From NCBI GenBank assembly GCA_963810095.1, contig CAWEMM010000012.1, positions 416,001 through 480,000 on the forward strand: DNA of 64,000 bases, given 5' to 3'. The first letter of the stretch is position 1; the number at the start of each line of letters is the position of its first letter. The position numbers and the translations under genes were made by a program. Under the pieces are notes generated by a model, which saw only the letters and a list, made by a program, of their open reading frames with translations, made no database searches and had not been told where the DNA came from. This document shows, in pieces, positions 1 through 64,000 of this stretch. The stretch is from an uncultured Chloroflexia bacterium. GTDB taxonomy: Bacteria; Chloroflexota; Anaerolineae; CG2-30-64-16.

Positions 1-2002
1 CCAGGTACAGATCGTCGGCAGGTGTCGGAATGTCGATGGCCGGGTTGGTGCTGCCCGACTTCGCATCGTCGTTACACCAGACCTGCTTGCTGCCCGTCGC
101 TACCACCATTAGCGTACTGTCGCCATCGCCGGCAAAGCTAAGGTGCAGGTTGTTCGCGGCGCCACTCCACTTGAAGGCATAGCCCGGCGCCCCATTCACC
201 AGGCCCGCGCAGCCGTTGTCCGCCGCCGCCGGAATGCGGAAGAGCGGGATATTGCCGTCAGCCGTGACGTCCACGGTGACGTTCGCGCCCGGCTTCAACT
301 CCGGCGCCGATGCCGTCAGCTTGTCGGCCAGCGCCTTGATGTTGGGCGCCAGCGTAGCCGCTGAAGGTGCGGCCTGCTCGACAGTCTGCGGAACCACCGG
401 CCGCTTCACCAGCGTGCCGAGGTTGAACGTACCCAGATCGACCGTCGGCTTCGTCGTCATCACCAGCACGCCCGGAATCAGGTTGTCCTTCTGCGCGCTG
501 CCCACCCAGATGCGGTACTCGCCCGGCGCCGGGTTCTTGACCTCGACGAACGGATCGAGAATCTGGCCCGAGGCGTTGTCGTTACATAGCAGCTCGCCCT
601 TGGGGGTCAGGACGACCAGCGTGGGATCGCCGTCGCTGTAGAAGAAGGCACGCAGTTGGTCGGCCTTGCCGTTCCATTTGACCGTCGCGACCGGGGACTG
701 GTTGATGTAGCCCGCGCAGCCCTTTCCCAGCAGGCTCGCGTCGACTCCGCCGCCCGCAAAGGCGCTCATGAAGGTCGGGTCAAGCGGGAAGCCGGCCGAT
801 AGATCGAGCGTAGCCAGCGAGGTGCGCAGCCGGCGCGCGATGTCGCTCGCCAGGTTGAGCTTCAGCCCTGCCTCACCCCACACGGCCTTGTCGAAGTCGA
901 CCAGGTTCAGGAAGGTCTTGTCACGCTTGAACGCCAGGACCACCGGCTTGTCGTACTTCGTACCGCCCTTGTCGGTCAGCGTCACGGTCACCGCGCCGTT
1001 GTTTTCCTCCCACTTGCCGCTCTCGACAATGGCCGTGTCTTTCCCGAAGTCCGTCGTGAACTCCGCAGTGCCGTCCGCCTTGAGGCGCATCAGGACCGAG
1101 CGGACCCCACCGCCGCTCGCAGCCCGCTGTAGCGACACGTAGGCCCGATCGCCCTTCGGCAGGATCGCGCCCGCCTTAGCGGCCGCGCCTGCAGCCGGGG
1201 CCGGGGTCGACTGGATGTACCCCGCCATCGCCGCGCCCTGTGCATCACGCAGCGTGAGCGAAGTGCCCTCGATCTTGAACGTGGCGGCATTCCCCAGAGC
1301 GGCGAGGTATGCGGCCTCCTGGTCCATCACCGCCTGGTCGCACGCCTTCATCGTGGACGCCAGCGGCCCGATCTTGATTTTGGCGCCGTCGGCGGTGTAG
1401 GGGCCGCTGTAAGTGTTGCAGCCGCCATTGCCGCTGAGTTGACCCTTGTCGTCAAAGACGGCCGTGACATCTACGCCCGCCATCGCCGATTGGAACCCAC
1501 CGCGGCCGTTGTTGTACATGGTCATCAGCCAGTTCGTGGCGACGAGCGGGGTGCCCTTTGCGCCTTTGTAGGTCAGCACGACGGCGCCGCCCGCGTCAGA
1601 GATCGTGAGTTGCTCGCCGTCGACTTTGTACGTGGCCGCGGCCTGCAGGTTCGCCAGGTACGCCTGTTCCTGGCCCATGACCGGCTCCGCACACATCATC
1701 ATCGTGGAGACGGCTTTGCCAACGGTGAGCTTATTGCCGTCGACCTGGTAGGCTGCCGTGTAGGAGTTGCAGCCTGCCGAACCGGCGACACGCCCACCGG
1801 CAAACTCGGCGCTGACCGTCACGTCGGGAAGCGCCGTGGCGGTTTTGCCCTGGGCGTCCTTGTAGGAAGCAAGCACCCAGCGCACGCCCTCGAGACCGGG
1901 AGCGTTTTGTGTGGCAGCACGCCCCGCCGAGGCCACGGCGGCCGAGGCCACCAGGATCAAGAGTAGAGCGAGAATCGTGATTGGGAGCACACGTTTCTTC
2001 AT
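1..2002 (-). CDS. Secreted multidomain protein: signal peptide, two META (HslJ-like) domains, further beta-rich repeated domains; runs off the window edge
   Basis: Not in the ORF track because it is truncated. Manual translation from ATG 2002 (SD AGGAGG upstream) gives MKKRVLPITILALLLILVASAAVASA, then two META-like repeats (VAGSAGCNSYTAAY..STMMMC; LSGNGGCNTYSGPY..STMKAC), then two copies of GCAGxxN..P..W.G....L...F..DGDxTL...CND. Confidence 0.8.
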   Translation of the reverse strand, partial: MKKRVLPITILALLLILVASAAVASAGRAATQNAPGLEGVRWVLASYKDAQGKTATALPDVTVSAEFAGGRVAGSAGCNSYTAAYQVDGNKLTVGKAVSTMMMCAEPVMGQEQAYLANLQAAATYKVDGEQLTISDAGGAVVLTYKGAKGTPLVATNWLMTMYNNGRGGFQSAMAGVDVTAVFDDKGQLSGNGGCNTYSGPYTADGAKIKIGPLASTMKACDQAVMDQEAAYLAALGNAATFKIEGTSLTLRDAQGAAMAGYIQSTPAPAAGAAAKAGAILPKGDRAYVSLQRAASGGGVRSVLMRLKADGTAEFTTDFGKDTAIVESGKWEENNGAVTVTLTDKGGTKYDKPVVLAFKRDKTFLNLVDFDKAVWGEAGLKLNLASDIARRLRTSLATLDLSAGFPLDPTFMSAFAGGGVDASLLGKGCAGYINQSPVATVKWNGKADQLRAFFYSDGDPTLVVLTPKGELLCNDNASGQILDPFVEVKNPAPGEYRIWVGSAQKDNLIPGVLVMTTKPTVDLGTFNLGTLVKRPVVPQTVEQAAPSAATLAPNIKALADKLTASAPELKPGANVTVDVTADGNIPLFRIPAAADNGCAGLVNGAPGYAFKWSGAANNLHLSFAGDGDSTLMVVATGSKQVWCNDDAKSGSTNPAIDIPTPADDLYL

Positions 2003-2239
2003 TGGGGGATCCCCCTCCTATCTACCGGGCCCCTACTGGTCTACGCAAACGAGCCGCGGTTAGTGAAGTATAACCCCAATACCGCTCAGAAATCACCCAA
2101 CAATCGGCTAGGTTTCGTCCAATCGCGGCGAACGAAGCCCGCCCGCCCGGCGGCTGGCATCCCGACTTCTGTGTTCGACACCTGCGCGGTTCAGCTGCGA
2201 TTCGCACGAGCGAAAGGTGTCGAATGCGCTATTCCTCAC

Positions 2240-2268
2240 TGGACAGCGGCGCGCGATTGCCCTACAAT
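2240..2268 (+). promoter_or_regulatory. Putative sigma70-type promoter for the ECF operon
   Basis: TGGACA-N17-TACAAT about 65 bp upstream of ATG 2335. Confidence 0.45.
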
Positions 2269-2334
2269 TCCCATGCTTAACACACCGCCGCGCAGGTCTG
2301 TCGCTTGCGCGGTCACTGCAGGAGGAGGAATCGC

Positions 2335-2952
2335 ATGAACCGGAGGTTCAACACGCTCACGCTCGCCCTTATTCCCGTCGCGATTGCGATCAACATCGCG
2401 ATCGGTCAGATCATCGTCCTCCTCAAGCTGCCGATCTACCTCGATTCGATCGGTACGGTGCTGGTTGCCCTGCTTGCCGGGCCGATCGCGGGCCTGGTTA
2501 CGGGAGCACTCTCGAATCTGATCTGGGGCTTGTCGGGGCTGAATCCGACCTATGCCCCGTTCTTCTACGTGGCAGGCGTGATCGGGCTTCTGGCGGGCCT
2601 GTTCGCCAAGTGGGGCTGGGCGCGGAAGATCTGGATGTGGGCACTTGCCGGCCTGATCACGGGGTTGGTGGCTGCGGTTATTTCGGCGCCGACCGCGGCC
2701 GTGGTGTTCGGCGGAGTGACCGGCGCAGGGACGGATCTGATCGTCGCCGCGCTGCGGGCCTCGGGCGCAGGGATCATGCAGGCGACGTTTGGCCAGGGAC
2801 TGGTTTCTGACCCGCTGGACAAGCTCGCCAGCTTCCTGATCGTGTACTTGATCGTGCTTGCACTGCCGCTGCGGCTGCGGGTGCGGTTCCCGATGGCCGA
2901 GTACCTGCCGGGCACAACCGAGACGACCAACGCGACGGGGACCCGCTCGTAG
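2335..2952 (+). CDS. ECF transporter S component (substrate-specific)
   Basis: SD GGAGGAGG then ATG 2335. Very hydrophobic ~205 aa with LKLPIYLDSIGT..L.GP..G motif, directly upstream of EcfT and two ATPases. Confidence 0.85.
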   Translation: MNRRFNTLTLALIPVAIAINIAIGQIIVLLKLPIYLDSIGTVLVALLAGPIAGLVTGALSNLIWGLSGLNPTYAPFFYVAGVIGLLAGLFAKWGWARKIWMWALAGLITGLVAAVISAPTAAVVFGGVTGAGTDLIVAALRASGAGIMQATFGQGLVSDPLDKLASFLIVYLIVLALPLRLRVRFPMAEYLPGTTETTNATGTRS

Positions 2953-2994
2953 CGCCTCGCTCGTCCGTGATCCAGGATCAACGCCAACCGTCCC

Positions 2995-3780
2995 ATGGCG
3001 AACGCATTTAGCCTGTACGCACCCAGGCAAAGCGGCCTGCACCGCCTGCATCCCCTGACGATGCTGGCGGTTGTCGCGTTCTGCCTGGTTGCCGCGCTGG
3101 CGCTGCCGGGCCCGTGGGGGCCCTACGTCGTCTTTCTTCTCATCCTGCTGCCCCTGGCCGCGTGGGGCCAGGTCCTGCCGAACCTGGTCTCGTCGGCGCT
3201 CAAGATCACGATCCCGTTCGCGATCTCGGTGTTCCTGATCCAGGGCCTGTTCTGGACGAATGGAACCCCCGTACTGTATATCGGGCCGTTCTCGCTCAAA
3301 AGCGAAGGGCTCCTGTTTGCGGCCCAGAGCACCGGCCGCATTCTTGCCATCGTCGGCAGCTTCCTGTTGCTCTCGCTGACCACCCGCCCGGATGCCCTGA
3401 TGATCGCGCTCGACCAGCGGGGCGCACCGAAGGCGCTGACCTACATTGTGCTCGCCACCATCCAAATCGCCCCCCGGTTCCAGGCGAAGGCCAACACCAT
3501 CCTCGACGCGCAGCGGGCGCGCGGGCTGGAGACCGAGGGCGGCGTGGGCCGGCGCATCCGCGCCCTGCTGCCGCTCGTCGTCCCACTGGTGCTGGGCAGC
3601 ATCATCGACATCGAGGAGCGCGCCATGGCGCTGGATGCCCGGGCGTTTTCGCGTGCGGGCGCCAAGACCAGCCTGCTCGTGCTGCATGACTCGACCGCGC
3701 AGCGCGTTACCCGCATCCTGCTCGTGCTGGGCGCCGTGGCTTCCGTCGCGGTGGGCATCTGGCTGAGGCGGGTGCTGTGA
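2995..3780 (+). CDS. ecfT: ECF transporter transmembrane T component
   Basis: S.LHRLHPLT N-terminus and the two Arg motifs AQRARG and ALDARAF. Confidence 0.9.
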   Translation: MANAFSLYAPRQSGLHRLHPLTMLAVVAFCLVAALALPGPWGPYVVFLLILLPLAAWGQVLPNLVSSALKITIPFAISVFLIQGLFWTNGTPVLYIGPFSLKSEGLLFAAQSTGRILAIVGSFLLLSLTTRPDALMIALDQRGAPKALTYIVLATIQIAPRFQAKANTILDAQRARGLETEGGVGRRIRALLPLVVPLVLGSIIDIEERAMALDARAFSRAGAKTSLLVLHDSTAQRVTRILLVLGAVASVAVGIWLRRVL

Positions 3781-4706
3781 ATCATCCTCCTCCGACACCC
3801 GCTGGCGCACCCGCGATCGTGGTCCGTGACTTCACGTACACGTACCCCGCCTCACGGCGGCCGGCGGTCTGCGAGATCAACCTCGAACTGGCCGGAGGTC
3901 AGTTCCTCGGCATTGCGGGGGCCAATCTCGCCGGAAAATCGACGCTCTGCTATGCGCTATCCGGCTTCATCCCGGATTTTTACAACGGCACCGTCGCAGG
4001 CGAAGTCCGGGTTGCGGGCCATGACCTGATTCACACGCCGCTGGCCGAACTGGCGGGCGAGATCGCGCTGGTCTTTGCGAACCCCTTCAACCAGATCACG
4101 GGCGCGCGCTTCACCGTACGGGAGGAGTTGGCGTTCGGGCTGGAGAATATGGGCTGCCCGCGCGAGGAGATGCTGCCACGCATCGACGAAGCCCTGCGCC
4201 TCACCGGGCTGGCAGACCTGGCCGAACGGTCGCCCTATGCTCTTTCCGGCGGCCAGCAGCAGCGGTTGGCCATCGCGTCCGTCATGGTGATGCGGCCAAA
4301 AGTGCTCGTGCTCGACGAGCCCACCTCGCAGCTGGACCCAGTGGGCACGCGGGAAGTGTTCGAGACGCTGGACGGCCTCACGAAGTCGGGCATGACCGTG
4401 GTGTTGGCCGAACACAAGCTGGAATGGATGGCGGTGCATGCCGATCGTGTGCTCGTGCTGCACGAGGGCAAGATCGTGAAAGACGGCCCCCCGCGCGAGG
4501 TGCTGGCATCGCCCGACCTGGTGCAATACGGCCTGGCGCCCACCCGCTACACACAGGCGGCCCTCCTGGCGGTGGAGCAAGGGCTGGCGCCTGCCAACCA
4601 CCTGCTGCCGGTGACGCTCGATGAGGCGATAGCCTTCTTTGGCGGGACAGTCTCCGCGGCCCCTGCCGGCAACGCCGGCTCAATCTCCTCGGGTGATGGC
4701 GCATGA
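3777..4706 (+). CDS. ecfA: ECF transporter ATPase (A component)
   Basis: Walker A GANLAGKST, LSGGQQQR signature, LDEPT Walker B; GTGA overlap with ecfT. Confidence 0.9.
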   Translation: MNHPPPTPAGAPAIVVRDFTYTYPASRRPAVCEINLELAGGQFLGIAGANLAGKSTLCYALSGFIPDFYNGTVAGEVRVAGHDLIHTPLAELAGEIALVFANPFNQITGARFTVREELAFGLENMGCPREEMLPRIDEALRLTGLADLAERSPYALSGGQQQRLAIASVMVMRPKVLVLDEPTSQLDPVGTREVFETLDGLTKSGMTVVLAEHKLEWMAVHADRVLVLHEGKIVKDGPPREVLASPDLVQYGLAPTRYTQAALLAVEQGLAPANHLLPVTLDEAIAFFGGTVSAAPAGNAGSISSGDGA

Positions 4707-5509
4707 ACATCACCGTCACCGGCCTGACCTTTACCTATCCATCCGGTGTCGAGGCACTGCAAGGGGTGACGCTGACGATCCAACCCGGCGAGGCGGTGGC
4801 GATCGTCGGGGAAAACGGCGCGGGCAAGACAACCCTCGTAAAGCACTTCAACGGGCTGCTGCGCCCGAGCGGGGGCAGCGTTGTCGTGGGCGAGTGGGAC
4901 ACCTGCAACTACTCCGTCGCCAAGCTTGCATCACGAGTTGGGTACGTGTTCCAAAACCCAGACGACCAGCTCTTCGAACGCACGGTGATCAAAGAAGTCA
5001 GTTTTGGGCCGCGCAACCTGGGCCGCAGCGACGCCGAGAGCCGGGCGGCCGGGCTCGAAGCGCTGGCGGCCGTGGGCCTGCAGGGTCGCGAGGCGACCCA
5101 TCCCTACGACCTGCACCTGTCGCAGCGCAAGCTGCTCGCGCTGGCAGCCGTCCTCGCTATGCGCACGCCCGTCATCGTGCTCGACGAGCCAACCACCGGG
5201 CAAGACGCCGCGGGGCTCGCCACGATCGGGGGCATCGTCGAGCAACTCAAGACCGAGCGACGAACGGTCGTCACCATCACGCATGACATCGACTTTGCAG
5301 CCGAGCACTTCGAGCGGGTGATCGTGATGGCCCGGGCCAAGGTGCTCGCCGACGGGCCCGCGACCGGCGTGCTGAGCCGGGAAGACGTGCTCCATGCGGC
5401 GGAGGTTGAGGCCCCACAACTCGCCCGCCTCGCCCGCGCCCTAGGTCTCGAGGGCACGCCGCTGACACCCGCAAATTTCGTAGCGCGAATGGGACGCAGA
5501 TTGAACTGA
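4703..5509 (+). CDS. ecfA: ECF transporter ATPase (A' component)
   Basis: GENGAGKTT, FQNPDDQLF and LDEPTTGQD, with a degenerate signature (LHLSQRK). Confidence 0.9.
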   Translation: MNITVTGLTFTYPSGVEALQGVTLTIQPGEAVAIVGENGAGKTTLVKHFNGLLRPSGGSVVVGEWDTCNYSVAKLASRVGYVFQNPDDQLFERTVIKEVSFGPRNLGRSDAESRAAGLEALAAVGLQGREATHPYDLHLSQRKLLALAAVLAMRTPVIVLDEPTTGQDAAGLATIGGIVEQLKTERRTVVTITHDIDFAAEHFERVIVMARAKVLADGPATGVLSREDVLHAAEVEAPQLARLARALGLEGTPLTPANFVARMGRRLN

Positions 5510-5593
5510 TCGAACTGATTGCAACTGATCTTCCCGGAGAGAGACACCCATCATCGGTTCAGATCTGTCAGGTCAGTCCAAGCTGCGTCCCAT
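5489..5593. repeat. Palindromic intergenic repeat, family B (GGACGCAGATTGAACTGAT...ATCAGTTCAATCTGCGTCC type)
   Basis: Terminal IR ATGGGACGCAG/CTGCGTCCCAT with internal GAACTGAT repeats. It supplies the ecfA' stop codon. Confidence 0.75.
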
Positions 5594-5616
5594 CCTGACT
5601 CCTGTAAGGAGCGAAC

Positions 5617-6582
5617 ATGCCTGCACCCGTCGTCGTGATTGCCGACCTGATCGCCGACCTGGCGATGCACATCCCCGCGTTCCCCGTCCAGGCCACCGAC
5701 CTGACCGGCGTCACTTACCTGCAGCTGGGCCCGGGCGGCTCGTGCAACACCGCAATCATGGCCGCTCGCATGGGCCTGCCCGTCATGTGCCTGGGCGAGT
5801 TGGGGTACGATGCATTCGGAGAGGCGGTGCTCGAAGGGCTCCAGGGCGAAGGCATCGACTGCGATCAGATCATCGTCAGCCCGGCCGTGCGCACCCCCGT
5901 AGCAGGCGTTATCGTCGATGGTGCAGGAGAACCCGCGTACCTCGGTTACCGGGGCGAGCTGCGCGTTCGCAGCCTGCCGAGCCCCTGGCGCGACGAGATT
6001 CGCGGGGCGTGTGCCCTCTTCGCCGACGGCTGGGCCGAGAACGAGGGGGTTGGCCGGCTGGTGCTCGAGGCGTTCCAGGAGGCGGCCGCCGCGAATATCC
6101 CCAGCTTCTTCGATCCCGGCCCCGGCAACCCCGCCGTCGACAATGACTGGCACAAGGACGTCGTGCGGCTGGCGCACGTAGTGCTGGCCAACGAGAAGGA
6201 GGCGGTCCGGCTGACAGGCGCATCCGATGCCTTGAGCGCGGGGCAGGCGTTTATCGAGAGCGGCGTCAAGCTTGCCGTCGTAAAGCGCGACGTGGCGGGG
6301 TGTTTGCTCGTAACCAGGGAACAGTTCGAGATCGCACCCGGTTACCCGGTGCCCGTGGTGGATGCGACGGGCGCGGGCGACAGCCTGGCGGCCGGGATCA
6401 TCTTCGGCCATCTCAACGGCCTCTCGCTCCCTAACCTGGGGGTGCTGGCGAACGCGATTGGCGCGGCCAAGGTGCAGAAGCGGGGCACCGGCTTGAACGT
6501 GCCCACCCGTGCCGAGGTGCAAGCCGTGCTGGTCCGGTTCGGCGAGGACGCCGAGATCATCAACGCAAAGGGGAACTGTTAG
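5617..6582 (+). CDS. PfkB/ribokinase-family carbohydrate or nucleoside kinase
   Basis: GPGGSCNTA, ANEKEA and the VVDATGAGDS signature. Confidence 0.9.
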   Translation: MPAPVVVIADLIADLAMHIPAFPVQATDLTGVTYLQLGPGGSCNTAIMAARMGLPVMCLGELGYDAFGEAVLEGLQGEGIDCDQIIVSPAVRTPVAGVIVDGAGEPAYLGYRGELRVRSLPSPWRDEIRGACALFADGWAENEGVGRLVLEAFQEAAAANIPSFFDPGPGNPAVDNDWHKDVVRLAHVVLANEKEAVRLTGASDALSAGQAFIESGVKLAVVKRDVAGCLLVTREQFEIAPGYPVPVVDATGAGDSLAAGIIFGHLNGLSLPNLGVLANAIGAAKVQKRGTGLNVPTRAEVQAVLVRFGEDAEIINAKGNC

Positions 6583-6584
6583 CC

Positions 6585-7208
6585 ATGACGATGGATGGCC
6601 CTGACGAGGTCGCGGGTGTGCGACGTGTGTTTCAGCAGTACCAGGACTTTTACACGGCCCGGGAGCGTGCGAATGTGGACGCCTGCATGGACTTGTTCAC
6701 GGCGGACCCTGAGGTCGAAGTGATCGGGACGGGTGCGATCGTTCACGGGACGGACGAGTGGTGCGACGGGCCCGAGTTGGTGCGCCAGCTAACCGAGGGT
6801 GACTGGGAGGGATGGGGCGACGTGCGCTTTGATGTCGACGGCGCCCACGTGCACGTGCGCGGCGACGTTGCCTGGCTCGCCACCACTGCCACAGTCACCA
6901 CCACGTACCCCGTCGAGGATAACCTACGGCAGGCGGTGGCCCGCGCCAAGCAAGTGCTCGACGCGCCGGGCGACGACGAGAGCCGCCTGCGCGAGATGTT
7001 GATGTGGGCGACGACTGCGCTGCACGAAGCCGGTCGTGGCGAGGTCTACATCTGGCCCATTCGCTTCACCGCAGTGCTGGTCCGCGAGACGGGTGGGTGG
7101 AAGTTCCACCAGGCGCACTTATCCTTCCCCACGCTCCGCTTTCCCCACGAGCGCTGGACCGAATCGTCCAGGTCGTCCTCACACCGGGTCGACGCCACGG
7201 CGGAATAG
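6585..7208 (+). CDS. SnoaL/NTF2-like protein with a helical insertion
   Basis: VIGTG...EW..G...VR, GDVAWL and RFTAVL.RE.G.WKFHQAHLSFP. Confidence 0.7.
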   Translation: MTMDGPDEVAGVRRVFQQYQDFYTARERANVDACMDLFTADPEVEVIGTGAIVHGTDEWCDGPELVRQLTEGDWEGWGDVRFDVDGAHVHVRGDVAWLATTATVTTTYPVEDNLRQAVARAKQVLDAPGDDESRLREMLMWATTALHEAGRGEVYIWPIRFTAVLVRETGGWKFHQAHLSFPTLRFPHERWTESSRSSSHRVDATAE

Positions 7209-7310
7209 AAAGCGGGCGCAGGTAGACGGTGCGGCGCTGGATTGACGGGACGGTCTAGGACGGTGCGCGAAATCCCGTCAATCCATCCGGTCCGCGTTTG
7301 TCTGGTCCCA

Positions 7311-8354
7311 TTACTTCACGGCCCGAATCAGCGCGTTGACGCCGAGCGGTTCGTACTCGAAGGTCAGGCTGTCTGCACCGAACGGCGTCTGCGCGAACAG
7401 CTCGCGACACTCGCTCTCGCTGCGGTACTTCCATTCCGGCCCCAGCATCCACTCCCGAATCATTCGCTCGGCGACGGGGAGCGGGCCAGGAGCCGATCCC
7501 AGCAGCAGCACCCCGCCAGGCCGCAGCGCCCGGAACCCGGCCTGCAGGAAACGCGGGATGCGATTGTCCGGGAGCTGTTGCAACAGCGACTCGGCGTAGA
7601 GGATGGACACGGACTCCCGCGGACACTCGGGCCCGTCCAGCCACTGTAGCGGATCGGCCATCCGGCAGCGGACGCGACTGCCGAACGCGGGCTTGAGCGT
7701 CTGCTCGGCATTGCGCACCGCCTCGCGGCTCTTGTCCATGCAAATCAGCCGGCCTGCTCCGCTCGTTGCCATCACGCTTGCCAGCGGCAAAAGATCGTAG
7801 CCGCCGATGTACTGAAGGCTGACGAAGTCCATCGGCTGCTCGCGGGACGAGAGCAACCGGCTCGCTTCGGCGGGCAGGCGGCGACCAAGCAACTCCACCC
7901 AGCTGACGTAGGCTTCGCCTATACGATTGTGGACAAAGTAATCGTCGATCAAGCGCGCCGCCGGGTCGGCGCCCGCCGAGAGCCCGGCTCGGAGGTGCTT
8001 CACGAGCTCGTAGCGCGACGGCCGGTGGCGTTTGTCGTGGGCAACGAAACTTGTCGTCGGGCTCCCGACAGAAATCTCATAAACCCGTTCCAACACGAGG
8101 CTTTGCCCGGCGGCCACCCTCTCCGGCGTAGGTCGGGTGTCCATGAACTCCTGAATTGCCAGACCCAGTCTTTCCATCGCACCGTAGACCTCGGACCGGT
8201 GGCGCTCGATGGCCGCGTCGGCGACGCGCGGCGTCCCCGGCCCGACCTCGTCGGTGATCAGCCGGAGGAGATCGCCCACTGCCTGCAGCTTTTCGGCGAT
8301 TGCGCTGAGATCGCGTTCGGGCATCATGTGCTGGGGCGCACCGGCCTCACTCAT
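7311..8354 (-). CDS. Class I SAM methyltransferase-fold protein, PhcB-like, degenerate motif I
   Basis: C-terminal ILYAESLLQQLPD...LRPGGVLLLG...EW...W.YRSE.E.REL...FEYEPLGVN pattern. The GxGxG position reads LQYIGGYDL. Confidence 0.6.
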   Translation of the reverse strand: MSEAGAPQHMMPERDLSAIAEKLQAVGDLLRLITDEVGPGTPRVADAAIERHRSEVYGAMERLGLAIQEFMDTRPTPERVAAGQSLVLERVYEISVGSPTTSFVAHDKRHRPSRYELVKHLRAGLSAGADPAARLIDDYFVHNRIGEAYVSWVELLGRRLPAEASRLLSSREQPMDFVSLQYIGGYDLLPLASVMATSGAGRLICMDKSREAVRNAEQTLKPAFGSRVRCRMADPLQWLDGPECPRESVSILYAESLLQQLPDNRIPRFLQAGFRALRPGGVLLLGSAPGPLPVAERMIREWMLGPEWKYRSESECRELFAQTPFGADSLTFEYEPLGVNALIRAVK

Positions 8355-9268
8355 ACAGACCTCCCGACCGCGCGCCGCGCTGAGATAACCACCGTATCCG
8401 CCTGGAGCGCTCGAATCTGGCTAGCGGCCAAGTCAAACGGTGAACCCGAGAGCAGCGACCGCCACATCTCCTCGTCCAGGTAATGCCACTCCATGCCGAC
8501 AAATGCCGTCGCCAGCGCGCGGGTGGCGCGCGGCAAGGTTGGAAGATAGCTGCCGGCGAGCAGTACACCCCCTGGCTTCAGGAATGCAGCGAGCTGCCGA
8601 GTGAACACCTGGGCGGCATCGAGCGAAAGCACATCGTACTGCGTCACACCATAGACGATATCGAAGGGTCGAGTGGGCCGGCCGGGATGGGTTGACAAGT
8701 GGGCGGGGGCCGCTCGAAGGACGCCGGCTCTGATTCCTACGTGGTCTTCCAAACCCTGCCGGGCATGGCGCAGCGCGTGGGTGTCGGAATCGACGATCAA
8801 CACCGACAAGTGGCATGCGAGGTTGCGGTCTGTGAGCGCACTGCCCACGTTGAGCAGGCTGCTCGCGCCCAGGAACATGACCCGCAGTTCCCGGGGCTGC
8901 TCTCTGCACCGGCTCGTCACTTCGTCGTGCAGCATCTGCACCATTGCCTCAGCACGGGCGCGAAGGGCAATCGCGCCGGGACCGCGCTGGTAGAAGTCGT
9001 CCAGGAGCAGCGTCGGAATGTCGAACCCGGCCGGCCGGCCGTCGATCAGCAGGCCGTGCAATTCCGCCGCCTCAGCCTTCGTGGCTGCCCAACTCTCGGC
9101 CCTGCGGAACACGGGCAAGGCGCGGGAAGGGGTGAGCACCGGCTCGAGGATGTGGGAACGGAGCAAGCCGAGGTCGACGGCGCCGCCGGGCGCATCCAGA
9201 AAATCGGCGAGCGACTGTCCCAAGGCGACCATGGCCGCAGTGAGCGGCTCGCGATACTTGTCCACCAC
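8351..9268 (-). CDS. Class I SAM methyltransferase-fold protein, PhcB-like paralog, degenerate motif I
   Basis: IVDSDTHAL, FDIVYGVTQYDVL and LKPGGVLLAG. The stop overlaps the downstream ATG (ATGA). Start uncertain: GTG ~9268 preferred, ORF extends to 9487. Confidence 0.6.
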   Translation of the reverse strand: MVDKYREPLTAAMVALGQSLADFLDAPGGAVDLGLLRSHILEPVLTPSRALPVFRRAESWAATKAEAAELHGLLIDGRPAGFDIPTLLLDDFYQRGPGAIALRARAEAMVQMLHDEVTSRCREQPRELRVMFLGASSLLNVGSALTDRNLACHLSVLIVDSDTHALRHARQGLEDHVGIRAGVLRAAPAHLSTHPGRPTRPFDIVYGVTQYDVLSLDAAQVFTRQLAAFLKPGGVLLAGSYLPTLPRATRALATAFVGMEWHYLDEEMWRSLLSGSPFDLAASQIRALQADTVVISARRAVGRSV

Positions 9269-9549
9269 GCGCTTCCGCACATCGAACGGATGAATGCCCG
9301 CATCATCACGCGCCGCATGGAGGACGCGGCAGAACGGCCGCGACCTGCGCATGTAAGGCCGCGGCCTGTTCCGCGTCTGGAACTCGACCGTTCGGAGACG
9401 GCGCACCGTCCTGAACTGAACTGCTGTGAGGCATTCTGGCGCTCGTGACGACAGGGCACGACAGGTTCCGGCTCGTGCCGGCCGCAACAGGATTTCCGCT
9501 ATGTCTACATGAACGCCATTGCAGCCGATATTACGCTACCTCCTGTGAG

Positions 9550-12792
<3,243 letters not shown>

Positions 12793-12902
12793 GGACGTGC
12801 TCCTTAGACAAAGGGACCTCTGTATACGACAAGACATGCGGGACGGAGGACCATGCGCCACGGTCGGCGGCGCTGCCGCGCGGCAAGTTGCCGCTCACAT
12901 AA

Positions 12903-12911
12903 GTGTACCAT
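12903..12911 (-). promoter_or_regulatory. Putative extended -10 promoter for glyA-gcvT
   Basis: TGGTACACT on the minus strand about 110 bp upstream of the ATG, followed by a GCGGCAA-C-TTGCCGC palindrome. Confidence 0.35.
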
Positions 12912-13088
12912 ACAACCTGGACGCGACGAATTCTGGCAGCGCCACGCGCAGGCTTCGGACCAGGCAGGCACGCCCCGTCCTCGCGGGGCTGACTTGCGAG
13001 AGGGAGATCCCGGAGGTACGACGAGAGGTCGGGAAGAGCACCCGGAGCTCGGGCTGCCTTCGAATTTCCTGCCGCGGAACACCGAGGG

Positions 13089-13116
13089 TTGAATGCTGCG
13101 GCGGCCGGTGTATGAT
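13089..13116 (+). promoter_or_regulatory. Putative sigma70 promoter for the M24 peptidase
   Basis: TTGAAT-N16-TATGAT. Confidence 0.45.
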
Positions 13117-13241
13117 GGGGGTAGCACTGTCTGAAGACGCTTTTCTGGAGGCTAGTGAAGGATGAACGCAGTCGTCCACGGCGGCACCGTAGTTGCCGCC
13201 ACACACGGCCCTTGCTGCCGTTCTGCAGCGGGGCTTGACCG

Positions 13242-14429
13242 ATGAGCGGGCTGGTTCACGAGAAGGCCGCACAGGCCCAGGAGATCATGCGCGAGCTCGA
13301 AATCGACGCCTGGCTCACGTTCGTCAGGGAGACCACGGCCGTGCGCGACCCGGTCCTGTCCCTCATTCACGGGCCCGGCAGCCTCACCTGGCAGAGCGCG
13401 CTGCTCTTTTCGTCGTCGGGAGAGCGCCTTGCGATCGTAGGTCACTACGAAGCGCACGCGGCGGAACAGACCGGCGTATTCGACCGGGTCACCGGCTATC
13501 ACGAATCGCTCCGTCCGCCGCTGCTCGAAACGTTGGCCCGGTGGGACCCTCAGCGTGTTGCGATCAATTACGCACTCGACGACGTGCACGCCGACGGCCT
13601 GACCCACGGCATGTACCTGGCCTTGCTCGACTTGCTGACGGGAACGCCCTTTTACGACCGGCTGGTATCCGCCGGCCCGCTGATCGGCGCACTGCGCGCA
13701 CGGAAAACCGCGAGCGAGGTGGCACGGATCCGGGCTGCGGTAGAGACGACCGAACTGATTTATGCGCGCGCCTTCGACTACATTCAACCCGGCATCACGG
13801 AGTCGGATATCAGCGACTTCATGCACGACCAAATGGCCGCACTGGGCGTCGAAGCGGCCTGGGACTACGAGGGGTGCCCCATTGTGAATGCGGGACCCGA
13901 TTCTCCGGTTGGGCACGGCACGCCCGGGCACCTGGAGGTCCGGCGCGGCCAGATCGTGCACCTGGACTTCGGCGTGCGCCAGGACGATTACTGCTCCGAC
14001 ATCCAGCGTGTTGTCTATCTGCTGGCCGAAGACGAGACCGAGGCGCCCGAGCCGGTTCGCCGGGGCTTTGCCGTGGTGCGTGCGGCAGTCGAGGCCGCCG
14101 TGGCCGCTTGCCGGCCGGGCGTGCAGGGAGTGGAAGTAGACGCGGCCGCCCGGCAGGTGATCACCGGGGCCGGCTATGAGGAATACAAATATGCCACCGG
14201 GCACGGCTTGGGGCGCCAGGCTCACGACGGCGGCCCGTTGCTGGGCCCGGCCTGGGAGCGGTACGGCTCTGCACCGTATCAGAAAGTGGAGGCGGGGCAC
14301 GTGTACACGATTGAGCCGGGTCTGGCGGTTCCGGGTTACGGTTATCTCGGCCTGGAAGAAGACGTCCTGGTAACCGCGGCCGGCGCCGAATACCTGGGCC
14401 GGCCCCAGCCGACGCTGGTGATCAAATAA
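13242..14429 (+). CDS. Xaa-Pro aminopeptidase/dipeptidase, family M24B
   Basis: RARKT..E, DFG....YCSDIQR, GHGLG...HD, TIEPG and LEEDVLVT metal-ligand motifs. Confidence 0.9.
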   Translation: MSGLVHEKAAQAQEIMRELEIDAWLTFVRETTAVRDPVLSLIHGPGSLTWQSALLFSSSGERLAIVGHYEAHAAEQTGVFDRVTGYHESLRPPLLETLARWDPQRVAINYALDDVHADGLTHGMYLALLDLLTGTPFYDRLVSAGPLIGALRARKTASEVARIRAAVETTELIYARAFDYIQPGITESDISDFMHDQMAALGVEAAWDYEGCPIVNAGPDSPVGHGTPGHLEVRRGQIVHLDFGVRQDDYCSDIQRVVYLLAEDETEAPEPVRRGFAVVRAAVEAAVAACRPGVQGVEVDAAARQVITGAGYEEYKYATGHGLGRQAHDGGPLLGPAWERYGSAPYQKVEAGHVYTIEPGLAVPGYGYLGLEEDVLVTAAGAEYLGRPQPTLVIK

Positions 14430-14633
14430 GAGCGGGGCCGCCGCGAATCAGCCGGACAACGGCGAACTGCCAGAAACGCGGCGTGTGGCAGGTCGTCCAA
14501 AGTCGCTGAACTCGCGGCGGCCCCACGGCTGCCGATCATTGTCTCTGGCGCAGAAATGGACTGGAGCAGCCCGGCGGCGGCAAAGCTCAGCCCGCGTTAG
14601 CGCGAGCTGAGCGTGACGCCAATCCGCCGCCAA

Positions 14634-15038
14634 TCAGTTCTTCGACTGCGTCAGGTACTGCGCGCGGCGCACCCACCCGTTCACCATTGCGAGCGCAGGA
14701 ATGCGCCCGACGAGTTTCTTCTCTTCGTTGACCTTGTTCAACCGCTCGCGAAGATCCTCGGGTTTGACCAGGGCAAGCTCTTCGGCGCTGTGCACGCCCA
14801 CCTCTTCGAGGAGCACGATGTAGGCGTCGCCGATGCCGCGTATGCGTTCGAGGTCGGCCCGGTGGACGATGGTGACGAGTTGGTCGGGGGCCACCCCCGT
14901 CGCCACGGCCAGCTTCTCCACGCCATTGTTATCGGCGCAGGCTGCCAGCAAGTCGTCCGTGTACTTAATCCCGTAAGCTTTCAGGCGGGCTTCGGAGGCG
15001 TCGTCCATGCCATAGAGTTTGTTCAGCATCATCGTCAT
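14634..15038 (-). CDS. DUF4332-like helix-hairpin-helix protein
   Basis: GI..TDDLL, ADLERIRGIG..Y..LLEE.GV.S..ELA and P....V.GW pattern. Upstream TTGTGC-N17-TAGAAT at 15070-15098. Confidence 0.8.
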   Translation of the reverse strand: MTMMLNKLYGMDDASEARLKAYGIKYTDDLLAACADNNGVEKLAVATGVAPDQLVTIVHRADLERIRGIGDAYIVLLEEVGVHSAEELALVKPEDLRERLNKVNEEKKLVGRIPALAMVNGWVRRAQYLTQSKN

Positions 15039-15121
15039 CGGTGGGGCTCCTTCAACTTGTCGTGACTCGATTCTACAGAAGTTGCCCCGGCGGCACAACG
15101 GGAGCCCTCTCTATTTCTAGG

Positions 15122-15149
15122 TAAAATAAAGACCGCCTTAAGGGCGGTC
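15122..15149 (-). terminator. Intrinsic terminator ending the GH3/kinase operon
   Basis: GACCGCCC-TTA-AGGCGGTC hairpin followed by TTTATTTT on the minus strand. Confidence 0.6.
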
Positions 15150-15200
15150 AAAGTAGTATAGATGACGCGGTTCCATTAAGTATTTTTGACAATACCCTGC

Positions 15201-15860
15201 TCAGCCTCCGGGCGGCGTCACCAGCCCCTCGCGCATCGCATAGAGTGCGGCCTGTGTCCGGTTCGAGAGCCCCAGTTTGTCGAGGATGCGGCTGATGTGG
15301 GCCCCCACGGTCCGTTCGCTGATGGCCAGCAGCTCGGCGATCTCGCTGTTCGAGTGACCCACCGCCACCAGCTTCAGCACCTCGATCTCGCGGTCACTTA
15401 ACGGCTCGTCGGGCCTTGCGACGGGTGTGTTCGAGCGGTGCACCTGGCGCACCAGCTTTTGCGCCACGTCAGAGCTGAGGGATGGCTGGCCCCGGCTGAC
15501 GTTCTTGATCGCGTCGAGCAGCTCCTCCGGCGAGCAGTCCTTGAGCACGTAGCCCAGCGCGCCGGCTCGTACGGCCGCAAAGACCCGTTCATCTTCGGAG
15601 AAGCTCGTCAGGACCAGGATGCCGGGCGCGGGCTTGAGCTTTTTGAGAGCCGGGATCGCGGACAGCCCATCGGCAACGGGCATCGACAAGTCAAGCAGCA
15701 CCACATCGGGTTGCAGTGCGCGGGCGCGCTCGAGGGCCGACTCACCGTTGTCTGCCTCACCGACAATTTCTATTTCGGAGGTAGTCCGCAGCAGTGAGAT
15801 AAGGCCCTTGCGCACCAATCGGTGGTCGTCGACGACCAGCACGCGAATCATGTGGTTCAT
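15201..15860 (-). CDS. NarL/LuxR-family response regulator
   Basis: REC domain (VVDDH, LLDLSMP, GYVLK) plus LuxR HTH (LSDREIEVL..VAVG.SN.EIA..L.ISERTV..H). Confidence 0.95.
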   Translation of the reverse strand: MNHMIRVLVVDDHRLVRKGLISLLRTTSEIEIVGEADNGESALERARALQPDVVLLDLSMPVADGLSAIPALKKLKPAPGILVLTSFSEDERVFAAVRAGALGYVLKDCSPEELLDAIKNVSRGQPSLSSDVAQKLVRQVHRSNTPVARPDEPLSDREIEVLKLVAVGHSNSEIAELLAISERTVGAHISRILDKLGLSNRTQAALYAMREGLVTPPGG

Positions 15861-17095
15861 GCTCCGCCCCCTAACTCCGGTTCCTGACTCCCGACGGCAA
15901 ACCGGTCGATCCGAAGCGTCACCGTGGTCCCCCGGTGCGGCTCGCTGCGGACCAGGACGCCTCCACCCAGGCGTGCGGCGCGTTCCTGCATGCCCACGAG
16001 GCCCAGGCCGCCGCTCCGAATGACCGTATTTTGATCAAATCCGACGCCATTGTCAGCCACTGCCAGGATCAGCTCGTTGCCCTGTGTGCACAACTCAACC
16101 GACACTTCCGTCGCCCGCGCGTGCTTGAGGGAGTTATTAAGGGCCTCCATCGCAACCCGGTAAGCGCCTTCTTCGGCCGCGGGCGACAACAGCAATTCGG
16201 CAGGCGCGATCAATGTCGCATGCACCCCGGCGCGCAGTTCGACCGCGTCGAGCCGGTAGCGCAGTGCTGCGGGCAGGCCGCCATGGTCCAACAGCGGCGA
16301 CCGCAGTTGGTACAGCAGCAGCCGCAGGTCCTTCAGCGCCTGCCGGGCAATCGCTTCGACCTCGCCCAGCGTCTCGTCGATGGGCGGCGGTGCGCCGTGC
16401 TGGGCAGCAGAGCGGGCAGCCTGGGTGGTGAAGATCAGGCTGAAAATCGACTGCGTGACCGAGTCGTGGATATCCTGCGCCAGCCGCCGGCGCTCCTCCT
16501 GCACGGCCGCCCGCTCGGCCTGGGCGCGTTCCCGTGCCGCGATCTCGAGGCGCAGCTTTTCGTTGACGACGGTCAACTCTTCGTTCAGCCGCACGAGCTC
16601 GGTCGTGCGCTCTGCCACCCGCGTCTCGAGCTCATTCTGATGGCTCCGCAACTGCGCCTCGTCGTCCCGCAGTTTCTTCTCCACCCGATGGCGGTACAGG
16701 GCAATTTCAATCGTTATGTTAAGTTCGCGATCTTCGAATGGCTTGATCACATAACCGAAAGGCTGTGAGATCCGTGCCCGCTCGATGGTCGCCGGGTCTG
16801 CGTAAGCCGTCAGAAAGACGACGGGGAGGTCATACTCGGCAATGATACGCTCGGCGATCTCGATACCCGACGCCGAGCCTCTCAGGCGTATGTCCATCAG
16901 CACGATGTCCGGCTTCGAAGCAGCCACGATGGCCAGCGCCTCCGCGCCGGTAAACGCGGGTCCGGCCACCTGGTAGCCCATTATGCCCAGCCGGTGCTGG
17001 ATGTCGAGCGCGACGATGCTTTCGTCCTCGACGACCAAGACGGTTGTCCCTGGCATGGCAAGTCCATTCTTCGTTACGTTCATCTCAAACATCAA
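15857..17095 (-). CDS. Hybrid cytoplasmic histidine kinase: REC, coiled coil, HisKA_3, HATPase
   Basis: VVEDESIVA and LMDIRL receiver; EERRRLAQDIHDSVTQ H-box; EALNNSLKHA, DNGVGF and GLGL.GM.ERA. The start may be ~17056. Confidence 0.9.
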   Translation of the reverse strand: MMFEMNVTKNGLAMPGTTVLVVEDESIVALDIQHRLGIMGYQVAGPAFTGAEALAIVAASKPDIVLMDIRLRGSASGIEIAERIIAEYDLPVVFLTAYADPATIERARISQPFGYVIKPFEDRELNITIEIALYRHRVEKKLRDDEAQLRSHQNELETRVAERTTELVRLNEELTVVNEKLRLEIAARERAQAERAAVQEERRRLAQDIHDSVTQSIFSLIFTTQAARSAAQHGAPPPIDETLGEVEAIARQALKDLRLLLYQLRSPLLDHGGLPAALRYRLDAVELRAGVHATLIAPAELLLSPAAEEGAYRVAMEALNNSLKHARATEVSVELCTQGNELILAVADNGVGFDQNTVIRSGGLGLVGMQERAARLGGGVLVRSEPHRGTTVTLRIDRFAVGSQEPELGGGA

Positions 17096-17123
17096 TTCTT
17101 ACAGACCATCCTTACGGTCATCA

Positions 17124-19202
17124 TTACGGAGCTTCCGGGTGAAATGACACCAGGAAGCGAGTGCCTGCGCCGTTGGTAATCTCCAGCGACCCGTCCAGTT
17201 GCCTGACGAGCCCGCCCACCAGTTGCATGCCCAGGGTGTTTGGCTCCTTCTTCTCACCCGTCACAAAGCGCGGCATGCCAATGCCGTCGTCGGAGACCTC
17301 CAGCTCGACCTCGCCGCCCGGCGCACTGCAGATGCCGACGCGCAGGACGCCCTCACGCCGGCCCACAAAAGCGTGCTTGAGCGCGTTCGCGATGAGCTCG
17401 CTGGCAATCAGCGCGCAAGGCAGCGCGGTGTCCAGCGGCAGGCGGATCGGCGCCGTGTTGACAATCAGGCGGACCGACCGGTCGCCCGTCGCATAAGAAC
17501 GGTGCAGCTGGGCCGACAGGGTGCGCAAATACTCGCCAAAGTCGATGTCCGCCAGGTTCTCCGACTGGTACAGCTTCTCATGAATGAGCGCCATGGAGCG
17601 GATCCGATTCTGGCTGTCGCGCAGCACCTCGAGTGTGCCCTGGTCGTAGGCGTACTGCGCCTGCAGGCTGAGCAAGCTGTAAATTACCTGCAGGTTGTTC
17701 TTCACGCGATGGTGAATTTCTTTGAGCAGCACTTCCTTCTCGTGCAGCGACTCGAGCAGGCGTTCTTCGGCGCGCTGTTGTTCGGCAAGCTGCTGCTGAA
17801 CGGTCGCGTACAGGCGTGCGTTCTCGACCGCTACGGCCGTTTGATTGGCCAGCGTCATCAAGACAGTCTCATCGTCCGTGCCGTACTCGACGCCAGAGCG
17901 CTTCTGCCCGACGGCCAGCAATCCAACCAGCGCGCCCTTGGTCGTCACCGGCACGAGGAGTTCGGCGCCCAACTGCTCCCACCGTTCACGCTCTTCCAGG
18001 CGAAAGGCACGCGCCAATGGCAGGCGATCCAGCTCCCGCGCCGCAAAAACCTCGTTGTGCGCGGTGAGGTGCGTGATCAGGGGGTGATCTGCACGCAGCC
18101 GCCACTTGGCGCCCTGCACCGGCAAGTTCGCCTCCATGCCCCGCTCCGCGGCAACGTCGTAGCCCCCCGTTGAGTTTTTGAGATAGAAAACCGCCCGCTC
18201 GATATGCATCGTTTCGCAGACTTCGGTCACGATCATCTCGGTCAACGTCCGGGCGTCGAGCAGGGCCGCCGAATTGGCGCTCACGCGTCGTAACATCTGC
18301 GACGCGTCGTACTTGTCGCGAAAGAAGAGCTTGTCGACCCTGGCCTGCATCACATCCCGCAGGGGCTGGACGAGCACCGCAGCGACCGCGGCCAGGACGA
18401 CCGACAGGAGGAACACCTGGTAGCCCGCCACAAGGTGGAGCACCTGCACGGCCAGCGACACCAGGAGGAAGTAGACCGTCCCGACGATCACGGTCGTGAT
18501 CGAATAACGCAGACCTCGCCGCAGGACGAGTTGGATGTCAAGCAGCCGGTAACGCAGGATGGCAAACGCGACCAGCGCGGCGTTCGCCATGTTTGTCATT
18601 GCGTCGATGGGGTATGCGCGCAGCGCCGGGCTGAAGTTTGCCACGCTCCCCAGGATGACGAGCGGTACCCCGATAATCAGGTAGGTCAACCGGTTGCGCT
18701 CGTTCGGCGAGGTAGTGGTTCGCCAGCCGCGCAACAGATACACGAACGCGTAGGCCAGGTAGAGCCACACCGCGAGGCCCAGGACGACCGCGACCACGCC
18801 TAGATTAGGGAGAATCAGCGCCGTATCAGGTTCGGTGTAGACACCCGAGATCACCTCGGGTCCGTCCAGGAAGGTGTAGAGGGGGGCTGCTAGAACGACA
18901 GCGTACCCCAGCGGTACGAGCCAGCGTGCGGTCTTGATATCCAGCAGCTCGCGCACAAACAGAGCATAAAAGAAGCCAAGCGATACGGCGAAGGCCGCCA
19001 CCAGCCGGTAACCGGTCACGGCAACGTCGGGGTCCGTCGTGAAGGCAACGATGGTGTAGCCCGCCTGCCAGATCGTCATGCCGATCAGGTACAACAGAAA
19101 ATAGCGCGCTGCGGGCCGGCGGCGGGCACGCTTGAACACGAGGGCGATGAGGGAGGCGTAGCAGAGCAGGGCGAGGACGCAAACTGCTTGTACTGCCGTC
19201 AA
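17124..19202 (-). CDS. Membrane sensor histidine kinase: multi-TM (HisKA_7TM-like), GAF, HisKA_2
   Basis: About 280 aa of hydrophobic helices, a GAF-like region ending LANQTAVAVENARLY, EIHHRVKNNLQ H-box, ELIANALKHAF and DDGIG. Confidence 0.9.
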   Translation of the reverse strand: MTAVQAVCVLALLCYASLIALVFKRARRRPAARYFLLYLIGMTIWQAGYTIVAFTTDPDVAVTGYRLVAAFAVSLGFFYALFVRELLDIKTARWLVPLGYAVVLAAPLYTFLDGPEVISGVYTEPDTALILPNLGVVAVVLGLAVWLYLAYAFVYLLRGWRTTTSPNERNRLTYLIIGVPLVILGSVANFSPALRAYPIDAMTNMANAALVAFAILRYRLLDIQLVLRRGLRYSITTVIVGTVYFLLVSLAVQVLHLVAGYQVFLLSVVLAAVAAVLVQPLRDVMQARVDKLFFRDKYDASQMLRRVSANSAALLDARTLTEMIVTEVCETMHIERAVFYLKNSTGGYDVAAERGMEANLPVQGAKWRLRADHPLITHLTAHNEVFAARELDRLPLARAFRLEERERWEQLGAELLVPVTTKGALVGLLAVGQKRSGVEYGTDDETVLMTLANQTAVAVENARLYATVQQQLAEQQRAEERLLESLHEKEVLLKEIHHRVKNNLQVIYSLLSLQAQYAYDQGTLEVLRDSQNRIRSMALIHEKLYQSENLADIDFGEYLRTLSAQLHRSYATGDRSVRLIVNTAPIRLPLDTALPCALIASELIANALKHAFVGRREGVLRVGICSAPGGEVELEVSDDGIGMPRFVTGEKKEPNTLGMQLVGGLVRQLDGSLEITNGAGTRFLVSFHPEAP

Positions 19203-19237
19203 TGCATGACCTCCTGTGCCATAGGGGCTGCCTGCGG

Positions 19238-20878
19238 TTACGGAGCCGCGTGACCACCCTTGGCCACGCCGTCGCTAAGCGCCAGCAACCGCGTCATCGT
19301 GCTGTCGCCGGGTTGCATCCGCGGCGGCTTGAGATGACCCAACTCGGCGCCTTCCTGCCGCTTAACCTCCATATAAGCCTTGAAAGTCCCCGGTGTCAAG
19401 CGCGTGACCCGCACGGGATTCCGGCCCGTGATGCCGAACGTCGTCTTGTAGTCGTCCATCGTATCGATGAGCGCGCCGTGCAGATCAGTGGCGAGGTTAC
19501 TGCGAGATCCGTTCGCCGACTCCAGGTACACGTGTACGACGGGGCCCTCGGCCGGGCTGACTTCCTTGCGCGCAATCCAGTCCGTCATGGGAAGGTCAAG
19601 GTGAGCGAATGCCTGCCACAGCGAGCGCTCGGTCAGCATGACCATGGAGCCCAGGTCGATCAGGTCATCCGCGCGAGACTCCACGACAATCTGTGGCAGC
19701 TTGATGTCCAACTCGGGATCGCTCGTGCTCACGACCCGGATCAAGTCGCCCAGGAAGTAGCGAACAAAGACGCCGCCCAGCAGGCTGGTCCCGATCAACA
19801 CGTAGCGCCCCGGCTGGAGCTCGTCCGTCAGACACGTATGCGGCTGGTACGAGCGGTCGTGCCGCCAAACCTGGTATTCGCTCTCGGGCATGAACTCCCA
19901 GAAGGCCGTATCGGGCGAGAGGATTTTGCCCTTGGAGCGGCCCCCCCAGCTCTGCACTGCGACCCCGCCGAACTCCGTGCAGCCGTAACCGTCGAAGACG
20001 CGTGCGCCCCAAAGCGCTTCGATAGGCTTCCGGTAGGCTTCGACATCCATGCCGCCGACCGTAATCCCCTTGGGGCTCCAGAAGTGCTTCGGTTGCAGCG
20101 GCTCCTTGCGCAGCTTGCTTCTCAGCAATGCGCGCCCCATGCGGGACATGGCCCGGGGCTTCAGCATGTCGCCCGAGAGGCGCATGCTGCCCGATCGCTT
20201 TGAAAAGGACTCGCCCATGGCCAGGAGCACCGAGCCGATGCCCAGAAAGTAGTCGATTCCCGTATCCATTGCCAGCGTGAATGCCCGCGACATGCGTTCC
20301 TGGAACTCCATCGCCTCCGCTTCCTCGATCTCGGGGACAAAGCGGAATGGGAATTCATCGCGGCCGGCGCGCAGGATCGTGCCCGACAGGTAGGGCGGCG
20401 GGGCAACGGTGTAAAGGTAGACGTCGCCCTCAGAAATGTTGACATCCCCGTGGTGCCGCGCGCCCGACAAGATCTGGCAACTGAGGAAGTAGCGCCCGAG
20501 GCTTTCGTAGAAAGCCTTGGGCACGGGAACCCACTTACAGGCAAACTCCCCGGTGCGCCCCGAGGTCCGCACCCAGGTCACCGGCTTGGCGGGCAACACG
20601 TCGTCTCGTTGTTCGGCCAGTTCCGGCAGGTAGTCGTGGTAGGTGGTGACCGGCACCAGCCGGCGAAAATCCTCGACAGTGGCAGGCTTCTGGCTGTGGA
20701 GCAATCGCCGCCCCAACTCCGAGCCCTGCAGCAACTCCAGCTGCTCGAGCAGCAACCGGCGCTGGATGTGCATGAACTCATCCAGAGACAGCTCCACGTG
20801 ACCGCAGTAAGTCTGCCAGATCTCTGCCGTGCGCCCCTGGCGCAGCAGATCTGCCGCCTTTAGCGTTGCGCTCCCCAT
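19238..20878 (-). CDS. GH3-family acyl-adenylate/amide synthetase
   Basis: FRR.VPVTTY.DY.P, RTSGRTG...KWVP (motif I), YGCTEFG (motif II) and RYFLGDLIRV (motif III). Confidence 0.85.
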   Translation of the reverse strand: MGSATLKAADLLRQGRTAEIWQTYCGHVELSLDEFMHIQRRLLLEQLELLQGSELGRRLLHSQKPATVEDFRRLVPVTTYHDYLPELAEQRDDVLPAKPVTWVRTSGRTGEFACKWVPVPKAFYESLGRYFLSCQILSGARHHGDVNISEGDVYLYTVAPPPYLSGTILRAGRDEFPFRFVPEIEEAEAMEFQERMSRAFTLAMDTGIDYFLGIGSVLLAMGESFSKRSGSMRLSGDMLKPRAMSRMGRALLRSKLRKEPLQPKHFWSPKGITVGGMDVEAYRKPIEALWGARVFDGYGCTEFGGVAVQSWGGRSKGKILSPDTAFWEFMPESEYQVWRHDRSYQPHTCLTDELQPGRYVLIGTSLLGGVFVRYFLGDLIRVVSTSDPELDIKLPQIVVESRADDLIDLGSMVMLTERSLWQAFAHLDLPMTDWIARKEVSPAEGPVVHVYLESANGSRSNLATDLHGALIDTMDDYKTTFGITGRNPVRVTRLTPGTFKAYMEVKRQEGAELGHLKPPRMQPGDSTMTRLLALSDGVAKGGHAAP

Positions 20879-21615
20879 GTTTCAAAGCTCCGGTCGGGAT
20901 GGTTGGCACGAGCCACGATCAAGATGCCGGGCGGATACCACTGCCGGCGAGCGGGAAGAATGGTTTCCCCTGTGGGCGTAAAGCCGGCCTGGGCCACTTC
21001 CTGGCGCCATTGGTCCGGCGTCCGCATGTTAGCCAATGAGTCCTTCTCAGCCGCGCTGCGCGTTGGGTCTTCACGCCGGGTATACCACCACGCCAGCACA
21101 CGCAGCACGCGCCGCCCGATGGGCGTGCACCACAGGGATGCTAAAGCCACATCGGCAACCAGCAGTTGCCCACCCGGCCGCAGCACCCGGCGCATTTCTG
21201 CAAGCAGGACGGCCAGCCGCATGTGGTGGGTAGCGAGGACGCACACGGCCGTGTCGAAAGTTCCGCTGGCGAATGGGAGCTGCATGCCCGAGCCGCACGT
21301 CAGCCTCACAGACGCGGGCGAGCCCGCATCGACCAATTTCTCTTCAGCGCTGCGAAGCATACGGGGGGTAATATCCAAACCAACCACCCGTCCGCGCCAC
21401 TCATCGCGCTCAACCAGTGCGAGTGGAATGACTGCTTGCCCGGTGGCTACGTCGAGCACTGCGTGCGCGTGCTCCAGGTCGAGACGGCCGAGCAGCATCT
21501 CGACGAGCCTGCGATAGCCGATACCCCAGAATTCCCGCAGCTCGCGATCGACCGTCTCCTCGTAGTGAGGCGCCATCTCGGTGAAGGCGTCGACGATGAC
21601 CTGGTTTTCGCTCAC
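20860..21615 (-). CDS. Class I SAM-dependent methyltransferase (UbiE-like)
   Basis: VLDVATGQA, GLDITPRML, LPFASGTFD and EMRRVLRPGG; overlaps the GH3 start. Confidence 0.85.
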   Translation of the reverse strand: MSENQVIVDAFTEMAPHYEETVDRELREFWGIGYRRLVEMLLGRLDLEHAHAVLDVATGQAVIPLALVERDEWRGRVVGLDITPRMLRSAEEKLVDAGSPASVRLTCGSGMQLPFASGTFDTAVCVLATHHMRLAVLLAEMRRVLRPGGQLLVADVALASLWCTPIGRRVLRVLAWWYTRREDPTRSAAEKDSLANMRTPDQWRQEVAQAGFTPTGETILPARRQWYPPGILIVARANHPDRSFETWGAQR

Positions 21616-21660
21616 GGGGCACCTGGAAACACGCGGGTAACAGCGCGGCTAGTCATACTG

Positions 21661-21689
21661 ATGATACGATAAGACCAGTGAAAGTGCAA
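21661..21689 (-). promoter_or_regulatory. Putative sigma70 promoter of the methyltransferase-GH3-kinase operon
   Basis: TTGCAC-N17-TATCAT on the minus strand. Confidence 0.5.
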
Positions 21690-21724
21690 CATCGCACCAC
21701 GCGTGGAAAGGGGACTTGCCGATG

Positions 21725-21753
21725 AAAAAAGACCGGCAGGCAGCCGGTCTTTT
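21725..21753 (-). terminator. Intrinsic (bidirectional-type) terminator after the sugar operon
   Basis: AAAAGACCGGC-N5-GCCGGTCTTTT with a T tract on both strands. Confidence 0.75.
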
Positions 21754-21778
21754 CGAAGCGGAGGGCACGCCCTCGCAC

Positions 21779-22813
21779 CTAGTCTCGCAGCAGATGATCC
21801 AGGATCAGCCAGTCCAGTTCCTCGTAATCGCGGGCGGCGACGAGTTGCTGGACGCGCGTCCGATCAAGCGAGCGGCTCAGCTCTACCAGCCGCAGGAACA
21901 TCATGATCGAGTTGCGCAGATGCTTGGTGGCCAGCGCGGCGGGCTGCGTACGCAGCGCCTTAACGTCCAGGCCTACCATGCCCACGTTTGAAAAGTGGTT
22001 CTCGTCCAGAACCCGCACCTGGTTGAACGCCCGGCGGATATCGACCGCCCCAAACGAGCGATCCTGGTCGAACTTGAGCCCGTTCTGGTCGTTCAGGTGT
22101 ACGCTCCACAGCTTACCGAACGCCATCGCGTAGCCGATTTCGTCAGAGGGATCCAGCCCCGCCAGAATCGAGTGGGCGGATTCCATCAGCACGCCGACCC
22201 GCTTCGGGTCGTCGCTCTGGAAGCCAAGCGCGAGCGCGTGGCCCATCGTGGGGATGTACGCGAGATCCATCGGCTCATTCGGCTTCGGCTCGATGATGAT
22301 CCGAATGTGCTTGTCATAGCCCAGCAGCGCATTGACGGCTTCGAGCAGGTAGTGCGTCGAGCGGACGACGTCCTTGCTTTCGCGCATGTAGGTGCCTTCG
22401 CGCGCGAGCCAGAGAACAATCAGGTTGCAGCCAAGCTCGCGCGCGATGTCCGCGCACTGCTTGGTGCGGTCGACGGCATAGCGGCGCTCTTCCGCGTTGT
22501 TCGAGGTATAGCCGCCGTCGATCGTGCGCGGGTTCTCCCACAGCCGAGGTGCCACAAACTCAGCCACCAGGCCGTGATCTTCCAGCATCTGGCGCACCTG
22601 GCTGGCTGCCCGGCCCACCTGGGTTGGGGAGAGCTCGTCCAGGTTGGGGACCGCGTCGTCGTCATGGAACTGCACCGCGTCAAAGCCCAGTTGCTTGTAC
22701 AGCGGCAGCTTCTGGGCAAACGCCAGCCCCGGCCGAACCTCAGGCCCGAACGGATCCGCTCCCTCGTGAATGTTCCAGGGACCAAAGGAAAAGCGATAGC
22801 CGTATTTCTCCAT
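21779..22813 (-). CDS. xylA: Xylose isomerase-family protein (short class I type)
   Basis: FSFGPW....GADPFG, FHDDD, W.AREG, EPKPNEP, E.AH and HLNDQ.GLKFDQD. Substrate not proven. Confidence 0.75.
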   Translation of the reverse strand: MEKYGYRFSFGPWNIHEGADPFGPEVRPGLAFAQKLPLYKQLGFDAVQFHDDDAVPNLDELSPTQVGRAASQVRQMLEDHGLVAEFVAPRLWENPRTIDGGYTSNNAEERRYAVDRTKQCADIARELGCNLIVLWLAREGTYMRESKDVVRSTHYLLEAVNALLGYDKHIRIIIEPKPNEPMDLAYIPTMGHALALGFQSDDPKRVGVLMESAHSILAGLDPSDEIGYAMAFGKLWSVHLNDQNGLKFDQDRSFGAVDIRRAFNQVRVLDENHFSNVGMVGLDVKALRTQPAALATKHLRNSIMMFLRLVELSRSLDRTRVQQLVAARDYEELDWLILDHLLRD

Positions 22814-22842
22814 GCTGCTCTCCTCGACGGGGAATATCCGGC

Positions 22843-22927
22843 CGACCACCAAGTCACCAAGACACGAGGCTACACCAGGGCTTTGCGGGCCGTTGTGCAG
22901 GGTTGTGTCTTCGTGTCTTGGTGGTCG
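22843..22927. repeat. Palindromic intergenic repeat, family A (ACACAAAG/ACACGAAG octamer arms)
   Basis: CGACCACCAAG...CTTGGTGGTCG IR with octamer-periodic arms. Confidence 0.75.
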
Positions 22928-22933
22928 ACGCCG

Positions 22934-24127
22934 CTAGTACTTCAAGTCGACGGTCCGGCGCTCGCTGGCCGATTCCACGATGCCGTCGCAGACGACCGCA
23001 TTGCGGTAGCCGTCTTCGAAGTCCGCGGCGAGCGGCGCCACGTCCTTGTTGTTAACGATGCAGTCGAGCAGGTGGTTGATTTCGTGCACAAAGCTGTGCT
23101 CCCACCCGATGATGTGGCCGTGGGGCCACCAGTTGCCGATCCAGGGATGATCCCCTTCGGTCACGAGCACCCGGTGCCAGCCCTGGGTTGCCTTAGGATC
23201 TTCGCCGACCCAGAAGACTTCCAGCTCGTTCATGCGCTCGAGATCGAAGCGGATGGACCCCTTCTCGCCGTTGATTTCCCAGCAGTTGTAGTTCTTCCGC
23301 CCGGCGGCGAAGCGGCTCGCCTCCAACGTGCCGATCGCGCCGTTCTCGAACTCGAACGTCGCGGCGAACGCGTCGTCCACGTCCACTTCCCACGGGGTAC
23401 CATCCGGCAGGTAGCGAGTCGGGATGAAGGTCTTGGTCATGGCTTGCAAGCTCTTCACCTCGCCGCACAGGAACCGGCTCAGGTCGATGATGTGCGAGCC
23501 CAGGTCGCCCAGCGCGCCGCTGCCCGCGACCTGCTTGTTCAGGCGCCAGATCTGCCCCGTGTCGTAGTGGGGCATGATCCATTCCTGCAGGTACACCGCC
23601 CGGAAGTGATAGATCTTGCCGAGCTTGCCCCCGGCGATCAAGTCGCGCGCCAGGCGAATGGCGGGCACGAAGCGATAGTTGTGCGCGACCATGTGCTTTA
23701 CGCCGGTCTTCGCCACCGCCTGCCACATCTCGTAGCCTTCCGCCGCGGTGCGCGAGAGCGGCTTCTCGCACAAGACATGTTTGCCGGCCTGCGCTGCGGC
23801 GATGGTCGGCTCCGCGTGCATGTCGCCCGGCCCGCCGTTGTCGAAGAGCTGAACTTCCGGGTCCTCGATCAGCTTGTGCCAGTCGGTGTAATAGCGGTCG
23901 TAGCCGAAGCGCCGGCACGCTTCCGCGACCCCTGCTTCGTTCCGTCCGGCAATCGCGACCAGGTGGGGCACCGCAACCGGCGGGTACATCATGTACGGCA
24001 GCTTCTTGTATGCGTTCGAGTGCGCCTTGCCCATGAACGCGTAGCCGAGCATGCCGACGCCGACGGTCGGGGCCTCTTCTGCGCCGCCCGTCGCAGCCAT
24101 CTTCGTAAACGACTGTCCTTCCGCCAT
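22934..24127 (-). CDS. Gfo/Idh/MocA oxidoreductase, levoglucosan/glucoside 3-dehydrogenase-like
   Basis: G.GMLGYAFMGKAHSNAY, CEKPL, YLQEW, AGSGALGDLGSH, DVDD and WWPHGHIIGWEH. Confidence 0.85.
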   Translation of the reverse strand: MAEGQSFTKMAATGGAEEAPTVGVGMLGYAFMGKAHSNAYKKLPYMMYPPVAVPHLVAIAGRNEAGVAEACRRFGYDRYYTDWHKLIEDPEVQLFDNGGPGDMHAEPTIAAAQAGKHVLCEKPLSRTAAEGYEMWQAVAKTGVKHMVAHNYRFVPAIRLARDLIAGGKLGKIYHFRAVYLQEWIMPHYDTGQIWRLNKQVAGSGALGDLGSHIIDLSRFLCGEVKSLQAMTKTFIPTRYLPDGTPWEVDVDDAFAATFEFENGAIGTLEASRFAAGRKNYNCWEINGEKGSIRFDLERMNELEVFWVGEDPKATQGWHRVLVTEGDHPWIGNWWPHGHIIGWEHSFVHEINHLLDCIVNNKDVAPLAADFEDGYRNAVVCDGIVESASERRTVDLKY

Positions 24128-24138
24128 GGTGTTCTCCT

Positions 24139-25143
24139 TCAGTCTTTCGAGGCGAACGCAGCGTCGAAGAGCACGTCCGACGGCGCAAAGTCGAGCTTCT
24201 TCACGAACGCAGCGGCCTCGGTTGCGCCGTGCTCTCGATCCATATTGCCGTCTTCCCACTCGACCGAGAGCGGGCCCTGGTAGCCGATGCTGTTCAGCGC
24301 CCGGATGATGCCCTCGAAGTCGATCCGACCGCGGCCGAGCGAGCGGAAGTCCCAGAAGCGCCGGGCATCGCCGAAGTTAAGATGCCCGCCGAAGACGCCC
24401 GCCTCAGTGGGCACGGACGACCACCACACATCCTTCATGTGGACGTGGTAGATCCGGTCCGCGAATTTGCGGATGAACCCGACGTAGTCGACGCCCTGGT
24501 AGCCGAAATGGCTCGGATCATAGTTGAACCCGAACGCGGGATGATAATCCAGCGCCTTGAGCGCGTTCTCGGCGCTTGCAACGTCGAAAGCGATCTCGGT
24601 CGGGTGGACTTCCAGTGCATACCGGACGCCAACTTCCTGGTAGCAGTCCATGATCGGCTTCCACATCTCGGCGAAGAACTTCAGGCCCTTCTCAAGGTAG
24701 TCCGCGGGGTTGGGCGGGAAGGAGTAGACCATGTGCCAGATGGGCGAGCCGGTGAACCCCGGCACCACCTTGAGCCCCATCTTGGCCGCGGCGATCGCAG
24801 TGTTTTGAATCTCTTGCGCCGCCCGGCGCCGCACGCCGTCTTCCTTGCCGTCACCGTAGATGCGTGGGGGCAAGATGCTCGCATGTCGCTCGTCGATCCG
24901 ATCGCACACAGCCTGACCCACAAGATGCGCGCTGATCGCATAGCACTGCAGACCGTACTTGTTCAGGATGTCCCAGCGTCCGCGCACATAGGCGTCGTCC
25001 TCGAGCGCCTTGTCGACTTCGAAGTGATCGCCCCAGCACGCGATTTCGACGCCATCATAACCAAACTGCTTGGCCTTCTGGCAGATGGTTTCGAACGGCA
25101 GATCGGCCCACTGGCCGGTAAACAAAGTGACAGGTCGTCCCAT
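24139..25143 (-). CDS. AP_endonuc_2 TIM-barrel sugar isomerase/hydratase (3-ketoglycoside-pathway-like)
   Basis: [38 protein letters not shown] and SVEWED. Confidence 0.8.
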
Positions 25144-25176
25144 GACTGAATCTCCTTTGATTGGTAAAGCAACGGT

Positions 25177-25229
25177 AACCACAAGGGCACTAAGGCGCCA
25201 GGTTCTTCCCTGGCTCGTGTCTTCGTGGT
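25177..25229. repeat. Family A intergenic repeat (degenerate)
   Basis: AACCACAAGGGCACTAAG...CTCGTGTCTTCGTGGT. Confidence 0.6.
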
Positions 25230-25236
25230 GAAAGGA

Positions 25237-26085
25237 CTATTCCGCTCCCAACGACTTGAGAAACTCGTAGCTCTGCTTGACGGCCGCGTCGCCCGCGATC
25301 TCGAGCGTGCTGTAGCCGTCATAGCCGCCGTCGACGAGCGCCTTGTACACGCCGGCAATGTCGACGCACCCCGTGCCGAGCGCCGTGCCCGACATCCCCG
25401 CGCCGAACATCTTGCCCCGGTTGGCCTCCATCTCGATGCCCCAGTCCTTCCAATGCACGTGGTGGATTTGGGGCGCGAGCCGTTTGACCATCGCGACTGG
25501 ATCGGTGCCGCCCAGCCACGAGTTGCCAGAGTCGAAGTTGACACCCAGCGCCGGCGAGTCACACAACTCCAGGATCTTCTCCATGTGGTCGATCGAGTCC
25601 GTGTACTTGCCGTGCGGCTCCAACAGGATCTTGACGCCGTGATCCTCGGCCACTCGCAGCGGCTCATACAACCGCTCGCGGATGAGGAACAGGGCCTCTT
25701 TGTCGGTCAGGTTGTGACCGAACGCCGTCTTCGGGTCGCCCTCCGACGTGATGACATGCTCTACGCCCACCGCGGCCGCGTTGCGCACGGCCTTGATGAT
25801 CTGCATGGTGCCGAAGCGCCACGGCGCGGTCGGGTCTAGCAGGTTCGCGTGCGCGCACCAGGTCGTGATCTTCAGCCCGCGCTCATCGAACATGCGCTTG
25901 ATGTCGAACGGGTTGGCGTCCAGGCTTGCCACGGCCGCAAAGCCATACTCGACGCCCATGCTTCCGCCGTCCGTGCTATCCGTGACGTCCGCATACTTGA
26001 AGCCCCAATCCCGAATCCGGTCGAGTTGGTGCTCCAACACGGAGAACGGATCGATCAACGCAAAACAACCGACTTTGATCGCCAT
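25237..26085 (-). CDS. Sugar phosphate isomerase/epimerase (AP_endonuc_2 TIM barrel)
   Basis: LEPHG, NFDSGN, HVHWKD, ALGTG.VD and TLEI metal-site pattern. Confidence 0.8.
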   Translation of the reverse strand: MAIKVGCFALIDPFSVLEHQLDRIRDWGFKYADVTDSTDGGSMGVEYGFAAVASLDANPFDIKRMFDERGLKITTWCAHANLLDPTAPWRFGTMQIIKAVRNAAAVGVEHVITSEGDPKTAFGHNLTDKEALFLIRERLYEPLRVAEDHGVKILLEPHGKYTDSIDHMEKILELCDSPALGVNFDSGNSWLGGTDPVAMVKRLAPQIHHVHWKDWGIEMEANRGKMFGAGMSGTALGTGCVDIAGVYKALVDGGYDGYSTLEIAGDAAVKQSYEFLKSLGAE

Positions 26086-26110
26086 AGTGCCCTCCTAGCA
26101 ACCAAATTCG

Positions 26111-26180
26111 CACCGCTAAGAACCGAAGAAGCGAAGGTTTACAAAGCGCAGTGCCTTTGTGAATCCTTGATTCTTCGGTG
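26111..26180. repeat. Family A intergenic repeat (degenerate)
   Basis: ACCGAAGAAGCGAAG...CCTTGATTCTTCGGTG. Confidence 0.5.
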
Positions 26181-26187
26181 CTTCCTG

Positions 26188-27429
26188 TTAGCGTGCCGTA
26201 TATTCGCGCGTGAAGTCGAACATCGCCTTCAGGTTTTCCGGCCGGGCCTCGTCCAGCATCACGGCTGCGTCCATGATCAGGCCGGGCTTGCCCTGGGTGT
26301 AGTCGATGATCCGCTTGCAGTACGCCTTGACGTCGTCGGGCGTGCCGCCCAGCAGCATCACGTTCGGCACGTTGCCCATCAGGCAGACCTTGCCGCCCAG
26401 GCAATCCCATGCCCGTTCGAAATTCGTGTTCGACAGGTGGTAGATGATCTTGCCCTCGGGGATGTCCGCGACGTGCTCCAGGCGGCTCTCCCAGTCGGCC
26501 TCCCAGTATACGATCGGCGTGACGCCCTTTTCGATCAGCCCGAGCAGGCCCTTGCGCAGGTACGGCCAGTAGAATTCCTTGAACTGCGCGTCAGACATGA
26601 ACTCGCGCGTCGACTTGTGGACCCACGTCCAGGCGAACGGCAGATCGGCCCCCGCGGCGCCCGAGCCGTATTCGATGAAGATCTTCGTCGCGACTTCCAG
26701 CGCGTCGTGGAGCTTGGACGGGCGCCGGCGCATGTCGGCCAGGATGTTGCGCGTGCCGCGCAGCGTGTCGCCGATGATGTCGAAGGGCGGCCAGTCCCAG
26801 GCCGCAAAGGCGAGCGGGTATCCCTTCGCCTTCATCTCGCCCCAGTAGGTGAACTGCGAGTCCCACCAGCGCTGCGTCTCTTCCGCCGCGGCCTGCACGG
26901 CCTTGAGGCTCGCCTGAAACTCTGGGGAGAGCCAAAAGAAGTTCACGTTCATCCAGCCGGTCCACATGAAGCGGCGCCACGGGATCGCGTTGGCAAAGCC
27001 CTCCATGGCCCCAAGCTGTCGAGGGGCCCACTTGCTGAACATGAACGCCGACGGGTCGTAGACGAATTCGTCGTATTCGTCGCCCTTCATGTACTCGCCG
27101 TCAAGGTACTGGTACATGTCGTCGTCGCCCAAGCCGTGGCCGGGCCACTTAAACGCCTTCCAATCCCACAGCTCCAGCGCGGGCGCGGGGTAGGGAAAGA
27201 TCGGCCCGAAATCGCAATCGGGCTGGAAGTAGTCGCGGAACTTGTGGCAGGCTTCGCGGGCGGCCGGATAGTCGTTCATGGCCTGCTTGTAGGTCATGCC
27301 GGCAAACTGGTACGGATACTTCTGGAAGGGGCCAAACACCGGGATTTGATCCGCGGGCCGGCATGCGGCGGCATTGAGGATGCGCGCTTGGCGCTCCTGG
27401 TAAAGCTGTTCGGGGGTCTTGTCTGACAT
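26188..27429 (-). CDS. Uroporphyrinogen-decarboxylase-fold corrinoid methyltransferase
   Basis: R..RI..A.....DQIPV, PFD..GD.LRG, FMSD.QFKEFYWP, CLMGNVP...L..GTP.DV..YCK.IID and A.PEN..AM; adjacent to a corrinoid protein. Confidence 0.8.
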   Translation of the reverse strand: MSDKTPEQLYQERQARILNAAACRPADQIPVFGPFQKYPYQFAGMTYKQAMNDYPAAREACHKFRDYFQPDCDFGPIFPYPAPALELWDWKAFKWPGHGLGDDDMYQYLDGEYMKGDEYDEFVYDPSAFMFSKWAPRQLGAMEGFANAIPWRRFMWTGWMNVNFFWLSPEFQASLKAVQAAAEETQRWWDSQFTYWGEMKAKGYPLAFAAWDWPPFDIIGDTLRGTRNILADMRRRPSKLHDALEVATKIFIEYGSGAAGADLPFAWTWVHKSTREFMSDAQFKEFYWPYLRKGLLGLIEKGVTPIVYWEADWESRLEHVADIPEGKIIYHLSNTNFERAWDCLGGKVCLMGNVPNVMLLGGTPDDVKAYCKRIIDYTQGKPGLIMDAAVMLDEARPENLKAMFDFTREYTAR

Positions 27430-27438
27430 GGTGGTCTC

Positions 27439-28083
27439 CTATGCGGTCCAGCTCTGGGCGAGCCGCACGGCTGCCGCGGCGTCCGCGCCGTACGCGTCCG
27501 CACCGACGAACTTGGCGGCCGCATCGTCCATGATGGCGCCCCCGATCATGATCTTCACGCCGTCGCGTAGGCCGGCGGCCTGGATCGCGTCGACGGTCCG
27601 TTTCATCTGCTCGTAGGCCATCGTCAGGAAGCCGCTCATGCCCACGATATCGGGCTTGATCTCCTGGATCTTGCTGACGAACGTGGCTTCGGGCACGTCC
27701 ACGCCGAGGTCGTGGACGGCGAAGTTGTTGACGTCGAGCATGAAACTCACCACGTCTTTACCGATGTCGTGGATATCGCCGGCAACCGTGCCAATCAGCA
27801 CGGTCCCGCGCTTCGCGGCCTGGGTCGCCTGGCCAGCCAGGCGGGGTTTCGCCAGGTCCCCGATGGCCTTCATCATGTCGCCCGCAATGATCAGCTCGGG
27901 CAGGAAGTACTCCCTGGAATCGAAGCGCTGGCCGACGATCGTCATTGCTTCGCTGGCGGCGCTCAAGACCGCCTGGGGGTCTACCCCATCATCCAGCATC
28001 GCCTGGGCCAATTGCAGGGCCTCTTCTTCCCTCATGTCGGCGATAGCGGCGACCAGTTGGTCGCGTTCAAGTTGTTCTTTCAC
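27439..28083 (-). CDS. Cobalamin-binding corrinoid protein (MtaC/MttC-like)
   Basis: B12 cap domain (AMT.VG.RF...EYFLPELI), GDIHDIGK (DxHxxG), DLGVDVP, SGFLT and MIGGA. GTG 28083 follows a GGAG SD. Confidence 0.92.
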   Translation of the reverse strand: MKEQLERDQLVAAIADMREEEALQLAQAMLDDGVDPQAVLSAASEAMTIVGQRFDSREYFLPELIIAGDMMKAIGDLAKPRLAGQATQAAKRGTVLIGTVAGDIHDIGKDVVSFMLDVNNFAVHDLGVDVPEATFVSKIQEIKPDIVGMSGFLTMAYEQMKRTVDAIQAAGLRDGVKIMIGGAIMDDAAAKFVGADAYGADAAAAVRLAQSWTA

Positions 28084-28128
28084 TGTGTACACTCCGTGCT
28101 GCGATGGTGCTGCAGTATCTTACTTCGG

Positions 28129-28845
28129 TTACACCGTGCCGGCAGACCGCAGGCGGCGGTGGTTGCGGTGGTTGCAGCGGTCCCGGATGGTGCAGAAGTC
28201 GCAGTTGCTGGCGCCCTCGACGCCCAGCGGGCCGGGACCCATGCCCATGATCAGCGACAGCGATTTCATAGGCGTCATTACCAGCGACTCCGTCAGGGTC
28301 ACGCCGATTTCGCGTGTCCCCTCTGCGAGCAGCGCGAAAATGACTGACTGTTCAGACACCGGCCACGCGGATTCGCCGGGCGAGAGCGCCGTGCTCGCGC
28401 GCCAGCCCCGTGCGGTTGCCTGAGTCTCGATCGTCTGGCAGAGCTGTTGGCGCACCTGGTCGACGGCCCACGAGCCCAGGTCGTCCAGAAACATGGCCCG
28501 CAGCCGCTTCCCGCCGTGCTGGTGCTCAGTGATCCGCCGGCTGATTTCCGCGCCGGCGGTGCAGACCCCCACTACTAGCTCGGCTGCGCCCGCCACCACT
28601 TCGGCGACGGGACCGCCGCCCAATCGGGTGCCGTCCGCAAGCACGAGGCGCTCGTGGCGAAACTCGCGAATGCCGAAACTGTCCCACGCGGCCGCGGGCC
28701 TGAGCGTTTCTGCCGCGTCGGCGAGCGCGCCTTCCCAGTCCGCATACACCCCGGGCCGCGTCAGCAGCTTCGGTAGGGTGCCGCCTACCTGGGCGATGTA
28801 CTGCTCCGCATCGAAGCGGAGGTCCCAATCGTGACTGGTCTGCAT
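28129..28845 (-). CDS. Stand-alone methionine synthase AdoMet activation-domain protein (corrinoid reactivation)
   Basis: VCTAG, LD.LGS.AV, SPG...WP..EQ..IF, IGVTLTES..M.PMKSLS and C-terminal CxxC....C. Confidence 0.8.
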   Translation of the reverse strand: MQTSHDWDLRFDAEQYIAQVGGTLPKLLTRPGVYADWEGALADAAETLRPAAAWDSFGIREFRHERLVLADGTRLGGGPVAEVVAGAAELVVGVCTAGAEISRRITEHQHGGKRLRAMFLDDLGSWAVDQVRQQLCQTIETQATARGWRASTALSPGESAWPVSEQSVIFALLAEGTREIGVTLTESLVMTPMKSLSLIMGMGPGPLGVEGASNCDFCTIRDRCNHRNHRRLRSAGTV

Positions 28846-28860
28846 TGACTCCGGCCCTTG

Positions 28861-28909
28861 CGAGATCAGACCTGGCAAGGCCCCGCAGGACCCGCCAGGT
28901 CTGATCTCG
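28861..28909. repeat. REP-like palindrome (AGACCTGGC..GCCAGGTCT type)
   Basis: Perfect 16 bp IR CGAGATCAGACCTGGC/GCCAGGTCTGATCTCG. Confidence 0.7.
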
Positions 28910-28918
28910 TGTGGACCC

Positions 28919-29767
28919 CTACGCCATCAGCTTCTTCAGGAAGGCCATGCCTTCCACGCCGAGGTGCTCGGGGCTTTCGAACAGCGGGCGCCACACAGCG
29001 GCTGCCCGGGCAATCTCCTTCACTTCTGTGGAGAAGGACTCGATGACCATCGCGCCGCCGTAGTTGATCTTCTTCAGCGCCTCGCCGACCTCGTCCCACG
29101 CAACGTGGCCGCTGCCGGGCACGCCGCGATCGTTCTCGTTCGCATGAACGTGGTACAGCTTAGGCCCGGCCATTTCGATGGCCTTGCCGAGGTGCTTCTC
29201 CTCGATGTTGCCGTGGAACGTGTCGATCATCACGCCGCAGGCGGGGCTGGCCACCAGTTCGACCAACTCAAGCGCCTGCTCCATGAGGTTAATGAAGCTG
29301 GTCTCGAAGCGATTGAGTGGCTCGAGGGCCAGCTTGACCCCCCGCTCGCCCGCATAATCGGCAGCGATGCGCAGGTTCTTGGCCGTGCGCGCCAGGTCTT
29401 CTTTGCGCATCTCCGGCGTCTGCTGCCACTGGCGGCCGACGGCCGAGTAGAGCGGTCCGCCGAGCACATGGCCGCCGAACGCGGCACACGCGTCGATGCA
29501 GTGCTTCAGGTAAGTGACACCCGCTTCCTGGATCACCGGGTCGGGGTGCGACGGGTCGCGGCTGGCGCCCATCACCGCACAGATGCTGGCTGCCAGTCCC
29601 GCGTCCTTGAACGCGTCACACCCAGCGTCCAGATCGACGTCGCCAATGCTCTCGATGGGGATTTCTAACAGGTCGAAGCCCACCTGCTTGGCCACCTTGA
29701 GGAAGTGCAGGTCCTTGGTCTGGAACGGCGAGGCATAGACGAATGAGTTAATCCCGTACTGGATCAT
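28919..29767 (-). CDS. Ketose 3-epimerase family (D-psicose/D-tagatose 3-epimerase-like)
   Basis: EPLNRFET, DTFH.NIEE, HVHANENDRG.PGSGH and IESF. Confidence 0.85.
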   Translation of the reverse strand: MIQYGINSFVYASPFQTKDLHFLKVAKQVGFDLLEIPIESIGDVDLDAGCDAFKDAGLAASICAVMGASRDPSHPDPVIQEAGVTYLKHCIDACAAFGGHVLGGPLYSAVGRQWQQTPEMRKEDLARTAKNLRIAADYAGERGVKLALEPLNRFETSFINLMEQALELVELVASPACGVMIDTFHGNIEEKHLGKAIEMAGPKLYHVHANENDRGVPGSGHVAWDEVGEALKKINYGGAMVIESFSTEVKEIARAAAVWRPLFESPEHLGVEGMAFLKKLMA

Positions 29768-29783
29768 GGTCGTTTTCCCTTTC

Positions 29784-29843
29784 GTAAGGGCGAGGCATTC
29801 TGGATGCCGGCGCCTGCCGGCATCCAGAATGCCTCGCCCCTAC
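29784..29843. repeat. REP-like palindrome (GTAGGGGCG...CGCCCCTAC type)
   Basis: 28 bp stem with one mismatch and a 4 nt loop. Confidence 0.75.
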
Positions 29844-29846
29844 AAC

Positions 29847-30911
29847 CTACGGCACGATCTGGACTTTGATCGGGTTGTCGACCCGGTTCTTCAGGTCGAT
29901 GATCGCCTGCGCGGCTTCGCTGAGCGGCCGGCTCTGCGACACCAGTGGCTCGAGGTTGAGCAGACCTTCCGCGATCATGGCGATCGTCTGCGGCCAGACG
30001 CCCGGCGCGAGCCAGGATGCCCGGATCTGCTTGTCGGCCTCGTGGAATGACACCGCGGGGATGTGGATCACGTCATTCTTGTCAGGCCCGCCGAAATGCA
30101 CCAGGATTGCGCCACCGGCGGTCACGTCGAGCGCCTGCTCGAAGGCCGAGTTGGCCGCAGTCGGGTTGATCGCCCGCTCGACCATCTTGCCGTTCGTCAC
30201 GTCGGCGATGGCGGCCTTCAGGTCCTTGGCGTAGTACGGGGACTTCTCATCCTTCGTGTTGATAATGCAGTCTGCGCCCCACTTCTTCGCCTCTTCCAGG
30301 CGGTAATCGCGCGTGCCGACCATGATGACCTTGCCCGCGCCCGTCTTCTTCGCGATCTGCGTCATCATGATCCCGATCGGGCCGGGGCCGAAGATAGCGA
30401 CCGATTGGCCGGGCACGATCTCGAGCTTGTTCATGGCGTAGACCGCGCAGGCGAGCGGTTCGATAAACGCGCCGGCCTCGTAGCTGACATTGTCCGCCAG
30501 CTTGAACAGGCCCGTGTAGCGCGAAACGACGTACTCGGCGAACGCACCATCCGCATTCACGCCCGGCACGTAGAGGTTCGAGCAGAGGTTCGTCTTGCCG
30601 CTGGCACAGTTGTAGCACGCGTTGCAGTGCTGCACCGGGTTGACGACCACACGGTCGCCGGGTTTGAACAGGCCCATGCTTTTCGGAATTGCGCCGACTT
30701 CTACAACCTCGCCCGTGAACTCATGGCCGAGAATGATGGGCATCTTTCCGGTCAGCATCGAGCCAAAGTAATACCCCACGTCAGACCCGCAGATGCCGCA
30801 GTTCTTGACGCGCACCAGCACGTCACCCTCGCCAATCTGGGGGACGGGTACATCGGCCATCTCGATCTTTTCGAATTCGGTGAGAATGGCCGCCTTCATG
30901 AGTTCTGCCAT
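29847..30911 (-). CDS. Zinc-dependent MDR sugar-alcohol dehydrogenase
   Basis: CGICGSD, GHEFTG, structural-Zn CxxCxxC.......C, EPLAC and GPGPIG. Confidence 0.9.
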   Translation of the reverse strand: MAELMKAAILTEFEKIEMADVPVPQIGEGDVLVRVKNCGICGSDVGYYFGSMLTGKMPIILGHEFTGEVVEVGAIPKSMGLFKPGDRVVVNPVQHCNACYNCASGKTNLCSNLYVPGVNADGAFAEYVVSRYTGLFKLADNVSYEAGAFIEPLACAVYAMNKLEIVPGQSVAIFGPGPIGIMMTQIAKKTGAGKVIMVGTRDYRLEEAKKWGADCIINTKDEKSPYYAKDLKAAIADVTNGKMVERAINPTAANSAFEQALDVTAGGAILVHFGGPDKNDVIHIPAVSFHEADKQIRASWLAPGVWPQTIAMIAEGLLNLEPLVSQSRPLSEAAQAIIDLKNRVDNPIKVQIVP

Positions 30912-30939
30912 GTTGATTTCTCCTGTCAAAACCAGCTTC

Positions 30940-31012
30940 AACACAAAGACACAAAGACACAAAGTTCAAGAGATCATCTCTGTCAGCCGTTGTGTCTTGG
31001 TGTCTTTGTGTT
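30940..31012. repeat. Family A intergenic repeat
   Basis: A(ACACAAAG)x3 ... TGTGTCTTGGTGTCTTTGTGTT. Confidence 0.85.
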
Positions 31013-31018
31013 TTGGCC

Positions 31019-31927
31019 TTATGCGCCGTACTTTTCGACCAGGTTGTCCATGTACTGCTTCGCGGGGCCGGTGGCTTCGAGCGCACCTTCCCAGAAGCAC
31101 AGGTCGATGGGCCACCAGTCTTCGGTGTAGCCCGCGTCCTTCAGCGCCTGCACGATCGACGGGAAGTCCAGAATGCCCTTCCCGAACGGCGCGTGCGTCG
31201 ACGTGTCGCCGTCGTGCAGCGTCTCGTCCGAGTCGATGAAGTGGACGTGCTTGATCCAGCCGGTCAGCATGTGCGCGAACTGGACCACGCCGCCGGGCAG
31301 CGTCTCCTTCTCGCCCATTTGCCGCGCGCCCACCACCGAGCACATGTGCGCGTGGCAGGAGTCAAACAGCACGCCGAAGTTCTTGTGGCCCACGGCATAG
31401 CACATGCGCACGACTTCGCTGGGCTTGTTGAAGAGGAAACCGGGCTCAAATTCCCAGATGAAGTCGATGCCATGCGCGCCGCACACTTTCGAGGCTTCGC
31501 GGAAAGCATGGGCGGTGCGCCAGAAGCACGTCTCATAGTCCATCCCGCCGGGGATTGCAGTCGGCGGGACGATCGTGTCGGTGCGCATCTTCTTCGTGCC
31601 CAGCACTTCGCAGATTGCGACATTGTGCAGCACGACGTCCAGGTAGTCCGGAATGCTCGCCAGCATGGGCGGCACCTTGCCGAAGTCCGCTGCGATGCCA
31701 GACACGGCGAGGCCGTGGTCGTCCAGCAACTTCTTGACCTCGCGGACCTTGTTCAGGTCGCTGGCTTCGTCCGTCGAGAGGTGGGGCGCGAAAATGCCCA
31801 ACTCGACGCCGTCGAACTTGTATTCCTGCAGCTTGTTGGCCACGACGTCCAGGTCGATTGGCTTATCTGCATAACCGCCCCAGATGTACGCCCAAGTGCC
31901 GACCGAAATCTTCTTCTTAGCCATCAA
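31019..31927 (-). CDS. Sugar phosphate isomerase/epimerase (AP_endonuc_2 TIM barrel)
   Basis: FDGVEL, WEFEPG, FDSCHA, HVHFIDSD and HAPFGKG.LDF. Confidence 0.8.
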   Translation of the reverse strand: MMAKKKISVGTWAYIWGGYADKPIDLDVVANKLQEYKFDGVELGIFAPHLSTDEASDLNKVREVKKLLDDHGLAVSGIAADFGKVPPMLASIPDYLDVVLHNVAICEVLGTKKMRTDTIVPPTAIPGGMDYETCFWRTAHAFREASKVCGAHGIDFIWEFEPGFLFNKPSEVVRMCYAVGHKNFGVLFDSCHAHMCSVVGARQMGEKETLPGGVVQFAHMLTGWIKHVHFIDSDETLHDGDTSTHAPFGKGILDFPSIVQALKDAGYTEDWWPIDLCFWEGALEATGPAKQYMDNLVEKYGA

Positions 31928-31954
31928 AGCCTCCTTGTTTTGATCTCGTTGGGT

Positions 31955-33160
31955 TCACGCGTATTTCTTCAGATACGGGATGTCCAGGTTGATGTCGGGC
32001 CCAAAGAACTTGAAGATGATGAGGTCCTCGGTCCCGGTGTTCTCGACCGTGAGCGGCTTCGTGGCCGCCTCGTAAGTGACGAGCAGTTCGTCGTAGCCGA
32101 ATTTCAAGCCTTCGACTTCGTGGCCGGCGTACTTGCCCTTGCCGCGCCACACGAGCACGTTGTACACGCCCTTGTCGACGCTCTGGAAAGACTGGCCCGG
32201 CTTGACCACCAGCCGCTTGCCACTGAACTTCGTGGTGTTGTAATAGATCCAGCTCTCTTCGCCGCCGGGCTGCTGGGTCGCTGCGACGGGGACGGGCGGC
32301 GTGTGGCGGTTCTCGTAGAAGTACGGGTCGCCGCTGATCTCCCAGTCGACCTGGTCCAGGATGGCTTGCTCGCCCTTGGTGGCCCGGTCTTCCGCGGTCA
32401 CGTCCTTGAACAGGAGGTCTTTGGAGATAATCTTGCCCGCATTCAGGGCCTGGAGCATGGCGAAGACGTCCGAGTCCTCTTGCAATTCAATCGTGAGCGC
32501 GGTGCCGGGTGCGTGGAGCACGCCCGAGGGCAGGTGGAAGCCTTCGCCCCGCACGTTCAGGTAGGCCCGCGAGTGCTGCAGGATCAGGTCGTCCTTCCAC
32601 TCGGTCAGATACTGCAGGAGGAGGTGCTGCTTGCCTTCACGGACGATGTAGGGGTGTACGCCGAAGAACGTCTCAGGGTGGGGCCCAAGGTCGACGTCCT
32701 CCGGGAAGTAATATGCTTCTTCCTTCGGGTTGCGACCCAGCTTGGCGGCGTCCTTCTTCATCTGGTGGATGTGATACGGGATGCGCGCGCCAAAGTCGTA
32801 AATCTTGGCGAGGCGGCCGAGGCCCTTGTGCGTCTTAGCGTACTCGGCGCCCATCAGCAGGTCGCCGGCCGCATCGACCGCATCTTTCAGCGTCACGTCG
32901 CCTGACTGGGTCAGGGTGCCGTCGATCACCAGGTGGCTCAGGCCCTCGTCCGGCGGACCGACGCGGTTGTCTGCCTTCGTCGTCGAGCCGATCCAGCGCT
33001 CGCTGATCCATCCCCGCTCGCCCACGTTGTACTCTGCCTCAGAGAGGCCGAGCCGCTTGCCGGGGGGCAGGAAGTCGCGCGCGACCCACGCCGGGGTCAT
33101 TCGCAGGATACCACAGCCCTGCTCCAGGGCTCGCTCAACGATTTCGCGTGTCTGACTCAT
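31955..33160 (-). CDS. Cupin protein resembling type I phosphomannose isomerase
   Basis: ISERW, IPYHIHQ, KEEAYY, GVLHAPG and ELQEDSD correspond to PMI-I motifs, with substitutions. Confidence 0.6.
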   Translation of the reverse strand: MSQTREIVERALEQGCGILRMTPAWVARDFLPPGKRLGLSEAEYNVGERGWISERWIGSTTKADNRVGPPDEGLSHLVIDGTLTQSGDVTLKDAVDAAGDLLMGAEYAKTHKGLGRLAKIYDFGARIPYHIHQMKKDAAKLGRNPKEEAYYFPEDVDLGPHPETFFGVHPYIVREGKQHLLLQYLTEWKDDLILQHSRAYLNVRGEGFHLPSGVLHAPGTALTIELQEDSDVFAMLQALNAGKIISKDLLFKDVTAEDRATKGEQAILDQVDWEISGDPYFYENRHTPPVPVAATQQPGGEESWIYYNTTKFSGKRLVVKPGQSFQSVDKGVYNVLVWRGKGKYAGHEVEGLKFGYDELLVTYEAATKPLTVENTGTEDLIIFKFFGPDINLDIPYLKKYA

Positions 33161-33184
33161 GCTCTTCGTCCTTTACTGCGGTTT

Positions 33185-33252
33185 CAACACAAAGGCACAA
33201 AGACACAAGGGCCCGCTGTCTCGTCTCTTGGTGTCTTGGTGTCTTTGTGTTG
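33185..33252. repeat. Family A intergenic repeat
   Basis: CAACACAAAGGCACAAAGACACAAG...CTTGGTGTCTTGGTGTCTTTGTGTTG. Confidence 0.85.
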
Positions 33253-33257
33253 TGGTC

Positions 33258-34670
33258 CTACTTACCGAGTTCCCCGAAACGGGCGTTGATCGCCAGGGCC
33301 GGGTCGATGGGCACGTTCGCGTGCGCGGTGCCCGGAGGCGTGGCGATCACCGGCGTGGGCCGAGGGCGCCGGCCCGCAAACTGCGGCAGCCACTGCGCCT
33401 CGCACTCCAGCATCTCGGTGACCATCTCGCGGGTCTCCTTCAGCGTCAGCGTGGCCGACGTGAGGGGATCCATCGCGCATGCCATGACCACCTTTTCCGG
33501 GTCGCCCGTCATGCCGGCCTCGACGGTCAGGCGCTGGACGTTGATGTTGGTCATATTGAGCGCGGCGCACTGCGAGGGCAGGTCGCCGACGATGGTCTGG
33601 TGGATGCCGGTCCGGTCGACGAACAAGGGGCCCTCGGCGCAGCAGTCGGCCGGCAGGTTCGTGATCATGCCGCGGTTGACGACGTTGCCGTTCAGGCGGA
33701 AGGTCTTGCCCGTCTCGAGCGCCTCGATAATGTAGGACCCGTATTCGACCGAGCGCTTAGGTAGGGCCGTGGGCTGGTCCCTGAGGATATCCTGGCCCTC
33801 GTACTTCGCCGCGACATGCTTGCAGAAGTTGTAGTACGCGCCCGTTTCGCCGCCGAAGCCCGGCTCGTCGCAATACAGCTCACGGGCCCGCTGGCTCGAA
33901 CGGAACCACGGCACGTATTCGGAGAGGTGGCCGGTCGACTCGGTCATGAAATAGCCGAACTGGCGGAACACCTCGCCGCGCACTTTCTCATTGATGTAGT
34001 ATTCGGGTTGCTCGAACCGCTCGCGCAGCTTGGGGTACAGGTCGGCGCCGTTGTGTGCCAGCTCGAGGAACCAGCCCATGTGATTGATGCCCGCGCACAG
34101 GAAGTCGATCTGCTCTTTCGGGACGTCCACGTAACCGGAGATCAGGTCCAGCGTCGTCTGAACGCCGTGGCAGAGCCCAACGAACTTGACGCCGGTCGTG
34201 CCGAGCGTCCAGCACATCGTGGCCATGGGGTTCACGTAGTTCAGCACGTACGCGTTGGGCGCCACTTCCTTGATGTCTTGCGCCATGCCAAGCATAGTGG
34301 GGATGGACCGGAGGGAACGGAAGATGCCGCCCGGCCCCAACGTGTCGCCGATGCACTGGTCGACGCCGTACTTGTAGGGGATTTTGTAGTCGTATTCGAA
34401 ACCCTGCACGCCGCCGACCTGGAACGTGGCAATCACATAATCCGCGCCGTCCAGGGCCGCCCGGCGGTCGGTTGTCTTCCAGACCTTAGCAGGGAGCTTG
34501 TTGTCTGCAATAACGCGCTTGGCGAACCCCTCGACCATTGCCGTGCGATTGGTCGACGGCGCCATGAGCGCAAATTCCGTGCCTTCGAGTCCCGGCGTAC
34601 CCAGGATATCCAGCATCAGCGTCTGGCAGAACACGATGCTGCCCGCGCCGATAATCGCAACCTTCGCCAT
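33258..34670 (-). CDS. melA: Glycoside hydrolase family 4 (alpha-galactosidase/alpha-glucosidase, MelA-like)
   Basis: IIGAGS.VF, GDTLGPGG, NYVNPM, GLCHGV, AGINHM and TESTGHLSEY.PWF; SD GGAGGT. Confidence 0.88.
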   Translation of the reverse strand: MAKVAIIGAGSIVFCQTLMLDILGTPGLEGTEFALMAPSTNRTAMVEGFAKRVIADNKLPAKVWKTTDRRAALDGADYVIATFQVGGVQGFEYDYKIPYKYGVDQCIGDTLGPGGIFRSLRSIPTMLGMAQDIKEVAPNAYVLNYVNPMATMCWTLGTTGVKFVGLCHGVQTTLDLISGYVDVPKEQIDFLCAGINHMGWFLELAHNGADLYPKLRERFEQPEYYINEKVRGEVFRQFGYFMTESTGHLSEYVPWFRSSQRARELYCDEPGFGGETGAYYNFCKHVAAKYEGQDILRDQPTALPKRSVEYGSYIIEALETGKTFRLNGNVVNRGMITNLPADCCAEGPLFVDRTGIHQTIVGDLPSQCAALNMTNINVQRLTVEAGMTGDPEKVVMACAMDPLTSATLTLKETREMVTEMLECEAQWLPQFAGRRPRPTPVIATPPGTAHANVPIDPALAINARFGELGK

Positions 34671-34864
34671 TCCATACCTCCATGCGCTGCCGGGCGCCAT
34701 CCTGGCGCACAAAAGGCCAGCACGCGATGATGGTTCGTGTGCTGGCCTTGCAGATGCTGACTAGGTTCGTCTGCCGCCAGATCACGCCCGGCGTGGAGTT
34801 AGTCGGGCAACACGGGAACGGCTCACGTTCAGGGCGACCGTCGTCGTGTCGCTCGGGTCTAGAG

Positions 34865-34901
34865 CGTCTGCAGGCCGCCGTTCAGCGGCGGCCTGCAGAC
34901 G
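34865..34901. repeat. Strong stem-loop after the solute-binding protein gene
   Basis: Perfect 16 bp IR CGTCTGCAGGCCGCCG/CGGCGGCCTGCAGACG; could be an mRNA stabiliser or terminator. Confidence 0.65.
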
Positions 34902-34909
34902 TGAACGAA

Positions 34910-36082
34910 CTACTTCTGGGTCTTCATGTACTCGGCGAGCTTCGCATCGAAGTCCGCGAACATCTGCTGGTTCGCCTTGTACTGCTCTTCGTAGTAGCCC
35001 AGGTCGTACTTGAACTGGTTGGCCGCCCGGCCCTTCATGTAGTTGGCCGTGTTCCACGGCAGGGCCTGGTCAAGGTTGTCCTTCGTGATGACGGCGAAGG
35101 GCTTGATCTGCAGGTACTTCTCGAACGGTTCGCCCTTGAAGTACCGGACGATTTGCTGGACGCTCAGGTCGGCATTCAGAGAGGGCGGGTTCGGGACAGA
35201 GGCCATTTCCTTGCCCTGCTTCATCCAGTCCCACTCTTCTTCCTTGCCGTTGACGCTGACGACGACCTTGTCCTTGACACCGAGTTCGTCAAAGACCTGG
35301 AGGATGCCGCGGACGGTCTCGCCGTTGGCGCCGAAGATGACCTTGAAGTCCTCGCCGGAAGCGATGAGGTCCTGGGCGATCGGGATCGCCTTGTCGCTCT
35401 GCCACTCAGAGCTCTTCAGCACCTTGCACTCCTCGTTGCCGCCTTCCTTCAGACCGAGGTTGAAGCCGACGATCTGGCCTTCGGCAGTGCCCTGGCCGAG
35501 GAAGCCCGGGATCTGCACGCACTTGGTCTTCGGGTAGTTCTTGGCAACCCACTGGCCGAGCTGGTAGCCCAGGATGACGAAGTTGTCGGTAACGTGCCCG
35601 GTCAGGTCGGTGCCAGCGGCAACTTCGGGCTTGCCTGCGATGAAGAAGATCGGCACTTTGGCGTCGGAGGCGGCCTTGATGGAGGCCGCGCTACCGGCGG
35701 CGCCGGCGGTGATGACGGCGATGGCGTCGACGCCCTTCGCGATCAGGTCCTGGACGTTCGCCAGTTCCTTCTCGGGCTTGTAGTCCGAGTTCAGCTCGAC
35801 AACGTTCATGCCGTAGCTCTGGGCGATGGCCTTGAGGGCATCACCGAACTGGGCATAGTAGTCGTCGGGGCCGGCATTGATGAAGCCGATGGTCTTCCCT
35901 TTAACGGGATCTGCAGCGGCGGCCGGGGCAGTCGTGGGCGCTGCCGCAGGGGCTTCCGTTGCTGCGGCCGGGGCCGCAGGTGCTTGGGTCGCTGCAGCCG
36001 GCGCCGCAGGAGCCGGGGCGCTACAGCCGACGACTCCCAGAAGCACGACAACGACCAGGACGATGGAGACGACCTTGTTCAT
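34910..36082 (-). CDS. Sugar ABC transporter substrate-binding lipoprotein (RbsB-like)
   Basis: Lipobox VVGC, Ala/Pro/Thr-rich tether, periplasmic binding protein type I pattern (E..NVQDLIAKGVDAI). Confidence 0.9.
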   Translation of the reverse strand: MNKVVSIVLVVVVLLGVVGCSAPAPAAPAAATQAPAAPAAATEAPAAAPTTAPAAAADPVKGKTIGFINAGPDDYYAQFGDALKAIAQSYGMNVVELNSDYKPEKELANVQDLIAKGVDAIAVITAGAAGSAASIKAASDAKVPIFFIAGKPEVAAGTDLTGHVTDNFVILGYQLGQWVAKNYPKTKCVQIPGFLGQGTAEGQIVGFNLGLKEGGNEECKVLKSSEWQSDKAIPIAQDLIASGEDFKVIFGANGETVRGILQVFDELGVKDKVVVSVNGKEEEWDWMKQGKEMASVPNPPSLNADLSVQQIVRYFKGEPFEKYLQIKPFAVITKDNLDQALPWNTANYMKGRAANQFKYDLGYYEEQYKANQQMFADFDAKLAEYMKTQK

Positions 36083-36122
36083 TGACCTTTCCTCCTTATG
36101 GTCTTGGTGCACGGTTGAGTGT

Positions 36123-37184
36123 CTACGCCCGCACCGAGGCGTTTTCTACCTCAGCAGCCGCTTCCTTTCGTGCCGTGACAGTCACGGACGAGGTGCGGAG
36201 GCCGCTAAAATAGCTAAGTAGGACGGCGACCAGGATCAGGACGCCGCGCATGATGTACTGCCAGTGTGGGCTGACGCCCAGGATGTTGAGCGCGTTGGAG
36301 ATGACGCCGAGGAGGAGCACGCCGATCATGGTGCCCCAGACATTGCCCTTCCCACCGCTCAACGCCACGCCGCCCACGACAACTGCAGCGATCACGTCGA
36401 TTTCTTTGCCCTGGCCCATTAAGGGCCCGCCCACGCCGGTCCTTGACATCAGCGCCAGCGTGGCGATGGCAACAAAGAGGCCGTTCAGCCCGTACAACAG
36501 GAGCTTGAAGTTCTTGACATTGATGCCCGCGAGATAAGCCGCATTTTCATTGCCGCCCACCGCGTAGACGCGCCGGCCGAACTTGGTATACTTCAAAGCC
36601 AGCCACACGATAAAGGTCAGCATGATGAGCAGGAACACCGGCAGGCCGATCCGAAAGTCCCCGACATTCAAGTAGGTCTGGCCGATGAAGGTGAACCTGT
36701 CCGTGATCGTGATCTCGCGACCGTTGGTGATGAGGTAGGTGAAGCCGGTGTAGATGGTCATAAACGCCAGCGACACGATGAACGGTTCTAGTTTTGTGCG
36801 CGAGATGATCAGGCCCATGAGCAGCTGGAAACCGATCGCCACCGCCACGGCCGTCAACACCATGCCAGGCTCGCTGAAGCCGGCGTTGCGGAGGAGATAG
36901 GCCGCTCCGGTGCCGATAAAGCACATCATCTGGCCGACCGACAAGTCGATGCCGCCCGAGATCATGATCAGTGTCATGCCGAGCGCAAGGATGCCCGTCG
37001 TGGAGACCTGCAAGAGGACGTTGGAGATATTCATCGGCTTGACGAACGCCACTTTGCCCAAGTTGCCGTCGCGCACGATGAAGAGTTCCACAAAAAAGAC
37101 GACGACGAGGATGACCACGAGCACGAGCAGAGTCGGCGTGTTCTCCTGCCTTGTGAAGCGTTGCAGACGGTTGCTGGTCCTCAT
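36123..37184 (-). CDS. Sugar ABC transporter permease (RbsC-like)
   Basis: GGIDLSVG, T.FGRRVYAVGGNE.AA.LAGI and IAAVVVGG.ALSGGKG. Confidence 0.92.
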   Translation of the reverse strand: MRTSNRLQRFTRQENTPTLLVLVVILVVVFFVELFIVRDGNLGKVAFVKPMNISNVLLQVSTTGILALGMTLIMISGGIDLSVGQMMCFIGTGAAYLLRNAGFSEPGMVLTAVAVAIGFQLLMGLIISRTKLEPFIVSLAFMTIYTGFTYLITNGREITITDRFTFIGQTYLNVGDFRIGLPVFLLIMLTFIVWLALKYTKFGRRVYAVGGNENAAYLAGINVKNFKLLLYGLNGLFVAIATLALMSRTGVGGPLMGQGKEIDVIAAVVVGGVALSGGKGNVWGTMIGVLLLGVISNALNILGVSPHWQYIMRGVLILVAVLLSYFSGLRTSSVTVTARKEAAAEVENASVRA

Positions 37185-38668
37185 TGCACAGTCCCTCCGA
37201 TGGAGTACTTCAGAATGTTCTCCTCGCTGATTTCGTCCTTTTGAACCTCGGCCACGATCCGGCCGTTTCGCATCACCATGATCCGGTCGCTCATCGACAC
37301 GAGTTCTGGCATGTCGGACGAAATCATAATGATCGCCTTGCCCTGCTTGAGCAGGTCGACCATCACCTTGTAGATCTCTTCTTTCGCGCCGACGTCAATG
37401 CCGCGGGTGGGTTCGTCGAAGATGAAGATCTCGGCGCGGGTCGCGAACCACTTAGCCAGGACCACTTTCTGTTGGTTTCCGCCCGAGAGGAACATGACCT
37501 GCTGGAAGATGCCGGGCGTGACGATACGCAGCGTGTCTACGAACCGCCGGGTGGTCTTGACATCGTCTGCCGGCACGGCCAGTGGGGTCTTTGACTGCGA
37601 GTAGCTGGCGATCGGGACATTCTTGTCCAGGCCGTGCTTGAGAAAGAGCCCCGTGCTCTGGCGGTCCTCGGTGATGTAGCACATGCCGTTGAGGATGGCC
37701 GAGAGCGGCGAATTGATCCGGACCTGCTTGCCCTGGACGAAGAACTGGCCGGTGGTCGCCTGCTTTACCCCGAACAGCAGGTCGGCCAGCTCGGTGCGCC
37801 CCGAACCGACCATGCCCGCAATCCCGAGGATTTCGCCCCTGCGCACCTGCAGGGACGCGCTTTCCACGCCCGGTCCACTGACGTTGCGCGCCTCAAAGGC
37901 CAGGTCGCCGACCGCGACCGCCTCCCGTTTATAGAAGAGGGACACGTCGCGTCCAACCATGTCGTGAATCAGGGCCCGCTCGGTGAGTTCAGCCGCAGAG
38001 TAGGTGCTGATCTTCTGACCATCCCGGAGCACGGTCACCCGGTCCGCGATCTTGAAGACCTCTTCGAGGTGATGTGAAATGTAGATGACGCTCATCCCGT
38101 TTTCGGCCAGCTTCTTGATGATGCTCAGCAGGTGCTCGATCTCGGTCTGGCTGAAAGAGGCAGTGGGTTCGTCGAGGATAATGACTTTGGAGTCCTGGAC
38201 CAGCCCCTTGGCGATCTCGACGGTCTTCTGACCGCCGCTGCCCAGCTGGCCCACGATGTCGTACGGTGAGATGTCTGAATGAAGGTACTCGAGGACTTCG
38301 CGCGCCTTTGCGACCATTTGGGCTCGATTGATGACGATCCCGTTGGTGATCTCCCGGCCGGTGTAGAGATTCTCGACGACTTCCAGTAAGGGAAAGAGCG
38401 TATGCTCCTGGTAGATCGTCTGGATGCCCATCTCCATGGCCGAGTGGGGCGTCAGAGTCACCTTCTTGCCGGCGAAGTAGATGTCGCCCCGGTCGGGCGT
38501 GTACACGCCGGAGAGCATCTTGATGAGAGTTGACTTGCCCGCGCCGTTCTCGCCACAAATGCAGTGTATCTCGCCCTTCCGCAGGTCAAAGTTAAAGTCC
38601 TCAAAGACTTTGACCCCCGGAAATGACTTGCTTATGCCCTTCATCTCAAGGATCAGTTCATCGGGCAT
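37181..38668 (-). CDS. Sugar ABC transporter ATP-binding protein (RbsA-like, two NBDs)
   Basis: GENGAGKSTL, LDEPT, LSGGNQQKV and DEPTRGIDVGAK. Confidence 0.93.
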   Translation of the reverse strand: MPDELILEMKGISKSFPGVKVFEDFNFDLRKGEIHCICGENGAGKSTLIKMLSGVYTPDRGDIYFAGKKVTLTPHSAMEMGIQTIYQEHTLFPLLEVVENLYTGREITNGIVINRAQMVAKAREVLEYLHSDISPYDIVGQLGSGGQKTVEIAKGLVQDSKVIILDEPTASFSQTEIEHLLSIIKKLAENGMSVIYISHHLEEVFKIADRVTVLRDGQKISTYSAAELTERALIHDMVGRDVSLFYKREAVAVGDLAFEARNVSGPGVESASLQVRRGEILGIAGMVGSGRTELADLLFGVKQATTGQFFVQGKQVRINSPLSAILNGMCYITEDRQSTGLFLKHGLDKNVPIASYSQSKTPLAVPADDVKTTRRFVDTLRIVTPGIFQQVMFLSGGNQQKVVLAKWFATRAEIFIFDEPTRGIDVGAKEEIYKVMVDLLKQGKAIIMISSDMPELVSMSDRIMVMRNGRIVAEVQKDEISEENILKYSIGGTVQ

Positions 38669-38774
38669 AACGGACCTCCTACGCCTTCATAGCAGACTTG
38701 CGCTCCGGCAGCAGCGAGCGGGGCGCCACGGTTTCCGCTGAACTCTGGCCTGGCTCAACCCTCAGATTGGCGCC

Positions 38775-39800
38775 TTACGGCGCGGATTCGCGCACGACGA
38801 TGCTGGGCTCCAGCACCATTTTGTGAACTGCTTCGTTTTCCCCATCGATCATGCCAAGCAGCATCTTGGACCCTAAGATGCACATGGTCTGCACCGGCTG
38901 ACTGATCGTCGTCAGCGTGGGCCGGACGATGCTGGCCACGGGGATGTCGTCATACCCAATCACTGCGATATCGGCCGGCACCCGCACCCGCAGCTCGTAG
39001 AGCTTCTTAAGCACGCCGAGCGCCATCTGGTCCGTCGAAACAAAGATCCCCCGCGGCTTGCCCTGGGTCAAGACCTCGCCTGCGCCGATGTAGCCCTGGC
39101 GAATCTTGTCGTACTCCCCCGTGCTCTCGGCAATGTAGACGGTCGGACAATGAAGGTGAAACTCCTCCATGGCCTTAGTGAACCCCTCCATCCGGTGCCG
39201 CAGCGCCAGGTTATAGAGCGGTTCGGTGATGTAGGCGATTTCGGAGACGCCGAGGGACACGAAGTGCTGAACGGCAAGAAAACTGCCCTTGACGTTGTTC
39301 ATGAGGACGCACACGGTGTCGGTCGCCGCCTCGTTCAGGTCGTCGTCTAGTACGACGTATGGCACATTGTAACGGTCGAGCTTCTGGATGCACTCCCGGT
39401 TCGTTAACCCGTAGCCGATGACGACGCCCGCCGCCTTGTTCTGGATAAGCGACGTGATGTACCAGTCTTCCAGCTGCGGGTCATGGAGCGCGCTGCAGAC
39501 AAAGAAGAAATAACCATGCTGCCGAGCAATGCTCTCGGTGTGCTTGATCATCTCGTTGTAGTAGCTGTTCGTCACGTCCGGAACGATCAGTCCTACGGTA
39601 TTGGACTTGCTCATTCTAAAGTTCCGCGCCACCAGGTTCGGGATGTATCCCAACTGGTCGGCTGTGTCGAGAACCCGCTGTCGCACTGGCTCCGACACCT
39701 CGCCCCGGTCATTGAGAACGTATGAGACGGTGGCTTGCGTGACGCCTGCCACTTTCGCGATGTCCTGCATGGTGGGGGACTTCGTCGTTCTGCGTCTCAT
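38775..39800 (-). CDS. LacI-family transcriptional regulator
   Basis: TMQDIAKVAGVTQATVSYVLN HTH, LGYIPN..AR, GYDD and LTTISQP. Confidence 0.95.
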   Translation of the reverse strand: MRRRTTKSPTMQDIAKVAGVTQATVSYVLNDRGEVSEPVRQRVLDTADQLGYIPNLVARNFRMSKSNTVGLIVPDVTNSYYNEMIKHTESIARQHGYFFFVCSALHDPQLEDWYITSLIQNKAAGVVIGYGLTNRECIQKLDRYNVPYVVLDDDLNEAATDTVCVLMNNVKGSFLAVQHFVSLGVSEIAYITEPLYNLALRHRMEGFTKAMEEFHLHCPTVYIAESTGEYDKIRQGYIGAGEVLTQGKPRGIFVSTDQMALGVLKKLYELRVRVPADIAVIGYDDIPVASIVRPTLTTISQPVQTMCILGSKMLLGMIDGENEAVHKMVLEPSIVVRESAP

Positions 39801-39892
39801 TGGATCTCGTCGATGCCAGTCTGAGCGAGTGCAAGTTTGCTTGTGGGACTTATGCGATTTGTAGAAGTAACTTATACGATTAACTTGTCGAC

Positions 39893-39922
39893 ATTATGAC
39901 ACGCCTTCCCAACGCTTGTCAA
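39893..39922 (-). promoter_or_regulatory. Putative promoter of the lacI-sugar operon
   Basis: TTGACA-N18-CATAAT with TG extension on the minus strand. Confidence 0.6.
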
Positions 39923-39936
39923 ATCGGAGAAAACGA

Positions 39937-39950
39937 TGTAACCGGTTTCC
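39937..39950. promoter_or_regulatory. Candidate LacI-family operator
   Basis: TGTAACCGGTTTCC, a CG-centred imperfect palindrome. A second candidate, TTATACGATTAA, lies at 39872-39883. Confidence 0.45.
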
Positions 39951-40073
39951 TTCTGACCGAACGAAACGCAACACGCGGTTGCCATGTAGGGCGAGCTTGA
40001 GCTCGCAAGTGCAGCAAGTCCTTTCCATTCTCCGACTAGACGGTCGCCCCGCTGCGCTGGACAACGAGGGACG

Positions 40074-40171
40074 AAATAGGACACTGATTGAACTGATGCG
40101 ACTGGTTATCACGATCTCTCTCCCGCAGGACAGTGCAGATCAGTTCAATCAGTTCAATCAGTGTCCCATTT
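40074..40171. repeat. Family B intergenic repeat
   Basis: AAATAGGACACTGATTGAACTGAT / ATCAGTTCAATCAGTGTCCCATTT IR. Confidence 0.8.
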
Positions 40172-40180
40172 CAGATCAGT

Positions 40181-41209
40181 TTAGGGGTGCTCCTGCAGAA
40201 ACGCCTCGACCTCGACAGATGTGGGCAAGGCTGGGATAACTCCCTGGCGGGTGGCCGTGATGGCGCCGACCACGTTCGCGTAGCGCAGGATCTCGGGCAG
40301 CAACTCGGCAGTAGCACCCCCCGAGCCTTCTTCGGCAAGGACCATCTCGGGCCGGTCACGCACCAACTGCCAAAGCAGGCCCGCAATAAACGAATCGCCG
40401 CAGCCGGTGGCGTCGACCGTATGCACCGGGAAGCCGGGAACACATCCCCAGGCGGTCCGGGTGTTGAACATCGCGCCGTGTGGCCCTAGCGTCACGATGA
40501 TCAGCGTGGGACCCAGCGACAGCAGCCCTTGCGCGGCCGCTGCGACGCGCTCCTGCCAGCCCTCGGCGCCGAGTCCCAATGCCTTGCCCGAAAGCAGCGC
40601 GAGCTCACCCTCGTTGACCTTCAGTACGTTCGCCAGGGGAATGGCCGCCTCCACCTGGGCAAGCGCTTCGCCGGCGCTGCGCCAGAGCGTGGGCCGGTAA
40701 TTCACGTCGAACGATACCAGCCCGCCGGCTTCCCGCACGAGACGAGCCGCTTCGAAGGCCGCGCTCCGCGAGGGCTCATCCGTCAGGCTGAGTGAGCCAA
40801 AATGAAACGCACGCGTCGCACGGAGCATCCCGGTGTCGAGCTCGTCGGGCCGCAGCAATGTGTCGGCGCCGGGATTGCGGTAGAACAGGCACTCGTAACT
40901 GTGCGCGTCGGGCTGCGCCATCACGTTCATCGTCGTGCGGGCATCAGGATCGATCCGCATCGCGCTCGTATCGACCCCTTCTCGCCGCATCACGTCGAGC
41001 AGCCAGTGGCCGAACGGATCGTCGCCGACCTTGCCTATAAAGGCCGTGTCCGCGCCCAGCCGCCGCGCGGCCACGGCCACGTTGGCGGGCCCGCCGCCCG
41101 GGGCCTTGCGGAACGCCGTCACTTCGGCATGGCTCTTGCCCAGCTCGACGGGAAACATGTCGACGAGCAACTCACCGAGGCAAACAAGATGCAACTGCCG
41201 GCTCCGCAT
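40181..41209 (-). CDS. PfkB-family carbohydrate kinase (fructokinase-like)
   Basis: GELLVD, PGGGPANVA, FDVNYRP.LW, KVNEGEL and VDATGCGDSF. Confidence 0.92.
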   Translation of the reverse strand: MRSRQLHLVCLGELLVDMFPVELGKSHAEVTAFRKAPGGGPANVAVAARRLGADTAFIGKVGDDPFGHWLLDVMRREGVDTSAMRIDPDARTTMNVMAQPDAHSYECLFYRNPGADTLLRPDELDTGMLRATRAFHFGSLSLTDEPSRSAAFEAARLVREAGGLVSFDVNYRPTLWRSAGEALAQVEAAIPLANVLKVNEGELALLSGKALGLGAEGWQERVAAAAQGLLSLGPTLIIVTLGPHGAMFNTRTAWGCVPGFPVHTVDATGCGDSFIAGLLWQLVRDRPEMVLAEEGSGGATAELLPEILRYANVVGAITATRQGVIPALPTSVEVEAFLQEHP

Positions 41210-41327
41210 GACAGACTCCTTACCTGGTCAACTCGCTTGGCGAAGTAGCTCGTGGATCCATTGTCTTCGGGCACCGTGCTGGCGCCGGCCATGACGGCCA
41301 AGGCAACCAGGGCCGGCCAATGGTGAC

Positions 41328-41357
41328 ATCATGACACTTCCCTCGGACCGCTGTCAA
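41328..41357 (-). promoter_or_regulatory. Putative promoter of the pfkB gene
   Basis: TTGACA-N18-CATGAT with TG extension on the minus strand. Confidence 0.5.
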
Positions 41358-41424
41358 ATCTGCAACTCCTGAGAACGCATAAAACAATTTAATATTCATG
41401 GTCGAGTTGAAGGCACGTAACCTA

Positions 41425-41452
41425 TTGACACGGTCGGCATTTCTGATAACAT
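41425..41452 (+). promoter_or_regulatory. Putative promoter of the BNR-repeat gene
   Basis: TTGACA-N16-TAACAT with TG extension. Confidence 0.5.
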
Positions 41453-41608
41453 GGGCGTGTTTCTATCGGAACTCTCTACATCGCAGCTTCCTCGATGGCA
41501 TTTCGGTTGCGGCCGGTTTGCAGGTTTGGCCAGAGAAAGGAGGCTGTCCTCGCCAGTTCGTTCCTTCGTGTTCGCCAGCTCATTCCTTAACTGAGGGAGT
41601 AAATCGCG

Positions 41609-43429
41609 ATGAAGAGCATGAGGTGGGTTCCGCGCGTTCTGGTCGTGGTATTGGTGCTGGCTGCCGTGGCGGCCGGCGTCTCGGGCAGCAGTGCTGTGAG
41701 TGCGACGGGCATCCTGGGTAACAAGATCCTGGCGCACCAGTTGGACATCGAACTGGGCCGCGTGAAGCCTCAGAAATGGGAGCAACCGGTTTCATCAGGC
41801 GCCATGTATGCCCTGCTGGGCATCACCGGCGAACTGGACAAGCGAGCGGACGCGGCGGGACCGAACGCGCCGCGGCGCTTCAGCCCGCCCAGGGCGGGGA
41901 CCCTCGGCTGCCCGAACGCCTACGTGGGCAACGGGGAAGTGAACAACCGCGTCAACCGGGACTGCTCTTACCGGCGGCAGGCCGAAGAGGTGGTCGCAAT
42001 CAACCCGACGAACCGTCTGAACCTGGTCGCCGGCCAGAACGATTCTCGGATCGGCTTCAACCACTGCGGTTATGACTTCTCCTTTGACGGCGGCAAGACC
42101 TGGGGCGACATGGTCCCGCCGTTCTACGGGTATATCATGCCCGACGGGCACACGGCCGATGCCTGCAGCGACCCGACGGCCACCTTCGATTCGGGCGGCA
42201 ACGCCTACATTGGCGGCATCCTCTTTGACATTAACTCGGCCGCCAGCTCGTTTGTCGTCGCAAAATCCAACGCCCCGAACGGGGGCCAGTTCTATCACAC
42301 GCCGGCCGATCTGCCATACCAGGAGTTCAGGACCGATCCGCTGGGGATCGTGGCCGCAGACAACGACCCCAACGTCTTCCATGACAAGGAGTTCATCGTC
42401 GCGGATGCGAATCCGGCCAGCCCGAAGAAGGATACGGTCTACGCGACCTGGACGCGGTTTGCGGTCACGAACGAAGGCGTCGGCGCCGACAGCCCGATCT
42501 ACTTCAGCCAGTCCACGGACGGCGGCGCGACTTGGTCGCCCGGAATCGAGATCAGCGGCGCCAACCCGGCATTCTGCACCGATTTCAGCGGCCAGGCGAA
42601 CCCGAATGCTTGCGACCAGGACCAGGGCTCGCATCCGTTCGTGGGTCCCGATGGCACGCTCTACGTCGGTTTCGCAAACGGTAACACTCCGACTCTGGGG
42701 ATCAACAACGTGCTGCTGGTCTCGTGCCCCGCGACGGCCGACTGCTCCAATCCGGCGAGCTGGACCGCCCCATCCAAGGCCGGCGACACCTACTGGACCT
42801 TGCCGTTCGGTCCCGATCCGAACACGGGCTGCCCGCCCGGCCGGCAGTGCGTCCCGCCTAACGGCTACCGCACCGACTCATTCACCTCGATCTCCGTCTC
42901 AGTCGACCGGAACAACACGGTCTATCTGAGTTGGGAGGACTCGCGCAACCTGGGCGCGAGCTGCAACCCGCTGGGCGACGCGGCGACCGCAACGGGCCCG
43001 TGCGATACCGACGTCCGCTACGCGTACTCGACGGACAAGGGCGCGACGTGGAGCCCCGAAGTCCAGGTCACCCCTCCTGGCACCGCACAATGGATGCCCT
43101 GGAGCGCGGTCGCACCCGACGGCGGCACGTTCTACATTACCTACTATGATCGCCGGCACGGGGACTGCGAGACGACGGGCTGCAACGACATCACGGTCGC
43201 CAAGGTCCGCCAGCCAACCACGGCAACGCCGAAGGTCAGTTATGAGCGCCTGACGACGTCATCCATGCCAAACCTGACAACGGCGAACAACCCGATCCAG
43301 GCCGGGTTCCTGGGCGACTACATGTGGGTTGCGACCGATGCGACGGGGAAAGCATACGTGGTGTGGGCCGACACCCGCGGGCTGAACAGCACGATCGAGG
43401 AGGACATCTACTTCACGACCACTAAGTAG
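41609..43429 (+). CDS. Secreted BNR/Asp-box beta-propeller (sialidase-family-like) protein
   Basis: Signal peptide; Asp boxes SFDGGKTW, STDGGATW and STDKGATW; FLGDY and WADTR C-terminal motifs; many paired Cys. Confidence 0.8.
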   Translation: MKSMRWVPRVLVVVLVLAAVAAGVSGSSAVSATGILGNKILAHQLDIELGRVKPQKWEQPVSSGAMYALLGITGELDKRADAAGPNAPRRFSPPRAGTLGCPNAYVGNGEVNNRVNRDCSYRRQAEEVVAINPTNRLNLVAGQNDSRIGFNHCGYDFSFDGGKTWGDMVPPFYGYIMPDGHTADACSDPTATFDSGGNAYIGGILFDINSAASSFVVAKSNAPNGGQFYHTPADLPYQEFRTDPLGIVAADNDPNVFHDKEFIVADANPASPKKDTVYATWTRFAVTNEGVGADSPIYFSQSTDGGATWSPGIEISGANPAFCTDFSGQANPNACDQDQGSHPFVGPDGTLYVGFANGNTPTLGINNVLLVSCPATADCSNPASWTAPSKAGDTYWTLPFGPDPNTGCPPGRQCVPPNGYRTDSFTSISVSVDRNNTVYLSWEDSRNLGASCNPLGDAATATGPCDTDVRYAYSTDKGATWSPEVQVTPPGTAQWMPWSAVAPDGGTFYITYYDRRHGDCETTGCNDITVAKVRQPTTATPKVSYERLTTSSMPNLTTANNPIQAGFLGDYMWVATDATGKAYVVWADTRGLNSTIEEDIYFTTTK

Positions 43430-43445
43430 CATTAAGATCACAAGC

Positions 43446-43525
43446 GGGACGCGGATTGAACTGGTGAAACTGATCTGCCTGCTTCCGACTGCGGCAGTCA
43501 GGCAGACCAGTTCAATCTGCGTCCC
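43446..43525. repeat. Family B intergenic repeat
   Basis: GGGACGCGGATTGAACTGGT...ACCAGTTCAATCTGCGTCCC, between convergent genes. Confidence 0.8.
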
Positions 43526-43540
43526 ATTCTGCAGCGGGAC

Positions 43541-44608
43541 CTAGCAGCCGCCCGTTTCTTCCCACGTGCGCAGGCCCTGGCGGCTCAGGTAGATGGGAAT
43601 GTGCTGCCACAGCGCATTCGTCTGCTCCAGCTCGCGGATCATCGCGCGCTTGGCCGACGACATCTCGCCGCACAGAATGGCGACACTGCCGCCGTCGCCC
43701 CCCGCGCCGTTGACCTTCCAGCCCAGCGCACCGTGTCCTTTCGCGATCTCGATAATCTGCCAGGCTTCCGCGCCCACCAGCTCAGGATGCAGCTGCGCCT
43801 GTGCGCGCGTGTTGTCGGCCATGGCCGCGCCCAGTGCGGCCCAATCGCCCTCGTAGACCGCATCGCGTGATCGCTCCGCCGTCGTGCGCAGGGCCTCGAG
43901 CCGTGGGGAGTTGGGCCCTTCACCTTCGAGCTCGCGAATCACCTTCTTGTGCACGTCCGACGACGAGTGCGACTTACCCAGGAAAATCAGGGCCAGCCGG
44001 CGCTCGAGCTCCCACCAGGCAGCATTGGAGACCTGGATCGGCGAGACGGACGCGGTGGGGTACTGAAACATCTCGATGAAGTTGATCCCGCCGTATGCCG
44101 ACGCCAACTGGTCCTGGATACCCGACTGCTGCCCCAGCTCTTCGGTCTCGATGGCCCATGCCGTATAGGCGACCTCGTGCGGCGTCAGCCGGCCAGGCGT
44201 GAGGCGGTCCAGCGCGCCCACCAGCGCGACGGTGACGGCAGCCGAGGTGCCTGTCGACGCACCGCCGGGCGCTTCCGAAAAGATGGTCAGGTGAATCGCC
44301 ATGTCCTCGGGCACCCGCATCCGGCGGATCGCCGCCTCGAGCAGCGGATGCTTCTGCCAGCCATTCATCCGCAGGTCGCGCACGTAGTGGTCGCCGTAAT
44401 TCTCGGCATGGATCACGACGCGGTCGCCCCCAGACCCCTTGTCGAAAGGATACACCTGGATTTGAACCTCGGCGTAGGGATAGACGCCGATGTTGAAGAT
44501 CTTGCCGTGGCCTGCGAACCAGGTGTCCGTCCAGCCGCCGTTGTCGCAGATCCGGATGGGGGCGACGGCGTTGACGATGCGCAGGGGGCGAAGGGGGGAC
44601 TCGGTCAT
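43541..44608 (-). CDS. GHMP kinase (HddA-like)
   Basis: APIRI...GGWTD, variant P-loop PGGASTGTSAA, GIQDQ..SAYGG and KVNGAGGDGG. Confidence 0.85.
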   Translation of the reverse strand: MTESPLRPLRIVNAVAPIRICDNGGWTDTWFAGHGKIFNIGVYPYAEVQIQVYPFDKGSGGDRVVIHAENYGDHYVRDLRMNGWQKHPLLEAAIRRMRVPEDMAIHLTIFSEAPGGASTGTSAAVTVALVGALDRLTPGRLTPHEVAYTAWAIETEELGQQSGIQDQLASAYGGINFIEMFQYPTASVSPIQVSNAAWWELERRLALIFLGKSHSSSDVHKKVIRELEGEGPNSPRLEALRTTAERSRDAVYEGDWAALGAAMADNTRAQAQLHPELVGAEAWQIIEIAKGHGALGWKVNGAGGDGGSVAILCGEMSSAKRAMIRELEQTNALWQHIPIYLSRQGLRTWEETGGC

Positions 44609-44625
44609 CGGGAAACCTCTTTCAG

Positions 44626-44696
44626 CACAAAGTCGCGAAGACACGAAGGGTCACCGAGCTCTTCGTGAGGCTTCGTGGCTTGGTGTCTTCGTGGTT
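44626..44696. repeat. Family A intergenic repeat
   Basis: CACAAAGTCGCGAAGACACGAAG...CTTGGTGTCTTCGTGGT. Confidence 0.75.
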
Positions 44697-45849
44697 AGCT
44701 CACAGGTGCGCCGACGCGCAAGTTGGGTGAGACGACAGGCAGGCTGAGCAAGATGAAGCCCAGGAGCAGGCTGAGCGGCAGCACCCACAGTGCGACTGCA
44801 AACGAGTTAGCCGCGGTCAGGGCTGTCACCAACAGCGGGACGACGACCCCGCCCATCGGGATGCCGATCTTGACTGCACCGAGCACGGTGCCGGTCATGT
44901 CGCGGTAGGCCAGGCCGGCGTACGACAGGATCAAGGGCAGTTGGGCCGAGAGGCACGCGCCTGCCACGCATGCCATAACCCACGTCAGCGGGCCGAGGTC
45001 GACCAGGAACAAGAGGCCGAACGACGCGACGCCCAAGCCAAAGAGCACCCGCATCATGCTGCGCAGCCGCTCGGGCCGCACCAGCACGCCGACAATCACC
45101 CGCCCCGTAATCATGCCTGCGTACATGACGATGAGGCCGAACTGGGCCGCCCGTGGCGCGAAGTCGCGTAGGTCGGCGAGATACGTGCTGAGCAGCCCGA
45201 TGGTGGCGGACTCCACGCCGGCCGACAGCAGGATCGCCAGGAACAAAACCAGGATGAGGCGGCTGCGGCCAATGACCGCCAACTTCTCGCGGAAGGTCGT
45301 ACCTGCTCCGCGCAACTGCTTCATCCGCACGAGCACGAACACCACGGCCAGCAGCGCCACGGCCACCGCCGCCTGCACCAGCGCGCTGCGCCACTCGAGC
45401 GAGAGGAAAATGAGGTAGAGCGCGATCAAGGCCGACCCAAACGTGACAAAGAGGTGGTTGACGTTGACGAAGGTCGCCGCTCGGCGCTCGTGCAGATCGA
45501 ACAACATCGCATCGGCCACGCCCTCGTAGGTGCCAACGCCCACACCGACCAGCATCATAACCAACGCGTTGAGCCAGAACACCTGCGTGCGAAAGAACGC
45601 AAAGAAGGCCAGCGCGGTGATCACGCTGCCGACGGCCAGGATGCGGGGCTTGGAGTGGGTGTCGGCCAGCGCGCCGCTGACGGCCACCGACACGCCAAAC
45701 CCGACATTCTGCACCGCGAGCAGGATGCCGATCTGCTGCGGGGTCAGCCCAATGTTCCGCGCCGCGGCCCCGATGATCGAATATCCCACCCCCAGAAAGA
45801 ACATGGCGGCGAAGGATGCAGCAGTGATGGCGCGTGGGTTGCGGATCAC
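44695..45849 (-). CDS. MFS transporter
   Basis: About 12 hydrophobic segments and a GALAD...KP motif A-like loop. Confidence 0.85.
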   Translation of the reverse strand: MIRNPRAITAASFAAMFFLGVGYSIIGAAARNIGLTPQQIGILLAVQNVGFGVSVAVSGALADTHSKPRILAVGSVITALAFFAFFRTQVFWLNALVMMLVGVGVGTYEGVADAMLFDLHERRAATFVNVNHLFVTFGSALIALYLIFLSLEWRSALVQAAVAVALLAVVFVLVRMKQLRGAGTTFREKLAVIGRSRLILVLFLAILLSAGVESATIGLLSTYLADLRDFAPRAAQFGLIVMYAGMITGRVIVGVLVRPERLRSMMRVLFGLGVASFGLLFLVDLGPLTWVMACVAGACLSAQLPLILSYAGLAYRDMTGTVLGAVKIGIPMGGVVVPLLVTALTAANSFAVALWVLPLSLLLGFILLSLPVVSPNLRVGAPVS

Positions 45850-45869
45850 AGGGTCTCCTGGTGGGGTGG

Positions 45870-45963
45870 AATGGAACGCAGATCAAACTGATTGAACTGA
45901 TCGCTATGATCTTTGAGAAGGAATCATCCGAATCAGTTCGATCAGTCAAATCTGCGTCCAATT
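45870..45963. repeat. Family B intergenic repeat
   Basis: GGAACGCAGATCAAACTGATTGAACTGAT...ATCAGTTCGATCAGTCAAATCTGCGTCC. Confidence 0.8.
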
Positions 45964-45964
45964 A

Positions 45965-47245
45965 TTACTTGCGGTGGTGCAGGTTCGTCGCCGCGATCCA
46001 GCTCAGGCCGGCCTCCGTGAGGACGCGGGCCGTGCGATTCACCGACTCGTGCTTGTCCAGGTAGTTCTGGAGCAGTACGTCCATCTCGTGCGCATCCTCA
46101 ATCTCTTCCTTCTTGCGGAAGTAGTCGAGAATGCTTGACGAATGGGCCCGCGTCGCTTCCACGTCGGGGTCGCCACCCTCGTGCTTCGCCGAAATGTTGG
46201 GCACGTGGTCGGCCAGCTGAACCAACTCGTCGCGGCGGTTGTATGGCTGGATGACGATATGACGGTACGCCTCGGTGATGTGGTGCTCGAAGCGGACCAC
46301 CTGCTCGAACCCGAGCAGCTTGCGGAACTGCGCCGTGATCTCGAGGGTCTCGTTGTTAGCCGAGTTGCCCCAGTTGAAGCCGATCAGCGGCGAGGTGCCA
46401 TCGTCGCGCGAGAAGAGCTTCGCGGCCATCAGGGTCCACAACGCGGCGAACGGGTTGTCGTTCCCCACGAACACGCTGATCTTAAACTCGTTCTGGATGC
46501 CCAGCTTGTAGAGCAGGTAGCCCGCCAGAATGGTGCCCGGGTTGATGTTCAAGACCTGCCGAGTGCCGTAGGTGGTGTAGTAATAGAGGAACTCGTCCAC
46601 CCACATGAGCACGTGGTCGTTCGGCTGGCCCACGCCGCCAAAGTAGCCCGTAATCGTGTCTGGCCCGCCAAGGTGGATGTTCGAGCCGTCGGTGCCCTTC
46701 GTGTCGAGTGTTTCGACGTACGAAGCGCCCATGATCTGCATCGCAGCCGCGAGCGCCAGCATGTCGCCGCAGTCACCCTCCGATTCGCGCATCTTACGCA
46801 CGCGAATGTAGCGACCCGGCATCAACTCGCACTTCTCGATGGACTGTCGCGCTTCCGCAATCAGCCAGGGGAAATACTGGGTCGCGCTGATCTCCAGCGT
46901 AACGGCGAATTCATCCTTGAACGCTGTCGTCTCGGCCCGCTCGCCGAGCACCTGTTTCCGATATGCCGCCTCGGTGACGAAGGCGCCCGCGTCCCGCTGC
47001 TTTTGCAGCCAGATCAGGTCGTCCAGGTAGCAGCAATCGTGTTCGGCCAGCCGGGTCATCAGGTTGTCGAGGTCGCGCGCCTTGGCAGCCTTCGCGTTGA
47101 TTTCCTCCGGCGTGCCATACTTCGCCACGACGTCCAGCAGGTCGTTGATCACCCGCAGGTTCGGGTCCAGCAGCAGCGAGTTAAGGTCATCCAATCGTGC
47201 CTGAGGGATGCGCAGCCTCGCGCGTAGCTCGTCTCTGTTAGCCAC
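45965..47245 (-). CDS. Hypothetical protein of unknown function (426 aa, soluble, enzyme-like)
   Basis: Long ORF with strong codon bias, co-oriented between panB and the MFS gene. I recognise no family. Confidence 0.85.
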   Translation of the reverse strand: MANRDELRARLRIPQARLDDLNSLLLDPNLRVINDLLDVVAKYGTPEEINAKAAKARDLDNLMTRLAEHDCCYLDDLIWLQKQRDAGAFVTEAAYRKQVLGERAETTAFKDEFAVTLEISATQYFPWLIAEARQSIEKCELMPGRYIRVRKMRESEGDCGDMLALAAAMQIMGASYVETLDTKGTDGSNIHLGGPDTITGYFGGVGQPNDHVLMWVDEFLYYYTTYGTRQVLNINPGTILAGYLLYKLGIQNEFKISVFVGNDNPFAALWTLMAAKLFSRDDGTSPLIGFNWGNSANNETLEITAQFRKLLGFEQVVRFEHHITEAYRHIVIQPYNRRDELVQLADHVPNISAKHEGGDPDVEATRAHSSSILDYFRKKEEIEDAHEMDVLLQNYLDKHESVNRTARVLTEAGLSWIAATNLHHRK

Positions 47246-47270
47246 AGTTCACCTCGCAGTTAGGGATTTC

Positions 47271-47330
47271 ACCACAAAGGCACAAAGACACGCAGCTAAG
47301 GATGCCATTGTGCCTTCGTGTCTTTGTGTT
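47271..47330. repeat. Family A intergenic repeat
   Basis: ACCACAAAGGCACAAAGACAC...GTGCCTTCGTGTCTTTGTGTT. Confidence 0.8.
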
Positions 47331-48198
47331 ATTGCTTGTTGTCTTCCGCGATGAGCCGCTTGAGCTCGACCAACTCTTCTTCCTTGATGCCGAAGTAGCG
47401 CTCGGGATCGGGGAACTTCTTGCTCGTCACCTCGTTGACGTACTCCTTCAGCCCGTCGCCGATGACCTTGCCGGCGTCGCCGTACTTCTTTGCCATCTTC
47501 GGCGTGAAGCGCGGGTAGAGGCCGAACATGTCATGGAAGATCAGGAGTTGCCCGTGTGCGTTGGGTCCGCTGCCCAGCGAAATGATCGGCACCTTCGAGC
47601 GCTCGGTAATGATCTGGCAGACCTGGTCGGGCACCAGCTCGAGCAGGATTGCCATTGCGCCGGCATCCTCCAGCGCCTTTGCGTCGTCCACGATCTTCTT
47701 CGCCTGTTTGCCGCTCTTGCCCTGCAGGCGGAAGCCGCCAAGTGAGGACACGCTTTGCGGGGTTAGCCCCAGGTGCCCCATGACCGGGATGCCCGCGGCC
47801 ACGATCGCGCGCACCCGCGAGCAAACCTCGATCCCGCCTTCCAGCTTGATCCCATCACACGCGGCCTCGGCCATGAACCGGCCCGCGTTCAGCACGGCGG
47901 ACTCGTCTGACGCCTGGTAGCTCATGTAGGGCATGTCGCCGATGAGCCAGCCGTTGGGAGTGCCGCGGCGCACGGCCTGGGCGTGGCGGATCATGTCGGT
48001 CATCGTAACAGGGAGGGTCGAATCGAACCCGAGGATGGTCATCCCCAGGCTGTCGCCGACGAGAACGATGTCGATGCCGGCCTGTTCCACCAGGTAGGCC
48101 ATCGGGTAATCGTAGCACGTAACCATGGTGAGCGGCGTGCCCTTCGCCATCTTGTCGAAGAGCACGGGGAGCGAGACTTTCTTACGCTGTTCGGCCAT
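47329..48198 (-). CDS. panB: 3-methyl-2-oxobutanoate hydroxymethyltransferase
   Basis: MVTCYD, LVGDSLGM, DMPYMSY, KLEGG and GHLGLTPQS. Confidence 0.95.
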   Translation of the reverse strand: MAEQRKKVSLPVLFDKMAKGTPLTMVTCYDYPMAYLVEQAGIDIVLVGDSLGMTILGFDSTLPVTMTDMIRHAQAVRRGTPNGWLIGDMPYMSYQASDESAVLNAGRFMAEAACDGIKLEGGIEVCSRVRAIVAAGIPVMGHLGLTPQSVSSLGGFRLQGKSGKQAKKIVDDAKALEDAGAMAILLELVPDQVCQIITERSKVPIISLGSGPNAHGQLLIFHDMFGLYPRFTPKMAKKYGDAGKVIGDGLKEYVNEVTSKKFPDPERYFGIKEEELVELKRLIAEDNKQ

Positions 48199-48352
48199 TG
48201 GGGAGTGACTCCTGTGTCGCGTTGGGTGGTTCCGAGTGCGGGCGGCGCGCACAAATACCTGACGCCACCATCCAATGCAGTTTACACGGAAACGGCGCTT
48301 TGGGCCAAACGACCCGCCCGTCTGCATCTCGGGCCCGAACACCAGGGCGGCT

Positions 48353-48381
48353 TTGCACCCAAGCACCAGTCGGGATACAAT
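48353..48381 (+). promoter_or_regulatory. Putative promoter for pfp
   Basis: TTGCAC-N17-TACAAT. Confidence 0.55.
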
Positions 48382-48431
48382 CCCCTCAAGCACCCTGTTG
48401 GCCTCATCGCTCTACTCGGGAGGTTCCTTCT

Positions 48432-49733
48432 ATGCTCTCTGACAGCCACACCCCACGCATGGGCATTCTCGTCGGCGGCGGACCCGCCCCCGGCATCAAC
48501 GGCGTCATTCATTCCGCCACGATCGAAGCGATCAACAACGGGATCGAAGTCGTCGGCATCTACGACGGCTTTCAGCACTTGATGGAGGGCAAGCTCGTCT
48601 CCACGCCGTTGACGATCAACAGCGTCTCGCGCATCCACCGGGACGGCGGCTCCATCCTACGAACGTCGCGGGCCAACCCCACCAAAAAAGACGAGGACCT
48701 CAAGCGGTGCGCCTGTGCATTGGCCGAGGCGGGCATCTCCTTGCTCGTGGGCATCGGTGGGGATGACACCGCCTACTCGCTCTACCGGGTTTCAAAACAC
48801 GCTTGCGAAGACATGGGGCTCGCCGTGCGGTCGGTGCACGTGCCGAAGACGATCGACAATGACCTGCCCCTGCCGGAGGGCATTCCCACCTTCGGCTTCG
48901 AGACGGCGCGGGAGGTTGGCTCGAAAATCGTGATGAACTTCATGGAGGACGCGCTGACCAGCCAGACCTGGTTTATCGTGGTCACCATGGGACGCAAAGC
49001 CGGACACCTGGCACTGGGCATTGGGAAGAGCTCAGGCGCGACGCTGACCGTGATTCCCGAAGAGTGGCACGGCCAAAAGATCCGGCTGCAGGAAGTGGTC
49101 GATATTCTCGTGACTGCCGTCATCCGGCGTCTCGTGGACGGCCGGCGCCACGGCGTCGCGCTGATCGCCGAGGGCATTCTCGAGTACCTCGACGATCGGG
49201 ATCGGGAGTACCTGCAGGGCATCGATGCGCTCGACCCCCACGGCCACGTGCGCCTGCATGACATGAACTTCTCGGACATCCTCAAGCGCTGGGTGATCAA
49301 GGACCTCGCCGGCCTGGGCATCGAAATGCAGGTGCGCGACAAGGAGTTGGGCTACGAATTGCGGTGCGCGCCGCCCATCGCCTACGATGTCGACTACACC
49401 CGCTCTCTTGGACAGGCCGCCGTCGACTTTCTGCTGCGCGGGGGCAACCACGCTACGATCAGCCTGCAGGGCAACAAGTCGGTGGACATTCCATCAGAGA
49501 CGATCATGGACCCCGCAACAGGCAAGATCGGCGTGCGTATGGTCAACCCCGACTCCTTCACCTACCAGTCCGCGCTCAAGTTCATGATCCGACTCAAGGC
49601 GGGAGACGAAAAAGATCCGATGTTCTTCCCGCGGCTGGCAATGCAGACCAATCTATCGGTGGACCGGTTCAAGGCCCGCTACGGGTACCTGATCGACGCA
49701 GCGCCGCGTCCCGACCTGCCCGGCCTGTCATGA
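48432..49733 (+). CDS. pfp: Pyrophosphate-dependent 6-phosphofructokinase
   Basis: GGGPAPGIN, GGDDT (Asp indicates PPi use), PKTIDNDL, MGRKAGHLA and GYELRC. Confidence 0.9.
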   Translation: MLSDSHTPRMGILVGGGPAPGINGVIHSATIEAINNGIEVVGIYDGFQHLMEGKLVSTPLTINSVSRIHRDGGSILRTSRANPTKKDEDLKRCACALAEAGISLLVGIGGDDTAYSLYRVSKHACEDMGLAVRSVHVPKTIDNDLPLPEGIPTFGFETAREVGSKIVMNFMEDALTSQTWFIVVTMGRKAGHLALGIGKSSGATLTVIPEEWHGQKIRLQEVVDILVTAVIRRLVDGRRHGVALIAEGILEYLDDRDREYLQGIDALDPHGHVRLHDMNFSDILKRWVIKDLAGLGIEMQVRDKELGYELRCAPPIAYDVDYTRSLGQAAVDFLLRGGNHATISLQGNKSVDIPSETIMDPATGKIGVRMVNPDSFTYQSALKFMIRLKAGDEKDPMFFPRLAMQTNLSVDRFKARYGYLIDAAPRPDLPGLS

Positions 49734-50188
49734 TCGACGCGAACACCCGCCTCGTCACGACCCCCGACGCCCGACCCGCCGCTCAGGTCCGCTTTCGCGT
49801 CCGCTACTTCGAGACCGACGCGATGGGCATCGTCCATCACTCGGCCTACATCACGTGGTTCGAGGAGGGGCGCAGTGGTTTCACGAGAGCGATCGGCTAT
49901 CCGTATTCCCGGATGGAGCAGGAAGGCGTCAGCCTGGCCGTGGCCGAGGTCAGCGCGCGCTACCACCGTCCCGCCCGTTACGACGACGAGGTGGTGGTGC
50001 AAGCCGAGCTGACGGAGTTGGGCAGCCGGGGCATGACGTTCCGTTACGAGGTGCGGCGTGCGGAAGACGACGAGCTGCTGGTCACAGGCAGCTCCAAGCA
50101 TATCTCGGTGGACCCGCAGGGTCGGGTCACCAGGCTTGCGCCATCCCTGCGCCAGCTACTCGAAGAAAAGGTCAAGGCTGGACGCTGA
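49730..50188 (+). CDS. Acyl-CoA thioesterase (YbgC/4HBT hotdog fold)
   Basis: RVRY.ETDAMGIVHHSAY..WFEEGR and Y.RPARYDD; ATGA overlap with pfp. Confidence 0.9.
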   Translation: MIDANTRLVTTPDARPAAQVRFRVRYFETDAMGIVHHSAYITWFEEGRSGFTRAIGYPYSRMEQEGVSLAVAEVSARYHRPARYDDEVVVQAELTELGSRGMTFRYEVRRAEDDELLVTGSSKHISVDPQGRVTRLAPSLRQLLEEKVKAGR

Positions 50189-50218
50189 CGGCCAGGGATA
50201 GATGGACCCGCATAACGC

Positions 50219-50251
50219 AGGAGCCCGGTTTCTGGCAGAAACCGGGCTCCT
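50219..50251. repeat. REP-like palindrome (CCCGGTTTCT..AGAAACCGGG type), next to a family B half-site at ~50273-50299
   Basis: Perfect 16 bp IR with a one-base centre between convergent genes. A degenerate copy lies near 58323-58350. Confidence 0.75.
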
Positions 50252-50300
50252 TTCCTCATCATCTGTTCCGGGCAATCCAATCGGTTCAATCAGCGTTCCT

Positions 50301-50738
50301 TCATTCTTCGGATTCCTCAGTCTCTTCCGAATCGGGCGCGCGAGGGTCCCAACGCTCCACCGCATGCCGCTGCACGACGACGTTCCCGTCCGCCGTGCGG
50401 ATTTCGGCCGCGCCCAGGTCCCACCAGCCGACCTTGCCGCTGACCGTATCCCCATTCCACATTTGCAGGGTCAAGGGCCGGCCTTCCTGCATGGCGAAAA
50501 CAAACGCTCGATTCAGCGCCTTGCGCGGCCAATCGAGGCGCCAGCGCAGCTCATCAAATGGCACGCCGAAATAATCTGCCAACATGGCGATGGACGGATC
50601 GTCGCCAACGGCCCGGTAGCGCTGTTCCATGTACCGGTACAGACCCTTGGGCAACTCGGGCAGGGCGGCTTCGATCTCCGCGGGCGTAACCCCGCCCCGC
50701 TGGGCACGCAGCATCCGCAGGCGATCGCCGAGGCTCAT
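50301..50738 (-). CDS. XRE-type HTH fused to an Hfq/Sm-like domain (gene B)
   Basis: N-terminal LGDRLRMLRAQRG...LADYFGVP. C-terminal PLTLQMWNGDTVSGKVGWWD...VVVQRHAV aligns with Hfq [20 protein letters not shown]...MVYKHAI. Confidence 0.75.
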   Translation of the reverse strand: MSLGDRLRMLRAQRGGVTPAEIEAALPELPKGLYRYMEQRYRAVGDDPSIAMLADYFGVPFDELRWRLDWPRKALNRAFVFAMQEGRPLTLQMWNGDTVSGKVGWWDLGAAEIRTADGNVVVQRHAVERWDPRAPDSEETEESEE

Positions 50739-51577
50739 TGTACGTCTCCCGTGCCGTTCGACGTCACCACCATCTCCTGGGCAGCCGCCTCGCTTGTTGC
50801 CCCCGGGACCGTGCGATAGCTCACGATTGCCAGTTTGCTCAGGGTGACCTCGCTGCCGTCCCCCTGGCGCACGGTAATGTTATACGGCCCGAATCCCGCC
50901 ACCGGCCCATCGACGCTCGTCCCATCAAAGAGCACGAAGTGGAGGGGTGTACCTGCATCACGCACCCGCGTGAGGTACTGCATCTCGTACTGGTCGACGG
51001 CCTCGGGCAGGTACGCCCGGTGGCGGTCCGGTGTCGGCGTCGCGCGTATCTCCGCCTGCAACTGCACCAGCACCTGGCTGGCCTGCAACCGGTCGAACTG
51101 GTCGAGCGGCTTCCCGATTTCCTGCTCCACCGACGACCGCTCCTTGCCCAACCGCTGCAGAAGGTCGTTGATATGGGCCAACTGGCTGGCGCGGGCGGGA
51201 GCGGGCGGCTTTGCTTCAGAGGCGGGCCTGGGCGGACGCCCGGTGCGCGGGCGGGGCTGGCCTGCGGGCGGCTGCGGCCCTCCTGGCGGCGGTGGTCCCG
51301 CGGGGGCCGGCGGGCGGCTCGACAGCGGCGGCGGAGATTCGTGTCGCGTGTCCTGTCGCTCCAACTGGTTCGCACCGGGCCGGGGGTCGCAGCGCAAGCG
51401 CAGCTCGGATTCTTCGACGTAGAGGGCCTTGGCGAGTCGAGCCAGGTGCCGGGGATCAATCGAACGGGTCCCCGCTTCGTACTCCATGATCAGGCCGATG
51501 GGTAAGCCAGCACGGCTGGCGAGGGTGGCAACGCTGAGGCGCTTCTGTTCGCGCAATGCCCACAGGTTTTCAGACAT
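50735..51577 (-). CDS. XRE-type HTH, Pro-rich linker, small helical domain and Hfq/Sm-like domain (gene A)
   Basis: SD AAGGAG. NLWALREQKRLS...LASRAGL...I.EYEAG.R HTH. C-terminal YLTRVRDAGTPLHFVLFDGTSVDGPVAGFGPYNI...LSKLAI aligns with Hfq. Confidence 0.8.
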   Translation of the reverse strand: MSENLWALREQKRLSVATLASRAGLPIGLIMEYEAGTRSIDPRHLARLAKALYVEESELRLRCDPRPGANQLERQDTRHESPPPLSSRPPAPAGPPPPGGPQPPAGQPRPRTGRPPRPASEAKPPAPARASQLAHINDLLQRLGKERSSVEQEIGKPLDQFDRLQASQVLVQLQAEIRATPTPDRHRAYLPEAVDQYEMQYLTRVRDAGTPLHFVLFDGTSVDGPVAGFGPYNITVRQGDGSEVTLSKLAIVSYRTVPGATSEAAAQEMVVTSNGTGDVQ

Positions 51578-51777
51578 AGGGGTCTCCTTTGCTGGAGCTC
51601 GCAAATGCTGAGCGCGAGCTCATGCTCTCCTTTAAACTAAGCCCAACAAAAACGCAGGACAGTAGCGCGTTATACCTTTGACGTAGCCCGGGGCCGCACC
51701 ACAAGGCACGAAGACAAGAGGGAGCAGGGGCTCAATCATGAGTGCGGTGACTTAGTTCGTGTCTAGGCGAGTGTTGA

Positions 51778-52397
51778 CTAACCCTGGCCATCGATCGGCG
51801 GCAGGGGCGGGAGGCGGTCGAGGCCTTCCAGGCCGAAGTACTGGAGGAATTGCAGGGTGGTGCCGTAGAGGAACGGCCGGCCCGGTTGTTCGAGCCGGCC
51901 CACAGGTTCGACGAGCGCACGGGCGAGCAGCGTTTTCAGCACGCCGTCACAATTGACGCCCCGGATCGCCTCGATGTCGCCGCGGGTCAGCGGCTGGCGG
52001 TAGGCGATGACGGCCAGCGTCTCCAGCGCGGCGGTGGAGAGCTTCGTACTGAGGTCCAGGCCAAGAAACTTCTCGATGTACGCGGCCGCCTCGGGCGCCG
52101 TCGTCACATGCACCCGGTCGGCCCGGCGAATGACGCGGAGCCCGCGGCGTTCGCCCGCGTATCGCCCCGCAAGCGTCTCGAGCGCGGCCTGGATCACATC
52201 CTCGCCTGCGTCAAGCACCTGCGCCAGCCGCGCGATCGGAATGGGCGCCGGTGCGACGAACAGCAGAGCTTCGATGAGCGCGGGCACATCCAGTGCGGGC
52301 ACGTCGGGCGCGGCACGTCGGGTGCCGTGACCGAGATCGCGAGGGGCGCCGAGGTTACTTCGGTGTCCGTCTCGCCGCCTTGCGTTTCGATCGTCAC
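51778..52397 (-). CDS. scpB: SMC-Scp condensin subunit ScpB (probable frameshift near 52311 in the N-terminal extension)
   Basis: IEALLFVA..P, LS.AALETLAVIAYRQP.TR.DIEAIRGVN and PGRP.LYGTT..FL.YFGL. The likely GTG start at 52397 overlaps the upstream stop but is out of frame by one base. Confidence 0.9.
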
Positions 52398-52955
52398 CCG
52401 GCGCCGTCCGTGTAAGGCGCGTGGTCGATGTGCACCTGGATCTTGCCAAGCTGCAAGCCCATGCGCTCCGTAATCACTTCTTTCGCGACGGAGACGATCT
52501 CGTCGGTCTTCATCGGCACGTCGATCTCGGGCCGGGTCTGCACTTCAAGCCGCACATTCACCTGCTTGCCCCCGCCCCACACGTACGGCTCGACGCTCAC
52601 AACATCGGCCAACTGGTCGATGTGCCATGCCAGGCGCCGCGGCGACAGAGTCGGTGGTTACGGAGGCCTGGCTGCCGGTCTCTGTCACCACCCGCACCGC
52701 GCGGGGCCGGCGTCGCTTGATCTGCTGCCAGAGCAGTGGGAGGACCACCAGGATCGCCACCACGGCGAGCCCCACCCGGCCCAACGCGTACAGCAGCGGC
52801 TGGTTCGCCTGCAGTGTCTGCACCCAGCCGGCGGCCCGCGCAAAGGCCGCGGAAATGGACTGCAAGGTTTGCGCCGGGAACAAGGCAAGCATCAGGCTCA
52901 GTGCAAGGAGCACGAGGAGCAGGATGATGACGACCAGCTTGTTGAAAACGTTCAT
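52394..52955 (-). CDS. amaP: AmaP-like membrane anchor protein (Asp23-associated family), split by a frameshift near 52640
   Basis: SD AGGAGG and two TM helices, then ...SVTTDSVA|RRLAWHIDQLADVVSVEP...VRLEV...P.IDVP....EI. The two ORF-track pieces join with a single-base indel. Confidence 0.65.
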
Positions 52956-52974
52956 GGTCCCCTCCTGGGCGAGA

Positions 52975-55862
52975 TTATAGCAGCTTCGCACGCAAGCGGA
53001 TAACCAGTGCCGCAAGCAGCGCCAGCGCAAGCGCGAACAGCGCACCGATACTGATGATGACGCCGATCCGCCAGCTCTGTGGCGCGTATTCGAACACGAC
53101 TTCGTGATCTCCCGGCTCGATGCGGACGGCCCGATACAGCAGGTTTGCCTTGAGGATTTCGGCGGGTTGACCGTCGACGGTCGCACGCCAGCCGGGGTAC
53201 CAGGCATCCGCGATCACGAGCAGGCCGGTCTCGGTGGCTTGCACCCGGTAGCTCTGCCGCTCGTCCCGGTAGTCCACCAAAGTCACACCCTCTCCCGCCT
53301 GGGCCTCGGCTGCCTGTGCCCGAGCCAGCGGGGCCTCCACGACTGCCTGCGCCCGGGGCCGGAATGCCGGGTCGCCGATCGCCGCCTGGGCCGCCTTTGC
53401 GTCCGCGACGGGCATTATCCCATGTACGAGCCAGGCCCGTTCCGGCGCGCCGGTCCGCTCGTACACCTTCACGTCGCCCGAATGGATGCGGCGGAAGTCG
53501 CCTTGTGGCGATAGTGTGACGGACTGGTGGGTGCGGGCGCCGTCGCGCTCGTCGATCAAGCTGATGCCCTGGATGACCAGAGGCCCGGCGGAAGGGTTGC
53601 GCAGCGTGATACGGGCGGGCGTTCCGGGCGCCTCCAACGGCAGGACGGCCGGCTGCGGTGCGCCACCGGGTGCGCCCACGGCAGCGGGCGGTAGGGCCAG
53701 CGGAACTTCGGCCCCGTCTTCCATCCGCACCACGATCGCCACCGGCTCCTTAGGGGGTGTCAGACGCCGCAACGACGCCAACTGCGCTTGCGGGGAAGGC
53801 CGGGTAGCCTGCCAGGTCGAGTTCGAGCACGCCGTTGGCCGGGATGGTCGTGTGCTGCTCCAGGTCATAGTAAACGTCACCCGCCCACAGGTCGCGCTGC
53901 TTGTCGGTGATCACATACCGCACGCCCGTCAGGTCCAGCAGCCGCGCATCCGGAATGGCCGAGAGTTGCTCCGCAAGCCGGCCGTCCGGCGTCATGTGCT
54001 CGGGCGGCAGGAAAAGCTCCTGGAGCATGACGTAGCGCTGCAGCGGCAGCAGCCCGCCGTCGTAGCCGTCGACCGCCGGGAGGCGGAGGAGGAGCGGCAG
54101 GTTCGGTGCGAGCACCTCGACCTGCTTCGCCGCACGCACCAGGCGCTCGACTGCGACGTCCGGCAGCCGGTCGCGCCTGCAGAGCGCGCAGCTCGGCCAG
54201 GTCGCCGGGATCGTATCGGATATTCGAAAGGCTCAGGAAGCGGCCGCGGCCGCCGGATGGCCCATTGCCCGCCGCGGCAAGCAGCGCCGCGGGCGCATTG
54301 CGCAGTGCCATCGCCATCGGCGCGGTCGCCGCCACAAACGGCAGCGCCCGGCTGGCAAAGAGGAGTTCGAGAAACAGGAGCAGCACCAGGAGGGTCTGGA
54401 ACACGAAACGACGTCCCCCGCTTCGCCGCTTCGCCCCTTCGCGCTGTGCGCCTTCATCCCCCTCTGTGCCTTCGCGTTCCACCTCGGTCCCGCCCGACGC
54501 CGCAAGGGTCAGCGCACCTGCCGCGGCCGCCACTCCCACCCAAGCCGCCACAGTCAGCGGGGCCGGCCAGTGCTGCCACGCCAGCAGTCCGAGCATCGCG
54601 AGCGTAACCACAACGAGAATGACGCGGCCGGCTGTCCTTTTCGGCGGACCCGGCCGGCGGATGCGGAGCGCTGCCAGCGAGTCAAGCCCCAGGGCCGCCA
54701 GCAGGGCGGCCCCGAGCGCAAACAACTCGAGCCAGCGGGCCGGCGCCCGGAAGAGATCAAAGCCGGGCACAAAGCGCCACAGCAGGTAGTAGGCCGGGTT
54801 GTACGCGCCCAGCGCCAGGAACGCACCGAGCGCGGACAGGGCGAGGCTGCGCAGGGCGGGCCCGGCCCCGGGTGTGCGTGCCCGCGCCGCCCCCACTGTT
54901 GCCACGACGCCCAGTGCGGCAAGCAGCAGCCCGGCGATGCCCGCGTAGCCGAGAAACTCGGCGTAGCCCTCGCTGCCAAACGCCGCGTCCAGCCCGCCGC
55001 CGAAGGGGGGCAGGAAGGTCTGCAGCAGGAGCTGGGGCCGGAGCGAGAAACTGACGGCCTGCCGGTAGTCCAGCCCGCCGGTGCGCAGCCCAAGCGTATT
55101 CAGCTCGAGCGTGGGGAGCAGCTGCGCGGCAGCCAACGCCAGTGCGGGAATAACGGCCAGCAGTGGAAGCAGCCTGAGAAGCCCCGCGCGACGCACCGGC
55201 CAGCCCACGGAGAACACGGCCCATACTCCCAGCCCCACCATGTTGATAAAGGTCGTCTGCGTGTGGCCGGCCAGCACCTGGAGGCAGATGACGACGGCCA
55301 GCGCGACGAATGGCCCTATCGCCCGCGCCGGCGTGCTCGGCGAAACCCGCCTTCTGTTGACCTCATCGTACAGCCACAACATTGCGGGCAGCCACGCCAG
55401 CGCGTTCAGTTGGTTGATGTTCTCGACGCGGGCCAGCGTAAAACCGCCGAGCCCGAAGACGAGCCCGGCCGCGAACCCTGCAAGCCAGCTCGCCCGCAGC
55501 GAGCGGGTGGCCAGCGTATAGGTGAAGCCGGCAGCCAGCCAAACGTGAAGCAGCGCCGACCACACGAGCGCCTGCTCGGCCCGCAGCCAGCTGAGGGGCC
55601 AGTGGAGGGGATAGAGCACGGCCGCCTGGATGTTGGCGAGGAACGGCGCGCCGGAGAAGAGGTATGGGTTCCACAGGGGGACCTGGCCCGCCCGGAACGC
55701 CTCCATGCGGTGCGCCCAGTATGGGGTGAAGTAGGTGAAAGCGTCGACCCCCGCCAGGATGCGGTTCGTCAGCCCGAGCGGCCAGCACACGACGAGCGTC
55801 GCGAGCCCCAGCCCCAGCCAGGCCGCAATATCGGGCAGGCGGCGCCGCAACCCCGCCTTCAC
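52975..55862 (-). CDS. YfhO-family GT-C membrane glycosyltransferase, two frameshifts (~54173 and ~53755)
   Basis: D...YF.P, PLWNPY.FSG.PFLA, FRAPARW, GYDGG.LPL.RY and DAWYPGWRATVDG...ANL.YRAV, spread over three frames. Confidence 0.8.
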
Positions 55863-57490
55863 GGATGCGCCTCGAGCAAGTCGCCCCTGCCTGCTGTAGC
55901 GCTCGAAGCCACGAGTGAAGGCTCCAGCCGGTAAAGCGTGATGTCCGGTTCGCCATTCTGCCCGGCCACCTCGTAGGCGGGCCATGCGCTGAAGCCACGG
56001 GCGGCCAGCGCAGCACTGAGGGCCGGGAGGCGTGAGCGCTCCCACTGCGGCAGCGCCAACCACTGCGACGGCGCCCCGGCTGTTCCTGCGACGCGCGCGG
56101 TCTCGCTCGCCAGCTTCTGCGGCGAGTCGTACCAACTGCGCACAATCGGGCGGCCGTACAGGTAGTACCCCAGGTGCCAGCCGATGCGATCGAAGTAGAC
56201 GGTCGCGCCCGGAGGCTGGCCGGCCAGAAAGCGGGCCGCCTGCGCCACCCCTCGATAGGCGCCGATGTCGCTCCCCACGGGAATCGCCGCCCGTACGCCC
56301 AAGGTGGCGGCAAACACCAGGACGGCGGCGAGGGCGGCGGCGGTGCTGCCGGCGACCCGGGCCCGCCCGCGGGGCGTCCTCGTCCGCTTCAGCGCCTCCC
56401 ACCCGGCCGCCAACCCCTGCCCGAGCAGGACGCAGACCAGCGGAAGAATCGGCAGCAGGTAACGATCCCACGGTTGGATGGTGAAGGCCACGTGGACCAG
56501 GAGATAGCCCGCGACATAGGCGAGGCACACAGCGGCAGGGCGGAGCCGTCCACGGCCGAGTAGTTCATTCGGGGATGGCCGCCCGCTCCTCCAAGCCAGG
56601 CAGCCGGCTGTCAGCAGCGCGAGGGTCAGGGGCCACGCCCCGAACCAGTAACCCGCCTGCCGCGCCCACTCGACCGCCCGCTCGGGCCAGTCGGCCAAGC
56701 GCGCCAGAACAACGCCCCCGTACGTCTGCAGGCTCTGGTCCCAGTAGCTCGGCCGGTTATGCCACCGCAGGCTGTCCCAATACGTAACCGCGCCGAAACA
56801 CGACCGCAAACCCCAAGGCTGCCAGTCCCACCGCGGCAAGGGTCCTTCGCGCTCTTCGCGCTTCACGCTTCGCGCCTTCGCGTTCCACCGCGCCTTCGCG
56901 TCCAAAACCCCCACGATCACCAGCGCCAGCACCAGCGGCACACCCATCACCCCCTGCTGTTTGCTGGCGCACGCGAGTCCGAGCAGCACGCCGGCCCAAC
57001 CAGGACGTCCTGCAAGCGCCGCCCACGCCGCAGCCACCAGGAAGAGGGTCAGCCACCCGTCGGTAAAGGCAGTCGGAGCGAAGAGGATCGCAAACGGCGA
57101 CAACGCCACTAGCGCGGCGGCAACCCAGGCGGTCCGCACGCCGGCCACCCGACGAGCGAGCCCAAACGTCGCCAGGACGGTGAGGACGCCGGCGGCCATG
57201 CCGGGGACGCGCAGGCTCAGCTCGGACACGCCAAACAGTTTGATCGTCGCGGCAAGCAGGTACAGGACGAGCGGCGGCTTATCGACCCAGGGAATCAGCA
57301 GCAGCGGGTCGGAGCCGTCTGCGATGGCCCGCGCCCAGGTGCCGTAGAGCGCCTCGTCGTGGTGGAGGGGCAGGTTAGCGAGCCACGGGATGGCGCGCAG
57401 AAGCAGCGCGATCGACAGGAGCGCGACAATGGCGAGTGTGCGCTTGAGGGCGCGCCCTACTCGGTCAACCGGTATTTCAGGAGCGTCCAC
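55859..57490 (-). CDS. GT-C glycosyltransferase (GT39/ArnT-like)
   Basis: H.DEALY, DKPPL..Y, FG.SE...R.P and ALSP......TA.TD; multi-TM. Probable compensating indels at ~56797 and ~56908. Start uncertain. Confidence 0.8.
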   Translation of the reverse strand: MDAPEIPVDRVGRALKRTLAIVALLSIALLLRAIPWLANLPLHHDEALYGTWARAIADGSDPLLLIPWVDKPPLVLYLLAATIKLFGVSELSLRVPGMAAGVLTVLATFGLARRVAGVRTAWVAAALVALSPFAILFAPTAFTDGWLTLFLVAAAWAALAGRPGWAGVLLGLACASKQQGVMGVPLVLALVIVGVLDAKARWNAKARSVKREEREGPLPRWDWQPWGLRSCFGAVTYWDSLRWHNRPSYWDQSLQTYGGVVLARLADWPERAVEWARQAGYWFGAWPLTLALLTAGCLAWRSGRPSPNELLGRGRLRPAAVCLAYVAGYLLVHVAFTIQPWDRYLLPILPLVCVLLGQGLAAGWEALKRTRTPRGRARVAGSTAAALAAVLVFAATLGVRAAIPVGSDIGAYRGVAQAARFLAGQPPGATVYFDRIGWHLGYYLYGRPIVRSWYDSPQKLASETARVAGTAGAPSQWLALPQWERSRLPALSAALAARGFSAWPAYEVAGQNGEPDITLYRLEPSLVASSATAGRGDLLEAHP

Positions 57491-58212
57491 ATCACCGTCA
57501 GCCCATCGCGCCAGCTGATCTTCTTGCCCTCGTTGTACTCGCGGCCGTTGTACGAGATGGGCACTTCGTAGATGCGATAGCCGCGCTTGAGGATCTTCGC
57601 GGTGATCTCGGGGTCGAAGCCCCAGCCGGGCGACTTAAGGCGCAGCTTGAGTGCGACTTCACGGGTGAAGACCTTGTAGCAGGTCTCCATGTCCGAGAGG
57701 ATCGTGTCGAAGAGGACGTTGGTAAACAGGGTCAACATCTTGTTGCCCAGCATGTGCGTAAAGAACATTGCCTTGCGCGCCCCGCCGAGGAAACGGCTGC
57801 CGTAGACCACCTTCGTGCGGCCTTCCAGGATCGGCAGTACGAGCTGGGGGTACTCACGCGGGTCATACTCGAGGTCGGCATCCTGAACGATCATGATCTC
57901 GCCGGTGGCCTTCTCAATGGCCGTGCGGACTGCTGCGCCTTTGCCCTGGTTGCGCTCGTGATAGTACACGAACACGCCGGGCAACTGCGCAAGCTCGGGT
58001 AGGATCTCGCGGGTGCCGTCGCGCGACCCGTCGTCGACGATCACGATTTCCTTCTCCATGACCATCGTGACGGTCTCGCCCTTCGGCGCCGCTTTGGGCT
58101 GGTACGGCCCGTTGCGCACGTGCAAGACCAGCTCAACCGCCAGCACCTGCTCGACAATGGGGCGGATGGTATCAATCTCGTTATAGCATGGAATGAGGAC
58201 GGACAACTTCAA
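57457..58212 (-). CDS. GT2 polyprenol-phosphate glycosyltransferase (DPM1-like)
   Basis: LSVLIPCYNE, VDDGS.DGT, N.GKGAA, QDADLEYDP, GSRF and DMETCYK. TTG start follows a GGAGGT SD. Confidence 0.92.
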   Translation of the reverse strand: MKLSVLIPCYNEIDTIRPIVEQVLAVELVLHVRNGPYQPKAAPKGETVTMVMEKEIVIVDDGSRDGTREILPELAQLPGVFVYYHERNQGKGAAVRTAIEKATGEIMIVQDADLEYDPREYPQLVLPILEGRTKVVYGSRFLGGARKAMFFTHMLGNKMLTLFTNVLFDTILSDMETCYKVFTREVALKLRLKSPGWGFDPEITAKILKRGYRIYEVPISYNGREYNEGKKISWRDGLTVMWTLLKYRLTE

Positions 58213-58255
58213 AGGAGCGACCTCCGGTATGATACACAATACGGGATGCCATTAT

Positions 58256-58300
58256 AACCACAAAGGCACAAAGACACGAAGATGGCGGCGCCTTGTGTTG
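58256..58300. repeat. Family A intergenic repeat in a divergent promoter region
   Basis: AACCACAAAGGCACAAAGACACGAAG...CTTGTGTT, abutting a minus-strand TATAAT at 58251-58256. Confidence 0.75.
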
Positions 58301-58375
58301 ACCGGGCCGTTAGGCTCAGATGGTAGTTTCTCCGCAGAAACCGGCTTTCTGTTATACTTCCCCCGGAGTGTGAAC

Positions 58376-59236
58376 ATGACCGCAGGTAGTGGGTCGAAAC
58401 GGGTTCTGCTCGCCGTCTTTGCCCATCCAGACGACGAGTCGTTCGGGCCGGGGGGCACCCTCGCAAAGTACTCGCGCGAGGGCGTCGACGTGTGGCTCGT
58501 GTGCGGCACCGACGGCAACGCCGGCACGGTGGACTCGGCGATGCTGGAAGGCTACAAGAGCACCTCGCAACTGCGGGCAGCCGAACTCTGCTGCGCCGCA
58601 CAGACGCTGGGGCTGGCCGGCATCGACTGGCTGGCCTACCGAGACAGCGGGATGCGCGGCGCGCCCGAGAACGACCATCCGGAAAGCCTGTTTCAGGCGC
58701 CCATGGATAAGCTGGTGGGGCAGATCGTGGCCTCGATCCGCAAGCACAAGCCGCAGGTCATCATGTGCGACAACCAGTACGGCGGTTACGGCCACCCCGA
58801 CCACATCAAGCTGCATCAGGCGACCACCCGAGCCTTCTCAGCAGCGGCCGACCCGGCGCAGTACCCCGAGGCGGGCGAGCCGCACCGGGCCCGGGCGCTC
58901 TATCACCCGGCCTTCGGGTTCAAGCTCTTCAAGGTGGGCGTACGGCTTGCGCCGCTGGTCGGCCGGGATCCCCACAAGTTCGGCAAAAACGGCGACATCG
59001 ACCTGACCGAGGTTGTGCAGTGGGAGACGCCCGTCCATGCGCGCATCGACGTGAGCAAATACTTGGACGTGAAGCTGGCTGCAGGGGCGTGCCACAAAAG
59101 CCAGGGCGGACCCATGGAGATGACGAAGCGCCTGCCGGGCTGGCTGGTGCGGCGCATGTTCGGCGCCGAGGGCTTCACACAGGCCATCCCTGAGCCGAAA
59201 CCCGGCAAGGTGACCAAAGACTTGTTTCCAGGATGA
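58376..59236 (+). CDS. PIG-L/LmbE-family deacetylase (MshB-like)
   Basis: AHPDDE, R.AEL..AA..LG, YRDSGM, GGYGHPDH and CHKSQ. Confidence 0.9.
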   Translation: MTAGSGSKRVLLAVFAHPDDESFGPGGTLAKYSREGVDVWLVCGTDGNAGTVDSAMLEGYKSTSQLRAAELCCAAQTLGLAGIDWLAYRDSGMRGAPENDHPESLFQAPMDKLVGQIVASIRKHKPQVIMCDNQYGGYGHPDHIKLHQATTRAFSAAADPAQYPEAGEPHRARALYHPAFGFKLFKVGVRLAPLVGRDPHKFGKNGDIDLTEVVQWETPVHARIDVSKYLDVKLAAGACHKSQGGPMEMTKRLPGWLVRRMFGAEGFTQAIPEPKPGKVTKDLFPG

Positions 59237-59240
59237 GGGC

Positions 59241-59879
59241 ATGGCACTAGAGGCAACACTGACTAATGAAGAGAGCGGGCTCCTGACGGGCCTCACTACC
59301 CCGCGCAAGGTCCAGGACTTCCTGGACACCGTCGCTTACGAGCCGGAATACTTCAACCGCTCGCCTTTGCGGGTGCTGCGTGAGCGCCGCGGGCACTGCC
59401 TCGACGGCGCGATCTTCGCCGCGGCTGCACTGCGACGCCTGGGCCACCGGCCCTTGATCCTGGACCTGACCCCCGAACCGCTGATGGACGACGACCATGT
59501 CCTCGCGGTGTACCGGAGGAACGACGGGTTCGGTGCGGTCGCCAAGTCCAATTTCAGCGGTCTGCGCTATCGCGAGCCGGTGTTCCGCACGCTCCGCGAG
59601 CTGGTCATGTCCTATTTCGAGGACTACTTCAACTCGTACGGCCGCAAGACACTCCGCGGCTACACCCGCCTGCTCGACCTCTCCCACTACGACGCTATGG
59701 ATTGGGAGACCAGCGATGCCGCGTGCGACCGCATCGAGAAGCGGCTGCAAGGCATGCATTCCATAGAACTGCTGACCCCCGCGATGATTCGCGAGCTCAC
59801 CCCTGTGGACGCCCGCCGGCTCGAAGCGGGCCTAAGCGGCGCCGACCCGGAGGGCCTGTTCAAGCCCGGCATCGCATAG
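59241..59879 (+). CDS. Hypothetical protein, possible transglutaminase/papain-like fold
   Basis: SP.RVL.ER.GHCLDGAIFAAAAL..LG.RP and DDDHVLAVY give a Cys...His spacing like transglutaminase-type enzymes. Confidence 0.65.
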   Translation: MALEATLTNEESGLLTGLTTPRKVQDFLDTVAYEPEYFNRSPLRVLRERRGHCLDGAIFAAAALRRLGHRPLILDLTPEPLMDDDHVLAVYRRNDGFGAVAKSNFSGLRYREPVFRTLRELVMSYFEDYFNSYGRKTLRGYTRLLDLSHYDAMDWETSDAACDRIEKRLQGMHSIELLTPAMIRELTPVDARRLEAGLSGADPEGLFKPGIA

Positions 59880-59893
59880 CCCGGGTGTCTGGC

Positions 59894-59982
59894 AACACGA
59901 AGGCGCGAAGTGTGCGAAAAGCACACGCCAGCGCGGTAGCCTCCGTGCTTCGCATCTTCAGCGCGCTTGGTCGCTTCGTGTT
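59894..59982. repeat. Family A intergenic repeat (GCGAAG variant)
   Basis: AACACGAAGGCGCGAAG...CGCTTCGTGTT. Confidence 0.7.
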
Positions 59983-60034
59983 CCAAACCGCCTCGCCCAG
60001 ATAATCGAACCGCACCCGACCGCACCCCCATGGC

Positions 60035-60120
60035 TTGCCCCGTCCCGGCCCTTGTGCTATACTCGCTATTGCAATTGCTCGCAATAACAATAAATTCGTA
60101 ATAGCGAGGGTTTCGCAATA
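60035..60120 (+). promoter_or_regulatory. Promoter and candidate Fur-family operator sites for the Ni/Co ECF operon
   Basis: TTGCCC-N17-TATACT with TG extension, followed by AT-rich TATTGCAATTGCTCGCAATA and TAGCGA-N5-TCGCAA inverted repeats. Confidence 0.55.
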
Positions 60121-60167
60121 AGTATCTATCGGAGAATTAGCTGGGGCCGGTCTCTGACTGTGCCCCG

Positions 60168-60216
60168 TCTGGCCGGTCTCGTACGCCAGCCAGGCTGGCG
60201 TACGAGACCGGCCAGA
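60168..60216. repeat. Perfect 49 bp palindrome in the leader of cbiM/nikM
   Basis: TCTGGCCGGTCTCGTACGCCAGCC-A-GGCTGGCGTACGAGACCGGCCAGA. Confidence 0.85.
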
Positions 60217-60270
60217 GCACTTTCGGATAGATTCTAAGCTCTGCCGGCTGTTTCCCCCAGGAGGTTGGCC

Positions 60271-61233
60271 ATGCCGTTTGCAAGCGTACAACCCATGCAC
60301 ATTCCCGACGGCTTCCTGTCCGTCGCGGTCTCCGTTGTCTTTTGGCTGCTCTCGATCCTGGCAGTGGCCTACGCGCTCCGCCGGCTGAACGCCGACCTCA
60401 ATGAGCGCAAGGTGCCGCTTATGGGCGTCCTGGCAGCAGCGATATTCGCCGGCCAGATGTTGAACTTCTCCGTTACCGGCGGCACCTCGGGCCACCTGAT
60501 GGGCGCGGCGATTGCCACCATCCTGCTCGGACCCTGGGCCGCCGTGCTCATCCTGACCGCAGTGGTCAGCATCCAGGCGCTGATCTTCCAGGACGGCGGC
60601 ATCCTGGCGCTCGGCGCGAACATCTTCAATATGGCCGTCGTTGGGGTCACCGTCGCCTACTTCACCTATCGCACCGCGCAGCGACTCGCGGGTGGAAGAA
60701 GGTGGGGGATCTTCGGAGGTGGCTTCGCCGCGGGCTGGCTGTCGATTTTCATTGCCGCGCTCGCGGTCGCACTGCAACTCGCGCTCTCGGGCACGTCGCC
60801 CGCCAATCTCGCCGTCCCGGCAATGGGTGCAATACACGCGCTGATCGGCGTCGGCGAGGGGTTGATTACGGTCGGCGCGCTGGCGTTCCTCTACACGGCC
60901 CGGCGCGACTTGGTCGTTCACGGTTCCGAAGGGGCGCCGGCCGGTAAGCTCATCTGGCTCGGCGGTCTCGTTCTGGCGCTCGGCCTCGCTGTCCTGGCGC
61001 CGCTCGCATCCTCGCACCCTGACGGCCTGGAGTGGGTTGCCGCGCAGAGCGGCTTCCTCGGCCTGCAGCGCGCGCCGTCGGGGGGTCTCCTGCAAGGCTA
61101 CATGCTGCCCGGAGTCTCGAACACCGCCGTCGCGACCATCCTGGCGGGCGCGATCGGCGTGCTGCTGGTCCTCGCGGTCGTAGTTGGCTTGGCGCTGGCC
61201 CGCCGGCGCCGGCCCGCAGAGAACGAGGCCTAG
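60271..61233 (+). CDS. cbiM: Ni/Co ECF transporter S component fused to a PDGLE domain (CbiM/NikMN)
   Basis: MHIPDGFL, FAGQMLNF...GGTSGHL, QALIFQDGG and C-terminal ASSHPDGLE. Confidence 0.92.
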   Translation: MPFASVQPMHIPDGFLSVAVSVVFWLLSILAVAYALRRLNADLNERKVPLMGVLAAAIFAGQMLNFSVTGGTSGHLMGAAIATILLGPWAAVLILTAVVSIQALIFQDGGILALGANIFNMAVVGVTVAYFTYRTAQRLAGGRRWGIFGGGFAAGWLSIFIAALAVALQLALSGTSPANLAVPAMGAIHALIGVGEGLITVGALAFLYTARRDLVVHGSEGAPAGKLIWLGGLVLALGLAVLAPLASSHPDGLEWVAAQSGFLGLQRAPSGGLLQGYMLPGVSNTAVATILAGAIGVLLVLAVVVGLALARRRRPAENEA

Positions 61234-61238
61234 GCGCC

Positions 61239-62039
61239 ATGCACGCCCATTTTCTCGATCCATTTCGTGAAGGCGCTTCGCCGGTGCACAGGCTCGACCC
61301 ACGGATCAAGCTGGTGCTCGCGGTGGCCTTCATCCTGACGGCCGCGCTGATCCACCCCGGCGCGTGGCCGGCGTACGTGCTGCTCTTCGCCGGGGCCTTC
61401 TCGATCATCCTGCTGTCAGAGCTGGGCGTCGGCTTTGTCTACAAACGGGCGGTGCTGGCCGCGCCGTTCGTCCTCGCGGCCCTGCCGCTGCTCTTCACCG
61501 TGCCCGGCGAGGCGTTGGCGACCTTCCACATTGGGCCCTGGACCCTGACGCTGACTCAGCCCGGGCTCGTCCGCTTCATCAGCGTTGCGCTGAAGTCATG
61601 GATCTCAGTCCAGATTGCGATTGTGCTGGCCTCCACGACCGCTTTCCCCGACCTGCTGGCGGCCATGCGAGCGCTCAGGATCCCGCGGCTCTTGGTGGCA
61701 GTCATCGGCCTGATGTGGCGCTACCTCTTCGTCCTTGTCGACGAGGTGATGCGCCTGATGCGGGCACGCGAGGCGCGTAGCGGCCATCCGGCCGTGCCTG
61801 CGGGACGAGTGGGTGGATCGCTTGCCTGGCGGGGAAAAGTCACGGGCGGCATGGCGGGCAACCTCATGCTCCGCTCGTTTGACCGCTCCGAGCGCATCTA
61901 TGCCGCAATGGCCAGCCGCGGCTACGACGGCGAGGTGCGCGGCCTGCCGCGTCCGGCCGTGCCCTCGCTGGCCTGGGTCGTACTGGCGGGGGGCCTGCTG
62001 TTTCTGATGCTGATCCTGCTGTTGGGGCTTGTCCTGTGA
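61239..62039 (+). CDS. cbiQ: Ni/Co ECF transporter T component
   Basis: SPVHRLDPR.KL, RYLFVL.DE..R...AREAR and RS.DRSERIY.AM.SRGY. Confidence 0.92.
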   Translation: MHAHFLDPFREGASPVHRLDPRIKLVLAVAFILTAALIHPGAWPAYVLLFAGAFSIILLSELGVGFVYKRAVLAAPFVLAALPLLFTVPGEALATFHIGPWTLTLTQPGLVRFISVALKSWISVQIAIVLASTTAFPDLLAAMRALRIPRLLVAVIGLMWRYLFVLVDEVMRLMRAREARSGHPAVPAGRVGGSLAWRGKVTGGMAGNLMLRSFDRSERIYAAMASRGYDGEVRGLPRPAVPSLAWVVLAGGLLFLMLILLLGLVL

Positions 62040-62156
62040 AGGTTGCGATCAAGGTTACGAAGGGAGCGGAGGCGGATTCGCGGCCAGGCGGCGCCTCTTT
62101 CGCTCTGGCAGGGCCTCTGAGTTCTCTGTGCCCTGGGTGGCAAAAAAAGGTCTCTG

Positions 62157-62870
62157 ATGCATCACACAGTTGAAGTCGAACACTTATCATTCGCCTATCC
62201 CGACGGGCATCCTGCCCTCCACGATGTCACGCTTTCCATCGCGCCCGGCGAGAAGGTGGCTCTGCTGGGACCGAATGGTGCGGGCAAGTCGACCTTAATC
62301 CTGCACCTGAACGGGATTCTGAAGACGCAGCAGGGCCGGGTGTGCGTGGCAGGTTTGGAAGTCACCGACAAGACGCTCGGCCGCGTGCGCGCCTCGGTCG
62401 GCCTGGTCTTCCAGAATCCCGACGACCAGCTTTTTTCGCCGACCGTCTTCGACGACGTCGCGTTTGGCCCGATTTACCAGGGGCTGAAGCCGCCGGACGT
62501 CCGCGCCCGGGTCGACGAGGCGCTGGCTGCCGTCCGCATGAGCGAGTACAAACACCGGGTGTCGCACCACCTCAGCACCGGGGAGAAGAAGCGGATCGCG
62601 ATTGCGACCGTGCTGTCGATGCAACCCGAGATCCTGGTGCTCGACGAGCCGACCGCCGGCCTCGATCCACGCGCCCGCCGCGGCCTGATCAACCTGATTC
62701 GGGAACTGCCGCAGACCATGCTCATCGCGACGCACGATATCCGCATGGTCGTGGAGCTCTTCGATCGCTCGGTTATCATGGATGGCGGGGAGGTGGTGGC
62801 CGACGGGCCTTCTGCTCGGATTCTCGCAGACGAGGCGCTGCTGGCGTGCCATGGGCTGGAGGTCTACTGA
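62157..62870 (+). CDS. cbiO: Ni/Co ECF transporter ATPase
   Basis: GPNGAGKST, FQNPDDQLF..TV.DDVAFGP, LSTGEKKR and LDEPTAGLD. Confidence 0.92.
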   Translation: MHHTVEVEHLSFAYPDGHPALHDVTLSIAPGEKVALLGPNGAGKSTLILHLNGILKTQQGRVCVAGLEVTDKTLGRVRASVGLVFQNPDDQLFSPTVFDDVAFGPIYQGLKPPDVRARVDEALAAVRMSEYKHRVSHHLSTGEKKRIAIATVLSMQPEILVLDEPTAGLDPRARRGLINLIRELPQTMLIATHDIRMVVELFDRSVIMDGGEVVADGPSARILADEALLACHGLEVY

Positions 62871-63301
62871 TGTCGTGCCAGGAGACCCTCTACCGTACGC
62901 TGCGTGAGAAAGGGATGCGCGTGACGCCCCAGCGCGAAATCGTGCTGTCGGTGCTCCATGACGTCGAAGATCATGCCGCGGTCGAGGAGATCTATCGCCG
63001 GGTCCAGATGCACAGCTCGGTCATGGACATTTCCACGGTCTACCGGACGCTCGAAATGCTCGGCGCGATGGGCATGCTCGACGTGCTGGACGGGGCGGAC
63101 GGCCAGCGCCGCTACGCGCTCCGTCACACCCACGACACGCACGTCCACCTGGTCTGCCAGGGCTGTGGCGCGGCGATCGAGGCCGACGTAAGGCCTGTCT
63201 CGGCGCTCGCAGCAACGCTGCGGGCCTCCTATGGCTTCGTTCTCGACGACCATCATCTGACACTCCCCGGGCGTTGTGCCGGCTGCTGCGCCGAAGCGTA
63301 A
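62870..63301 (+). CDS. Fur-family metalloregulator (Nur/Zur-like)
   Basis: RVTPQR..VL, STVYRTL..L, H.H..H.HLVCxxCG and G.CxxC; TGATG overlap with cbiO. Confidence 0.9.
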   Translation: MSCQETLYRTLREKGMRVTPQREIVLSVLHDVEDHAAVEEIYRRVQMHSSVMDISTVYRTLEMLGAMGMLDVLDGADGQRRYALRHTHDTHVHLVCQGCGAAIEADVRPVSALAATLRASYGFVLDDHHLTLPGRCAGCCAEA

Positions 63302-63317
63302 ACTGGACAGTACGCGC

Positions 63318-63345
63318 TGTGGGGCAAGCTGAAGCTCGCCCCACA
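63318..63345. repeat. REP-like palindrome (GTGGGGCAAG type) after the Fur-family gene
   Basis: TGTGGGGCAAGCT-GA-AGCTCGCCCCACA. Confidence 0.6.
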
Positions 63346-63425
63346 TGGATAGCGGCCATCGTTCCTCGTCGTTCATACTTAAGTTGCAGAGCGACCCAGT
63401 ACGTTCTCCTCTTCACAGGCTGCGG

Positions 63426-63453
63426 TTGACGTGTTAGAATTGTCAAGTATATT
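63426..63453 (+). promoter_or_regulatory. Putative promoter with an overlapping palindrome for the multicopper oxidase gene
   Basis: TTGACG-N16-TATATT, with TTGAC-N11-GTCAA inverted repeat. Confidence 0.45.
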
Positions 63454-63484
63454 GTGAGATTCCCCGCACTGGCCGAGGTACACG

Positions 63485-64000
63485 ATGAATACTGCACGTT
63501 CCACCAGCCGCCGAGGCTTCCTCAAGCTAGCAGGCGCCAGCTCTGCCGTGTTGCTGGCTCAATTGGCGGGCGATGCTCGGGGCCTGGATTCCATCGCTTA
63601 GGCCTCAGCCGGTGCAGCCCCTGCTGCGAACAACCAGGCCGCCGCCAGGAGTGTCGTCGTCGACATGGACGTCGCGCCCAAGAGCGCACAGGTCTTTGCC
63701 AAGGGCGGCGGCACGCAGGCACTAAGCTACCAGGTCACAAAGGTACAATCGGCCGACCCACAGTGGACCGTCACCAACATTCCCGGCAGCTACCTGGGGC
63801 CCATCCTGCGCGTCCGCAAGGGCGACCGGCTCCGCGTCAATGTCACAAATCGCTTGCCGGAAGACACGACGGTGCACTGGCACGGGCCTCACATCCCGTC
63901 TGACATGGACGGGCACCCGATGGACGCTATCGGCCCTGGCGCCACCCGCATGTACGAGTTCGACATCATCGACCGGGCCGCTCCACTCTGGTTCCACCCC
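63485..64000 (+). CDS. Tat-exported multicopper oxidase (CueO-like), 5' part only, with in-frame TAG at 63599-63601
   Basis: Manual translation gives SRRGFLK Tat motif, GSYLGPILRVRKGD, TTVHWHG, MDGHP and WFHP copper motifs. Confidence 0.85.

Follow-up and report, generated by a model that had tools for sequence, protein, structure and literature searches.

On the minus strand of the window (the whole 64,000-nucleotide stretch of DNA that we analysed), two overlapping genes each encode a protein with an XRE-type HTH at the N-terminus and an Hfq-fold domain at the C-terminus, a pattern that in both genes goes far beyond what chance would produce. In our estimation there is about an even chance that the two products, A and B, co-assemble into a DNA-binding regulator on an Hfq-fold scaffold, that is, a transcription factor or nucleoid-associated protein made of two subunits and specific to one lineage.

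Gene A (50735-51577, minus) and gene B (50301-50738, minus) were both recognised as open reading frames and translate into small, soluble-looking proteins of 280 and 145 aa, respectively. The ATG of gene A, at 51577, is preceded by an SD sequence, AAGGAGA (51583-51589, minus), and its choice as start codon is backed by the homologues, which open with M[AS]ENLW at the same ATG. The TGA of gene A and the ATG of gene B overlap in the tetranucleotide ATGA (50735-50738, minus; TCAT on the plus strand), indicative of translational coupling. The open reading frames, together with profile searches, AF2 models and fold searches, confirmed the claim, made in a preliminary description of this DNA, of a tandem of XRE-HTH/Hfq-like genes joined by an ATGA overlap.

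When we surveyed related genomes, all 19 loci, from 18 genomes, had A directly upstream of B. The same order was observed in 68 of 69 species-representative loci, the lone exception being cut by a contig end, and in the 68 testable loci the genes were never apart, with the 4-nt overlap kept in 61. Both order and overlap are hence conserved in a Chloroflexota lineage, as all 69 loci are titled Chloroflexota MAGs, mostly Anaerolineae, with no cultured organism among them. Matches occurred in 27 of 41 genomes, always one per genome, and the HTH plus Hfq-fold architecture was kept in all aligned homologues of A and B. Because the overlap is conserved and the co-occurrence strict, a joint function of the two proteins appears probable. 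Among longer proteins no natural A-B fusion was scored, which is weak evidence; one candidate, P0286, ran from an A C-terminus into a B N-terminus and then into out-of-frame sequence, and was discarded as a gene-calling or frameshift artefact.

Protein A comprises, in order along the gene (50735-51577, minus), an XRE-HTH, a basic Pro/Arg-rich linker, a three-helix middle domain and the Hfq-fold domain (AF2 model pLDDT 82.1). Residues 1-60 (51398-51577, minus) form a canonical, basic HTH of the XRE/Cro-C1 type (PF01381, PF13560; median pI 9.4), which we count in favour of DNA binding. This domain passed the cut-offs of both Pfam HTH_31 (27.4 bits; cut-off 27) and HTH_3 (26.2 bits; cut-off 23), the latter being matched by 40 of 40 A-family members, and residues 3-60 showed the five-helix XRE fold of C.AhdI (1y7y_B, Z 9.8, rmsd 1.4, 58 aligned). 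The linker, residues 61-126 (51200-51397, minus), is predicted to be disordered (pLDDT 46-67) and differs in length and sequence among homologues, with Arg and Pro kept and a family-median net charge of +5. It is followed by a conserved domain, residues 127-180 (51038-51199, minus; pLDDT 84-96), whose helices span residues 130-143, 147-154 and 163-179 in the AF2 model; Pfam assigned it to no family (best E 0.03), and an Atlas search gave no usable match. A weak likeness to the C-terminal domain of Red-beta (8tfu_A, Z 9.3, rmsd 2.5, 62 aligned; 6m9k_D, Z 9.0, rmsd 1.5, 58 aligned) does not exceed what common arrangements of helices show, and we set it aside as a guide to function. The Hfq-fold domain, residues 192-256 (50810-51004, minus), is modelled as an alpha helix (H192-208) and five strands and is acidic across the family (median net charge -3, pI 4.7); the chain then extends 24 residues past strand 5 in a disordered tail.

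In protein B (50301-50738, minus; AF2 model pLDDT 93.3, pTM 0.83), a divergent XRE-type HTH is packed on the Hfq-fold domain, and an acidic tail follows. By sequence, the HTH, residues 1-69 (50532-50738, minus), stayed under the cut-off (HTH_31, 20.6 bits versus 27, E 5.5e-4), with 14 of 55 B-family members matching HTH_31 at E <= 0.001. By fold, residues 1-67 are clearly of XRE type, matching the CapH N-terminal domain (7t5u_A, Z 9.3, rmsd 2.1, 65 aligned), 2eby_B (Z 9.3) and P22 c2 (2r1j_L, Z 8.9), and the third helix carries an invariant Y-R-x-x-E-Q-R-Y-R in the family alignment. Since this HTH is slightly acidic (median pI 5.7) and below the cut-off, it may not bind DNA. The Hfq-fold domain, residues 72-132 (50343-50525, minus), has a helix (H72-85) and five strands in the model and is mildly basic (median net charge +1); WWDLGA and QRHAV are invariant, and Gly109 takes the place of the pocket aromatic. 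B ends 12 residues past strand 5, with a disordered acidic tail at residues 134-145 (50304-50339, minus; pLDDT 44-79) whose net charge is -7 here and -5 as the family median. Mean column identities in the two families are 71% and 62%, and in both the HTHs are rich in invariant residues.

The five-helix N-terminal domains of A and B resemble those of the XRE repressors SinR, DdrO, CapH, ImmR and P22 c2 (Z 8-9.8), with which the two proteins also share the general plan of an HTH followed by a C-terminal assembly or sensor domain. The C-terminal domain of those repressors, however, is not an Hfq/Sm fold. Among the matches listed, no solved chain gave a convincing fit over the two domains of B together, those spanning the two having rmsd values of 6.0-6.8.

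Taken alone, neither protein reached the curated cut-off (27 bits) of its Pfam model, A scoring 12.1 bits (E 0.15) with Hfq and B 18.1 bits (E 0.003) with Hfq_1; B was also below the cut-off of NF047718 (15.7 bits versus 52). With family profiles, sequence homology to Hfq was detectable for both: the B profile matched solved Hfq 6gwk with E 3.1e-5, plus about 30 more Hfq entries, and the A profile matched 3ahu with E 0.0084. Of the 55 B-family members, 38 matched Hfq_1 and 10 matched Hfq at E <= 0.001; at this threshold, 3 of 40 A-family members matched Hfq. The Hfq-fold domains of A and B also aligned with each other (hhalign E 6.3e-5, probability 64.5%). Both models show the Sm fold of Hfq (PF17209), an N-terminal alpha helix plus a five-stranded bent beta sheet, and in Foldseek all top rows listed for either model were Hfq entries, the A domain matching 6gwk with E 2.4e-5, a TM (target) of up to 0.92 and rmsd 0.8. 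When the C-terminal domains were checked against Hfq/LSm folds by VIA, Hfq came out on top for both, in keeping with the preliminary description. The best seven rows for A were all Hfq (Z 11.2-11.9; next Sm protein 9.6), and B matched the Hfq chain 1kq1_A with Z 9.6 (rmsd 1.6, 60 aligned).

Despite this homology, A and B differ from Hfq in obvious respects. Hfq stands alone, with about 70-110 aa, and has a single gene, whereas A and B are two diverged paralogs, each carrying an HTH on the same chain, to which A adds a linker and a three-helix module. The best sequence model for B is the 'Hfq related' family Hfq_1 (PF21979, NF047718; 3hfo, 3hfn), and the 3hfo fold was a tied top match for A (Z 11.9) and gave Z 9.3 for B. 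Hfq_1 proteins, just like A and B, have diverged from the canonical RNA-binding residues, but they are stand-alone proteins of about 70 aa, without an HTH.

In alignments with canonical Hfq, the D-Q-F and Y-K-H-A-I motifs of the latter correspond to G-P-Y and S-K-L-A-I in A, and to D-L-G and Q-R-H-A-V in B, so that the Sm1 Gly and the Sm2 frame x-[KR]-x-A-[IV] are kept in both. At the pocket positions, which we take to be Gln8, Gln41, Phe/Tyr42, Lys56 and His57 in E. coli Hfq numbering, A has Glu at 8, Pro at 41, Tyr at 42 and Leu for His57 (that is, Tyr232 and Lys248 are kept and Leu249 replaces the Sm2 His), while B has Leu for Gln41 and Gly for Phe42, with Arg124-His125 kept at the Sm2 positions. 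The motif residues are invariant, or nearly so, within each family. The complementary losses that had been read from the two sequences, with the aromatic and Lys kept in A and Leu for His, and Asp and His kept in B and Gly for the aromatic, hold in these alignments. Each protein has the site in part: the full Sm2 motif [YF]-K-H-A-[IV] and the proximal uridine pocket are found in neither. With the pocket incomplete in both, an acidic Hfq domain in A and Hfq_1 as the nearest family of B, the idea that the pair senses RNA or is tethered by it found no support.

These data also bear on whether the pair has replaced Hfq, acting mainly as an RNA chaperone or RNA-binding regulator in which the HTHs are accessory (e.g. 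for nucleoid tethering) or repurposed for RNA or protein contacts. As to whether a stand-alone hfq is lacking, no canonical Hfq above the cut-off was found in the genome of the window (completeness 88.5%) or in any of 41 relatives. In a 301-genome sample of the phylum, only two matches exceeded the Hfq cut-off, and both were A genes (~27 bits). Replacement would also fit the Arg-His kept at Sm2 in B and the Tyr and Lys kept in A, as well as a distant B-like subfamily (P0274, P0277, P0280 and P0290) that bears Gly/Arg/Asn-rich tails, of a kind common among RNA-binding proteins. However, besides the incomplete pocket of both families and the acidity of the A domain, the B family shows no conservation at the positions of the rim arginines, and the nearest Pfam model of B is the cyanobacterial-type Hfq_1, whose members bind RNA poorly. 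Furthermore, most genomes of the phylum sample have neither Hfq nor the A-B pair, so no replacement is required. Overall, we regard the replacement of Hfq as quite improbable.

We then return to the co-assembling regulator that we favour. A co-fold of three copies of A(186-262) with three copies of B(1-137) scored 0.56, as compared to 0.00-0.06 for three controls (best control 0.06), a result graded as 'weak support'; the runs agreed in at least 40% of contacts and partner pLDDT was 81-82, and no contacts were returned. In the calibration set, which the A/B case does not resemble, 58 of the 80 solved complexes passed the mark, compared with 2 of the 110 mismatched pairs; passes at or below 0.60 comprised 7 of these solved complexes plus both passing mismatches. 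Because Hfq hexamers are already solved structurally, the pass may reflect likeness to them, not binding. In charge the two proteins are complementary, both in their Hfq domains (-3 in A versus +1 in B) and between the A linker (+5) and the B tail (-5).

Hfq in bacteria and the Sm proteins of archaea form homomers, and by analogy A and B might form two separate assemblies (A6 and B6, or A2 and B2) that act independently, the genes being merely co-transcribed paralogs. The strong conservation of each family by itself and the weak A/B co-fold score would both be compatible with this arrangement. On the other hand, the pair was unseparated in every testable locus, mostly with the stop/start overlap, A and B complement each other in charge and in their pocket residues, and the co-fold controls scored close to zero. 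Independent homomers seem improbable to us. The heteromeric Sm ring put forward in the preliminary description can be retained in part: overlap and co-occurrence argue for a joint function, whereas the co-fold score, at 0.56, points only weakly to the ring itself and is compatible also with homomeric rings or with a heterodimer.

If A and B do co-assemble, a single bicistronic mRNA would supply the two in a fixed ratio, and their Hfq-fold domains would provide the platform for assembly. Going by the homology with Hfq, the product would be a ring with A and B alternating or, minimally, an A-B heterodimer. As each subunit would bring its own XRE-type HTH to the platform, the complex would display two HTH kinds, that of B rigid against the Hfq-fold domain and that of A held on a basic tether of about 65 residues, also bearing the small three-helix module; its DNA targets would presumably be recognised through these domains. 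In the pore loops, the residues that are invariant (GPY and KLA for A, WWDLGA and QRHA for B) might constitute the subunit interface or a modified central site, and would not form the canonical six-fold uridine pocket. In one elaborate version of this scheme, A and B would make a closed A3B3 Hfq-type ring with six XRE HTHs of two kinds, whose remodelled central site binds nascent RNA or an ssDNA signal and couples sequence-specific DNA binding to RNA/ssDNA sensing; we deem this version unlikely.

An HTH combined with an Sm-fold domain is also found in the WYL regulators (PafBC, DriD, CapW and BrxR; PF13280), which act as dimers and whose Sm-fold domains form no rings. PafB and PafC are a paralogous pair, and the two chains of PafBC may be compared with A plus B. 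Following the same logic, A and B could be a heterodimeric transcription factor, with no ring, in which the Hfq-fold domains sense ssDNA, RNA or a nucleotide and switch the HTHs. WYL domains did match the B domain (DriD 7tzv_A, Z 8.5; PafBC 6sj9_B, Z 8.2; CapW 9c5g_B, Z 7.7). According to PMC6789036, on PafBC, the WYL domain has an Sm fold resembling that of Hfq, and its conserved beta4/beta5 loop is essential and proposed to bind a ligand. The equivalent loop, KLA for A and QRHA for B, shows no variation in our families. Nevertheless, the common fold was accompanied by no sequence match, as neither A nor B hit Pfam WYL even at E <= 10. B scored higher with Hfq (9.6) than with WYL (8.5), and no WYL entry appeared among the 50 fold rows listed for A. 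Moreover, A and B lack the WYL signature, their HTHs are of XRE type instead of winged, and no WCX-like domain follows the Sm fold, B ending in its short acidic tail. Sequence homology points to ring-forming Hfq proper, and a WYL-like heterodimer appears doubtful.

The favoured A-B complex, if formed, would probably autoregulate through either or both of two conserved elements in the leader of gene A. An inverted repeat, GAGCTCGC-N11-GCGAGCTC (51595-51621, minus), ends 5 nt before the SD and 17 nt before the start codon. In 12 sequences, 4 of its 8 pairs showed compensatory changes, and 93.8% of the cells were paired, as compared to 81.7% for shuffled sequences, of which none in 500 came up to the observed value, albeit the structure is thermodynamically unremarkable (-18 kcal/mol, z -1.1). 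A stem of at least 6 at -14 to -19 was present in 15 of 62 loci. Since the 6.1-Mb genome holds a single copy of the repeat, we dismissed this palindrome as the operator of a regulon. The second element, GGTATAACGCGCTACTG (51660-51676, minus), lies about 85-100 nt upstream of the start codon and is the best-conserved block of the upstream alignment, a candidate operator or -10/start region. Its 14-nt core, with up to 3 mismatches and 95-101 nt before the start, was found in 13 of 62 loci versus 0 of 62 shuffled upstreams. Another site for this box, on contig 9 (2 mismatches), was dropped, having an ordinary promoter-like context and with about one site expected by chance; a sigma-70 promoter scan gave 0 sites. 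Because the elements are recognisable in close relatives only (~13-15 of 62 loci), they could reflect recent common ancestry, and the hairpin could be plain RNA structure instead of an operator.

At the other end of the pair, between the convergent gene B and thioesterase gene, lies a perfect 13-bp hairpin (50220-50250; -31.8 kcal/mol, z -6.4; stability equalled by 0 of 200 shuffles), likely a bidirectional terminator that closes the two-gene operon. A Rfam scan of positions 50200-52000 at E <= 10 returned only chance-level miRNA/sRNA matches, on this hairpin. Among sequencing runs, no RNA run was listed as a carrier, and the best DNA runs contained 0.22-0.37 of the words sampled.

Directly upstream of A, on the same strand, is scpB (51778-52449, minus; Pfam SMC_ScpB E 9e-53), coding for a condensin subunit. 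Of 19 loci from relatives, 15 have the same neighbour, one of these belonging to another family; in the larger set, 34 of 68 have scpB no more than 400 nt from A. This linkage would be explained if A and B were a chromosome-organisation factor, that is, a multivalent nucleoid-bridging protein working with SMC-ScpAB, and an HTH-bearing ring would indeed be multivalent. However, 28 of 68 loci lack the linkage, which may be synteny passed down by descent. Between scpB and A lies a 200-nt leader (51578-51777) that has conserved elements of its own. There is no scpA beside scpB, the ORFs upstream of scpB having no Pfam match, and we found nothing pointing to non-specific DNA binding. A role of this kind is, in our opinion, highly improbable. 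The surroundings as a whole are housekeeping (scpB, thioesterase, PFK and panB). Two further readings were rejected: a defence or phage origin, for which PADLOC and PHROGs yielded generic HTH matches only, and a toxin-antitoxin system, given the one match per genome, the synteny with housekeeping genes and the lack of a toxin-like product.

Were A and B to alternate in a ring, the closest parallel would be the eukaryotic Sm/Lsm hetero-heptamers, heteromeric rings also based on paralogs; spliceosomal Sm/Lsm chains were in fact among the fold matches of A and B (Z 7.7-9.5). The differences are that there are two paralogs here versus seven, that the sequences are of Hfq type versus Lsm type, that DNA-binding domains are fused to them, and that the heteromeric state of A and B is hypothetical.

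The prevailing view of Hfq is that of an RNA chaperone that stands alone and is homomeric, and to our knowledge the WYL regulators are the only Sm-fold transcription factors described to date. Our literature search found no paper on an XRE-HTH/Hfq-fold pair or on such an architecture, in line with the initial impression that no characterised system has it. A and B are predicted DNA-binding proteins that have taken up true domains of the Hfq family, in the form of two diverged paralogs, and they are practically the sole Hfq-family members found in the Chloroflexota sampled; the pair may represent a new kind of Hfq-based transcription factor. If A and B co-assemble, they would offer a simple bacterial model of how heteromeric Sm rings arise by duplication, as well as a new transcription-factor design, a ring scaffold with one rigid and one tethered HTH. 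An A3B3 ring, if real, would be the first bacterial case of a heteromeric Sm ring, parallel to the eukaryotic Lsm rings. Should such a ring still bind RNA or ssDNA, the control of transcription would be tied directly to nucleic-acid sensing; should it bind neither, the Hfq fold would have been reused purely as an oligomerisation module.

Genes A and B lie on the minus strand, the former (P0001, 280 aa) from 51577 to 50735 and the latter (P0002, 145 aa) from 50738 to 50301, as read from the ORFs and their translations. They overlap at 50735-50738 by an ATGA (TCAT on the plus strand) that combines the TGA of A with the ATG of B. The start of A was assigned to the ATG at 51577, rather than to the upstream TTG of the longest ORF, because all homologs begin there with M-[AS]-E-N-L-W and an AAGGAGA Shine-Dalgarno sequence occurs 6 nt upstream. 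Between B and a convergent thioesterase gene we found a perfect 13-bp GC-rich hairpin (50220-50250; -31.8 kcal/mol, z -6.4), probably a bidirectional terminator, and since it closes the unit, A and B look like a two-gene operon. This hairpin also attracted chance miRNA matches in Rfam.

The preliminary description of both products as an HTH with an Hfq-like C-terminus proved correct by profiles, AlphaFold2 models and fold searches alike. Gene A exceeded the Pfam cut-offs for HTH_31 and HTH_3, and the HTH of gene B fell below the cut-off (E 5.5e-4). As single sequences, both proteins gave Hfq matches under the Pfam cut-offs (A vs Hfq, E 0.15; B vs Hfq_1, E 0.003). However, a profile of the B family (35 sequences) matched Caulobacter Hfq 6gwk at E 3.1e-5, along with about 30 more Hfq entries, and a profile of the A family (34 sequences) matched B. 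subtilis Hfq 3ahu at E 0.0084, settling the homology of both C-termini to Hfq. The two domains also align with each other (hhalign E 6.3e-5, probability 64.5%). At E <= 0.001, 38 of 55 B-family members matched Pfam Hfq_1 and 10 of 55 matched Hfq, the latter being matched by 3 of 40 A-family members. A search of 1.84 billion cluster representatives with the B profile yielded 58 clusters at E <= 0.001, among which were two genuine tandem-Hfq proteins (P0294, 3.4e-5; P0298, 1.4e-4). These distant matches, of 174 and 178 aa, carry two canonical Hfq domains in tandem on a single chain.

In its AlphaFold2 model (pLDDT 93.3, pTM 0.83), B starts with five helices, after which come one further helix and a set of five strands. 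In the four-part model of A (pLDDT 82.1), residues 1-60 form the HTH and residues 61-126 a Pro/Arg-rich linker that is disordered; a conserved three-helix module, modeled with confidence (127-180; window 51038-51199), comes next and is followed by the helix plus five strands of the Hfq fold (192-256). When the models were compared with the PDB by Foldseek, every row among the top matches listed was an Hfq entry, 6gwk being matched by A with E 2.4e-5, TM up to 0.92 and rmsd 0.8 Å, and by B with E 4e-4 and TM 0.71-0.83. A Foldseek-independent search likewise placed Hfq on top: the seven best rows for A were all Hfq (Z 11.2-11.9), with archaeal SmAP next (9.6), and the Hfq-fold domain of B matched 1kq1 with Z 9.6. 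Residues 1-69 of B resembled XRE HTHs, namely the CapH N-terminal domain (Z 9.3) and P22 c2 (Z 8.9), and also DdrO, SinR and the 434 repressor.

The Hfq-fold domain of B also resembled WYL domains (DriD, Z 8.5; PafBC, 8.2; CapW, 7.7), all scoring below Hfq. In PMC6789036, the WYL domain of PafBC is likened to Hfq, being described as an Sm fold whose beta4/beta5 loop is essential. By this parallel, which is close in concept, A and B could form a WYL-like heterodimeric sensor and no ring, but neither protein has a WYL signature or a WCX domain, and we consider such a sensor unlikely.

For the three-helix module of A, no family match was found; its best fold likeness was to the C-terminal domain of Red-beta (Z 9.0-9.3, weak for a helical domain). 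That domain of Red-beta binds lambda exonuclease and the SSB tail, and the modeled likeness hints at a role in protein-protein docking.

To describe the uridine pocket, the canonical Hfq domains in P0294 and P0298 served as references for aligning the A and B families, with positions numbered as in E. coli Hfq (partly after the fragment quoted in the preliminary description). The canonical D-Q-F at D40-Q41-F42 becomes G-P-Y in A and D-L-G in B, and the canonical Y-K-H-A-I at Y55-K56-H57-A58-I59 becomes S-K-L-A-I and Q-R-H-A-V, respectively. A retains the aromatic residue and the Lys, with Leu for His, and B retains the Asp, a basic residue and the His, with Gly for the aromatic, confirming the complementary losses that had been claimed. 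At the position of Gln8, A has an invariant Glu, and B likewise lacks the Gln, although its helix register varies by one residue between alignments. Six canonical uridine pockets could not be rebuilt by A alone, by B alone or by an alternating ring. Within each family the loop residues vary little or not at all, implying that they are under selection.

The Hfq domain of A is acidic (median net charge -3, pI 4.7) and that of B mildly basic, and the linker of A is basic (median +5) and the tail of B acidic (median -5). This pattern suggests that A and B complement each other, and it gives no indication of an RNA-binding surface of the classical basic type. In a distant B-like subfamily (P0274, P0277, P0280 and P0290; HTH plus Hfq fold), the acidic tail is replaced by long Gly/Arg/Asn-rich low-complexity C-terminal tails, with units such as repeated GGNFRDNNRD-like ones. 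Such tails give a hint that A and B might act as an RNA chaperone replacing Hfq, but the pocket losses and the acidity of A make this quite improbable.

A search of the window's genome (6.13 Mb, 88.5% complete) with PF17209/PF21979 returned only genes A and B. Among 41 genomes (40 relatives and the window's own), none had an Hfq match above the cut-off, and of the 14 sub-threshold places listed, 12 lie within genes of the A or B families and the other 2, located elsewhere, are ORFs of ~91 aa. In a 301-genome sample of the phylum, three genomes had any Hfq match at E <= 0.001, and both matches above the cut-off were A genes beside B-profile matches of that sample. As for a missing stand-alone hfq, raised as a question at the outset, canonical Hfq is best described as not found in these sets rather than absent, because they take in incomplete genomes. 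In three Chloroflexota genomes lacking a match to the gene B family, ORFs of ~90 aa matched Hfq below the threshold, with E 6e-5 to 9e-3 (genome, contig and positions G032:C8:5168-5320, G026:C126:7853-7999 and G055:C79:2867-3001); they may be stand-alone Hfq-like proteins.

The pair itself is well kept. Gene A was immediately upstream of B in 11/11 relatives' loci and in 8/8 further loci, of which four belong to other families of the class; together these make 19 loci in 18 genomes. At one of the 19, L022:4268-5004 (G008, a 65% complete genome), gene A is split over two frames into ORFs of 134 and 84 aa, either by a frameshift or by an assembly error. A wider scan with one genome per species, partly overlapping the former set, yielded 69 loci, and in 68 an A-family gene preceded B on the same strand, the exception being cut by a contig end. 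The 4-nt overlap of A stop and B start recurred in 61 of the 68. Only at L065:485-1618, from an Anaerolineae MAG, were A and B non-contiguous, being separated by a 377-aa ORF for a putative zinc-type alcohol-dehydrogenase-like protein. All 69 loci are titled as Chloroflexota MAGs, mostly Anaerolineae/Anaerolineales, with a few Chloroflexia, one Caldilineae and one Ardenticatenaceae. The B profile matched 22/24 genomes of the window's own family and 4/16 from other families of the class, with one match per genome, and, at E <= 1e-10, 2/300 other genomes in an even sample of the phylum.

The neighbors of the pair are housekeeping genes: scpB, immediately upstream and on the same strand, the thioesterase gene, a phosphofructokinase gene and panB. 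Upstream of A, scpB was present in 15/19 relatives' loci; in the wider set it lay within 400 nt in 34/68 and anywhere in the fetched flank in 40/68. No scpA adjoins scpB in the window. That A and B are a nucleoid-bridging partner of condensin seems to us very improbable. Just upstream of scpB, at 52394-53207, are overlapping ORFs of 72 and 220 aa, neither with a Pfam match, and beyond them genes for large YfhO-like membrane proteins.

In close relatives, the 200-nt leader between scpB and A contains two conserved features, both on the minus strand. One is a sequence-conserved 17-nt box, GGTATAACGCGCTACTG (51660-51676), about 85-100 nt upstream of the start codon; its 14-nt core, with up to 3 mismatches and 95-101 nt before the start codon, occurred in 13/62 loci, compared with 0/62 shuffled upstreams. 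The other is an inverted repeat, GAGCTCGC-N11-GCGAGCTC (51595-51621), present as a single copy in the genome and ending 5 nt before the Shine-Dalgarno sequence and 17 nt before the start codon. The repeat covaries, with compensatory changes in 4 of its 8 pairs, and 93.8% of its cells are paired vs 81.7% in shuffles, none of 500 reaching that value. As RNA its stability is not unusual (z -1.1), and the repeat may act either as a hairpin in RNA or as a dyad operator. Together, the leader features could represent an operator, a promoter element or an RNA leader. Since neither was recognizable in the more distant of the 62 loci, we infer autoregulation through the leader only with caution.

The strongest argument for a joint function is genetic: strict pairing, a conserved stop/start overlap and one match per genome. 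That A and B instead form separate homomeric assemblies appears improbable. Co-assembly of A and B, which had been proposed to take the form of a heteromeric Sm ring, was modeled in a single co-fold of three copies of A residues 186-262 with three of B residues 1-137, each with its own alignment. The outcome was weak support, with a score of 0.56 (runs 0.59, 0.53 and 0.56) vs 0.06 for the best control, in a job unlike the tool's calibration set. In that calibration, the mark was reached by 58/80 solved complexes and 2/110 mismatched pairs, but at scores up to 0.60 by only 7 of the 80 complexes and by both of those mismatches. The runs shared at least 40% of contacts, with partner pLDDT 81-82. 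Hfq hexamers are solved structures, so the pass may reflect only likeness to them.

Neither an HTH-Hfq fusion nor this pair of genes was described in any paper turned up by full-text literature searches, and in the source databases the proteins go under the names 'hypothetical', 'Hfq-like protein', 'sRNA-binding regulator protein Hfq' or 'XRE-family regulator'. The pair is real, conserved and uncharacterized, and relates to both the Hfq family and XRE regulators. We see roughly an even chance that the Hfq-fold domains of A and B bring the two proteins together as a regulator that binds DNA and has two kinds of XRE HTH. By homology to Hfq the assembly would be a mixed ring, with a heterodimer as the minimum, and the invariant pore-loop residues would serve in assembly or in a remodelled ligand site.
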